This document shows positions 1 to 64,000 of a stretch of 64,000 nt of DNA, one piece after another. A model generated the notes under the pieces. It was not told where the DNA came from and did not search any database. It was given only the letters and a program-made list of their open reading frames with translations. The stretch comes from Tubulanus polymorphus (lineage: Eukaryota; Animalia; Nemertea), in the NCBI RefSeq assembly GCF_964204645.1, contig NC_134031.1, positions 6,138,001-6,202,000 on the forward strand, given 5' to 3'. Numbering within the stretch: the stretch's first letter is position 1; the number at the start of each line of letters is the position of its first letter. The translations under genes and the position numbers were made by a program.

Positions 1-3000
1 GATAGCAAAAGCTTCGCTTCCGGTGCCCCGGCGATTGAGGAAGAAGCGCACTGTAGTCTGGCAGACGGACTACCTCTTCGCGATGAACAACCACAGCCTA
101 GTAGCCCAGTGCGTGAAGAAATTACGACGAAATCCGAGCTAGAAGCTGCTGATGACGAACGTCGCGCCGAAGACGTAAAAAACGAGGACGACGATGACAA
201 CAACGTTTACGAAAAAACGACTTCGGAAAAAATGTGGATCGACTCGATCCACGTGTCGGACATATCGGACGACGACGACGACCGAGACGAATCGGTCGAG
301 GTGCATATATCCGATATATCGCTGGAGTATATATCCACCGTCAATAAGCTATCCGCTAATTTAGTGTCGAATCAGTATATGGCGCCGAAACCGGTCGAAC
401 GGTTCTCGACCGGCGCGTACGCGTTGTCTCCGGTGAAATCGTTTTCGTATGTTCCCTCCGCTTACGTCGCGACGGGCGCCGCCACCGCGAATTTGGCGCT
501 GTCCGATATTTCCGATGAGGATGACCGAAGCTCGCGCGGCAAAACGGACGACGTTCGACGACAACCGCCTAAACTCGAGATACACGTGTCGGATATCTCG
601 TCCGACGAAGACGACGAATTCGCCGACGCCGTCGACGATCGCGCGCCGCCGTTTCTGACGCGATGTCCCCCGCCAACGGCGACGATGACGACGTACGATT
701 TCATGTTGGCATCGCGTCCGACGGCGATGAAAACGATTCTCGATTACTCGTTGAATCCGGTCCGCAACGTCTACCCGATGTCGTCGGAGTTCGCTGATTA
801 TCCGAAACACGATTTCAATTCGGCGCCCTCGCGTACGACGATTGCGGGTAGTTGCGATAAACGCGATGCGACGCAGCCGTCTCGCGACTGGTTCGATCCG
901 GTATCGCGAAACGAAGGAAACGGCGGTCGCCGGTGGAATGCTTTGAACGATGAACTTACGAAAGAAGCATCTACTGGCGATACTAGTACGAAATCGGAGC
1001 CTCCGATGACTCATCGAATTAGCAACACGCCCGTTTCCGAATTATCGTTCAACGCTGCTGCCGATGATGGGGATGACGAAGATGATGATGACGGAGACGA
1101 TGATGTTAATTGCGAAGAAGCTCAACTCAACGGTGATCATGATGAGAAAACCGTTGATCGTTGCGTAATTCCTCAATCCGATCTCGGCAGTGTATCGAAT
1201 GAATGTGCTCTCGCGAAAGATGCCCCGATAGAACGCGATCAAAATCGAAAATATTCCGTGACGACATCTGATTCGGAACAAATTACCACCAGCGAGCAAT
1301 TTCAGCGTGAACTGGATCGTTCTTCATCTGAATCCGACGCGCGTAATGAAAATCATCTACAGCGCGAACGACTCGCGTATTTCAACCTGTGTCGGACGGA
1401 TTCGCCGCGCGCGAAAATCCCGTCGAAACCGAAAAGCGCCGTCGATAAAGCGTTGTTCAACAGTAATCCGTTGTTGCCGTTCGTATCGAAGAACTCAACT
1501 GAGGACGAGTCGAAACGCGAGGATAAGGATAAAGTCGCGCGGCCGCCCGATCCGATCGACGCGCATCAGAATCTTCGCCACTACGAAGGATTGGGCAGCG
1601 TCAATTCGCCCGTTCATCCGTCGTCGTCGTCCGAACGCCCGGAGGACGGCGTACGGTTACCGCCTACCCGTTACATGTACGACGACTACGACATTCGCGT
1701 GTCGTTCATGTGCCTCGTTTGCGACGCCGAATTCTCGAATTCGTGGGATTTGAGCAATCACCAATTGGACGTTCACGAGACCGTCGACTGTCGCCATATA
1801 CAGATGGAGAAAGACTGCTCGACGGACCTGCCGCGTTTCATCGTGCCGAAACCGTCGGTGGACGGCGCGTTGGACGGTTTGGGAAAGTTCGTGCCCGAGA
1901 ATCCGTATTCGGAATGTATAAACTGTACGAAGTGTCGCGAGACGTTCGGAGACATCGGCGAATTGCGCGCGCACATCATGTACTGCGCGACCGGCACGCG
2001 ATCGAAGTCAAACTCGCGCGTGTACTATCGCAAGGGCTACAAACGCGGCCGCAACAAACTCGGTCGCCGCACGCGACAGGGTCCGAAAATGAAACGACAA
2101 ACGCCGGTGAAACCGACGGAGAACGCGAGCGCCGTCGCAGCCGGTCGGCGACGTGGACATTTAGCCGTTTTACGCCTCGGCGATTCGGACGGTGCTAAAC
2201 GCGATTTATCCGAGGTGACCGATGGAACGGGGAAACGTCGGCGTCGTCGTCGCAATCAGAACCCCGATCAGATTCCGTACAATCCGAAACGGCACGTGCG
2301 CCGCCGCGAACTGCGACAGTGCATCGATATGCAGACGTGTTGGGGCTGCGGTAAGAAATTCTCGAATCTACCGCTGCTCGAACGGCACAGCAAAACGTGC
2401 GACCAACGCGACGTGATTCAAAAGCGTAAACTGTCACGTCAAGACGAGAACACGCCGTCGATTTCGACTGTCGCGCAGCAGCAGGCAGAGGAGGTTGAGG
2501 AAACGAAGCCCGACGCGGCGGCGACGACGAAAAAACCCGGCGTACCGTTGCGGTGTCCGTATTGTAGTAAAAACTTCATATATCGCACGCATTTACGAAC
2601 GCATTTACGAGAGATATGTTCCGTGAAACAGAACTTGTTGACGAAAGACCTTCTCACGGCCGATCACGTCGCCACCGAGAATCAATTGTTGAAGAGCGTT
2701 TTCAATAACGAGTACGCCGGCGACGTGCAGACGGTCGAGTTGAGCGCTGAGGACGCCGTCAAACAGGCGGAGAAAATCATGAAACAAGGTCGTCAAAAAC
2801 GTCTGCTATGGATGCGCGGCAATCGACGAAAAGAGACGAATAAACGTAATAAAAGTTGGGCGTCGTTGAAACATTTGAAATCGGCGCGTAAAACGTCGGC
2901 GAAAATCAACAACGCGACGACTACTTCGCTTCTGTCAGCGCCGCCGTCGAAGTTCGGCACCGACGACGTCTACGCGTATCCCGAGTCGACGGACGGCGAA

Positions 3001-4989
3001 GATACAATGCCGAGTTTGGTTCACGCGACGGATACGTCGCCTACGAACTCGCTACAAAAACGCACGCCTCGACGCAAGACTCTCATCGACAACGATCCGT
3101 ATTACATGAAAACGTTCGACCAACGCGACGACAAGGAGAAAGCGGTCGCCGGGGGCAATAAACGCCGTCGCAAACGCACGTTCAAAGCGTTGATGCTCGA
3201 AAACGGAATGTACCCGGAAATCGACGGGCGTAAATGCCGCGCCGTGAACAACAAACGAAAACGCATCGATTCGCTACCTGATCCGGAGAACGTCGAAAGC
3301 GTTCTTGCGCCGGAAAAGGTCCCGGCTCCGGCACCTGCGAAAGCGGCAAAAAAAGACGCTCAAAAGCAACGAGAGCCCGTCGAAGACGATCCGGAGAAAT
3401 ATGTGTACAGTTTACCGGACGAGAACGGCGTGGTTAAAATCTGGAAACGACGCGGGCCGAAACCTAAATGGCTGAAAGCTATGGAGACCAAAAATCCGAA
3501 CGATAAGGTCGTCGAACCTAATGACGATACGATAAAAGCTGCGACCGAGAACGGAGCGGTCATCGAAAGTTCCGAAACGGGCGATATCCTTCAACCATTG
3601 AAGGTAAAGAACAAAAGACGTTCGAAAGCGAAAGCGAAAATAAAAGAGGATAGTGAGAACGCACCCGAATCGATATCGATTACCGGTGCCCCACCGCTGA
3701 AACCGATTTCTCTGAAATTGAAGATGAAACGAAATTCGAAAAGTAAGTGGAGCAGATCGAACCCCGAAGAAGGAACTGTCGATAAGTCGAAAGTTGAGGA
3801 TGTCGAACAAGACAACGGCTGCCGTGCCGATGACGTCGGTATCAATTCGGAATCCGCGGAACCTTCGAATCAACCGAAGAAGAAGTTGAAGTTGAAGATC
3901 ACGAAGAATTCCGACGGGAAAATGTCGGCATCGGTGGACGAGGCTAGTAAATTAGGCGATGCCGAATCGGAAGAGGCGCAAGTCAAGAAAAAACGTAAAC
4001 GGTTCAGTCAAAAGAATTTGGATGGTTTGTACGATTTGATGAAAGAACTGGAGGTGCGAGATATCGAGAAGAGGCAGGAAGAAATCGTATTTCGCAGCGA
4101 TAAAGCGGGACCGAAACCGGTTTGGATGAGGAAATTGATCAGTATCTATACGTCGCGTAAGTCGTCTGGCGATAGCGAACCGAATCCGGCGGACAAAACC
4201 GATCTGGCGAAGTTGATCGAAACGCATTGCGCCGAAAAAGAAGGCCGTCAAAGAGCGGCGAAAAAGCGCAAACCGAAAATGAAAGGCAGTTTGAAAGATA
4301 TCGCCAACGCGGCTCAGTGCGCCGTAACTGACCAGGCTAATCGTTTGAAGGAGCTCGCCGAGGCGGCTAAAGTCGCCGTCACGGAGAAAATACAAATGCA
4401 CCAAAGCGAACCCATTTTACTGGAAGCGGATATCGATCTTAGCGCGCCGTTAGTAATCGACTTTCAAGGTGCCGCGGACGTCGACATAAAAGTACCGCGG
4501 AAAAAACGCGTTCCTAAAAAGTTTCTGGACAACGTCGATGACGCGGTTCCGACCGTTGATTCGTCGTCGGCCGTCTGCAATAACGCGCCCGCGAAAACGC
4601 GTAAAAAACCCGGTCCGAAAACGGGATGTAAGCGAGGAGTTAAGAAAGCGGTCGACGGCGTCGCGAACGCGAACACGGCGGAAAACGCGAACGCCGTCCA
4701 TAATCCTCCCGCGAAAATACGACGCAAACCGGGCCCGAAACCCGGTTACAAACGTAAGAAGAAAACGTTGGAGAACGTTCCGTCGGTAGCCGACGTGATA
4801 CCGTCGGAGAGCGGACAATTCGTCGTCATCAAGGACATCTACGATTTCGACGACGAATCGTGTCTTCGAAGTTCTGTGCCGTCCGTCGGAGTTGTTAGTC
4901 CGTTGAAATTAAAAACGTCGTTGTTAAACCCCTCCGGCGGTATCGGCGCCGACGAATGCGAATTGATTATCAACGAATCGAAATCGTAA
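1..4989 (+). CDS. 3' terminal giant exon of a PRDM2/RIZ-like C2H2/C2HC zinc-finger protein (5'-partial; frame open from base 1)
   Basis: Frame 1 is open from position 1 to TAA at 4987-4989. Fingers FMCLVCDAEF..HQLDVH, INCTKCRETFGDIGELRAHIMYCATG and CPYCSKNFIY..HLREIC occur in the order and style I recall for the C-terminal fingers of vertebrate PRDM2 (FVCSVC..HQRDLH, IRCTKCGKGVDNMPELHKHILACAS, CPYCNREFTY..HAAFSC). Basic NLS-like and KPGPKP stretches are present. No PR/SET domain lies inside the window, so orthology is tentative. Confidence 0.8.
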   Translation, partial: DSKSFASGAPAIEEEAHCSLADGLPLRDEQPQPSSPVREEITTKSELEAADDERRAEDVKNEDDDDNNVYEKTTSEKMWIDSIHVSDISDDDDDRDESVEVHISDISLEYISTVNKLSANLVSNQYMAPKPVERFSTGAYALSPVKSFSYVPSAYVATGAATANLALSDISDEDDRSSRGKTDDVRRQPPKLEIHVSDISSDEDDEFADAVDDRAPPFLTRCPPPTATMTTYDFMLASRPTAMKTILDYSLNPVRNVYPMSSEFADYPKHDFNSAPSRTTIAGSCDKRDATQPSRDWFDPVSRNEGNGGRRWNALNDELTKEASTGDTSTKSEPPMTHRISNTPVSELSFNAAADDGDDEDDDDGDDDVNCEEAQLNGDHDEKTVDRCVIPQSDLGSVSNECALAKDAPIERDQNRKYSVTTSDSEQITTSEQFQRELDRSSSESDARNENHLQRERLAYFNLCRTDSPRAKIPSKPKSAVDKALFNSNPLLPFVSKNSTEDESKREDKDKVARPPDPIDAHQNLRHYEGLGSVNSPVHPSSSSERPEDGVRLPPTRYMYDDYDIRVSFMCLVCDAEFSNSWDLSNHQLDVHETVDCRHIQMEKDCSTDLPRFIVPKPSVDGALDGLGKFVPENPYSECINCTKCRETFGDIGELRAHIMYCATGTRSKSNSRVYYRKGYKRGRNKLGRRTRQGPKMKRQTPVKPTENASAVAAGRRRGHLAVLRLGDSDGAKRDLSEVTDGTGKRRRRRRNQNPDQIPYNPKRHVRRRELRQCIDMQTCWGCGKKFSNLPLLERHSKTCDQRDVIQKRKLSRQDENTPSISTVAQQQAEEVEETKPDAAATTKKPGVPLRCPYCSKNFIYRTHLRTHLREICSVKQNLLTKDLLTADHVATENQLLKSVFNNEYAGDVQTVELSAEDAVKQAEKIMKQGRQKRLLWMRGNRRKETNKRNKSWASLKHLKSARKTSAKINNATTTSLLSAPPSKFGTDDVYAYPESTDGEDTMPSLVHATDTSPTNSLQKRTPRRKTLIDNDPYYMKTFDQRDDKEKAVAGGNKRRRKRTFKALMLENGMYPEIDGRKCRAVNNKRKRIDSLPDPENVESVLAPEKVPAPAPAKAAKKDAQKQREPVEDDPEKYVYSLPDENGVVKIWKRRGPKPKWLKAMETKNPNDKVVEPNDDTIKAATENGAVIESSETGDILQPLKVKNKRRSKAKAKIKEDSENAPESISITGAPPLKPISLKLKMKRNSKSKWSRSNPEEGTVDKSKVEDVEQDNGCRADDVGINSESAEPSNQPKKKLKLKITKNSDGKMSASVDEASKLGDAESEEAQVKKKRKRFSQKNLDGLYDLMKELEVRDIEKRQEEIVFRSDKAGPKPVWMRKLISIYTSRKSSGDSEPNPADKTDLAKLIETHCAEKEGRQRAAKKRKPKMKGSLKDIANAAQCAVTDQANRLKELAEAAKVAVTEKIQMHQSEPILLEADIDLSAPLVIDFQGAADVDIKVPRKKRVPKKFLDNVDDAVPTVDSSSAVCNNAPAKTRKKPGPKTGCKRGVKKAVDGVANANTAENANAVHNPPAKIRRKPGPKPGYKRKKKTLENVPSVADVIPSESGQFVVIKDIYDFDDESCLRSSVPSVGVVSPLKLKTSLLNPSGGIGADECELIINESKS

Positions 4990-5055
4990 CGATACGTTCG
5001 TTATCAGAAAACGGACGATTGATAAAACAATCTTAGATTTTCGCGATTATCTTAA

Positions 5056-5338
5056 CCCTTTCAGTGCGTATACACCGCACTGCGGTGTATGAATCGGTGA
5101 TGGATTTTGCTAGTACACTGCACTGCGGTGTATTGGTGTAATTAGTAATTTTATCTCTATTAATAGATGGCAGCACCTGTCAAACATACTGAAATATTAG
5201 TTACTAGTGATACACCGCGCCGCGGTGTAGAGGTACTATAGTGGTATTCCCGTTATTCAACACACTAGGGCGGAATTTTTCAAAATTTCCAAATTATCTC
5301 CAGCGCTATGGGGTATTGATTAGTCAGCACTGAAAGGG
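5056..5338 (+). mobile_element. piggyBac-like MITE family A, copy 1 (in 3' UTR of the zinc-finger gene)
   Basis: TIR CCCTTTCAGTGC...GCACTGAAAGGG with TTAA/TTAG flanks and three internal TACACCGCA-N-TGCGGTGTA-type palindromes. Confidence 0.85.
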
Positions 5339-7074
5339 TTAGAAGAATTTACCCAATCGTTACACCCCACATGACGAGGTATAATAGGGGGTGTGTGCAG
5401 GAGTCAGCTTGCTTGACTGTCCGTCCATCCGTTTATGTTAGTGATCTCAACCGGAGAACTCCTACACCTCTTATCACATTTTGATAGAATTTCTCTCGCT
5501 GTTATGGAGTAATGCACGACCGCCATTTGTCTTGTGACCTTCCGAATGAGTGTCGTCGTTATGCCGCGCCTATATTGGACGTTGGAAACATATGCGTAAT
5601 GAATTTTTCAATTTTTCTCTGAACTCGGCGAAAGAATTAACGATCTAAAATCGATTCCCGAATTTTTGATCCGACGTTTTTCGACCAGAATACGCTCTAC
5701 ACCTATTCGGGAATAGCTCAAGATGTAAACCGGATAGAAGCGATCCGTTGAGAGTAAGTAATCCGGAATAGCTATTCTGAAACTGGAATATCGGAACCTG
5801 CCTCTCGGACAGCGTCTATAACGTAGCTGCATTATGCATTTGTAAAAACTTTCACACTTGTCTTCAAATCCCTTGGTGAAAAATATTCTGAACACTGTGT
5901 TCATTTTCAAACATTTATCTAGCGTAAAAGTTATCATTGCTGCTTACGGTAACATACATTTCTGTGAGTGAAACTTTTCTATTCGCGTATGAAATATGGC
6001 AATCAATTTATGAGGGCCCATCATTTCGACTTTGTGAAAAGCTTTTGAGATTCATGTTTACCGTGTAAAGCATTTGTACGCAACACACGTCGTCTCAAGA
6101 TTTATGAGTAAAAATGCGCCCACCATATCACTAAAGCTGGCCGATTCGTCCAGTTCGGTTAAAAAAACTATGCGACAGATTTTTATATTCGGCGTAAAAA
6201 CGCCGTTCGTGTAAATAATGTAAAAATGGTTTGATACAGTTCACGATGAATGTTTCTTGATGCAACGGTTTGTAAACTAGTCCGATGTGTTAAAGATTAA
6301 AATATACTTAAATGTACTTCGATGCATTTCTTTCTATTTGATAATACCTTTCCGTTAAGTACATGATTATCTTATATGGAACTCGTTATGATTTTTTGTT
6401 CGATGTCACATTTTTATTTTTTCGGCTACGTACAGACTGAAGATAACGTCTTTTACACGAGCAACAGTGTATTATAGTGTACATGCAGTTAACGTAAAAG
6501 AAACTTTTTTAATGATTTGTTCAAGTTGAATGCATGCGATTGTGAAGTGGTGATATGTTTAGACGATTTCCAGCGGTGCTTTAGAAGATATTCAGGGATA
6601 GAAATTTGTTTGTAATTTGAATTGCCGATGAGAGTGGTTTCGTTGTTTTCGAGTTATGATTTGACTCTGTAAATGTAAATGCATCAAATACCAGTATCCC
6701 ACGTATGAAAATGAACTAATTGAGTTGAATTCAACCAAACTGTAAATTTGTCTCCGATCTACGTAAACTATGTTGATTTAATCCGTGTATTGCTATGTCC
6801 GAGGTCGGCCTCTTGTATCATGCGCGCTGGGTCGATATAGCAATTAAAGTTTAATGAAATCTGAACGGAGAATTGTCTGGATTAAAATTAGCTTTGTTAG
6901 AGCAGGCGGTTTATTGAAGGGAATTGATTTTCTGTCTCATCCTACAAATAAGGGGAGTGTCATTTAGCTTCAAATACTCTGATAAAAAAACTTAAACATT
7001 TCAAATGAAATTCTCTGATTGCTTGACATGTAAAGGTAATTGTTACTGGACTGTTTACATCAATGTATTTTTAT

Positions 7075-7331
7075 AGCCGCAATCACACGGGAGACAATTT
7101 GGCCCGTGCCAATTTGGCACGGGCCAGGTGTCCGAGTCAAATAAGGCCTAAGACTAATGAGAGAGCACTCGATTCTAAACAATGCTCGAACAAAGCGAAG
7201 TCATTTCCGGAACCGGTCAAAATTCGTATGCAATAATTTTACCTGTGCTAAAATTTAGCTTTGGCCCATTTGGCACCCGTGTGAACAGTTGTTCCGGGCT
7301 TAATTTGGCCCGGGCTCATGTGATCGCGGCT
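7075..7331. mobile_element. Harbinger-like MITE; second copy at 17771-18055
   Basis: TIR AGCCGCAATCACACG/CATGTGATCGCGGCT and shared internal ATTTGGCCCGTGCC motifs in both copies. Confidence 0.65.
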
Positions 7332-8243
7332 TATATCTTGACTCGTGAAAATGCACTGCTCATTCTTAATAGATAATTGCAAGGAAATTCAATGGAATTC
7401 GCTTGTACTATTTAGTCAATTGGTCTTAAAACCGATTACTTGTTCACGTATAGATATCACCGAAGTCGATAGTGTTTTTTTCTATAGATATGTTGTAGAA
7501 ATAAGAGTGAAATTACTATTAAGTTTTGTTATGAAAAATATCATATGATTTGTGTGTGAATTATCGGCCTGTAGAGAATCTACTCGGCCATAGTATTATT
7601 CAATTGTATGACATACAATGGAAACTAAAGTTGAAGATATTATATTTAAAATGCATGAAATTATATAACATAAATTGAAATATTCATTTTGTTCGGCTTG
7701 ATTTGTTTGTTGGCGGCCGATTTTTATATCTATTCGACTAGTGGTCAGAACTAATAACCGAATGCTCTTGATTTCCGAACTATTTCCAGAATGTAGTTTA
7801 GACTAACTGACATTCGGTTTCACTTAGTTCGACTATAGTCGACTAACTCAGATAACCAAAGTTGGCCCTGATTGGAGATTTTTTCTTTAAATGCTTTGAA
7901 GTTATTGAGACGAGAGACGAAGGCCGTTTCATTTGTGCTCTTCAGAAAAATTATCTACTTTCTTCTCAATTGCTGCATTTGGGGATTTCTTTCAATTCTT
8001 CCATCAATCTTCGACTCAGAAGAATGCCTATTCTGTCAATCCTCTACTAAGAATATTCTCTGTTGTCTGGAAGAGCACAATCAAAAAGTCGTCCAAGTAA
8101 AGGCTAGATTCTATCTTGAGTAATTCCTAGGTTATAGATAATTCCTTGGATGTTTTTAGAGGCATGTCCAGTAGAATTCTTGGCCTGTCACTGCAGCTAT
8201 GGGTGCTTGACTAATTTGCTACTGTTGGTAAGGTTGGAGTTGA

Positions 8244-8376
8244 CAGGGGCCAGATGTTTATACGTTGGTTAAACATAACCAGTGGATAAATGCCATAGTA
8301 ATAATGAACTTTTGATAGTTACTATGTTAACTATCCACTGGTTAACCCTAACCAACTTTTGAGCTACTGGCCCTTG
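8244..8376. mobile_element. hairpin MITE family B (about 125 bp); further copies at 18746-18878, 28298-28417, 38452-38578, 47263-47381
   Basis: Long imperfect TIR GGGGCCAGTTGCTCAAAAGTTGGTTA...AACCAACTTTTGAGCAACTGGCCC shared by five copies. Confidence 0.8.
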
Positions 8377-8599
8377 ATCTGATATGACAGAAGAATGGCG
8401 AAAGCTAAGGCTGGAAAATGGCAGGATTCAAAGTACAATAGGTTTACAAGACCCAACGGATTAAGAATGAGGACAATCTATCGAAGCATCTTGGCCAAAC
8501 CAGTGTTTGTTTACGGTACGCAAGAAAAAGATTGTAGGATGCATCTACACTTAAAATGAGCAAATTTAAGTAACCCAGCATGTACGAAAAATTCATCAA

Positions 8600-8605
8600 T
8601 TTATT
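8600..8605 (-). terminator. candidate WDR33 polyadenylation signal AATAAA
   Basis: TTTATT on + about 290 nt after the stop codon, with several TGTA motifs upstream on the minus strand. Confidence 0.55.
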
Positions 8606-8893
8606 ACCGATGATCACATGTACAAAGTATCAATTTACAATAATACATCCCACAAATAGGTCACCTGTTCAAGTGCATGCAGCAGATACATATATATACA
8701 ACATTTAACACTGGTAACACGTTGATGTACAGTGTATTACAGTTCATTCACTGATCAGAAAAACCACGCAACGCCCTCTCTCTTTATCACATTCAAAATT
8801 GTTTATATCAACAGATACCAGACGGAAGAATATTATATAACCACTGACTGGTTCTACCGAACGAACGCTAACCCGCCCGAATTTTCAACTTCA

Positions 8894-11800
8894 TCAATGT
8901 CCACCTCTGGAGCCCCGCCATGTGGCTCCTCTACTGCCGCCGCCGCGATTCCAATCACCTCTACCCCTGACCGGGTTCGGTAACAACGAAACCCTGCCGC
9001 CTCGTTCACCCCCGCGCCCTCGGTCGCTTACGCCGCGACCGCCCCGCATACCACCACCGCCGCGGTCCATACCAGCCCCGCGTCCGCCGCGATCTAAACC
9101 GGAACGTAATCGCGGATCGACCGGGCCTCGATACGTATTACCGCCTCTCGTTGCGTCCTGCCCGCGACCTCGGCCTCTGAACCCACCTCGACTCGGCGGA
9201 CTGCTATAACTATTCGGACTGTCGCTCCATTGCGAATGACGAAAGTCGACGTCGCCGCCGGCCACCGGATCGTCCACACCCGGTCCTTCGTCCCACGTTC
9301 GTTTACGAATCAACGAACGCTCGTCGCGATCCGCGCCGCCTCCTCGGTCACCGTTGGCGTCAGGACGCTGGAAATTACTCGTCAACAACGACGGAACGTT
9401 CCGTTGATCCGACGACGACGACGACGATTTCTTGAAACGTAAATCCTCGTCTCTCGACGACGAGCCGCTGACGCGATGGTCGACATCTCGCGACGACGAC
9501 GACGCCGCGAGTCGCGCGTCGTAATCGCCGCGATACGAACCGCGGCGATCGACGTCCGCGCGACGATGATCGTGATCGGCGTTACCGCTGCCGAGCCGAT
9601 GATCGATGTCTTTTACGCGATCGTCTTTGTCGCGAGTTCGAATGTCTACGTCCTGATGATTCGATTCTGTACGCAACTCGTTCAAACCTTTATTAACCGA
9701 GTTGCCCAGCGATGGCGCCATCATTCCTGAAAATTTGAATAATAAACATTTAAAAATAAATATTCGTCCATGAATCGAATCACAGATCAGGGTGGCCACT
9801 TTCTAATGTTACAAATCCCATGACTTTTCCGCGATTTTTGTAAAAATACCCCGAGTGAATTAGAGAAATTTGTATTACTATTTTACATTGAATCATGTAC
9901 TGATAAAGAAACATGTGGTCAATAGCATTATCCAAATTCCCTGAGTTTTCCAAGGTTTTATTTTGACAAAATTTGTAAAATTCCTCGAGTTTTCCCTAAT
10001 TTTTCTAGATTTTTCGGATTCCCTTAGTTTTTCAGGTTTTCCAGCCCAATGGCCACCCTGCAGATGCACAGGAACTGGCCCCAATAACAAAAGTTCGTAG
10101 GCATCGAACACTTCAGTAGCTTAGCTTTACATCAAGCGACATTGTATAAACTAAATATACGAGTACGTCAAAATCGACTGTTTATATTTTTTGTTTTTGT
10201 TTTTTAAACGGCCTGTACTTACCCATCATAGCTGCCGGATGCGGCAACATGCTCGGGTGCGGGGGCATCATTCCCGGCTGCATCAAATTCATCATACCGG
10301 GCATCATACCCGGCATCATCCCCGGTGTTGAAAACATCGACTGCGTTTGTGGCTGCTGTTGTTGTTGTTGCTGCTGCTGCTGCTGTTGTTGTTGTTGAGG
10401 TTGTGGTACCCCGACTACGGCGGGCGGTAACTGCTGCGTTTCATTCGCGTCATCCGTATCTTTATCGGGATTCATGATTTTCTGCTGCATCATTTTTAAA
10501 TGCTGTTGTGCGGCGGCTCTTTGTTGTAACATCAACTGTTGCTGTTCGGCCGGTATCTCGATCTAACAATACGATATCGAAACATAAACGTTAGTTACTG
10601 ACTTGCGAACCTTTTGAATTATTGAACATGATGTACCTCACTATTTAAGAGTTAAATCTGCCCCAACGTTTTAATTGAAGAGACAAATATTAACCTCAAA
10701 ATGTGGAACTAAATCCTACTTTATCTTATTGTGTAAAAATTTTTTAAATTTAGGCTACAAAGAATTGATTCCTTGTTTCTCATTTCTGCTGAGCTTAAAA
10801 GTCTATTTACACTGTACATTCATTTCAATTAGGTTCAAGCCAACCATAACAGACAGAAAGAACTGTCTGTTATGGCAGCTAGAGAAATGAACTGATTACA
10901 AATTTTATTTCAGTTCACAAAATGTCCCTGCTGATTAGGAAAAACAAGGTATGATTTTTTGTTTAGCCTTTTTAAAGACCATTCACTATCATTGAGATAC
11001 TAGTAGTGTTGTAAATGGCTGCTAGATGGCGACGTTGTATTCTTACCTTTTCTTCTTTATCTGGAAAAAGGAAATTAAGGCATCATTATTTTTCATGTAA
11101 AAATAAATGAGAAAATGTATACGACACTCTATCAAAGATGTTAGGGCCAGTTTACAGAATCGTCACAAGTATCATTAGTTTAGAATCAAGTTATATTTCT
11201 GACAGAAATAAACCTTCGGGATGACTTTTAGAATTATCAGGGAAAATAGACAGCTATGTTCACAATTTTGTTCTAAAATAATCTGTGAAACTGCAATTCC
11301 CATAAAAATGTATCTATACGTTCAGAAATTCATCAGGGAAGAACACCCAGTAAATCGCTTCAATCACGCATCTGTAAAAGTTTTTTCAACTGCTTCGTTT
11401 GAAAAGCTGACCCCCCATTCACAATTCATTCTTCCACCACGATTCTACCCGAATTGACATCCCACAGCTGACCCTACCGACTCAAATCGACCCAGAGTGG
11501 TCGCACCAGACATACCGGTACCTTAAGGTTTTCATTCCCCTAAGAATTAGAAATAACCTAGTCTACGAAACCGTAAAACCAGAGCGGCCCAGACTAGGTT
11601 TATTTTATTCTTTACCTTTGGCGTGTAACGGAGCTCCTAATTTATCGTTGCTGCCGCCGTCGCTATCGCTACCATCGTCCGGTTCCATCGCCGGAGTTTG
11701 AATACCGGTTTCCCAATTCTCCTGGAATTTATGCGGCACCGGTTTCGTGACGGGCGGTTTTTTGTAAAACGACGACCGCGAACGAGACTCCTCTTTGATG

Positions 11801-14800
11801 ATCGCCGCCTTGTCCTCATCGGTCAGCTGTAATCCGGGAATCGAGTAGTCGGGCTTTTCTTCTTCGACGACTACGAAAAAATAACGAAAATCGTGTCGAT
11901 CTCAATTCGTTCATTCAACAATATCATGGTTACCACAGTAACATGAATCAAAAATTCCCAGGTTTTCTCCAAAGTATTTCATGGGTAATTTTTCAATTTT
12001 TCCAAATGGAAATGAACAAATGCCATCATGCTACAGTCAACATTTTAGCGGTGACTGGTTGATAAACGTGATTTTGCAAGGAAAATTGCTGAAGAAAGTT
12101 GCCCTTGGCAAATACAATACAATACACGAAACGTTCCATAAACGTTGAATTTTCCAAATATTTCCCTGATTTGAGGAAAATTTATCAAATTCCCAATTAT
12201 TTCCAAACTGGGAATTATCATATCAAAATTCCCTAGTTTTTCCCAATTTCCCTGTTCTGTGGGAACCATACAATATGTATAATGAGAATCCCACAATAAA
12301 GATGGGAAGGGAAAATAATAAAATCCAAAAATGTTTCCTTGAGCTGGTAGTTCATTCAACTAATAGTCATGTTCAGGAATAAGGGTTTTCTAGACCTTAT
12401 TATTTTCTCGTCTTTATTGTAGGATTCTCGTTATATTTACGTCTCAACAACACGGATATTGTGTTTTATCAATGTTGTTCATTCGATGCTTAGAACGTTA
12501 AGCACCTACAATACTGGCCATATCCCCGTATGGCACAACATTGATTTAATTGTAACTTTATCCCAATACATAATCACGACTAGGCATTAAGGCTGTAGGA
12601 GCATCATACCTAAACCCACTCGCTAAGTAGGTAGTGATGCCTAAAAACTTCCTTGGTGCAATTGGATTAATTACATATAAATCTTAACCCCTTCAGTGCA
12701 TGTACACCTGGCAGCATCTGTCATAGTGAAATAAATATTAGTAACTTACAATTCACTGAGGTGGACTTTTTAAAATTTTCAAATTATCTCCAGCGCTTTC
12801 GGGTATCAATTAGTCAGCAATAAAAGGGCTAAATCAACCCATAGAACAGAATTGAGGCAGAAATTCGCGATTTTTGTCTCGATTGCTTTGAAATATGTGA
12901 TGTTAAGTTATTTTTTGTTTACGTACCGGTCTCTTGAGCTTGAACCTGTTCGACTTGACCCATACCGGGAATGTGCGGTTCGTTCATGGTGTCGTCTGTG
13001 AAAAGAAAGTTTGGAATGATGAAAAAAATCACAAGCAAATTAAAACGAGATATCGATAATTTCGAGGCGGACGGCAACACTCACCGTACTCGTTATCGTC
13101 GAGAACGCCGGTCGGTAGTGTGTTCAGATTGTAACGGTCTCTCATCTTGTCTCCCGGTCGATTCCGTGTCCAGAATTTACTGTCGTCAAAAGAGAAAAAA
13201 GTTAACCAACAACAACCAAAACACGGTTTTCAACAATGATCCCTAGGTGAAAGTTCGAAACGTTCCTCCGTTTTTTAATTTCAAAAAAATCTTGTATAAT
13301 GAATTTTGCTTTCAAATTTGTACTTAGCGGATTTTCATTTTACAGCAATGATTATGTAATACAAAGTATTCATACTTGTAATACAACCAACAATATTTTT
13401 TACCAATACATTCGAACTGTGAAGAATGTTCACATACTAACTGACCAGAGTCAGTAAAAAGTTACATTTTTGTTAACTCAGTATTCCTGGTGATGTCTAT
13501 TAGGTTATAGTCCAAAAGTCGAATCGATAAGTCATTAGCTTAAAGGAAACTTTTCGGACTTGATTTTTCTCGTTATATTAGTGTGGGATTCTTAATTTAT
13601 TAAAAGTTACGTGCGTTTAAAGCTAGATTTTTGAAACTGCATAATTTGATGAATTTAGCATGTACGTAACAAGGTGGTGAGCCTATTCATATCATTTACC
13701 ATGGGGATATTATCCTAGGTTAACTTGATATATTAGGGGCATTCTACTATTTACTATACTTTCCGATAAATTATATATATTAGTATTGTCCTGATACCAT
13801 TTGTACTTATTACGTCAAAAACAACACGTTTAATATTTTTCCATCATAACTATGTATCCCGGACGTATATTTGCGTTAAAAAAATTTGTAAGCGCAAAGC
13901 AATTATCATCATCATCGTTATCATAACAATACCAGTACATACGTCGTGTGGTCGTTAGACCCAGACGCTAGAATATGTCCCATCGGATGCCACGTCGCCT
14001 CCCAAATCATGCCTTCATGAGCTTGCTCGATCACGCCTACTTCCTTCTCTATCCTGCAATAATCATACATAAACACGGCTCATACATGTCATACTAAGCC
14101 TGACGCATAAGTTTGCAGTTCTAAGCACTTTTGATAGTGAGTAGACACTTTTAACGAACTTTTTGCAAGGCAAAAGTTACATTTTCCTATCATTTACGAC
14201 CGCAGCTCTGATCCTATTCTGTTACATAAATAGAGTTATTGATGTCAAAAAAATAATTCGGAATACCAACAGTCCAAAAGTAAGCACTTAACGAGAACTT
14301 TTGGAAATTTTGCGAATAGTTTAGACTGTTTAAGAGTCTCGGTAAATATTCTCAGAAATAAGCACTTTAAGTAAGCACCGGCGTAAAACCAAACGTAAAT
14401 CAATTGTTATCATAATTGTACATCTTTAAGCAGATTTTCATGGCTGATGGCTGAGTAATTGAAAGCCATCGGTTTTTCGCACACAGGTCTTGTCAGACCT
14501 GCCAACATTGAGTTCAACTATGTTTGCATAATTCTGAATTTTGCCAGTAACATAGAGGAGTTTCTCACCAGTTCGACAGATTACGCAATGGTACCAAAAT
14601 GTCTGAATGTACTTTCCAAATTAGCCCGTAACGTATTGAAGTTTCCCAGTAACAGCACTGGTATCCCGCAATAACGCGGATTCGGTAACGCATGAATATT
14701 TAACTTGATAGTCTGGTTTAAATTTCTGGAGCCTGCATCTCTTCTGGGAATAGGCGGCGGCTTCATCATCAGCCGATAGAACAGCGATTTCCGATTCACT

Positions 14801-17800
14801 ATTGTTACAATCGTCCATTTTCCTTACTACAGATTTTACGCAATTTGGGTAATGTTTCAGAGCATCCACGAAATGGAAGTGATATTGGAAAGATACAAAA
14901 TGGCGGCTTTTTGAATAGCAGAAGGGACAGGGTTTAGGGTCTAGAGGGTCCAGAGAGTTAGGGTTAGGGTCAAGAGGCTCCAGAGGGTTAGGGTTAGGTT
15001 CCGTTACATATTATAATAGGGTAGGGTTAGGATGAGGCTATAAGTAGTTAGAAAGTTGCGACTCCTGGCAGCTTCAGCGATAGCGCTGGGGGGAAACGTT
15101 AGGCTAGCACTCTTGTGCTTGCGTTTTCGATTCCCAATTTTCGTGGATCTCTCTTAGAATTGTATTCGCGCATGCGCATTGGTTGTTTTGTGGATGCTCT
15201 GAAACATTACACAACTTGCGATTCTACAGAGACTGAACCAAGGCCTACTTCCGCTTTCCGAAGAAACTCGCCGCAGTTAGCACACCGATAAATGATTAGC
15301 AGGTGGCGTCACATGTCGGCTGGGGATTGTGCTATTAGATATTTCTATCGCCACTAACGAACTCAAACACGTAATTTATTAGACATAAAACAGAACATTG
15401 TAACATGTTTACAGTTCAATCGTGTTTTATGGACCAAAAACGGAACAATTTTTATTTTACTTTTTCCACCATATTTTTTTCATTCGGATCGGAACGTCGT
15501 ATTATTGACATGCCAAACGTAATGTAATACGGCGAAACCGTAACGGTTGGCAGGTCTGTCTCGTCAATCCAGAGGGTTCAATCAAATCCTGAAGGAATGA
15601 AAATTCTTACCCGACATTCCAGAACATGATCGATCCGTCAGATCCGCCGCTTACCAACAAACTCTCGTGTATCGGATGCCAATTAGCAGCTGAAATTCAA
15701 ATAAACCAACATACATGGTATACTTTCATAGTCTTCGAAGAAATATTGTTGCACGCTTATGGAAGGCATTTGGATTGCTCAAAGGGGTGGACAGTCAATT
15801 TACGGGAATATTTTACTGAGATAAGGATTTTAGTTAAATTATTAGCACGATTAACTGACTCCGGAGGTTTACTGAGTTAACCGGTACCTAGTAAGGAGGA
15901 ATTAACTGCATAAGACACACACAACAATTTAAATCAACTATTTCAGTGCACCTTAACGTGAGTGCGGTGTATAAATCGGCGATGGACTTAGCTTGTACAC
16001 CGGATAACGGTGTATTGGTGTATTAATATTGATGTAATTAGTTATATAATCTCTATTGAAAGATGGCAGCACCTGTCGAAAATGTTGAAATATTAGTAAC
16101 TAACTATACACCGCACCGTGGTGTTGATGCACAAAAGCGGTGTGCCCATGGAATCGTTAAAATTTTTAAAAATATCTCCAGCATTTTCAGATATTAATTA
16201 GTCAGCATTGAAAGGGTCAATATTGTGTCTAACATTAATGACTTCCTTAGATAAATATACATTATCGGGGTACTGCTAACTTTCAGTATGAAACCATGTC
16301 CCCGGTGTATGCAGCTATTCGCACGTCCTCACAATATACTTACTTATTACTTCCTTTTTGTGCCCTTTGAACGTTTGTACTTCTTCTTTCAGATTTCGCA
16401 GATCGAATAATTTCAGCAAATGATCGCGAGACGCCGTGACGAACCAGCGGCCGTTTCGGTTCCATTTCACGTCCATGCACGTGTTCTTGTGCGCATGCCT
16501 ACATAAATAATCTTGATTAATCAACATATATTTCAGAGAGTAAAATCATTATTTTTCCACAATCACGTTTATGCCTCCAGGAAAGGAGTTGACCTGAATA
16601 ATATTTTTTACTACATTATATACAAAGCCTTACTCGCATAAGATCCGACCCGATCGTCGGGTTGTAAGGAATCGGCAACCAGTCGCCGATTTTTCAGTTG
16701 GGGAACTTTTGCGAAATGAATGAACTCAAGATTGTTAAAACTGATCGCAGACCAGTTGTAAACCGATCGGACCAGGACCGATCATAAGGTTGTAGCCAAT
16801 GAACAGCGATGTACACATTACATGACTTAAGCGTTCGGGTCAAAATGATCGCGGTTCTCAGGTGACCCGAGTATAGCTAAGATCCGACAAACGAGTCATA
16901 GCCGAATCAGTGACTCGTCCTCGCGATGTGGCACGATTGTTCTAAAGAATCGTAGACGATAGGATCAGATCTTAGTTCGACCCGAGTTTAGCTTAACTTG
17001 ACCGAGCAAAATTTGGCCTACTTCAGTGGAACCCCGTTATAACGAATTCGCATATCAACGATTTATCAGTTATCACAAACCTAGAATTACGTCCCAAACT
17101 GGATTATTTCATAATTTCATACTGAATATTTAACGAACCATCGATCAACAGAAACAAATCTGCTGGAAATCCCCTGAAATTCTTTGTAACAAGGTTCCAC
17201 ACATCAGGCACCGTAGTTTTTTATTGTTGGTGATATCTAGAATTCAAGTCTGTATTCATAGTATGCTAGATTTACTGCACGTAAGGGCGTAAACACTTAC
17301 AACGTAGCGAGACCGGTACCAGTTCGCGGGTCCCATAATTTGATAGGCTGTTGACTGTCCTTGCTGCCGGATATCATGAGACATTTTTGAGGATGCCACG
17401 CAACGCACTTCACATCAGCTCCATGACCTATACGTACAGTCATTCAATGAAATTCTCAAGTTCACAATCACAAATGGCAAGTCTTATCAAATGAGATATA
17501 ATTCTAACAATTCATAAGTGAATAATCATGCGAGGGTTTTTATCGCGGGCGCAAATTGCAATTGATTCTTCAACAAACTGGGCCTGGCTTTCCCTTTCGT
17601 GATATGGGGTCAAAACCCAGTATGTTCAGAGACTGGATGAAGCTATGAAGCCTGGCCCTCGTAGGCCAGGTGCACAGGTATTTGCGTATTGGAATATGAA
17701 ATCATCATTAGCCAATCAAAAAATCTCGTTTGATATCAAGTTGATAATTTTACAAACAAGAGCAAATATAAGTTGCGATCGCACGGAGACGATTTGGCCC

Positions 17801-20800
17801 GTGCCTAATTTAGAGCGGGCATTCACATGAAAACCACTCACTTGATACTAAACAGTGTTTTAACAAAGCGAAGTGAGTCAGTTGCAATTCACACGCAATA
17901 ATTTGATCCGTACTAGAATTTGGCTCAGGCCTGGTCTGGAGGCACAGGTCTGTTTGGCACCCATGTTTGAATCTGGCCTGGTCTGAAGGCAAGGGTCTGT
18001 TTGGCACCCATGTGAATGGCTGTTCCGGGCAAAATACGCTGGTGTGAACGCGACTATACATGATAGGAAATCCAATCAGGTCGGCACATGGCCCCTAAGT
18101 CAAAATCCAACAGTGAGGTTTTTCACTCGCTATGCGCTATCCGCATTATTTGTTGTGGGTTAGAATTAGACTTGATGAGGGAAATACTGGAAAATCACCG
18201 TGCGCATAACTGATTCCTGGTGTTGACGTATGGATATCATATCTACGTAACCAGTAATTTTATCTAATGGTAGTTCAGCTTATAGCTACAGGGCCACTTC
18301 ATTTAACCTATTGGTACATAGTCATTTAACCTATTGGTACATGGTCATTTAACCCATTGGTACATGGTCATTTAAACTATTGGTACATGGAGAATGGAGC
18401 TTGCACCGAGATAAAAATAAATACCATAAATACCATCACGTAGGTGTCAATTGGCAGCCCAGAACCAACCCTTCACACACTGACCTTCCAAGTACCGTGA
18501 AGTCTTGTGGGTCATTTAATGAGGTTACTAAGTATTGTCAAGTCTTGTGGGTCATTTTATGAAGTAACTTAAGTATGAAGTTTGTAGTTCTAATTAATGG
18601 GGGTGAAAATTTCTGTGGACCTTCGCAAAGGAGGAACACAGGTAAAGCCTTGCCACTAACAAATTGGGGATGGGTGCAGGCATCAGATTAGTTATCCCCT
18701 GCATGAGTAACACTTCACTAGCAGGCTTTAGATCCAGGTGGAGATCAGGGGCCAGTTGCTCTAAAGTTGGTTAGAATTAAACAGTGGATTTAGTTGACAA
18801 AGTGACAATTGAAATTTCATTGTTACGATGGCATTTTTCCATCGATTATCTTTCACAAACTTTTGAGCGACTGCCCCCCCGCCCGAGGGCTGGTTCTTTA
18901 AAACATATTTAGCTCAGGCAAATAATAAGTAGTGTATTTGCACTGTTTCTTTTGACAGCTTTCCAGAATTTCCAATGTCGTTTTTTTTACAGAAATTGCC
19001 CCTCTTACACTTCTTTGCGACAAAAAATCATGCCCTTTTCGTAAAGAAACCGCCTTTGGGTAAATGGGGCGTTCAAAATTTTGAGGGTTTTACGAAAGTC
19101 TCGTAAGACCCCCTGGATCTACCGCCTGTTGTTTACTAGAATACGAGTTTGAAAAAAGAAATAATCGGATAGAACTTACCTCTCAGTATTCTCTCTTCCG
19201 TACATCGTAAGAAATCCCATACACGGACGGTTCCATCGTCGGAACACGACGCAAATTTAGAATCGGATGGACAGAAACTGCGAAATAAATTGCCATCGAA
19301 AACTCAAAAACACTATCGAATAAACAATCGGAATATTTCATTACATCTATTTATTTCATTTTCGTCGAGAACCTATAGATACAGCTCATCGCCCGAAAGC
19401 GTACGTTTTATATTTTATTTTCAATTCCTTTAGCTCTGGTCGCGGTATATATAAACTGAAATAGCACGGACTTGGTGCTGCCTGAAAGGACTCAGCTAAA
19501 GGACTAGAGCGCCGTTCACACACAGCGCGATCAAAACTAGCGCCAAGGCAGATATGAATGGCTTCAACGTTTACAGTTCATTCTAAATACAGTAGAACTC
19601 ACTTGATCCGGATACCTAGACTGCACCCAGATTTCTCTGAATTTAGTGAAATCTGTTTTCAGATAATCGTTGATGCGGATCCAGGTAAAATGGACCAAAC
19701 ATCCCATCCAAATTAGATGATAACCCGAATTATTGTGAGTTTTACTGTATTATGAAATTGTGAACGCCAGACCTGTCCTAAAGAAACGAGCGCGACCATA
19801 GCTATTATCATAATCATTTCTAATTCGATTTACGATGCGCGAGCTGTACGAATAGGTTCGAGGGTCTTTAATAAGGGCCAATAAATGTCGGTTCTCAATT
19901 CATCCGAAAAAGCTCCTCTCTAAAACAATCCAAAACTGAATCCACCACATGTATCCGACTTCAACCGATTCAAATAAAAACATAATACAGTCAAACCCTC
20001 TTAATCCAGATCAGTATAAGGTCCTATAACGAGGGTGCCAATGATAATTGATATTATACAATGCTGATATTATTACCCATAGCCTATATCTATTTGTTCC
20101 CTAGGAAGGAAAGTGACATACAAGCTGTTAATCAGTATAGTACCAGTTAGCCTATAACATATCCAACTAAAATGATACATTTTTGGAAAATGAACCTCAA
20201 GGGCCATTGATTCACTAAAAGCTAGCACAGGGCTGCCAACCGCTGAAAAGTGCTATCGGTAACAAATTGAATTTTTTCATTTCATTGAAATATGAAAGAA
20301 AATGTTCAAATTAATCAATAATCATTAAGACCCTCTCGGTAACATCTTTCATATTTCTGTATGCATCGAACAAATCGAATCAGTATTCCGCATTATAGAA
20401 TACTAACAAATACTGAAAATCGGGAAGTTAGCTAGCAATTACCCGAGGCAGGGACAAATATAATGGTAATTTAGTTTTACTACCCCAAAATCAAATTCAT
20501 AACTTTTTTGCCATTAATTCCTCTAGGGAGGAAAGGCCAAATGAAACCTAGCCCAAACCGAATTAAGCGCGTTTGACTGTACAAGCACGAACAATTCCAA
20601 ACCAACTTATCAGTCCTATCTATCAAATGCACAACAAGCCAAAATCATTTTTGTGGGGATTCATCTGTTTATTGGCTCGAAAATTCATCGTACAAATCAG
20701 TGTATGAAAAATCAAGATTATCAGATGAATCAAATACTCTATACGAACCCCCGCCCTAAAATTTATTAACCCACCTGACAACAAAATCATTAATATATAT

Positions 20801-22230
20801 ATATTCAATGACGAAATTTCAACATCCTGAAAAGATCATTTGATAATACCAACCCAGTAATTTATTGTCCCTTCCCATTCAAAACAAAAAAAAAAAAAAC
20901 ATAATATCTCAGGGTCGAGAAAGCCTCAAATCGCATGGAGTGAAAAACTGAAATAAGAAAGTCCTTTGTTAAACCTGACGATTAATGGAACTCCTTAAAA
21001 ACTGGCAGAACCACTGTCACTGAAAACCGCTTCAGAAATTCAGGGGGTCAATTTGAGGGGTCCCACAGAATATCTTATTCAAATATTCTTTTTCTGACTA
21101 GTTATAGGGTCCATTGAAATGTTGGATGGTACATCCCCGTACGAGCACATTGGGCTAGTACCCGGTCCTCTGTTTTGTACATGATGGCAACGAGATATAG
21201 CCCGTAGAAGCCATGATTACACATATGGCTTGGCCTCGGTCAAACTTGACCTGATCAGACCTGAGACAAATTTGTCCTGCGCCTAATAACAGAGCACACG
21301 TAATATCACTTGTTACTGAAATGCTAGGACATGATGACCGCTAATAGTGGGCCCCGTGCCAAAAACTCTCGTGTGTGCGATTGCAGTTTTCTGCCCGACA
21401 TCTGTTTAAGTATGTATACTACTTTTTTTGTTTCTTTTATGCTTTCACCCCCCCATATCTTGATGAGAGCAAAAGGAAATTCAATACAGGTATGTACTTT
21501 TAAACAGCTAGTTGTGCTATTGATATATATATATGCACAACTGGCTGTTTGTGTTGCGTGGGAGTTTTCAATATTGGATATTGACGACAAAATTGGCACC
21601 GAATCAAAAAAATATCTCTATGAAATGCAGCAAACAATGAAACTAGTAAGTAACTAAACCTCAGGCATGGAGGACAATTGAACAAGCAACACTCAAGTCG
21701 GTTCAACCATTGAACTAAGAAAACCTAAAACAAATCTTAATTGAAAGGCAAGGTAACAGACATCTCATATACCGGTGCATAGTTCATCCTTTGAAGATGA
21801 CCATAGTTTCAACTCGGCTGATTGCCCATATATCTCATATAAATATATAGATCAGAATTACCGACTTTTTTTGGGAAGAAATGAAAGTGGATCAGAGTGC
21901 TCGGAATTGGAATTTACAGACTTGACCTGGACCGACGTTAATGGCTACAAAGTTTCTCCCGACGGACTGAAAAAGTAGTTTGAACCGAGGATGAGCCTGC
22001 TAAACGTAGACGGATGAGAACTCCTCAAAGATGACACAGAGAACAGAGAGAATCCTTTCTTCGCGTTAAATCCTTCCGAAAACTACAGACAAAATGGCTA
22101 GTCGATCCCCCGGAACTCCCATCCCGTCAATATTTATTCAGCCCTCGATACCCGAGAAACTTTTATTCGTTTATTTCTTTTTTCACTAACTCAATAATCA
22201 ATAATATCATAAAACATCCCCCGACAATAG

Positions 22231-22269
<39 letters not shown>

Positions 22270-24938
22270 AACAGGTCATAATTGATGAATAATAATAATA
22301 ACAGTAAATATAGCCTGATAAAAATAATGAGAAAGCAGATTTATAAATACGTTTATTATTCGAGAAATCTGTTCTCATCAGGCAAACCGGTAATGAAACA
22401 TGTCGTAATGCGCAACGCCGCCATTTATCTTTATTGCGAAATGACTGAAAATGACGGCAACAAAAAACGAAATAGTAATAGTAGTAATATGCGTATTATA
22501 ATATCCCACCTTAGATCGCGTACTGCCTCTTTATGAGCCTGATACATCTTAACATTATTCATATTAGACTGCCAGTATTTAATGAACCCGGCGTGGTCGG
22601 CGGTCAACATCCACGTGTCGTTGTGACTCCAGATCATCGTCCTTACCGGAGCGTCATGCGCCTGAAATACGCAATCAAAACCATACATTATAAATACGGG
22701 GTCGCTAAAGATCAGTCATTCCTGGATGAATGGAGTTTTCGAGGAGAAAATTTCAAATTTCAAGGAAGCATCTGCACCATTTCCATATTCCAATTAAAGT
22801 TCACTCGTTCAATCAAAACCATACATGATATGGGACATTTCGCTAAACGCAGTCATCCTCCCTTGGCTTAGCTTCTGGTTGGTCCTGCCACACTAGCCTG
22901 AGTGCGCAACTACATGCACAGCGTAGATGAAGTCATTATAAGCCAATCAGAAATCCTGTTTTATTTTAGCTCGGGACAGGTTTTACCATTTTAGTTTATC
23001 CATGAAATTTGCCTCTTGCCTCTTCGCGTTTATACAATGGGCAATCTGATCGGCAATCTGACCGAGTCTAGCGATGCCGTCAGGTTCGAATCCCTGCCGT
23101 GGGAGGATGAAATGGGGTATGATACTGTATCATAGTCAAACGGATTCAACCATGGGGTCCATACTATGTATTAGCTCCTTTCAGAATTTGAGAAAATATC
23201 AAAAATCAAGGACAGGGTCCGTACAGATCAGTCATTCCTAGATATAAGGATTTGTGTTTTCAAGGAGTTTTAAAGGAGAAAATGTTTGCGAAGCATTCGC
23301 ATCACTTCCGTATCCCAATCACAATAGACTCTTCCTCAAGGTTTACATCATGGTGATATCAAGTTTTCTTTTTAATTATTACGATCTATAATTCTTCGAT
23401 ACAATCTATTATAGTTACTCCTACCGGATAACAATTTACCTGTAAAATCGTCTCAAAATTAAATGTAAGGCCACTCCACAATGTGAATTCACCACTCGAT
23501 GCACCAGTCACAAGACGCCGACCTTCAGGAGTCCACTGAAAATTATGAACATTTTCGGCATTTCATTGTATTTCGAAAAATCGAAGAATCAAATTTTTCA
23601 ACTAAACGACTGAATTATCATGCTTACGCATAAAGCAAAAATCGGGCATCTCAGTTTGTTAGTCGAAGTCCGGATGAATTTAGACGTGACGGCATTCATG
23701 TAGTTATCGGTCATACCGAATGGTGGCACCACCTGCGCAAATGAAACGAATAGTTTTATCATCCGTTCAACAATCTCTCCATAACTAGTGCCCAGAGCGA
23801 ACTGATCTCAATCGAGCGCCTAAGTCGAGCTGACAGGAGAGTCAGCCGTATGAAAAGGTTTAGGGTAAAAAAAAAAATTGAAAAGATTACTCAACAACTT
23901 ACATCTGCCTGATAAAGGTAGTCCGGCATCACAGACCTCTGATCTCTATAGTCTCTTTGCCATATACGATTCTACAATTCAAACAGAGATATGATATACA
24001 GATATAAATCCTTGATAACGCCACTGTTGGGACCAATGAAAAACATGGCGTTAAAACGAATTTGGCGTCATAAACAATGGTATTTCCGTTAATTTTCGAG
24101 TTGAATTGGGTGAATTCGTTCTCTAAGAATTTTGGCATGCAATGAAGGATGGTGTTAAAACGGACTATGACTGTAATTAAAGTCCAACCCGTTGCATCCG
24201 GATTTTTATCCAACAATATCCAATTCCGACATTTTTGTTATTTCAGTTTCACTAAAGATCGGTCATTCCTGGTTATAGTTATAAGCAGTTTTTCAAGGAG
24301 AAAACTTCAAATTTCAAGGAAGTGTTCACGTCCCGATTACTGTAGACACCTCCTGAATCGGTACTGTTTATCTCAGTTATCTCGGATGGTTTAGTGAGCA
24401 ATTTTTATCCTACTAACTTTACTTAACTCGATTTCTAAAATTTGCTTACCGCCTAAATGGGTAAAATATATCTTGATCCCAACAGTACCAATTTAGCAGT
24501 AGTTTATTAATACAGTACAACTACAAACATTTCAAACATTTCTCGAAATTGAAGGAGTTTTGGGCTTTTTTCTCGGATCGACTCTAATACCCTTCATTAC
24601 AGGCGTTTTGGGACGAATAAAAGAAGTCCTACCTCTAAATGCCGTAAAATCGGTGCGTTATAATCGACGGTTTTCCGGTAAACCGCTTTACGCATTTGTT
24701 TGCCGTTAAAAGCCGCGTTGACGTTTCCGCTGAAGCCCTGCTGTTGTTTGAAAGGGATGAATCGTTGGTGACTTCCGGCGGGACTGTGTTGGTGAAATCG
24801 CGGCATGTGGAAGAACCGCGGCCCTCCTCCGCCCGCCGGGCCTCCGCCGTGGTGATGCGGCGGTTGGTACGGGGCGTGAAATCGAGGCCCGCCCCCGGCC
24901 GGAGGCATCTGCTGCATCGGAATATCGACTAATGCCAT
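8894..24938 (-). CDS. WDR33: pre-mRNA 3'-end processing protein WDR33 (CPSF/mPSF subunit), 16 coding exons, 967 aa
   Basis: Exons (minus): 24938-24633, 23971-23903, 23732-23628, 23535-23440, 22661-22510, 19277-19180, 17427-17301, 16498-16344, 15689-15611, 14053-13943, 13179-13085, 12995-12927, 11870-11616, 11060-11047, 10562-10223, 9726-8894. All introns are GT-AG with compatible phases; total 2904 nt. Peptides [55 protein letters not shown] and [19 protein letters not shown] are diagnostic of WDR33. Confidence 0.97.
12688..12828 (+). mobile_element. MITE family A, internally deleted copy
   Basis: Same termini and 3' half as copy 1. Confidence 0.7.
14494..15558 (-). mobile_element. hAT-like non-autonomous DNA transposon with a nested insertion
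   Basis: TIR CAGACCTGCCAAC/GTTGGCAGGTCTG with near-identical flanks TCTTGT/TCTCGT. Remnant peptide [16 protein letters not shown] resembles a hAT transposase N-terminus. Confidence 0.65.
15941..16216 (+). mobile_element. MITE family A, diverged copy
   Basis: Shares the internal AGATGGCAGCACCTGTC and the terminal TGAAAGGG. Confidence 0.75.
18300..18390. repeat. 23-bp minisatellite x4
   Basis: Unit CATTTAACCTATTGGTACATGGT. Confidence 0.9.
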
Positions 24939-27221
24939 CTGTATATTCGGTAACAGTCTTTAATATTTCGAACGAAAATGATAAATTCTACCTAGAAAAT
25001 GAAAGAAAGAAAAACTAGTGTAGGTCAAGTTCAGTTATGCCTACGTCACTTTTCCAAAGACGACTTTTTGGCAATCCATCAATCAATACAGTGTAGATAA
25101 TAAAATGGATCTGTTTTTAAGTTTATCTGCCCATCTTAGAATCCTCTCAAGATCAGTTGATTTGATAAACACATAAGGTTGAGTTAGAGATAACCAAAAG
25201 GGACACCTAGACTGCAATTACTCTATCATGCTAATTACACTCATCTTGAGAATTTGCTAGTCACACTTTCAATCTAGTCAAACTACCCAAAGAATTGTTA
25301 CCTTTACATCGAACCCTCAAATTCTACCAAAAATGAAACAATTACGTGAACCCTTACTGTTGGATACTTCATCCTCAGGCTCCCTACATATCTTAAGCAG
25401 AAAATTTCAAGTTTTGAAGAAGCATCTGCATCACTTTCATATCCCAATTACTGATATCCTAGTACTGTACATTTTGGTAAACTATTAATTCAGCGGTATT
25501 ATAAGCAAATTTTTATAGTTTACAGTACCATTGGTTTCCTAATTCAGTACACTGCCTATAGATAAAAATATTACCCAACAGTACCAAATGAGGAGTAGAA
25601 AATTTCTAATTGCCTTCTCCTCGTTAAATTGAAGGAGTTTGGGGCATTTTCGTACACAAAAGGAGTAAGTTTCAAAGCACCTTTGAAAGCATTTTCCATT
25701 TACTTTTAGGAGTTTTACACGAATCAAGGAGTTGTAGGGGACCCGGGGGACTGCACTTTTCTAGCCGTTGTGTCCCTTGACTTATGTTTGTATAACCTTA
25801 CTTATATAGACACTTATATAACATTACCATTAATTAACATTTTTTGACGCCTTATAAAACGTTACCATTATGAAACCTAAACAATGCTAACCATTCAGCC
25901 GTAAATCGATGTGCAAAACGTCACAGGTCTATGTGTACACAAACAAGCTATCTGGCAAAATATTATTGACATAGATGTAGAATGGCTTCCTGTGATTATA
26001 TAATGACCTATATTTGAACGTCGAAATGTTATATTGCATTGAATATCATTAGAAGACGTATTGTGATAGTAAAGGATGTATGATTATATCAGAAGCGGCA
26101 GGCATAAATAGAAATGATAAGTAAATCGGATTATTCGGTTAAATGGCGGATGTATACACGATTTGGAAGTCTTATATAAAAGTCAGACCCTGACATGGGG
26201 ATGCTAGTGGAATGACGAAGCTATCTACGATCTGAGTAGGGCCGGCGTGAATTTCATCGGCGGCTACAAGCGGTCTATATAAAAACGTGTTAACATATAA
26301 TTTCAATATTCAAATGTTTTAGAAAATATGTTCGATATAAGGGGTATGCAAGTTTCATGAGATTAGCAATTTATAATAGCATAGCTGTCATATACGGCTC
26401 CGCGTCCATTGATGGCATGTGTATAAGGTGACAATTCAATTCAATACTTTATTGATCATTATAACATTGAAATTCCGGGATAAAATTTAAAAAACTTACA
26501 AATCTTAAAATAAGAAAATACAAAATACAAGACACACGGTTAATTCATACAGAATAACATGAATAAGTTCTTTAAATGACAATGTCTACTTCAACCCAGA
26601 CTCAAGTCTAGGATATCGAGTGACAGCCAAACCGGGCCCCAGGACCGGGCCGGCTGGCTACACGATATGCTCAACGTCATGACGAAGCAAACATCCAAAG
26701 AACTCTTTCTTCAACCATTGAGGTAATGAGGTTGCAAACCAGCTTAGAGGCAAAAGTGAATCGAAGTCGGTCACAAGTTGACAATTTTTTTAAAATTAGA
26801 CCAGTTGAAGACTGTATCATCTACCCAATCGCCAAATCTCATAATTCCCCAAATTTCTTATAACTTCGATTTCAAATTTGCAATTCCACATTAGCTTCTC
26901 CCAGAAATTCTACATTTTTTCGCAGGCTTCAAATAATTTATTTAAGTTAATTTTCTTGTTTATCATTACACTACAACACCACATAGTAGAAAAATGACCT
27001 AAACTGCAGTTAGACCCCTGACCATACTTTTACACTAATGTTAAGTAAAATTCTTTGGCACGCTTTAATAATTCCCTCTTCTTCAAATAAACTTTGTGAA
27101 TTGAAATTGAATTTATTCGACTCGTCCAGCCAGTTTCACAAAAGACGGAATACTCGATTGAATCGGGCCATAAATACACGAATACATTATCAAACAGCGA
27201 GATTAACATTTTCATACTTAC

Positions 27222-27340
27222 GTCGACCGTTAAATAAACCGTTAAGCGTATGGACTAACTGGTGAAATACGCGTTAAATGTTCATATTTCCAAGTTGGAA
27301 TCCTCGCATACTCGACAAGGCGTCAGCCATTTTGAATTCG
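27222..27340 (-). other. WDR33: probable non-coding exon 1 of WDR33
   Basis: Donor GAC|GTAAGT at 27221 and pyrimidine-rich acceptor TTTTCTAG| at 24992 just upstream of the ATG exon. YY1/initiator-like CAAAATGGCTG at about 27324-27334. The 5' boundary is approximate. Confidence 0.55.
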
Positions 27341-27861
27341 TTGAAAATGGAAGCGCAAGAATTGTTAATTCAGCAAATGAACTGGCGAAGCGATTACGGT
27401 AAATGAAACTAAAGTATGAACTGCATCGATTCCTGAAAGAAAGTACTCTATATGAAATACGTTTAAATTCTACTTAAAATGAATGGAATTGGATTCTATG
27501 TATATCTAATCATACCACGTTTCATGTAACGGTTTCCGCTGGTGTCTAATAAGGCGTTGAAAGCCTGTGACGGCGCATTCTACTGTCCCTCCCCGAAAAA
27601 CGAGCAATAAAAATATTTTTGTCGGTTTTTCCGGCATTAAACCTCTGAAATAAATTTATATCCGCTCATCACCTGTTTAACAAAAAAACCTACACCCAGT
27701 GCAAACCCGAGGAAATCTTCAGTTCTGTTCGTTGAGGCAGTTGATATGAAATCGTCCACTTAACAAACAAACATTTCCTGCTGATCGAACGGCAGATTTT
27801 TTTCAAACCTTCCCAGCGACTTCTTATTGTTTTAAACAGTTCATAATCTACCATTAATAAG
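27341..27861. promoter_or_regulatory. putative bidirectional promoter WDR33/SSU72 (includes SSU72 5' UTR)
   Basis: Short divergent interval between the WDR33 first exon and the SSU72 ATG; inferred from gene geometry. Confidence 0.6.
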
Positions 27862-30800
27862 ATGCCGCAGAAAATCTCATTTGCTGTGGTGTGCTCTTCT
27901 AATCAGAACAGAAGTATGGAGACCCATAATATCTTGAGGTAGGCTTTTAGTTTGCCTTACCGTTAGCCCATTCAATAGAAACCCTTTAATGATGCCGTTA
28001 TTTCGCAGACCAAAAGGCCTACCCTCTTGGTTAAGGGCAAGGAAGTTTGACTAAAAAGTTGCATTCAGGCCGGCAATTTCCAACAAGAGGATGACTGCAG
28101 ATTCACAATGATTATTCTTGACAAAACGGGCAACACCAATTGGACGCCCGAGCATCGTGGCTCCCCGAAATTGCTAATGCGACCCTCAATTAATTTCTAA
28201 ACAGAAACAAACATGTCTGCAGTCGCAACACATGTAAAACCACGGTTAACAACAGTAAATGTATTGAAACATCTGCAGTCAACATTTTATTTATCAGCAG
28301 GGGATAGTTGCTCAAAAGTTGGTTAAAGATAAATACCATAGTAACAATGAACTTTTAATTTTCACTATGCCAACTATCCTCTGGTTAACTCTAACCAACT
28401 GTTGAGCAACTGGCCCGAGAACTGTGAGAAGTATACTACGACCCTTGTCGTAATCGGCGCTCGTCACACCAATCTAGGTTAAATGAACCTATGTTTTGGG
28501 TACATTCGGTGACATAGCCTTCTCGAATTATACTCTGAAACTTTCTGATAGTTCTAATCTAATGGAATACACATCTTTAGATTCACCGCAGTTCAAGACA
28601 CTTAAAAAGTCAATTGTTCCAGTCCTGTGGGGCACATAAGAACTGTTTCTTAATACAATTTTTGTGCTATAGTACTATTATTAACATCTGGATGTATTTC
28701 ATTTCAGTAAGCGTGGGTTCAAGGTGCGATCTTTCGGATCCGGAAATCAAGTGAAACTACCCGGGCCAACTTTCGACAAACCGAATATTTACGATTTCAA
28801 CACGAGTTACGAAGAAATGTACAGAGACCTTATGAAAAAAGATAACAATTTGTATCCTTTTTGTAATCGATCACATTGGCCTCTCCCCCAACCCAATAGT
28901 CTTTGATGATTCAAGCTAGACCATTTACATAATTGATATTCTATCGCAATGTTCATACAACCTTCGGGTTGTGACCATTCATTTATTAGGTACGTATGAA
29001 ATTCTTATTTTTTTTTCAATCCCCCTGTATCTATGTAAGATACGTTCATTTAGAGCCCAGTCCTATGTATATACGTAAGAAAAAATGTATATTGTTACCT
29101 TTAAAATGAACTTGTTAATTTTATATCTTCAAACGGACATGCTTCCGTGAGACCCTTATTCTTGTACCGTCTGTCTGTGCGTCAGTCTTTCAGCTACTTA
29201 GCTTCGTTAATAGTGGGTCAATCTTGATGAAACTTGGGTACAATGTTAGTATGGGGCTCTAGTTGCACAGTGGCCGAACTAGGCCGGCACTTAAACAGTT
29301 TTTCATGATTTTAAGGATGACCTCGTAACTGAGGAATAGGGTTGAAATTCAAAATCAATTTTTCGATGAAATTTAGCTATTTGGCCTTATATACAGCATG
29401 GCTGAAATGCAATGGGAACTAACGCATGGGAATTTCAGAGTTCAAACCTTTTTCTCCCTGGGGAGAACTAACATCTGAGCAGCTGATAGGTGCTCGGGAG
29501 TCATTTATCAGACCGGGTACCCATTTTCTCCTGGGTGGAGCGAGGCAATGAGGATAAGTGTCTTGCCTTGGGACACTGCAGTAATGTACGGGGTTCGCTA
29601 TAACCATCAGTGTGCTTAAAAGCTGGAGGAAAAATCTTTCCATTTCATTCATGGAAATGACTAAATCATCAGAGATTAGAATTTAGCTTTTGGCCTAGCC
29701 GAAATGCAATGGAAACTAACACGTGGTAATTTCAGAGTTTGAACCCGAGTCAGCCTGTGTATTAATGTGTGTTTTATTGTACTTAACTGCCCGTCGCAGA
29801 TATACGCAAAACGGTATGCTACATATGTTGGACAGGAACCGAAGAATAAAAACTTGCCCCGAACGATTTCAAGGCTGTCAGGAAAGATTCAACGTTATTT
29901 TAACATGCGAGGAACGAGTGTTCGATCAGGTTTTAGAAGGTTCGTATCGAATGTGTTGACGATGTCTCGATACACATTTTCGCCAATCAACAAGTTCGAC
30001 TTTTTACCAAATCCTACAAATTCTGGGGCCACTTGATCTTAAGTCATCTTAGTGGATATCTTTATGTGCACAGCTTTAAAGCTTGTCCCTCTCCGTATTG
30101 TGAACCAATTGTCTTGTACAGTATTTTGTTGATTATAAAATTTTTGTGGAGAAAATATCATGTCTATTATACCTATCGTACTGATGATGGCTAATAGTAT
30201 ATTCATCGCTCATGGATATTGTGTTTCTTCTCGACCTGTATATCTATACTCCAACAGCATGGTAATAAATAGTTAACCAGAATATACCATTGGCAAATAA
30301 TGGGCAGGTCCAAGAGGGTTCATTATTTCTACCCTTCCTGGATAAGAGGGTAAAAAATGTAATATGTAATGTCTTTTATTGATATTGTTTATCAGCTTCA
30401 CACATTGCTAAAGTTTTAAAATCCATGAATTACTCAAAAATGTACTAATGTACCCACCATAGAAACTTCTACTTATTATAGCCCTATCAATACACCCTCA
30501 GAACGCCAAATTCTAAAATTTTCCTTTTGAATCAATGTGTGTAGTTAAATTCCTAGGTCCCAATGATTTTACTTGATTATATTTTGACAGATTTGGAAAG
30601 CCGAGAAGTGCCTTCCGATGGAAGTGGTGTATACGCTCACATAATCAACATGGATATTATAGACAATCCTGAAGACGCGACGATCGGAGCCTTTCTACTC
30701 TACGATTTATGTACAGTGGTAAGTATTCTAAGACTTACGTAAAATATGAAATTTAGGCTAAAAATATTGATACCTTGCTCTGCATAGCTTAAAAGTTGAC

Positions 30801-31398
30801 CCGGCTGGCCACCTATGTAGGCCTACCATGTACATTACTATTTTTTAAAGATCTTGATCAATTTTACCATAACAGACCCGGCAGCTATAGAAATGAACTG
30901 ATTACATATATCAGGGGTTGACTGTAGTTTAAACGATCACAGTGGCTAAAATGAAATGAAAAAAAATTTCTGTGAATCAGCTTAGAATATTATTTTTCGA
31001 CTCATCATTATTCTGGGAAGTGAGGTTCTTTCTGTGGTTCCATCCCACATCGTATAATTCCCCAGTCAGATATTCATGACGCAATTTTGAAAAGACGCTT
31101 CTAAAAGCGTTATCATTTCATGATGGCGACTCGTGTATGTTTGATACCCAAAGGTCTTAGTCCCACTAACAACCTTGTCCGACCATAACTTTTTCATACT
31201 TTTAGTTGAAAATTTCTCATTCATGGCAACCGAATTTCTGACTCTGTATTTCGAAAAATGAATCAGAAGGGAATGATCATTTCTATCGTTTTCCAGCTCG
31301 AAGACGCTGATGATTATGAGAACGACATGGACGAAATACTACAGGAATTCGAAACGCAGTGTAATCGAACAATTTTACACTCGGTGAAATATTACTGA
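27862..31398 (+). CDS. SSU72: RNA polymerase II CTD phosphatase SSU72, 5 exons, 196 aa
   Basis: Exons 27862-27938, 28708-28851, 29800-29939, 30591-30718, 31297-31398 (591 nt). Catalytic CX5R motif VCSSNQNRSME, plus VKLPGP, YTQNGMLHMLDRN, ILTCEERV and a typical C-terminus LHSVKYY*. Confidence 0.97.
28852..29799 (+). other. U12-type (minor spliceosome) GT-AG intron in SSU72
   Basis: Donor |GTATCCTTT matches the U12 consensus. Branch site TACTTAAC (29780-29787) lies 12 nt before CAG, with no real polypyrimidine tract. The junction restores NNL-YTQNG. Confidence 0.9.
29480..29600 (-). mobile_element. CORE-type SINE remnant; related pieces at about 47895-47965 and 35680-35730
   Basis: AAGTGTCTTGCC(T/C)(T/A)GGGACA is the reverse complement of a CORE-SINE-like motif; shared GGAGTCAT(T/C)TAT flank. 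Confidence 0.5.
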
Positions 31399-32181
31399 CA
31401 CGAATCGTCGATTCGCGCCTTCTTTGCGGTTTTACGAAAGTCGCTGTACTAGGTTATTAGAGACACTTCTTCGCTCACAGACACAGTTGTGAAAATCGTC
31501 GTGTGGATCATTACGCTTTATTTTGTCAATCGTGAACTGCCTTCTTCAAATTCATACCGGTAGACTCAAGTGCGTTTGCGCGGAAAATAGTCGACCAGAT
31601 GCCGAGTTATCGGGAGGAATCGGAAAATTGAAGACTTTTTGCCAAAAAGAATCAGAAAATTGAAGACTTTTTACCGACGAAATTTGTTTTTGAATTCACC
31701 GAATGTAGATTCGAACTTTATATCCGAATGATTTTAATATTTTGGTTCGGCGTTGTTTGATTATCGAATTTCTGTTATCATGGGGTTGCAAACCTTACGT
31801 AATTTTCAAGTGCGTACGTCATATTTTTACTGAATTCTGATATATTACACAATACCACCACAATAGCTATTCGAGAGCTTTCGGCATTTTAATTATTATA
31901 CAGAAGACTGTTAATTAATAGATTTTTGGTGCAGTTCATGCTATAGATTGTAGGTACATTTTTGAAGGAAATTTTCTGGGGCATGCAACAATCTGAGGCA
32001 ATTGCGGCGCTGCCAACCATCCTGATTTTCGGTATGACATGTAAATTTCGGTACAGTTGTATAACATTTAGTATTTAAATCAAACATTCAACCAAAATAA
32101 TTAATTTCCTAATTAACCTAATTAATTTCGTGCTCTATAATCATGTAATATTCGGAATGATATATGTATATTTGTAAATGT

Positions 32182-32187
32182 AATAAA
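32182..32187 (+). terminator. candidate SSU72 polyadenylation signal AATAAA
   Basis: Preceded by several TGTA motifs and followed by GT/T-rich sequence at about 32215-32235. Confidence 0.6.
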
Positions 32188-32870
32188 ATTTAAATTAAAG
32201 TTCAAAATTTGGAAGTTTTGTTTCGATGTTTGTTTTACGGTCATGAAACGATCTTGCATTCTTGGCAGTTCAACTACAGCGGAACATTGTTACCGAAATG
32301 CGATTCTTGTGGGCAGAAGTGAAGTTGTCTTGTAACTGGGACATGCTGGAAATGGTCGTAATAATAAACTGGTTCTCATATTACACAGAATTGTAGTAAC
32401 AAGGTTCAATTGTAGGATGTAAAGATTAAATGTGTGTATTTATGATACAGTAAACCAATTTTTTAATCAAACTTTTTGAGAATGGGGAAGACTGCCTTCG
32501 ACGAAAAACTCTCGACTATGAGATGATTCTGGCTTTCGAATAAAAATTAAGAAAGGTGTTCAATCTTCGTATCATGCTAAAATCACCTCGAATAACAGCT
32601 GCAGAAGTGAGGCCTAAGTACAGTGGAACCGCGTTACAACGAACTCTGATACAACGATTCACAGGATATTACAGATATAGAATTTTGTCCCAAGTAAGAA
32701 AATGTAATTAATTTCATACTGGGATATAATGAATTATCGGTTATAACGAACAGATTTTCTGGTTCCACGAAGGTTACAAGTAACAAGGTTCCTTCGTACG
32801 CAAGGAGACAATTCTCAAACATCCTTAGAAACAAATGAAAAATTTGATTTGTGGTCACAGCTCGATTCGC

Positions 32871-32876
32871 TTTATT
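32871..32876 (-). terminator. candidate C11orf98 polyadenylation signal AATAAA
   Basis: TTTATT on + 56 nt after the stop codon. Confidence 0.55.
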
Positions 32877-32931
32877 CGAATACCACGGTACGTATAGACA
32901 TCATCATTCACAAATTATCAACGCGCGCATT

Positions 32932-35900
32932 CTATCCGTCTTCAACCATTTCCACGTCCTCCTCCGTCGGATCGCTCAACTTCTTTCTACCCCTATTTCG
33001 CCTTCGTTTAGCTACTGTCGAAGGCACATGTTGAAGTTTCTCAGAAACGGAGTTCGATTCCACTGTCATATCGATGTCCTCCGTTTCCGATTTATCGCTC
33101 TTTGGTTTTTTCGTTTTGGATTTCGTTTCTTTCTTCGGTAATTCTTCTTCCACTGAAATATCGTAAGCATATACCGTAAGCATGGAGAAACTCTTAAAAC
33201 TTCGAAAATTATATTCGGTAGACTCTGACTAAACCGGTACAGTTGGGACCTTCGTTTTTCTACGGAGTTTATCATGATTAGGCGATTATCGGTTTGAAGA
33301 ACCGCAACGTGCAACTCTCTTTCCTCCGTTTTGGTTTACTAGTGATGCACTTTCGTAATGGAAACCATGGCCGATTTAGGTCATGAGTGCATATGAATCA
33401 CCCACAAGGATAGAAGATCAATAGTATCGTAAAATACAGTATGGTAGGTGAAGAGTTGTTACAGTTACGCATGGTCAAGGTAGACCTCATTGTACAATGC
33501 GTATCATAGGTAGGGCCAATTTAGATTTAGCATGCGTACTTTATGGATGAAAGATAATCAGTGTCTGGCCGTAACTCAGTACTGAGAGCAACAATTAAAC
33601 TTTCAATTGGTTTGTATTGATTATGTAGCATGACAACGCTGAAATAAATATAGCATTTATTTAAGCGTACCGTTGACTTCTGTTTAATTGTTGTAATCTG
33701 GGTAACGTTGTCTTGTGTACAGGACGCGAAGACACCGTGTCGGAATTATAAAAGTATGTGCAATGTTTATATCCGAAGGTACTAAAAGGTGATTCATTTC
33801 AATCAAGATGATAATAGAACCCATCGAGAACACTATCGTTGTGTATCACGCATATTCCATTGTTTACATACTTAAGACAGTGTGTGGATTAAGTAACGTA
33901 GATTTATTGACAGAACGCAGGACCAGTTAAACAAATGCATATGTCATGCATAGGGAAGGTAGGACCTCATATCTTTAGCCATTTCCATACGCGTACGTAC
34001 TTTATGGACCATCCCTTAACCGATTTAGGTGAAGAGTGGACAGAGTTGAAGTCAAAATTTTACCGGATAAGGCGGATTACCGAATAGAGTGATACAGGAC
34101 TAGGTGATCTATTTGTATTGAACTACAGTAACAAACGGAAATCTAATTTTTATTTTACCAAATTGAACAGATTACCGGATAGACCCGTACCAGTCTTTTG
34201 TCAGTAGAATCTGCCCGGTTTATCCGGTAATCTGTTCAAACTGGTAGAATGATAACAGATTTTGTGTCCCTACTGATCGTGGATGTGAAGAAGTCTGAAA
34301 ATTAGATTTCCATAGACAAGTGGCTGTCCAATATCAATTGTCGACAAAAACCCACAATAAAAAAAGAAAAACTATCTGGTAGTTTGACGTTTCGACTGAA
34401 ATCTATGAGCCATTTTCAAAAACTTTAAAAAGTTTAAAAAAAAAAGTTTTTGAAAATGGCTCATAGATTTCAGTCGAAACGTCAAACTACCAGATAGTTT
34501 TTCTTTTTTTATTGTGGGTTTTTGTCGACAAGTCTGAAAATCTATACACATATTTGTCCATACACGAGCGGATTAAGGAGGCGGTCTTCCCATTCAGGTT
34601 GCCCTTTTCGTTAAGACAGAGATCGCTTAAAACTATAAATTCTGCACTCATCCTTTCGGGAAATTACAAACTTTAGGATGTATTTCTTGAAAAAAATATA
34701 TAAAACCGAGGGCGGAACTCCAATAGAGGCCTTTGACTTGGCTGCTCAATCAGAGAAATGCCTTTCAATCTTCCTAGGTGCACCCCTGCTATATCGGTAA
34801 CGCACTACTGCTATAGGCGGAGTCTACTATACACTTTTGATATAGTCATTTCAATCTAGAGACATTGTTTGTAAAATAGGATTTTCATAAATGGGATAAC
34901 AGTTATTTCGTTGGTCTCAGATGATTCACATTGAGTTGATGTTTACAGTTCAAGTCAAACATCAGAAAAAAAAGTGATTCTTGCCTTCCATTTGAGATTT
35001 ATCTTTTGTTACATGTCGCAATCTTTTCAACAACTTTCTCTTCTTTTTCCCGGATAACGTTATATTTGCTCTCGCTGATGTCCTGAAAATGCAATTAAAA
35101 ATTTGTGTAAAGTGAGCTGAATAATATCAATTCGGAATATCATAACAAGGATCCCAACAGGGATGCTGCTCGGAAAGATTTGAACCAAAGGTTCCAGAGG
35201 CTGCAAAACATCGACCCAGGCCAACCCACCCCTCTGGTAGACTCCCTCTATCTGACTTACACCATCTACACCAGATTTGCTATGCGTGAATCCATAGTTA
35301 ACCAATGCGTAAACAGTGTCGATTTTGGCAGACAATAATGACCACCAGCAGTGATCTTGATTCTGACTGGGCCAGTTTTTGGGCTACAGATGTGTCTAGG
35401 GTAGATGCATGCATAAACAAAATAGCAAGACAATCCATTGAAGCGATTTCAAAACTTCCCAAAATTACTGGATTCCATCTACGGACAAATAAAGTGAATG
35501 CAATAGCCCACTGGGACTAAAGTAGACTAATAGTAATAGTAATTTGATTTCCATTGTGCCCTTTCAACTGTGACACAATGTTCAAAGAGTTTCAATCTCT
35601 ATCACTACCCCCAGCATATCTAACTCTATGTATCAGTCATCGCTCCCCGGGGATTAGTAACCTCCGAGCAGCTACTACGCGCTCAGGAGTCATCTATCAG
35701 TCCAGGTATCCATTTACTTTTGGGCGTATAGAGTTTTAAGGGACAAATCTTTTGATTTCATTCATGGAAATGACTAGATTATCAGAGAACGCCCGATTCT
35801 TGTAAGGATTTTAGGGCAGGAGTAGCCCGTCTTAACTCTATTCAGGAACCAAAACTTTATCGTGAAACCGGCAACAGGAAGAAGTTAGAAACTGACCTTC

Positions 35901-36922
35901 TTTTCTTTAAATGATGAATCGTTATCAATTCGGGGTCGAGTATTTCACCGACTGTTTTCTGTTTGCCTTTCCCCTGAGCCTTTGCTTGTCTTTTCATACG
36001 CGTTGCTTTGTAACGTTTTTTCGCATGAAGCTAAGAAATATAAAGATAAAGAGACTTTTAATAACAAGGTTTTAACCCTTTCAGTGCGTCTACGGTGTAT
36101 AAATCAGTGATAGATTTTTCTAGTACACCGCACTGCAGTGTATTGATGTAATTAGTACGGTAATTAGTAATTATCTCTCTTAAAAAATGGCAGCACCTGT
36201 CAAACGTAGTGAAATACTAACAACTAACGATACACCGTGCCGCAGTGTAGACGCACTATTGTGCTATTCCCATTACGGTATTCAACACACTAGGGTGGAA
36301 TTTTTAAAATTTTCAAATTACCTCCAGCACTATAGGGTGTTAATTAGTCAACACTGAAAGGGTTAAGTCTTGACGAAGATTCTGACCCCCAGCCTTTCAA
36401 TTTTCCTAGATCCGACCCTCAATAGGATCTGCCTACTATGTAAATCTATAAGTGCTGCTGGTCATGTGGAAGATGAAACAATTGCTTTCAGACCATTCCG
36501 CATTAAATTCGATCGAGCGCAGGCCGCTTGTATGCTAGAACTGGTCGCGGGAGACCTGGAACATCTGTCAGTCCAGGTGGTTTCAGACAAGGATGACTTA
36601 AATAAAGAACAAACTAAATTTTGGTATCGCGCGGTTTTCGACCTTGTCCTTGGGACGACGAAAGGTATCTTTCCTTGAATTTTTAAGTCGCGTACTTTCA
36701 AACCCAGATACGACGCTTATCAGAACGTGTAACGGCATAATATCAATATTTGGTTGTTGGATCTTGCGGTGGCGCCCAACCACAACCAGCAGGAAGGAAG
36801 TCAGATTGATTTAGAAAGTTGAATTCCGCGGTACAGGTAGGGATACTGACGAAGTAAAGGTCAGTCTTAACCTTAAAACTTACCGATTTAACATTGTTAC
36901 AGGCGTTACCGTGAATACCCAT
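32932..36922 (-). CDS. C11orf98: C11orf98 homologue (small basic protein, pre-60S associated in human), 4 exons, 163 aa
   Basis: Exons (minus) 36922-36884, 36030-35897, 35082-34985, 33152-32932 (492 nt). [30 protein letters not shown] matches human [29 protein letters not shown] as recalled. Intron 3 requires a GC donor. Confidence 0.9.
34381..34424 (-). ncRNA. inverted copy of the same hammerhead ribozyme (sense to the C11orf98 pre-mRNA)
   Basis: Exact reverse complement of 34445-34488. Confidence 0.7.
34445..34488 (+). ncRNA. minimal type I hammerhead ribozyme (U3-A8 variant)
   Basis: Stem I AGTTT/AAACT, core TTGAAAA plus an extra T, stem II GGCT/AGTC, GAAA, palindromic ACGT stem III, GTC cleavage triplet (C at 34483). 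Confidence 0.7.
36076..36362 (+). mobile_element. MITE family A copy with perfect TTAA TSD
   Basis: TTAA|CCCTTTCAGTG...CACTGAAAGGG|TTAA. Confidence 0.88.
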
Positions 36923-37251
36923 TTCTGAATTGGTTTTCGTTCAACGTTTCTATGATTTTCTTTGATTTACACATGGGTTGTGGAGGCTGACATATTTGTT
37001 GTGACGTAATCAGACAAGGACGGAATAAACGCTAATCGCGATGAATATATTTGAATTTATGAGTAAAGAAATTTTCATAAAGATATAATGTGATTAAGCT
37101 TAAAATTTTATTCGAATAAATTCTTTTAAAGATCCGCGCAGTTTTATTTCACGACAGTTCGAGTAGCTGCTGTATGTAGGTCGAACCAGGAAGTAAAAAG
37201 TTTGTGTGGCAAGTTTTGGAAAATCACACGCGAAAATCGCATCTAAAAATC
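36923..37251. promoter_or_regulatory. putative bidirectional promoter C11orf98/AGPAT
   Basis: 329 bp separate the divergent ATGs. CRE/ATF-like TGACGTAA at 37002-37009 and ETS-like CAGGAAGT at 37187-37194. Confidence 0.65.
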
Positions 37252-40200
37252 ATGGATGAATGCTGCTGGGGCGTTGTGGCAGTATTATTGCTACTGCCGA
37301 TTCTTTATGAATTTAGTACGACATTTAGATATTGGACGAAGTTTTTTTTCTACTATTTAATCACGATGATAGTGGGAATTGTACTCGTTCCAATCTGCTT
37401 AGTCCGGCCGAAAAACATCGACAATTACAGGTCGGTTTCTCTTTTTTGCGGGTTTTTTCACGATCAGATATTTTCAAAAGCTACATAAGGCTATTGCCCG
37501 TCCGATTATATACGCTTTAGGCTAAAATGAAACGTCAAACGATACCTTTTTTCTCTTCTAAACGGCCGGGTCATTTTGTAAACTGCAATAAAATCTGTAA
37601 TCTGTTTGTTTCTAAAACTGACGGGGTCTGTTTTATGGTTCGCTTCAAGTAGGCTGCTGCCCAGGTCAACTTTTAAGCTCAGCAGAAATGAGAAACAAGG
37701 TATCAATGGTACCACACCATACTAAGCTTAGCACCTTTATCATATTACTGTTATATAAGTAATGCTAAGCTTTTTTCTCCCTATATTGAGCCTCAGGTGC
37801 AAATGTTAGCCTCTGACTGACTCTTCTATCATATTTTAGAGATTTGTGCGCACTGGCATGCATGCGCAAGTATCTTTTGAGGCCATTAAATGATACCCCT
37901 GTTTCCCATCCTCTGGACTTCTTTATTTTTATTACATTTCTCTTTCAAAATATGAATAGAAACTAATTGGTTGGCTTTGAAGGAACAATAAATTACATCC
38001 TCCTTTTCTTGGTATTTCCATTTACTATCATCAAATCGTTTGTTCACTTTCTGCATGGAATGAAAATCTTTATCGTAAAGAATCGGAATGAAAATCTTTA
38101 TCGTAAAGATTTTCTTTTCTTTCTGATAACATGTATAGCCTATCTGTCATAATAATATGTCAGTGCCACTAATCCTGGGTGAGTACATTGATGAAATGAT
38201 AGGCCTGCAAATCATTTATTTTCAATTTCAGATTTATACGTTTTCTGCTGAAGACTTCGTTGAAATTGTTCAACATAAAAACTGAAGTGAGAGGAGGTGA
38301 ACATCTTCAAACAGACAAACCATATATCATTGTTTGTAATCACCAAAGTTCACTGGATCTTATAGGTCAGTTTTTCACTGAGTCGCTTTCCTTTTGAAAA
38401 TTATTATTATCAATCGAATGATTAAACAATACTTAACAGATAGAGAAAATACAGGGCTGCAGTTGCTAAAAAGTTGGAGTAAACCAGTGGATAGTTGACA
38501 TTGTGACAATTGAAAGTTCATGGTTGCTATGGTATTCTGATGATTATCTTCAACCAACCTTTGAGCAACTGGTCCCAGTATTATGGAGATATGTCTGTCT
38601 ACCCAGTAATTGATTTGCTTATTCCGGAAAGAAATTGAATACGGGGATTTAAAAAGTGTGAATCCATCATCTTCTGTTACCTTTTGAAATTTGTTGATCA
38701 TGTATCAACAAGTTCAATTTGTATATTGATTTGTGTAGATTTCAATTCATGTTGTGGTTAGGATAGGTCTATATTAAATAGGTGCGAAGGAAGGGTCTGG
38801 GGGCAGAAAATCTAAGACTTATTTTAGTGACTTTTCAGGGCATCTGATCTCATTATCTACGTTATAGCAACTGTGTGAAACTATAAATGTAATTATAAAA
38901 CATATTTGAAAAATTGGGGCCAGAAAAAAAAGGTCACTCGGATTATTTTAAGGGGTATGCAACCCCTGTGCCCCTCTGGATCGGCCCCTGACTTTAGCGT
39001 TAAATACAGCTATAAACCATGCACTCTTTTCTCTATCTTACAGGGATGATGGATATCTGGCCTGATCGATGTACGACTATTGCAAAGAAGGTACTCAAGT
39101 TCGCCGGTCCATTTGGTCTAACTGCTTACCTGTCGGGAACTATATTCATCGACAGGCTCAATCATGAACGAGCGAAGGGAACAATGGATGAAACTGCGAA
39201 GAAGATAAAAAATGATAAGGTATAAATAACAGTATTTTGTGTTCTAAACTAGTTACTCAACGTGAAGTTATCAACATACTACCTGGACACACAGCCCTCA
39301 GACAACTGATACTTTCATAAGTGTTTTTCTTATTGCGTCATGTCATTCTTCCAATTTTTGATCATCAAGGCTTCACCCGTGTCCGCAGGACGTTAGACAC
39401 CCGAAACAATTTTAATTGATATGGAAAAATGAGCGACCATACTATCACGAGAAATTATTCATTTTGTCACCAAATTTTAAAGACTGATAATCAAGACTTC
39501 ACATAACTATTGTTAATGTCTGAAGAGGTCGTTCCGGACAACAAATTGATAACTGCTTAACACATAAGACCAAATAAACATATTTATGTGTTCTACCTGT
39601 TATCAGTACCAAGGGATACAGTATATACCGATAAGAATGCGAAAGAACATTACAAGTTTTAACATATTCAAACATATATTTAACATATTCAGATGTTTTT
39701 TAACTCGGTTTCTTCCTAGATAAAAGTGTGGATTTTTCCTGAAGGCACCAGAAACAATGATGGTGCCATGCTTCCATTCAAAAAAGGTGCATTCCATTTG
39801 GCTGTACAAGCACAGGTACGTGGGTAACCCTCTCTCCCACGCATATTCAAGTCCAATGAATTATACATATTTTTTCTCGGTTACCGCACGTAGAATCTCT
39901 TCTTTATTCAGATACCTGTCATGCCTGTGGTATTTTCATCGTATTCGGGATTTCTCAGTAAAAAACCAAGGAAATTCGGTACCGGTAAGTTTATCCATAT
40001 ACACAGCCAGAGAATAGGGTAACTGTGTTTAGCTCCGCTGTGACCAAAGGTCTGGTGGGTTATAGTTTTTTGAGGAAAGTATCAACATGTTTTTACTTAT
40101 AGTCTTGATATTCAATATTTGCTTGCACTGTCATTGGACATATCTTACATGGAATTGGGCTGGCCCGGAGTAATGTTCTCGCCACCAGGGGAGTTAAATG

Positions 40201-40747
40201 TTCAAGTGAATTAAATATTTCAATTTATATTGGTACATATTCTGTAATCATAATCATTACCATAGTTGTTGTAGATAATGACACTTTCGTGGTGTTTATC
40301 AATGTCTGCATACTTTCACCGGGTATGTTAAATGGTGAAATTACATAGTATTTCAATTCATGTAGGGACCTATTCGTATTTAGTTTCCCTGTATAATTAC
40401 AAACAAGTAGCTTATGACAAGTTCTACGATTGTGGCGAAATTTAACACCATTGCTTTCTGAATACGTCGAAGGGGGTATTAATGAATATTGAAATTGTTA
40501 GATTGTCGAGCATTTCTGACCACTTTTCAAGAAGGCACGGTGTCCCCGGACCCGTATTTTTACTATTTCTTTCATTCGATTTCTAGGTAAAGTGATAATA
40601 ACTTGCTTGCCTCCGGTTTCGACGGACGGTCTAAACAGCAGCGACGTCTCGGAGCTGACCGAGAAAATTCGTAATTCGATGGTCGACGCTTTTAACAACA
40701 CCTCTAGCGAAGTGTCTCCACAAGCTGCCTCGCCCGACGCGAAGTGA
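37252..40747 (+). CDS. AGPAT1/2: 1-acyl-sn-glycerol-3-phosphate acyltransferase (LPAAT alpha/beta type), 6 exons, 272 aa
   Basis: Exons 37252-37430, 38232-38365, 39044-39219, 39720-39815, 39912-39984, 40587-40747 (819 nt). Acyltransferase motifs NHQSSLD, FIDR, FPEGTR, PFKKGAF and IPVMPVV. Internal exon sizes 134/176/96/73 match those I recall for AGPAT2. Confidence 0.96.
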
Positions 40748-43700
40748 TATCCCCCGATGCCTGGTTTTATAAATCCTGCCAAATAGATACCACTAGTTTG
40801 ATGCAATTATTATGTAATTATTTCGTTGATTAATTTTCTTTTATATACTACACATTACTCACTGGATTTAGTTCTCAGCGGCTGCTGGTCACTGGAGAAC
40901 AGTTGTTGAAAACGCGTACAATCAGTTGAAATGGGGTACTGGCACACTGCTACTGTGGCGATCTCAGAATTCAACTTGTGGCAGGCGAGGTAGTTCACAT
41001 TCAGTTTCTTTTACATTTCCAAACAACGAATTGAAAATTCGATTGTATTTTTGCATGTATTTTGTTAATGTTCGGATTTGGGAGTCTGAACCCAGTTGAA
41101 TATGAACTAATTTGACTAGACGCATTACCAACCGTAATCGGCGCATCTTGTGGGATAACTGTTGTGTGTCCAGTACCCCCCTTTAATCAAAAATTGATCT
41201 ATTAAATGATGGATCCACAGATTTAAGTAAATCATTTCATCTATTTTCCAACCTTTGCTCACATATTTTTAGTTCTATTGTGGATGTATGATTATCATGT
41301 AAGATCAAGACTAAAGAGAATAGTTACATTTCTTTATATTTCTGAGGTTTTGGATCCATTGTACATACAGATCTTCGTCAGTATTATACATGATATAAAA
41401 AGATACTTAAAGTCTCTATGTATTTTGATGATATTGATAAACAGTATATCAGTTAACAATGAACAACATAACTTTGTAATTACATTATGAAGGAAAGCAT
41501 AAAGCAGTAATCCCCGCTTAATCCGGATCATTTGGGACCAACGATATTAATCTGGCTTATGAGAAATCTGGATTTAAAAATCATACCCGTATTTTATATC
41601 TATATCCAGATTAAACCGATTTGCATTGAGCGGGGTTGACTGCATGTACAAGACAGGAAAGCTGCGACATGACATTTTAACTCACATTTTTTCAATGAAC
41701 AGACTTCTTACCAGTATAGTATATAAGCCATCATTGTGCCTGTCCCCTGACTGAATTGTAATCTGTGAATTAGTTTATGGTTGATTCGAGACTTTCTGAT
41801 ATTATTTCATGGTGTTGATGAAAATTGATCATCAGCCATCATCCTGTTTGATTTTTCTTTAGATTTTGTAAAGCATAATTATTTTATCTTTTAATCATAA
41901 ATCAATTGTCTATTATTAGAAACAGTATATCGAAAGTTGATATGATAAAGAAGTTTGACTGAATTGTTTATGGGTTTCATGTAATTTTATAATGATGATA
42001 ACAATTTGCATTGGCATTCCTTAATTAATTGACTTTGGCTTAAGATTAAACTGCTGTTATATTTAACGCAAGACATAGATCAGTTTAAAAGGGCAGAAAA
42101 AAGGGTTAAAGTATAGGCCACAAAATCCTCAAATCCTCAGTGGGGTAGCACTCTGAGAAAGTTCACCCATAAGCTTTTTGTATACATTGCACTTGGTTCT
42201 TTGCGTATACATTGTACTTAGTTCTTTCTTGGAGTAATCAGTCCAATTACTGCAAGGTTCTCTGTGCTTAGTCAATTTCCTAATGATATATGTAATCAAG
42301 CCGCAAAAAAACCCGGTACTAGATGGAGGTATAGAGTTTTTTTTATGACACGAGAGCAATGATACTCACTTTAATCTATTCTCTCTAGTACAAATGGAAT
42401 ACATGGATATATAAGTTTAGTATGAAAATTTCAATGGCTTTTTTGTCCAGTGAATAAGATCGACTTGATTTTTTGTGATGACATGTTGTTCTTTCTAATA
42501 AATTTGTTATTAAATTCATAAGAATAAATCTAATGTTTAGAAAAAATGTTTTTTTTTTTCATTTTATGAAGTATCGTCAAGTATCTTTTTCGATAGAATT
42601 TTTTAGTGCAGTTGAAACCCTGCCAGACTTGACTTAGGCCTAAGGTTTGATGTACAGGAGAGTGCTGCATTCTTTTTCATGTCATTGGTGGATTTTTCAA
42701 GCCTGTGCCGAGTGGGGGTTCGGGGGTAGCGAACGAGCCCCCTAAAATATTCAAAGTGCCCTTCAAACTCAGTGTAAAAAAATTTGGGTCAAGATTTTGC
42801 GAAATTTTCATACAATTATCGTTTTTTTTTGGAAAATGAAAGTAATCCATTTTCAAATAATTCAGTTATCTGCGCACTTCATATTTTAGAAGTGTCATTT
42901 TTCACAGTAAAGATTGCCCTTTTTCTTAAATAGAACTGCCCCTCAAAAAAGCTTGGTACAGGCCCGCTTTTTTGGTATACTGGATAACCTGGTGCTTAGG
43001 TTTAGGAAGCCAATGAGTAGGAGCTATGATGGCTATGGGATCTGTTTCACTGAAGAAGGAATACAGCTTACAGTAAACTCTGCTCCAGTCTGATCTTTTT
43101 GGAGTGAAAAATAGTTCACTGCGAGTGATATCCGAGATGGATGTTGTATACAAAATGTAATTCAAGTATCCAGAGCTGCCAACTAACTGTTCCTGATTTT
43201 AAGTATTTGTCACTCTTTTATTACGCGAAATACTGTTTTGATTTGTTTGATGCATACAGAAATGTGAAAGATGTTACTGAGGGTCTTACTATTGGAATAA
43301 TTTGAACATTTTCTTTCACATTTCATCTTGAAATGTTACTGAAAAGAATTCTATTTGTTACTGATTTCAGAGGTTGGCAGCCCTGAATATTGGGTCAGAA
43401 AAATAGTAAAGGGTAAAAAATTATTCCCAGTTGATCGTTTCTAATTTAGGTGAAATCTACTGTATTAACGCTACCCACAAGTTTTTGATCCTTATGCATG
43501 ACTAGTCGGAGAACTCCACTGTGTAAGAATATCGATATTACAAAATACTTGACGATTCTAAACAGGAAGAGAAAAGGAATGTTATTAATCTTATTCCAAA
43601 TTTGTTTTATTCTCAATGACATACAGGTATATTATAAATATATTATTTAATATACTGACAGTATGATGCATGTATTACATTTGATTTAGGTGAATCAGAT

Positions 43701-44713
43701 AGGAATAAGGTCTACATATAACAACAAAGTGCTTACCCTTGTCCCAAATGTACGTGTTACTTTTGTTCCAGGAAATTTGTTATAATACAGCATCTGACAC
43801 GAATAACCTTTATGGGGGTCTTGCGCGTGAACTAGAAGGTAATGAGGTTGTTCTTCATCTATATGTAAACTGGCCAAAGTTCAAGACAAAAATGGAAGGC
43901 ATTCCAGTCGGACAAGGCCAAACAAACAGAACGATATGATAGTTTGATTGAGTTTCCACAGAATAAAATGAAGATTATTACAATTCACTAGTATTATAAT
44001 TGAGTACAATTATTGCCAATAGTAAGGAAGTTTTTTGTTTCTGATTTCTTAAAAACCTTAATTATGAATTGACATGTCCTATCTTAATGATACCTACAGA
44101 TTCAATACAATTGCATGTAGTAAATCCAAGGCATGTAGAATAGTTAACAACCATCATCTGTTTACAGGGTTGCCAGCAGTCAAACTTGGGCAGAGTTAGC
44201 ACTTCTAGGCACTTTTTTGACTGAAAAGTAAGCACTTTCCAAGCTATTTACCAGCTAAAATCACAGTGTTATCACACACAGAATCGCCAAAAGCAAGTGC
44301 TTGTCAAATGATGTGTTAACATTTTCACATTCATTCAATTTTTCTTTGAAATACCAGAGCAACCAGCATAATTTTCAACCATCTTTATGAAAAGTCAAAA
44401 ACACACCATTTCATGAACAAAATCAAGGTATAGTCAGGGAATTTAGAAAAAATGCTAAAAGTCAGGGGAATTTGTTGAGATTGCCACATCACTTGTATAA
44501 TCAAACAGTTTCCCTATATGTCTTACGATGTATTTGACTGAGTTAATTGACTGGATTCTTAGCAGGTCAAGTCGGGAAAAACAAATTTAAGTCAAATGAA
44601 AGTGGCCACCCTGGAAGAGTAAGCGCCTTTTAAGAGCTTTTCTAAATTAAGACTTGGCCGACAACCCTGGTACAGGTGTATAGTATTTTCGTCATTATAA
44701 CATAAAAATCTTT

Positions 44714-45286
44714 CTATGCACTCAAATTTTGTACGACTTTGTGCGCGTTCTCCAACTTCGCGATTAAACCGCGCAATTCGTTCGCGTCCAATTCCACGCT
44801 CGTTACGTCTTTGCAGCCGTCCGTATCCAGCGTGTACAAGTCTAAATTACACAACGGTTCGTTAACGTTAACGAGTTTACTACTCGACATCACTAATTTC
44901 ACTTTCCAGTCGAAATCTTTTAAACTCCGGTGAGAAATGGCGACCGTGTTTTCGTTCAGTCGTTTCTTTATTTCGTCGCCGCGAATTAAGACCGCGTCGA
45001 TCAGCGCGTTGTTGCGTAATTCGGCTGCGATACTTTCGCGCGCCTGCTCGGCCGTCGTGTATCCGGATTTCACGATTATTTTCGTGACATCTTTGATTTT
45101 GTCGGTGATTTCCCACCATTCTTCTAGCGACCAAATTTTCGCATAATCCTGATATCGAGGCGCCGGGTTTCCTAACGACTGATCGATCACCGCGTTCACG
45201 AACGCCGTCTGTTTTTCCTCAGGACATTTTTCTATCATAGTCACGAGCGAATTTTCCCGCGATGACGCCGAATCTTCGGAAGCCAT
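44714..45286 (-). CDS. COMMD8: COMM domain-containing protein 8, single coding exon, 190 aa
   Basis: PRYQDYAKIWSLEEWW and IRGDEIKKRL..VAISHRSLKDFDWKVKLVMSSSKL..LIAKLENAHKVVQNL match COMMD8. ATG at 45286 (AAAATGG) is preferred because the upstream ORF extension crosses a pyrimidine-rich acceptor (about 45310-45340). Confidence 0.92.
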   Translation of the reverse strand: MASEDSASSRENSLVTMIEKCPEEKQTAFVNAVIDQSLGNPAPRYQDYAKIWSLEEWWEITDKIKDVTKIIVKSGYTTAEQARESIAAELRNNALIDAVLIRGDEIKKRLNENTVAISHRSLKDFDWKVKLVMSSSKLVNVNEPLCNLDLYTLDTDGCKDVTSVELDANELRGLIAKLENAHKVVQNLSA

Positions 45287-46439
45287 TTTCTGTTCAGTAG
45301 TTGTTATAATTCTGCAACTGCAAGAATTAAAGAACAAAATTACCATTCTAGTTTTGTCGCTTCACATAAGAGTACCAGGTAAGTACCAGGTTTATCAGTT
45401 TGATTACAGTTTAATAATGTTCCCACCTAGAGTAGTTAATTACCAGTAGGCCCTACCTAATTATTGGTGGTAAGCTTTTATAGTTTTATAATCAGATTGG
45501 CTTACACAAACTTGTGAAAATATCCGATCATGACACTAAACCACAGACAGGTTACTGACTGGGTCCTTGTACAAAGGAACCACGGCACAAAGCCTAAGGC
45601 CAGGCTCAAAATTTTTATATTTTTTGGCCCCAGTCGTTAAGAACTTAAGAACAGTGTGGATAGAGGATATCGTAGTCTGAATGCTGGTCGTTGTTCAGGT
45701 GCAGATCCAGACTATCGCACATGCAGCACCTGCGGTAGCCGCAGTTTTTAAATGCCCTTGAAAAATTTATGTTTCGGGAAAAAAGTAAATAAAAGGGCAC
45801 GCAATTCGTGAGCCATGAAAATAATTGCCTTTCTGTAGTAGGCCTAAAGCAAAATGTGAATGAAAATACATATTCCTCGAAATCAAAAAAGGCAATCTAA
45901 GGCACTCTCCTTTGCTCAATAGGGCACTATTAAAAGATAAATTATTGTTGCTCTATAAGATTAATCGAAAAAGGGCAAATTTTGACGAAAATCTAAAAAA
46001 GGCACAAGCAAATTGAATGGCAGGCAAATTTAGTGGCATGATACCAATAAATGGCACTCAAAGACAAAGTCAAACTCGCTCACTGGGCATTAATACTGGG
46101 TTTTTTCAAAGTTGGTGCCTTTTTTCGCTGTTGTGCTGTAGTCATTGAATGGCCCTAGATCCGCACCTGAGCCCGTTGTTACAGGCTCTCTAACAACTGG
46201 CCAGGTACTAGACTAACGATACAGGGATCCAAAACATTTTATGCCAGGCTCCTATAAGCAGGTAAGTTTGGGAGCCACCCAAGGCCAAATTCTTGAAAAA
46301 GGATTGTGTTTACTGTTTTGGTGTACAAATTTTTGGGGGGTTTGTTGGTTTGTTAGAAGCAGGGGTTTTCTGGTAATGGTAAATCATTATTGCAAGCAGG
46401 AGGAATGTGACTATATTTCAGTAAATTAAGATATTCGTA

Positions 46440-46700
46440 CTTAATCCGGGATCAATCTTGAGTCCGCCACAAAACACGAAAAATATTGAAATTGTCAAAA
46501 AAACTTAAACCCGGAAGTATTTTACTTCCTGGTTTGCTAGCTTACACCGCTTGGTGGCAGCACATTACGGATTAAAATTTACACAAAAATTATGCTTTTT
46601 TCCATGAAATTGGAGTATATGAATCGCTGATTACCGCTTTATATAAATAACAACATGTATTAGCATTAGTTCACGGGGTATATGGAATATCCAGTGAATA
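46440..46700. promoter_or_regulatory. putative bidirectional promoter COMMD8/zinc-finger gene with inverted ETS dyad
   Basis: AAACCCGGAAGTA-TTT-TACTTCCTGGTTT at 46507-46535 forms two inverted GGAAGT sites. CTCF-like CCGCTTGGTGGCAGCA at 46547-46562. Lies between divergent genes. Confidence 0.6.
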
Positions 46701-46987
46701 TTAGGTAGCTTAATAGTGAAAGACGGATTAAAGCACTGTTTGATTTTCTGCTGTCAAAAATCAATTCAATTCAAATTGACAAATGTTAACCAGTTTGTCC
46801 AAAAAACAAAAATATCGAGTTTACTTTATTCTTGGGCCTTTTGTATGCGATTTTGGTGCCAACCTTTAATATGAAAACTGTTGAACCCAATTAGAAAAAG
46901 ATTTTGTTGTGCAAATTGAATGGAAAAATATGTATCGAATCTGTCATTTTGTTTTCAGTGACACAAAAACATATTCGGCGTTTGATC

Positions 46988-49900
46988 ATGGAGCACAAGG
47001 CTGAAGAAAACTGCGGAGATTCCGACGGCAAATGCAATAGATCCTCCGACGATGAATTGGTTCATTTTTATGTTCAGACACGTTTAAGCGTCAAAACGTG
47101 GTTTACCGATTTACTCGCCGAATCATGTCTTGACGTGACATCATTCTTGAAACAATTACTACAAGCTTATATAGAGATTAAGCGACGCAGGTATGCTATG
47201 ACCCAGGTTATGGTGTCGAATTGGCGCTCTTCTGAGGATCTTTCAATTTGAAGTATAATAGCCAGGGGGCAGTAGTTGCTCAGAAGTTGGTTAGAGTTAA
47301 CCCGTGGATAGTTGTAAGTGACAATTAAAAGTTCATTGTTACTATGTTATCTTTAACGAACCTTTGAGCAACTGGCTCCAGAAATCCTGATTTATTCGAT
47401 TTAACCAAACCCTAAGGATAAGCAGCGCATGGCGAAATATTTTCTGGACTTACTAAGCTTCTCAAACACAAGCGGCTGTCGCAAGTTATTAAACTGCTCT
47501 GAATATTTGGTTTTCGCCTCACATGCTGCGTGTATCACTCTTAGATCAATATTTTGGCCAATATTTCAATATGAAAAACTTATTCATTTTACAGGAATAT
47601 GACAAAAGAAGTGCTAAGCTTTTTCAGACCCTATTGACTATTGAGCCTAAAGGTCCCAGTTTCACAAAGATGGAATTAACTCCTAAATTGATTTGACATT
47701 AACTGAATTAATGAAGAAATTGACTCTTTTTAAGTTTTTGTGAAACTGAACCGAGGTGCTCAACATGCAGATTATAATTTTAGTTAAAGGAAATTGAACA
47801 GTGACAGCCATACTTCATTCAGTATTATCATTCTGGTGTACTAATCACTACTTCCTTGTGTACAATAACATATGAGCATGAGTAGACCTATTTCGCGCCC
47901 TGGAGTCATCTATAAATTCCTGGTTGGAGAAAATGCAACAAGAATAGTTGTCTTGCCCAGGGACAGTACAATACCACGCAGCCCAAAACCTAGTCAGTAA
48001 CCTGAGGTGGACCTAGAGGGCTAATTTTGAAGAATTTGTCAAAGCCGCCCAAATGGTACTTTGATGTCCAAAAAAGCAATATGAAGCATACCCTGCACTG
48101 GAATGCACCAATTATCTTTGTTGACAAAATGAAATGGGCACTAAAAAATATCTGATGGACTTGTACAATCTTGCAAGTCCCCCAGGGTCTGCCCCTGGTA
48201 ACCAGGCTGTGGTTTAGTTACACGATCGGATATATTACAGCCTATCTGATATGAAAGCTTGCCACCAACGATTAGGTAGGCTAACTAACAACTCAAAACC
48301 TGGCATCTCAGAGTATGAATCATTTGACCACATGGAACATCATCTATTAGCTGTATGTATTTTTCAGAAATCGACTAAAGAATGATGTTGCGGTGAACAC
48401 TGAAAGAAGTGGTAACGTCATGTTGCCTCTGAGTCAAGATGAGTGTTCGAAGAATAACCATCGCATCTCGTCATCGACAGAAGTTGGTCGCGAAATCTAT
48501 AAATTGAAACGATTAACGAGACCGACCGTAGGTGTGCGAGGTAGATCTGTGAAACCAGTAGTCGAGGATCACGAACTGTCGGTTGAAACTATGAAGCGTG
48601 CAAACAATGAAATGCATAAAAAATCAACTCGGTTGAAAGAAAAAAAGTTAAATCGATTTCATGAAATACATGCAATGAAGAATGTCAATGACGTTTGCAA
48701 TGGTGATGCCGATGATTTTAGATTAAAGGAAAAGGTATTTTCTGGTGATGGTGGTGATCATAACCAAGATGGCGATATTGTTAATGCTGTAAATGGTAGC
48801 TATGATGAGTCTACTAGTAATACCAGCAACGTTGAGGTTCAGAAACAAACTCAAACTCCGGTTAGATTCGAGGGTAGGAAGTTGAGAAGTCGTAATCGCG
48901 AAACTACTGCCGGAAACTGTAAAAAGCCTTCTGAAAATGGCGAAAATTTAGAGTCAGATAAATGTATAGATTGCGGAGTCGAGGTCGTGCAATCAAATGC
49001 AGAACACGAAAATGTACAAAATCTCGATGAATCGACGGAATATCGATGTTCATCATGCGCGAAATCTGCGTTATCGACGCGCGATACCGACCACGGTCAG
49101 TGTTCGTATTGCGATTTCAAAGCGAAGTGGAAAAAAGATGTTCGAAAACACGTGAACGTCGTTCACCCGGAACGAGCCGCTGCTGCTGCGAAAAAACCGC
49201 GCGCGAAACTCGTTCACAAATGCGGAATTTGCGATGAAGAATATCCGACGAAGGCCGTGTTGAACAAGCATCGAATACTACGAAATCACCACGAACAGCG
49301 GCACGTTTGCGATCAGTGCGGCAAACTGTACGCGACGATGCGATATCTGCGCGATCACATATTCGCCGTTCACAACGAGAAGCGGTTGCGATGTCCGTAC
49401 GACGGGTGCGACGTGCGTTTCGCCAAAAAGCCGGCGATGCGGCAACACGTACGTCGCGTGCATTTACGCGTCAAGAAAATCGTCTGCCCGTACGACGGTT
49501 GCGCTTCGCGTTTCAATCAGAACAAAGACCTGAAGCAGCACGTCATCGTGCACCACACGAAAGAGCGTAATTACGCGTGCGAGCACCCGAACTGCGGGAA
49601 GTCGTTCAAAAATCAATACCACCTGACCGTTCATCGTCGCATTCACAGCGACGAGAAGCCGTTGAAGTGTCCGTACTGCGAGTACCGCGGCCGGCAGCGG
49701 AACTCGCTGAACGTACATTTGCGCAAGCACCAGAAAGAAGGCATGGACGTCGCGATACCTCGTTTCGAGGGCACCGGCCGTCGGAAAAAAGGATCGGAAA
49801 TAGAAACGCGTGCGCGTTCGAACGCGGGAGAAAAATCGTCGGACGCAATTTCCGATGGAGCGATAATTCCGCTGAAACCTGTGATTTCATTAGCAGACGG

Positions 49901-50354
49901 CAGTTCGGCTAAACACGATCAGTTGTATCAGCCGACTGAACCGGCTGATAATCGAAACAATCTATTCTTAGAGAATATTCGCAGTAATTTACCCACGTCG
50001 TCTCTATCTGGTACAGTTTTCAACAACGAAATAGAAACTTCGTTGTACAACGTGGGTAAGATGGTCCTCGGCAGCAGCGACAACGGTCTGGCGCCATTAA
50101 TCGTCGGCGCGGATAAGTCGGACGATAATAGGATATTGATGAATTCAGAATCCTATCTACCGGTGGTGCCATCCCAATGCGCCGTCGAGGTAACAACCTG
50201 CGGTATGAATCACAGCAACACGTACGATCCATTACGACATCTAGATGCCGAGCCTGTTTGCATGCCGCAGGTTATCATACAGAATCTCAGCAGTGTTCCT
50301 GTCGGTTACGCCGATATTAGTGAATCTTATACAACTGAATACCACCAAATGTAA
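46988..50354 (+). CDS. C2H2 zinc-finger protein, ZFP91/ZNF653/ZNF692-like, 2 coding exons, 729 aa
   Basis: Exons 46988-47190 (AG|GTATGC) and 48368-50354 (TTTTCAG|) join in frame (2190 nt). Seven tandem C2H2 fingers; the last pair HRRIHSDEKPLKCPYCEYRGRQRNSLNVHLRKH resembles the ZFP91 family (..TGEKPLQCEICG..RQ.ASLNWHMKKH). AATAAA at 50413-50418. Confidence 0.85.
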
Positions 50355-51899
50355 ATGAATCCTCAAGCGTAACGGTATCAATTTACTGTCTGCACTCAGA
50401 TATTTGATGCTGAATAAATCAGCATTCTTTCAATTTTCAGCGTTCCGGATCGAGTTCCACGATTGCGAGTTAAGATTTGATTCAGAGTTAAAACATTGAA
50501 ATTGAACTAATTTTAACTCGGAAGTTAACTTAAACTCACAACTGTGGAAGATATTCTTTAATTTCAAAAGAACTAACAGTAATAACTTGACTGCCACGCT
50601 TTTACGAAGTCTTTGTTTCATAAAGGGTTTGCCAGGCAGGGGGCGAATCCTGAATTGCAAGGGGTGGGCACTTTCTAGCCAAAATTTTTTTAAAACGTTT
50701 ATAAAAACATTTATAGTCTTCAAGTTGCTGTAATGTAGATAATGAGATCAGATGCCCTAAAAAGTCACTAAAATAAGTTCAGACTATTGAAATATTTTGG
50801 ATATTTTCTGGACTCCCCCTATAGACTTTGCGCCATCAGTACTCATTCAGCGGCAGCTATGAAGTATCTAGTTGCCCTTATTTTCTGCACCCCATTGAAG
50901 GAATCCTAGATCTGCCCCTGCCTGCCTGTAGATTTATACCTGTAGTAGCGGTATATATACCGGTACTGGCCATGTTAGAAAAAGCAGGGAACGTATCCAG
51001 TTTAGAATTGTGACTAGACTACTGTATTTCAAAACAAGCGGATTGATAAGCGGAATCTCGCAATGATCAGAAGTTTTATTCCCACAACTATTGTTGATGC
51101 ACTTGAAACTGTAGATCTTTGTAGACTGGCGAATGCCCTGGGGCCAGTCAGTTCCATAGTTAGACTTAACACTAGTCCAAGACCAATTAGGCCTACTTAG
51201 CTCTATAGCCAATCAAACAATTTTTAAGACCACAGTCTTACGATTTAAGACTACTTTTGGATTAAGAGGACGACTCTGGAACCTGTCCCTGCACATGAGA
51301 AAAGGTAATTTTGCTGCTTAAATTGCTCGTGTCAGTGATTTAATCATTGTTGTGCTTTCTTTTAGATTGTGTGTATGGATTTAAAATTATGAACTACGAA
51401 TTTTTATCTAGATTTAATCAGTGTTATATTTATTATTCCTATCTGATCGTATTTATTCAGGTAGGTATTTTCATGACAAAAGATGAATAATGTTTTTTTT
51501 TGGAATAACCCCTTTTTGGGTCAACTACTCCTAGTGCAGTCATTCTGAAGTTTAGATAAGGGATACCCTACTGAAGTTAAAACATTTGGTCAAGAAAGTT
51601 CAAAACTTAGATAGCATTACAATATTTATATGGTTCAATTTGACATAATTATTTTGATGTTTGCTAGTGTCAGAGGTGCTTATTTTATATATTGTAGAGT
51701 TTATGTTGAATATCAAATAAAATTCCATTTTGCTTTTTTGTTTTTAGGTTACTATTAACCATTGTATTCAAATGGATAATAAAAGATTTAATATAAATTG
51801 ACAAAAATGTTTTTATCGCGTCTTTTGAGATCCATATAGAGATAGCATGGGAAATTGAGGACTCGAACCACACGCTATAATTCAGGCGAATTGAGGAGG

Positions 51900-52365
51900 G
51901 CGCGGTTTGAGTAAGGCCAATCAGCGATGAGTTCAGTGAACACACCCGCGGATGAATGAAACGTGATCTATTATTGGCGGGAAAGTTCATTCACAAACAC
52001 TATTTCACACGTGGCCCGCCGTTATTTACATCACGTGATTTACTATATCCGGTTCCGGGTTTCGCGTGTTCCCGTTCGGTTGAATATATTTTGACTGAAC
52101 CTCTCGGCTATAAACAAACATACTTAACAGACATACGGATTAATTCAACTAAATTACGACTTGTAATTAGTCGAATAAACAGTTCAGGTATGTGAAGACA
52201 TCATTTAGGGGTTTATTTCGTGTTTGTTAACGCGTTAAAATGATGAGATATGGTCGGTTGTTGTTAGCCGTTTGTTAATGTTCTTGGTTGGTGTTTTTTT
52301 TTTCGTGTCGGTGTCTGCCCGATCACTATCAGACTTTCGGAGCCGCGGTTGCTTGCATCATCCGT
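51900..52365 (+). promoter_or_regulatory. promoter, non-coding first exon (donor after 52187) and proximal intron of the SLC7A gene
   Basis: CCAAT 51917-51921, E2F-type TTGGCGGGAAA 51974-51984, E-boxes CACGTG 52008-52013 and TCACGTGA 52031-52038, donor CAG|GTATGT at 52187/52188, ATF4-type TTGCATCATCC 52353-52363. Linkage to the SLC7A ATG exon (acceptor 56033) is inferred. Confidence 0.55.
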
Positions 52366-54121
52366 GTGTCTGTTGTTGTAAAAAAGTTTTGTAGTGTGCT
52401 GGTTACTTTGCTTCCTACTGACAAATTCATTGTCATTGATTTTTTTAAACGAATTAGAGAGGGCTACACACTACTTCGTCTTTTCAATTTCATCGTGTTG
52501 TGTTGTGTATAAATAAATGATATGTACGGGCTCAAGTCTCTTGAATTTTACTTACCAATGTCAGGTACAGAAACGTGCTGCAGAGCAGATCTTTTTTTGC
52601 ATTTACTTTCATCAGATGGCTGTACATAGTTGAAGATGTAGCCTATTGCCGTTTTTGTATTTTTATGACAAGTTTCAGTTTAGTAATCCGATAACTAACT
52701 ATGCCATCTAATGGGCTAATCGCAAGACATTGGAATTCCGGTTCTTCATATTCTGAGTGGGGTTCGTTATTGGTCTAGTGTTTTAGGATCTAGGCCTACA
52801 ATTAGGGAGTAAGAGGGTAGGATTTAGCGTATAGAGGTAAAGATTTGGTACATCTAGTAAAAGATTTACTGTAGGGGATGGGGAAATTTGTTGGTGGTTC
52901 TGTACGTGTAGGCTATAGTATAAGTTGAGTAGGCTTACATGTTCTTTAGGAGTCAGTAGGCCCTAAACCCTTGAATGAAAGCTCAAATCAAAGGAGCTGT
53001 CCCTGACCTGATAACCTAGTTTCGATACGGGTACCGGTCCTATAAAAGAAATCAGTGAATGGGGCTCTTATGAACGCTGTAGCAGCATCCCAACTTGACA
53101 GCACGTGAATGGCCCCTGTTGTCACATCCGATTCATATGTTTTAACTAAAATCAAAAATTCATAAAGGCTGTCTTTTCTATTTTTGCTAAAATTCATGAA
53201 GTTTTGGCAGTAAGCTAGTCAATTTAGATATTCCATGCCAGAAAGTCCACTGATTAAAGCATTGTCTTGTATAAGGTTTTATTATGCAGGATGATCAGTG
53301 GTAATTTGGGGGGAGAGGGACAGTGTTAGGCTATGTCATGCAGGGACGGATCCAGGATGTTCAAGGGAAGAACGCTGCTGGTCATCCCTCAGAAACTGTT
53401 GAAAAATTAGTCTATTCGTGATTGCTGAGTATTTTAAAGCAAGGCTTGGTCATCTCACGTAGCTTAGATTTACCCGGTGCTTTGAAATGTAAAATTGAAA
53501 AACCGATAGGCCTAATAAGGAAAAAGGGTCCAAGGGGGGGGGTCTAGCACCCAAAGCACCCCTTGGCTTTGCTCTCATGCAGGCCAATCTAGGCTAATTT
53601 TGGAGGGGGACGGACTCATGTAAGTTTTGAGGAATTTTATCATTGATTCTTCAAAAGAACATTGATCCTGGAATAATCATGGGTAGGCCTGTAGCAAGGA
53701 GATGCATGCATCTGTAATAGTATAGCGTGATGGACCTCCTTCATGGCCTCCTAAATAGGTTGCGTCGGGATATTATTTTTTCGTGGGCGTAATAGAATTT
53801 CGATGGATGATTTGTTCGTCTAGCCTAATACACGAATCAATATGATATGATATGATATTATTTTAGGCGTGCTGGTATATAACGTTCAGCGCGCAGCTGG
53901 CTTCCTACTATCTTATTAAACCATACTGTCTACAGCTGGTAGGCGGTAGAACAGTGCCGACAGTGAAAATACAGCACAACGCATCTACTGTTTTCCCTTG
54001 GTTCTTGCGATTCTTGATGCATGTCAGAATCATCAAAATTCACTTCTAGTTTCTTCCGCTCGTCGGGCAGCATGACCCTTGTGATGTGTCCTGGGCTAAT
54101 TCTTTCTTAGACAATGGCATC

Positions 54122-54361
54122 CAGGGCCAACTTCGGTTTTCGTAGCTAGTCGATTACTGATCGGAACTAATAACCGAACACACTCTAGTTCAGTCGTAAC
54201 GTATTTCACAGTGTCGGCCATCTTGAACCTAGGTCCAAACCGTAGCGACCGTGCTCAATTGCGTGGTCGACCATTTCCACACTATAGTTCCGACTAACGG
54301 ACATTCGGTTTCATGTAGTTCGACTATAGTCGACCAACTCAGATAACCGAAGGTGGCCCTG
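54122..54361. mobile_element. MITE with TIR CAGGGCCAACTTCGGTT; partial copy at about 7735-7870
   Basis: Terminal inverted repeats and shared TAGTTCGACTATAGTCGAC..CTCAGATAACC. Confidence 0.7.
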
Positions 54362-55070
54362 ACCAATATAACCGTCTGTGTTGTGGAGTACCTAGATTCC
54401 TGAACTGGAACTCTTCTGGCTAGCCATTTCGGCGCATCGAAAGATCATGCGAGAAATTGTCTCCTCTTGTTAATTCGCTTTGTTTCGATATTACACGTTG
54501 GTAACAAACGTTTGAAATTTTAGTAACAATTTTCTTCGGCGCGCTAGGTTGACATTGCTCGAACATTTCTAATATAATTTTCACAAAACACCGATGGAGA
54601 GGATGAGAGGCTTTGCGTATTTTTTAACGGGTTGTATTGATAGCTGTAGGCACGATATCGTTTTTAATACAGTACGTGGTAGGATTCTTGGCCTATGTGT
54701 GATTATGTAATTGATCACAGCGTAAACGATGGTAGAGGCTTAAGGTAATGAGGACGATAGTCGGTAAATTGAATTTCGTAATTTCCTACTGAAAAACTTT
54801 CGGGAACGAAGCAACGTTGAAGCGCCGAAGTAGATTTCACTTCTTAGTAAATCCTCGATGGTTAATTCGCTATATATTAATTAAAGACGCACCTGACGAG
54901 TTTTGAAAAGCTTTCCCGTATTTAAAACCATCGATCCAAATCAACGCGCAAGACAAACCGGCGAGGAGGGCAAGAAGTTAAGCGTCGTAGTTAACCACTC
55001 GTCGAGTGGAGTGGGTGCGTGCGAACAATTCTTTTTAGCATTATATAACCGTGAAAAGTACTTGCAATAA

Positions 55071-55488
55071 CAGGGTTTCCAGTGGTCCTTCCAAGTCCTT
55101 CTTTTGGAAAAAGTTTGGACACACATCATCATTGTCCTGCTTTTTTTTTTTAATTCTAAGTCCTTCCTTTCGGTGAAAAAGTCCTTCCAAATTTGATTTT
55201 TATTATTCTGTGGCGTGCAATTTTGTCGCGAATACGACTGTTAGTGTTTTTCATTACCTAGGCCTGTTAATTCAATTGTCAGTAAGATTGGACATTGAGG
55301 TAAATTTGCGAAAATTTTTCCTTGAATGCGTCCTCAATTTAGTGGAAAGTACTTCTTCCTCCAGTCAAAAAGTCCTTTCTTCTGTGTCTAGAATTGCCGA
55401 AAAAGAAGTACTGAAAAAGGACTTCCGAAAAAGAAGTACTGAAAAAGGACTTACACATTTCTTTTTATCCTGGCCCCTGGAAACCCTG
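55071..55488. mobile_element. TIR element with 5-bp TSD (AATAA), hAT5-like; similar architecture at 9788-10060 (TSD CAGAT)
   Basis: AATAA|CAGGGTTTCCAG...CTGGAAACCCTG|AATAA. Confidence 0.75.
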
Positions 55489-56057
55489 AATAATGACAAC
55501 CTTTTTCGTGAATCTAGAAATTTTTGCTGGAGAGTATATTTGGCCATGTTATGACCCGATCTGCATATAAGCCTATGTATTGTGTATATAATTATGCTTG
55601 CGTGGGTCACAGTCAGTATGAATAATCCGTGGTTATTGATATAATAAGGTTATACATGTGACAGTGCATTATACCGATATAGATTAGACTGTCTGACTGA
55701 TAGGTTAGCCTATATTATATATATAATTTTATATCTATATTTTTGAACTCCATCGATCATTTTAGGTTTAGATGCTCGGTTATATCTCTTATCCAGGCGT
55801 TGATATATTTCCCCTTTTGTTTGTCTTTGGACTTCATATTTCTGTTATCCGCGCTGAAAACCGTTTTCGAGTTAGGGGCCCGCAGATAATAATTCAAGTG
55901 GTAAACGATTAGGTTATTTTAGTACTTCAAGCGCGCATGATTCGTGTGACTTATTGTCACGAAACGCACGGTGTCATTTCTCATGATAGCCGATTTTACA
56001 TGATTCATCATTCTCAATTTTTTTTGTCGTCAGAAAAGCCACCCTCCACTACGCAAG

Positions 56058-59000
56058 ATGTCGAAAAATGTTTCGAGCTTCGTCAGTCGTCTTGTACGTC
56101 GTAAATACATCGATTTCTCACGAGTGACCGAGACGAAACTCGCCAGATGTTTGAGCACTTTCGATTTGACGGCTTTAGGTAAGTTGGATTATTTTTGCGA
56201 GGTTTCGTAAGATTATTGATTAGCCTAACCCTTTCAGTGCGTCTACAGTGCAGTGCGGTGTATAAATCAGTGATGGATTTTGCTAGTACACCGCACTGCG
56301 GTGTACTGATGTAATTAGTAATTATCTCTCTTGAAAAATGGCAGCACCTGTCAAACATAGTGAAATATCAGTAACCAACGATACACCGCGCTGTGGTGTA
56401 GACGTACTATAGTGGTATTCCCATTGTTCCACATAATAGGGTGGAATTATTCAAAATTTTCAAATTATCTCCAGCACTATAGGGTATTAATAAATCAGCA
56501 CTGAAAGGGTTTATACGTAGCTCGCATTCAATTTTAACTCTTTTTCATTACAGGTATTGGTAGTACTCTAGGCGCTGGAATATATGTAGTAGCTGGACAG
56601 GTAGCCCGCGAGATCGCCGGTCCGGCGGTTGTTTTGTCTTTCTTGGTCGCGGCGTTAGCTTCGGTATTTGCAGGTCAGTACAGGACGAGATGTTACTACT
56701 CTAGTCCCTGCAAATCCTTGATTCCTTGTAAAATTCCTTCGATTTGGACAATGTTCCTTTAATTTGATAAAAATGTCAGAAACTCGTTTGAAACTCCTTC
56801 AAATAGGCAAGTATCAATTTTAGAAGTTGTACAGTAAATAGACTACACCAAAATCGGTACATTTGAGACACAGGACTTGTTGCCCAATTAGACCATTGCC
56901 AAATTAGAAAGGATAGAAATTAGATGACCCTTTCAGTGCTGACTAATTAATACCCTATAAAGCTGGAGATAATCTAAAAGTTTTGGAAGATTCCACCCTA
57001 GTGTGTTGAATAACAGGAATACCACTATAGTGTGTCTTCACAACAGTGCAGTGTAACGTTAGTTACTGATATTTCACTATGTTTGACAGGCGCTGCTATC
57101 TTTCAATAGAGATAAAAACTAATTTTACATCAATACACCACAGTAAATTGTACTAGCAAAATCTATCACCGATTCAACACCGCATTGCGGTGTAGACGCA
57201 CTGAAAGGGTTGAGAACTACTGAATTAATGGTGTTACTGAGATGATCAGTACCGATTTAGGATTAGTCCACTGTAATGGGGATATGAAATTGATATCATA
57301 TCATAGCATTATTTACCATCAAAGAAGGCCATATAGGCCTGTGTGCAGACAGTGGTTTGGTGCAGACGCTTCCTCGAAATTTGAAATTTTCTCCTTATAT
57401 CCAGGAATGACTGATCTGTAGGCACCCTGAACTATGTATATAGGCGTTTTGTGGTAATAATTTCATGCGGGTCTATCTGATAATATTTCAGGGTTGTGTT
57501 ATGCCGAGTTCGGGGCGCGTGTGCCGAAAACAGGCTCAGCGTACGTGTACAGCTACGTAGCAGTTGGTGAACTGTGGGCTTTTGTGATAGGATGGAATCT
57601 CATATTGGAATACGTTATAGGTAATGCTATTAATTCGTAAAACCTGTGATTAATAATGAAAACTTGAGCACAACCTGTGCTGATTACATTGGTTTTCATT
57701 CAAAAATGATAATTGGGTTTAGAACCATCAATTGATGAAGTAAAATCCCACTATACAGTCAAACCTGCTTAATCCGGATCGGCTTAATCCAGATTTTGGT
57801 CTTATCTTGACGATATTTTCAGTCAATTTGTTCACTATACAAGAAAATGACTTCTGATCCGGATTTTCCGTAAACAGGATGAATTTTGTTGGTCCCAAAT
57901 GATCTGAATTAAGCAGATTCTACTGTATAATGAAAAACTAGATGAGAAATTGATGTTTTGGTCCAATTCTATGGTCCCAAATATTCTGAATTAAGGGGAT
58001 TCTACTGTTTAATGACAATCTAGATGAGGAATTCACGTTTCGGTCCAATACTATGGGCCATTTTATCATGCAGTTACCGTAGGCCTATAACAATACAGCG
58101 GGTAGCGATATTTACTATGTGATACCTGGTAGCTGTGATGATGTAGCGAGCGACGAGTTGATTTTGGGGGGGTCGAGAAACCTCAATTGGAATTTACAAT
58201 GAAATCACAGTTTTTAAGAATGCTAGCCGTCTTATGGATTATATAAATCGGAACAAGGGTAGATTTTTCCCACTTGAGGCACCTTCCCCTTGTTTCCCAA
58301 ACATCAAACGCCCCGTACAGTTTGTCATCGTTAATGATTTTGTGGTGTAGTATATTTTCAATTTACATGATCCATACTATACAATGTAATGTCAGTAATA
58401 CAGTGTAAATGAGGATTAATACAAATAAGTTCATCGTATGGTTATGAAGTATCCAGTGCTAGCCAGCTGGCTGTAGGCCTACTTTGAATTAAGGCACTCG
58501 ACCCTGTGTATGGTGCATGTAACGGGTGCGCAAGGTGTGAGAACAGGGTTATACAGCCATTCCCGCTTCATATCGGATCGGCATAATCCATATTTTGGTC
58601 TAATCCAGACGTTAATTTCAGTCCATTTATTCACGAATATACAAGAAAATAACTTTTTATCTGGATTTCCCGTAAACCAGATGAATTTTGTTGGCCCCCA
58701 AATGATCCGAATTAAGCGGAGTCTACTGTAGTAGCAATAATGATGACGAGAGGAATCCCACAATGATTCAGTCCAAGATGAAAAATTCTTTAATAGAAGA
58801 GACTTTATAAGAGCAACGTTTCGGCTAAACACTTTTAGCCATCATCAGGCGTACTCATCCATCTTACACGTATAGTGTGTACCTTCTCGACTCAGTAATG
58901 ATATTGATAATTGTAATGATAATGATAGTAATTTGCTGTATTTTTATTTGCAGGAACGGCGAGTGTCGCTCGCGCGTGGAGCGGCTATTTCGATTCGCTA

Positions 59001-59109
59001 ATCGACAACCGCATCGGAACTTTCTTCGCGACGAACATGCCGATGAAAATGACGGGTCTCGCTCCGTATCCGGATTTTTTCGCGTTCAGCATCACAATGT
59101 TTTTAACGG
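56058..59109 (+). CDS. SLC7A1/2/3: cationic amino acid transporter (SLC7A1/2/3, slimfast-like), first four coding exons, 3'-partial
   Basis: Exons 56058-56178, 56554-56673, 57492-57620, 58954-59109, all with phase-1 junctions. Peptides [80 protein letters not shown] and YPDFFA. Confidence 0.95.
56229..56509 (+). mobile_element. MITE family A copy
   Basis: Full-length with both TIRs. Confidence 0.85.
56928..57209 (-). mobile_element. MITE family A copy (inverted)
   Basis: Reverse-complement orientation with both TIRs. Confidence 0.85.
57756..57925. mobile_element. Tc1/mariner(pogo)-like MITE, TA TSD; relatives at 58554-58728, 19988-20579, about 41504-41642 and about 19590-19747
   Basis: TA|CAGTCAAACCTGCTTAATCCGGATC...GAATTAAGCAGATTCTACTG|TA. 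Confidence 0.75.
58813..58850 (-). ncRNA. Penelope-type minimal hammerhead motif (canonical core, weak stem I)
   Basis: Minus strand reads GC-CTGATGA-T-GGCTAAA-AGTG-TTTAGCC-GAAA-CG-TT-GC. Confidence 0.6.
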
Positions 59110-59389
59110 GTGAGTACCGATCGTGCGGCCGTGCTTCATATTGCACGTAAGCCTGGCTTTCTCTGTCGTCCGAATGTGCTCGATACGTACATGTGTATTA
59201 TCTCTACAAACCCCGGCATATCTTTTTCTCTTTGTTTATATTTATTCTAATTCGCATTTCCTTCCTTTTCCTGTTCTCGCATTGCTGAAACTAGAGGGTG
59301 GCATTCATTCATTAGTGCAACATTTTTCCTAAGCGATGCGATGCTCATCGACCTATAATATTCTTCTTTCCACTGAAAATGTTTCTTAA

Positions 59390-59670
59390 CCCTTTCAGTG
59401 CTGGCTAGTTAATACCCTATAGTGCTAGAGATAATTTGAAAATTTAAAAAAATTCCACCCAAGTGTGTTTGATAACGGGAATAACACTATAGTGCGTCTA
59501 CACCGCGGCACGGTATATCGTTAGTTACTAGTATTTCACTATGTTAGACAGGTGCTGCCATTTTTCAAGAGAGATAATTACTAATTACATCAATACACCG
59601 CAGTGCGGTGTACTAGCAAAATCTATCACTGATTTATATACCGCAATGCAGTGTAGACGCACTGAAAGGG
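59390..59670 (-). mobile_element. MITE family A copy (inverted) with TTAA TSD
   Basis: TTAA on both sides; both TIRs present. Confidence 0.88.
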
Positions 59671-60691
59671 TTAATATGTGTGGAGTATCTCGTGATAAAT
59701 TCTGGGTATTATTCCGTTTACGAAGCCAGTTGATCATGCTAGGCTTCTTGGCGTTCTATTCAATTGGGGCGAGACAGATGCTAAAACTCCAACTAAGTGC
59801 TTCATTTTGGACAGAATTCGCAAGGCCTGGATATGTGCTTACTTTTGATGAAGATATGTTAAAGTGCTTGAAAGTGCTACTTTTTGACCTGGACGCAATC
59901 TGAAAAATTTCTGAGCATTTCATAATAATTGTGACGTATATCCTAGTACATGAATGACATGAGTGATTTGTGCAGGTTATTGATATTTTTTGACAAATCA
60001 CGTGGGTGCGATTCATTCAAAAGTGGTGAATTATAAAAGTGCATAAACCATGATTCATCTTCTGCTCCCTTGCTATTCACTAGCACTGTAGCATATTTTG
60101 TTCATAAGCTATGTCTACACTAGCTCGCCAAACCCCCGTTTTGGAAAACGTTTTTGATGGTTGATTGTAAAGCTCGATAACTTTCGATAACTTATTGAAT
60201 TTGAGTGTCGGTTTACCATCTACTACACTGGACATATCGGCCCCACTCCGCGCGGTTGCGCCACTGCGCGGGATTTACGCGAAGCAGCAGAACACAGACA
60301 TGGCCACTCTCTCAATTTTCAACGATAGAAATCGTGTGTGCATTTCAATTATTTCGGCTGTTAGGGTTTTAAGGCACAATATAAGTTGATGATGTGATAT
60401 GGCGATGTTAATTAATTATAATTCCACGGTGAAGCTAGTCACGAACGGTGTCGATTGAGTGTACAGCTGCCAAAAACACTGAAATGCGCGTAGTTGCGTA
60501 ACTATTTTCAGTGAATTACAGACGAAACATGAAGCCTTAACAGCCGTTTAAAAAAAAATTATACCAATCGCAATTGTAAAATAAAAATGAGATAGAACCT
60601 AAGTTAAAATTCTGGCCATTTCTAAAATGTTATTACTAATTTTTAGTCAGTGCGGAACGTTTAGTTTTCCAACAATAATGAGGGGTGGTAG

Positions 60692-61411
60692 TGTGAACGC
60701 CCTACTCCTCCACCGATCGTGAGGGGTAATCAGGGTTCGAACACGTAATTTTAATTATTCGATTCGACAATCCGACGATTCGCTGGTATCTCGTCGCAGC
60801 GGCTTTGTTGGGGTGTACAGCCTTGGCTCCAACCACCAGTAGAAAAGAAATTACTCCGCGGCCTCTCCAACAACCTGCGACAAACAATATTTCATAAATA
60901 GCCAAATATTTATTCATTCATCAACAGTTAGGTAAGTTACCGCCATTCGCGGAATCAATACGATGAATGACCACACTTATACAACATATTCTTTTAACAT
61001 CAATACACATTTAACAATGCATTCATACAAACAAGAACCCGACTCACCTGCGACAAACAATATTTCATAAATAGCCAAATATTTATTCATTCATCAACAG
61101 TTAGGTAAGTTACCGCCATTCGCGGAATCAATACGATGAATGACCACACAAACCCACAACCAGAACATAACCGAGAGGGCGCCACAGGCTGGAGTGTCGT
61201 TCAGAAAACAAAAGATTACTCAACCAATGTCATCTATGAATGTCTGTCACATACTCCCCCAAGCCGTAAAATATCGTCCTCGATATCTCAAAGTGTATCT
61301 GAACAAATCGTACACGAACTGGGACAGCATAAGAAGAAGAATAAAATGTCAAGGCCAACAACAACTGATTTCAGCAGTCAACCACATGATACAATAAACG
61401 ATACAACAACA
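60692..61411 (-). repeat. 3' LTR (about 720 bp) containing a 104-bp exact direct repeat (60873-60976, 61046-61149)
   Basis: Begins TG just after the PPT on the minus strand. Proposed end ...GGGCGTTCACA at 60692 is uncertain because the other LTR lies outside the window. Confidence 0.7.
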
Positions 61412-61498
61412 CGTTCCCTCCCCCTTTTTTTTGGATAGTTTTTTTAATTTTCTTCTTATATCATATTGCATATACTAAACGAGTTTACATGTTACACT

Positions 61499-64000
61499 CT
61501 ACTCTATACCAGTCCGGATCATGTTGGCAAGCGCATCCAACAGTTTAGGATTCTCTAAAACCTCCGGAATTTTCGCATATTCCAGGAACAATTCAATCCT
61601 CCTACGATCCGTCTGCATGTTGAACATTAGAAATTCACCCGAACGCTGCCAAGCCGGGGGTCGTCTCGTCCGCGGTCTTGGCACAGGTCGCTCCTCCGAA
61701 CTAGGACTTGGCTCGTCAACATCCGGTGAAGTTGAAACAGAGGGTGAACTAGCTGGCACGCTATCCACCGACAAAGGGCTCAACGGAGGAGTCTCCACGT
61801 CAACCAGAACTGGATGCTCCACAGAATCGCTTGTTCCCTCAGCTCCCGGTGATTCCGGAACGGAGGCCATTTCCGATCGCACAATCTCCTCAGAAATTGG
61901 AGCTGGAGAAACACTCTCAATGGAACTTCGAGATAACACGGTGTCCGCACCCGCAATCCCAGGCTCAACGACGGGAGGTTCCTCCGCAGTTTCCACTTCG
62001 CGTGAGACAAGTACCCAGTCTTCCTCGTCGGACCCATCGTCCGCTACTTCAGCAACTATTTCCTCTGGCATATTAGTATTACCAACAGCGACTTTCTCCG
62101 AAGTAACATGCTCCGGGTTTGCTTCCTTTACTCGGAATGATTCCTCACTGTCACGCAAAGGAGTAGCCAAAGGTAATAACTTGTTCCTATGCAGAATCCT
62201 CCTACCCCCATCTTCAATTCTTTTTACCTCGTAAACAGGTACATCTCCAGTTACCTTGCTTTCTACGATATAAGGCACCGATTCCCAGCGGTCAGCTAAT
62301 TTATGTCGTTCCCTAAATCCTTCACGCTTGACCAACACCATATCACCGGGCGTTAATTCTGCACTCTTAGCTCTCCTGTCATATAACTCTTTCCGTCTAT
62401 CCCCTTGCCTAGACAAGTGATCTGCTGCCAAATTCCACGCCACTTCCAATTGATTTTCCATCTGCTTCACATACTCTGTTGTCGACGTCACACTTTCTTC
62501 ATTACCCCAACCAAATTTCTTATCAACTGACAGTCTGGGTCTTCTTCCGAACATAAGGTAGAATGGCTCAAAGCCTGTCGACTCGTGGGGCGTACAATTA
62601 TACGCATACACCAATGCATTAATATGCCTCCGCCAGTTTCTCTTTTCCTCGGGCGGCAAACTACCCAGTAGTCGAATCAACGTACCATTAAACCGTTCCA
62701 CAGCACCATTGCCCGCAGGGTGATACGGTGTAGTTCGGGTTTTCCTCATACCGGTCAACTCGCATAACTCCTTGATCACACGACTTTCGAAGGCAGGCCC
62801 CTGATCCGAATGAAGTTGAACAGGCGCTCCGAATTTCAGCACCACTTCGTTGAATAAACACTTAGCCACCGTTCTAGCCGTCTCATTTTTAGTCGGAATA
62901 GCCATCGCAAACTTAGTGAAATGATCGGTCATAACAAGCACCTTTTCGAAACCTTGACTCGGCTCCAATGTTAAAAAATCAATGCACAGTAACTCCATAG
63001 GGTACGATGTCTCAATGCTGACCAGCGGGGCAACTTGTGTAGGCGTCGAAGCCTTCAGCAGCACACAGCGCTTACAACTCTTCAAATATTCCTCGACATC
63101 GGATTTCATTCCGGGCCAATAACATCTTCGTCTCAATAACGCCAACGTTTTGTCACGGCCGGGATGCCCCAACCGATCGTGCAAACAGTCAAGCATCTCC
63201 GCCCTCTCCGAATAGGGCAACCAAACTTTCAGCTCTGACACTCTATTTTCAACAACTCTGCGGTACAAAACATCATCCAGAAGTTCCAGCGACTTAAAAA
63301 CCCGACAGATCCCGTACTCCCATGGCTTAGCTGGCCGGAATCTTGTCTTGGTCCTTAAACAAGAAACAACGCGTCGAATAGTCGGGTCTCGCTCCTGCAA
63401 TTTCCGCATGTCTACCTCTGCTACCCCTCCGGCTTTCGTCACAGGGACTGACGGACTTACGGTACAAATTGCTGCAAAGACGTCAGCAGTGATCCGATTT
63501 AATGGACTTCGACTCAGCGCGTCTGCATCCCGCATATTAGCGCCACTATGGTATTCGAGTTCCAAATCGTACACTGATAAAGCCTGTAGCCAGCGATGTC
63601 CCGTGGCATCCAGTTTCGCAGATTTCAACACATAAGACATGGGGTTCGAATCAGTATGGACACAATATTTGTTACCATACAAGTAATCGTGGAACTTTTC
63701 CGTCGCCGCCCATTTCAGAGCCAGGAACTCAAGCTTGTGCGCAGGATACTTCTTCTCTGAAGCATTCAATCCTCTACTTGCGTAAGCGATTACCTTCTTT
63801 ACTCCCTTTCCATCTGTTTGGTATAGGATCGCACCTAATCCATCATGAGCTGCATCCGTATGAAGCTCGAAGGGTCTATTAAAGTCTGCGAACCCTAAGA
63901 TGGGGCTTGACGTCAACATCTCCTTCAACCTCGTGAATGCGTTTTCTTCATCCTGTCCCCACTGTACCTCAATCCTCCGTTCCGCTGTCTTACGTTTCCC
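61499..64000 (-). CDS. pol: Gypsy Pol polyprotein (RT connection/RNase H, integrase HHCC, DDE core, acidic/Pro-rich tail), 5'-partial
   Basis: Frame is open to the window edge. LHTDA..GLGAILYQ, IAYASR, KLEFLALKWA, HDRLGHPG..CKRC, IDF..TDHFTK, LHSDQG and TTPYHPAGNGAVERFN. Order RH then IN is Gypsy-type. Confidence 0.95.
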   Translation of the reverse strand, partial: GKRKTAERRIEVQWGQDEENAFTRLKEMLTSSPILGFADFNRPFELHTDAAHDGLGAILYQTDGKGVKKVIAYASRGLNASEKKYPAHKLEFLALKWAATEKFHDYLYGNKYCVHTDSNPMSYVLKSAKLDATGHRWLQALSVYDLELEYHSGANMRDADALSRSPLNRITADVFAAICTVSPSVPVTKAGGVAEVDMRKLQERDPTIRRVVSCLRTKTRFRPAKPWEYGICRVFKSLELLDDVLYRRVVENRVSELKVWLPYSERAEMLDCLHDRLGHPGRDKTLALLRRRCYWPGMKSDVEEYLKSCKRCVLLKASTPTQVAPLVSIETSYPMELLCIDFLTLEPSQGFEKVLVMTDHFTKFAMAIPTKNETARTVAKCLFNEVVLKFGAPVQLHSDQGPAFESRVIKELCELTGMRKTRTTPYHPAGNGAVERFNGTLIRLLGSLPPEEKRNWRRHINALVYAYNCTPHESTGFEPFYLMFGRRPRLSVDKKFGWGNEESVTSTTEYVKQMENQLEVAWNLAADHLSRQGDRRKELYDRRAKSAELTPGDMVLVKREGFRERHKLADRWESVPYIVESKVTGDVPVYEVKRIEDGGRRILHRNKLLPLATPLRDSEESFRVKEANPEHVTSEKVAVGNTNMPEEIVAEVADDGSDEEDWVLVSREVETAEEPPVVEPGIAGADTVLSRSSIESVSPAPISEEIVRSEMASVPESPGAEGTSDSVEHPVLVDVETPPLSPLSVDSVPASSPSVSTSPDVDEPSPSSEERPVPRPRTRRPPAWQRSGEFLMFNMQTDRRRIELFLEYAKIPEVLENPKLLDALANMIRTGIE

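Follow-up and report, generated by a model that had tools for sequence, protein, structure and literature searches.

The minus strand of the window, the 64-kb stretch of Tubulanus polymorphus DNA analyzed here, carries the WDR33 gene. One of its coding exons was placed at 22510-22661 (minus strand) by the contig joints 22660/23439 and 19277/22510 in X3, the sole RNA-like run for this species, for which the data are at the contig level. The product of this exon reads AHDAPVRT...KEAVRDL and is followed by AG, the first two bases of a split codon; residues 159-207 of human WDR33 align with it over 49/50 residues (E 7e-26). The first-pass annotation had numbered the exon as the sixth, a label that holds by homology with the human numbering, although the exon is the fifth coding exon in the spliced contig. 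Downstream, the same contig defines a GT..AG intron of 3232 nt (19278-22509, minus strand) and the next constitutive exon (19180-19277, minus strand), which starts with (S). The 5' splice site of the intron, AAG/GTGGGA (-3 to +6; 22504-22512, minus strand), departs from the consensus at +4 and +6 without being extreme. It is the only one of the six WDR33 donors here to have G at both +3 and +4, and the G at +4 leaves the read-through frame free of TGA. The donor had also been described as weak; GTGGGA is indeed present and non-consensus at those two positions, whereas its weakness is a judgment made from the sequence.

On the basis of the unspliced frame, translation beyond this donor would add 26 residues and a TAA stop (22431-22511, minus strand, with the stop at 22433-22431). 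The extension contains a hydrophobic core of 21 residues (22440-22502, minus strand), carries two Arg, and has a Kyte-Doolittle 19-residue maximum of 2.15 located two residues from the C-terminus. The length of 268 aa given earlier for the predicted read-through protein agrees with the exon-length sum and is obtained by arithmetic alone (306 + 69 + 105 + 96 + 152 = 728 nt, or 242 codons plus 2 nt, and then the 26 residues). The stop was correctly reported to overlap an AATAAA, its TAA lying within 22435-22430, and it ends what is, by hydropathy, an in-frame hydrophobic extension such as a WDR33v2-type isoform requires. When random frames of the WDR33 introns were used for comparison, 21% reached at least 25 aa and 6% of those matched the hydropathy of the tail, with length and hydropathy combined found in 1.2%; stops inside AATAAA made up 3%. 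The accompanying caution about low complexity was well placed, as part of the hydrophobic tail consists of TTA/CTA-type repeats.

Five sense AATAAA hexamers, all on the minus strand, cluster at the start of the intron. The first (22430-22435) holds the read-through stop, the second (22352-22357) is followed by a U-rich stretch, and the third to fifth lie together at 22133-22175 (22170-22175, 22162-22167, and 22133-22138); the four said to follow the stop were therefore all recovered, beginning at 22352, 22170, 22162, and 22133 and less than 300 nt past it. In the first 400-410 nt of the intron, these five compare with 0.30-0.34 expected from dinucleotide shuffles, and five were reached in 0/2000 shuffles. 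Over the whole intron, the sense strand contains 10 AATAAA versus 2.1-2.2 expected and the antisense strand 5 versus 6.0. The intron start is the densest AATAAA cluster on either strand of the window, which overall is without enrichment (114 versus 108.7 expected), and the first 400 nt of each of the other WDR33 introns (∼1.5 kb pooled) together contain one sense AATAAA. A second group of three sense hexamers (20861, 20762, and 20668) occupies 20668-20866 on the minus strand; that at 20668 lies 13 nt upstream of the end of an RNA contig at 20655 and is followed by the GU-rich sequence TGATTTTGGCTTGTTGTG. An (ATT)n/(AAT)n microsatellite (22226-22301), identified in the genome-copy search, separates hexamer groups, and 22218-22313 was masked as repeat when the RNA contigs were placed. 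Comparison of the intron with known RNA families gave a single match, to mir-19, which was rejected as sub-threshold (32 bits versus 50); it falls on a 16-bp hairpin that encloses a polymorphic (AT)n.

The X3 contigs were then compared with this layout. A single unbroken contig spans the 22510/19277 junction at a depth of 242, and the spliced junction is the only one in the X3 contigs despite the non-consensus +4 and +6 positions of the donor. Within the contigs of this one run, coverage is zero at 22236-22509 and none runs from the exon into the intron; the exon by itself accounts exactly for the depth of the 22432-22627 bin. Read-through beyond ∼22431 is rare at best in the X3 sample. RNA ends do not register in contigs, and short dead-end branches are probably trimmed away during assembly, so that transcripts ending at the first signal would leave no trace in X3. 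The third to fifth AATAAA sit within an RNA contig that continues 1.1 kb further, and these three are thus not an obligatory end.

That contig belongs to an abundant single-copy transcript located inside the intron (20655-22217), the X3 contigs of which (21071-22217 at a depth of 171 and 20655-21039 at a depth of 93) are not joined to WDR33 exons. Its region is single-copy save for a 120-nt fragment at 70-78% identity, and its RNA derives from the non-reference allele only. For run X3, we rejected an assignment of this nested transcript to WDR33, be it as the 3' portion of a read-through or as an alternative terminal exon, because the WDR33 contig is unbroken from exon 2 to the exon past the intron and 22236-22509 is uncovered.

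Recognition of AAUAAA falls to the WDR33 subunit, the short, membrane-bound V2 isoform of which was not characterized until 2024, in human cells, and was presented as a case of one gene giving rise to two unrelated proteins. Human V2 arises when intron 6 is retained and the transcript is polyadenylated within it; this intron is spliced inefficiently and encodes a hydrophobic transmembrane tail of 118 aa. One poly(A) signal lies in the coding sequence, 12 nt before the stop, five others lie downstream of the stop, and the isoform regulates STING (PMC11019558, PMC11445923, PMC11331416). The human short-isoform precedent given in the first-pass annotation is thus real and is found at the equivalent intron, as the exon alignment to human residues places it; like human intron 6 (residue about 208), the window intron follows an exon ending ...QAHKEA(I/V)R... 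The locus resembles human/rat WDR33v2 (NET14) in the gene, in the intron position after the second WD repeat, in a non-consensus donor compatible with in-frame read-through to a hydrophobic C-terminus, and in the several AAUAAA-type signals around the stop, one of them at or just before it. It differs in that the tail is 118 aa in human but 26 aa here, with no sequence similarity between the two, and in that exon 7 and intron 7 provide further end points for human V2. Poly(A) site use is known for the human gene, whereas the sites here are candidates read from sequence, and ER localization and STING/WIPI2 binding are human features set against a locus known from DNA. A search of this genome for the STING ligand-binding domain (PF15009) gave no match, a result that says nothing on absence.

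To compare the intron with its orthologs, introns were taken from ORF calls on genomic contigs of other invertebrates. The non-consensus donor, the open hydrophobic frame, and the sense AATAAA at or after the stop proved to be kept elsewhere, which lends the earlier proposal partial support. The GTGGG donor occurs unchanged in eight orthologous loci, which represent five or more distant invertebrate lineages. The tails of the relatives span 39-85 aa, lengths to be read in light of the fact that ORF calling as a discovery route favors long tails; in the orthologous introns with the shared layout, they measure 62-85 aa with a hydropathy of 2.3-2.6. In the 600 nt past the stop, the relatives have in total 27 sense AATAAA versus 7.3 expected, compared with 5 versus 6.8 on the antisense strand. 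The read-through frames of three species groups are open and alignable with in-frame indels (omega 0.34-0.69, exon dS 0.75-2.2), and for two of these groups the intron alignment extends no further than an AATAAA site. Between L010 and L012, the alignable DNA within 3-4 kb is confined to the exon and the first 310 nt of the intron, and the similarity ends ∼20 nt past a perfectly conserved AATAAA block. In L014, L016, and L017, the AATAAA cluster and the U-rich downstream element GCTTTGTTATTTTTT are conserved but the intervening sequence is not, and L018 and L019 share an open frame and recurrent hexamers. L004 repeats the AA-TAA-A arrangement found here, and in L019 the stop is overlapped by an ATTAAA. 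L015, P0023, and P0048 either stop at once or have no AATAAA close by, the latter two being 'R-stop' ORFs. One locus, L020, was left out because its intron position differs. When the DNA of the window intron was aligned to that of the relatives, the exons alone aligned (76-79%). Among the protein tails returned by the search, vertebrate-type matches part at the same codon, REA/RF.... Logan contigs of the relatives were discarded as RNA evidence, all of them being genomic and carrying intron sequence ahead of the exon.

The immunoglobulin M heavy chain provides the familiar example of a composite-terminal-exon switch, which yields a membrane or a secreted form. As there, a 5' splice site here would compete with an intronic poly(A) site further downstream, and the outcome would set the C-terminus; the direction is reversed, in that the intronic site would add a membrane segment in WDR33 and removes one in IgM. 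IgM is a switch, whereas the window intron offers no evidence of regulated switching. Closer in function are two 3'-processing genes: CstF-77, with its Drosophila counterpart su(f), has a conserved intronic poly(A) site together with a weak 5' splice site (PMC3708835), and PCF11 has an intronic poly(A) signal (PMC6458999). The window locus shares with them a 3'-end-processing gene, a promoter-proximal intronic poly(A) site (a candidate one here), and a non-consensus donor, a layout that would let processing activity reduce the full-length mRNA of its own gene; the conservation across species known for those genes is seen for WDR33 in other invertebrate lineages. The feedback is demonstrated for those genes and is one that we infer for WDR33; the WDR33 papers PMC11445923 and PMC11331416 make no mention of autoregulation. 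The intronic isoforms of CstF-77 have no apparent protein product, whereas the window intron encodes a membrane-type tail.

The architecture of this intron start, its statistical oddity, its placement at the human intron 6 position, and the fact that other invertebrates conserve such an architecture are direct observations. We tentatively interpret the intron start as a V2-like intronic polyadenylation module, a reading that, judged from sequence, falls a little short of an even chance. The first ∼400 nt of the intron would serve as a composite terminal exon of the human WDR33v2 type. When the AAG/GTGGGA donor is not used in time, translation would run on through 26 further codons to make a hydrophobic C-terminus resembling a tail anchor, with its stop embedded in AATAAA, and cleavage and polyadenylation would take place at that hexamer or at one of the four that follow within 300 nt. 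The predicted 268-aa product would comprise the N-terminal region, the first two WD repeats, and the tail. If the module is used in this species, the tail may insert into a membrane, and use of the site might track WDR33/CPSF activity and so limit full-length WDR33.

It is also possible, with somewhat lower probability, that this is an ordinary, efficiently spliced intron whose features are a decayed remnant or a T-rich/microsatellite coincidence without present function here. The X3 contigs, in which the junction is always spliced and none enters from the exon, fit such an intron, as do the loci without the features (L015 and the 'R-stop' ORFs P0023 and P0048), the lack of AATAAA enrichment over the window as a whole, and a tail that is much shorter than that of every relative and partly of TTA/CTA low complexity. 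The AATAAA enrichment is nevertheless strong, local, sense-specific, and against the compositional trend; the read-through stop falls inside one of the hexamers; and the same intron makes human V2 and holds conserved ORF-plus-PAS modules in several invertebrates. The clipping of short dead-end branches during assembly, which would hide use of the first signal, further tempers the RNA argument for ordinary splicing.

A distinctly unlikely explanation is that the hexamer cluster is the promoter or 5' region of the nested transcript at 20655-22217, or its 3' end on the other strand. Since that transcript starts or ends within ∼300 nt of the donor, the AT-rich hexamers could be those of its promoter, and a TATAAA is present at 22345-22340 (minus strand). 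A separate unit would also suit the single-copy locus covered at depths of 93-171 beside the bare interval 22236-22509, the canonical AATAAA and GU-rich element shortly ahead of the contig end (20655), and the RNA from the non-reference allele only, which suggests cis control of its own. However, three of the five hexamers would then fall inside the transcript rather than upstream of it, the contigs fix neither its strand nor its ends, and the hydrophobic frame, the stop in AATAAA, the conserved donor, and the parallels in other species would go unexplained. An origin of the hexamer region as a transposon relic or retrocopy was dismissed, because no part of it other than the (ATT)n microsatellite has further copies in the genome.

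A broader form of the V2-like reading, which we consider doubtful at this stage, is that of an old bilaterian module retained in several protostomes including this one, with a fast-evolving tail, that combines an anchored isoform with a self-limiting sensor of poly(A) recognition. If the conserved frame and poly(A) sites hold in distant invertebrates, the isoform would be far older than the interferon system to which it has been linked. Its ancestral role, whether at the membrane, in feedback to the processing machinery, or in both, would become testable, and the module would explain why a suboptimal, stop-free donor (GTGGG, GTAT, or GTTT rather than GTAAG or GTGAG) is found at this one intron. 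For the T. polymorphus genome, the analysis singles out a 400-nt interval as the place for candidate 3' ends.

The WDR33 gene model, taken from a spliced contig of the RNA-like run X3, lies on the minus strand and comprises a first coding exon (ATG at 24938, to 24633) followed by exons at 23971–23903, 23732–23628, 23535–23440, 22661–22510, and 19277–19180, with GT..AG at every intron. High-copy repeats are present in two of the introns (20080–20471 and 22728–23411), with depths in the hundreds or thousands in all four sequencing runs that cover the stretch, X3 included. The exon preceding the intron of interest (22509–19278, 3232 nt) encodes 50 residues, ends with the first two bases of a split codon, and matches residues 159–207 of human WDR33 (E = 7e-26). 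The first-pass annotation had described here a weak donor, a read-through frame, a stop inside AATAAA, and four further hexamers, all of which were found in place. The donor, AAG/GTGGGA, is the least consensus-like among the six WDR33 donors seen but keeps the consensus at −2, −1, +1, +2, and +5, and on sequence grounds we rate its weakness as moderate and not severe. Past the exon, the frame continues for 26 residues to a TAA stop (22433–22431) within AATAAA (22435–22430), and the other sense hexamers at the intron start are at 22352, 22170, 22162, and 22133. The 268 aa of the read-through form follow from exon-length arithmetic (728 nt, or 242 codons plus 2 nt, and the 26 residues).

This layout was confirmed as real and statistically unusual. 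AATAAA is not enriched in the whole window (114 observed, 108.7 expected); the intron contains 10 on the sense strand compared to 2.1–2.2 expected from dinucleotide shuffles, and 5 on the antisense strand compared to 6.0. In its first 400–410 nt, five sense hexamers were found versus 0.30–0.34 expected, a count reached by 0 of 2000 shuffles, and this cluster is the densest in the window with both strands considered. The sense strand is T-rich (40% T), so its composition disfavors AATAAA, and the other WDR33 introns have a single copy between them in their first 400 nt. Among the frames of WDR33 introns, 21% reach at least 25 aa and 6% of those match the hydropathy of the tail (Kyte-Doolittle 19-residue maximum of 2.15), jointly 1.2%; stops embedded in AATAAA make up 3% of stops. 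Elsewhere, three long ORFs in GC-richer parts of the window, at 109–4989 (plus strand, 1626 aa), 48393–50354 (plus strand, 653 aa), and 61499–63928 (minus strand, 809 aa), may represent mobile elements or large exons.

The human short intronic isoform named in the annotation, WDR33v2 (V2), is real, STING-linked, and derived from the exactly equivalent intron. It arises by retention of intron 6, which is inefficiently spliced out, with polyadenylation sites spread over intron 6, exon 7, and intron 7 and with one poly(A) signal in the coding sequence 12 nt upstream of the stop and five downstream; the protein has a hydrophobic C-terminal tail of 118 aa, in which a transmembrane domain is predicted, is located in the ER, and regulates STING (PMC11019558; PMC11445923; PMC11331416). 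The window intron matches the human one exactly in position and shares its sequence layout, with an in-frame hydrophobic extension, an intronic stop, and poly(A) signals around that stop. PMC11019558, PMC11445923, and PMC11331416 mention no species besides human and rat and make no mention of WDR33 autoregulation, and a STING domain search of the T. polymorphus genome, of a type that cannot show absence, gave no match. For T. polymorphus, self-regulation of WDR33 and a link to STING can only be inferred.

The four runs belong to one study, and their nature was judged from behavior, none being recorded as RNA: X3 has spliced contigs and near-empty introns, and X1, X2, and X4 are DNA-like. In X3, one contig (depth of 242) passes through every WDR33 junction, including 22510/19277. 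The depth of 145.8 in the bin 22432–22627 equals the exon-only expectation (118/196 × 242.1), and that of bin 22236–22431 is 0, at contig level in one sample. No exon-to-intron read-through was present at the level kept by the assembler, again in the contigs of one sample, which drop rare variants. A transcript with its end just past the first hexamer would form a dead-end branch of ∼100 nt, which tip clipping in the assembler would probably remove unless it were abundant. At levels above a few percent, read-through to the second to fifth hexamers would be expected to show, and none appeared in the X3 contigs. These data argue against abundant use of the intronic poly(A) sites in T. polymorphus. 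A non-functional or decayed intron feature is a serious possibility, to which we give minority credence.

The hexamers might instead be elements of the promoter or 5′ region of a nested transcript, as an abundant separate RNA (20655–22217) occurs in the intron with a TATAAA (22345–22340) nearby. Its X3 contigs, at 21071–22217 (depth of 171) and 20655–21039 (depth of 93), are comparable in depth with the WDR33 mRNA (242), and its sequence is single-copy in the genome. The end at 20655 lies 13 nt past a minus-strand AATAAA (20673–20668), with a GU-rich element just beyond, and the opposite end, near 22222, borders an (ATT)n microsatellite; the minus strand seems the likelier one. The WDR33 mRNA contig is unbroken at all junctions, so the nested RNA does not connect to the WDR33 exons. 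X3 carries only its non-reference allele, and X2, DNA from the same sample, carries the reference. The Rfam mir-19 model matched, below threshold (32 bits versus a gathering value of 50), a hairpin formed about a polymorphic (AT)n (21500–21552). Its fold z-score is −3.8, but the stem is only ∼16 bp, and it is probably not a miRNA precursor. Assigning the hexamers to the nested transcript leaves the open frame, the stop inside AATAAA, and the parallels in other species unexplained, and we consider it improbable. A transposon-tail origin is ruled out, since, apart from the (ATT)n microsatellite (22226–22301), no part of the AATAAA region has other copies in the genome.

Orthologous introns bear on a V2-like module. 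With the exon-plus-tail ORF as query, the matches were called ORFs in genomic contigs from many animals, and in each the WDR33 exon continues into intron-encoded residues up to the first in-frame stop; DNA was compared for eleven matching loci, all genomic. Against the window, exons alone align (76–79% identity). The AG/GTGGG donor is common to the window and loci L001, L004, L010/11, L012/13, L014, L016, and L017 (at least five lineages), with read-through tails of 62–85 aa and hydropathy of 2.3–2.6, tail lengths among relatives being biased upward because short ORFs are rarely called. Sense AATAAA occurs on the stop and 14 nt after it in L004, 67 nt past it in L010, 60 nt past it in L012, and as clusters about 280–560 nt past it in L014, L016, and L017 and about 780–1220 nt past it in L001. 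L018 and L019 have GTATCT donors and hydrophobic tails of 39–41 aa; L018 has 14 AATAAA within the first 604 nt of its intron, and L019 has ATTAAA overlapping the stop and AATAAA immediately after. Over the 600 nt past the stop in the ten non-window loci pooled, sense AATAAA numbered 27 versus 7.3 expected and antisense 5 versus 6.8. The pseudoscorpion locus L015 is without these features and the ORFs P0023 and P0048 stop directly after the exon, so the read-through module is not universal. The donor, open hydrophobic frame, and AATAAA recur in several invertebrates, not all, in the comparison that the annotation had proposed as a check. In an arthropod-like genomic contig (L020:1097–1486), WDR33 exons 3–5 are fused, the intron position is shifted a few codons upstream (after ...KMFQ), and the frame likewise continues into it (VHKNKLIKTTLHLWLWKCQLIIKSFY). 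Consensus GTAAG or GTGAG in this phase would put TAA or TGA right after the exon, so a stop-free frame forces sub-optimal +3/+4 bases; this need would explain the donors GTGGG (window and first group), GTAT (L018/L019 group), and GTTT (vertebrate-type matches).

Conservation footprints were compared independently of the locus-finding route. Between L010 and L012 (exon dS of 0.75), the exon and first 310 nt of intron (L010:260–570 versus L012:424–764) are the sole alignable DNA in 3–4 kb, and the block stops about 20 nt past a 40-nt AATAAA-bearing segment that is identical in both loci. Among L014, L016, and L017 (exon dS of 1.0–2.2), the intron start and AATAAA cluster align, most intervening sequence does not, and GCTTTGTTATTTTTT is common 20–28 nt after the last hexamer (intron offsets of about 600–800). 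Metazoan poly(A) sites consist of a hexamer, a cleavage zone, and a U/GU-rich element, the layout that this hexamer and GCTTTGTTATTTTTT show. In all three groups (omega of 0.34–0.69), the read-through frame stays open, and its indels are in-frame and leave the register intact. In our reading, the weakly constrained hydrophobic coding extension and its poly(A) site are under purifying selection in no fewer than two to three independent lineages of invertebrates. The earlier interpretation is partly supported overall: in T. polymorphus, a functional V2-like module at this intron is a tentative reading, somewhat short of an even call, and other invertebrates appear to have the same architecture, in the same intron as human V2, under selection, a finding absent from the papers covered here (PMC11019558; PMC11445923; PMC11331416).
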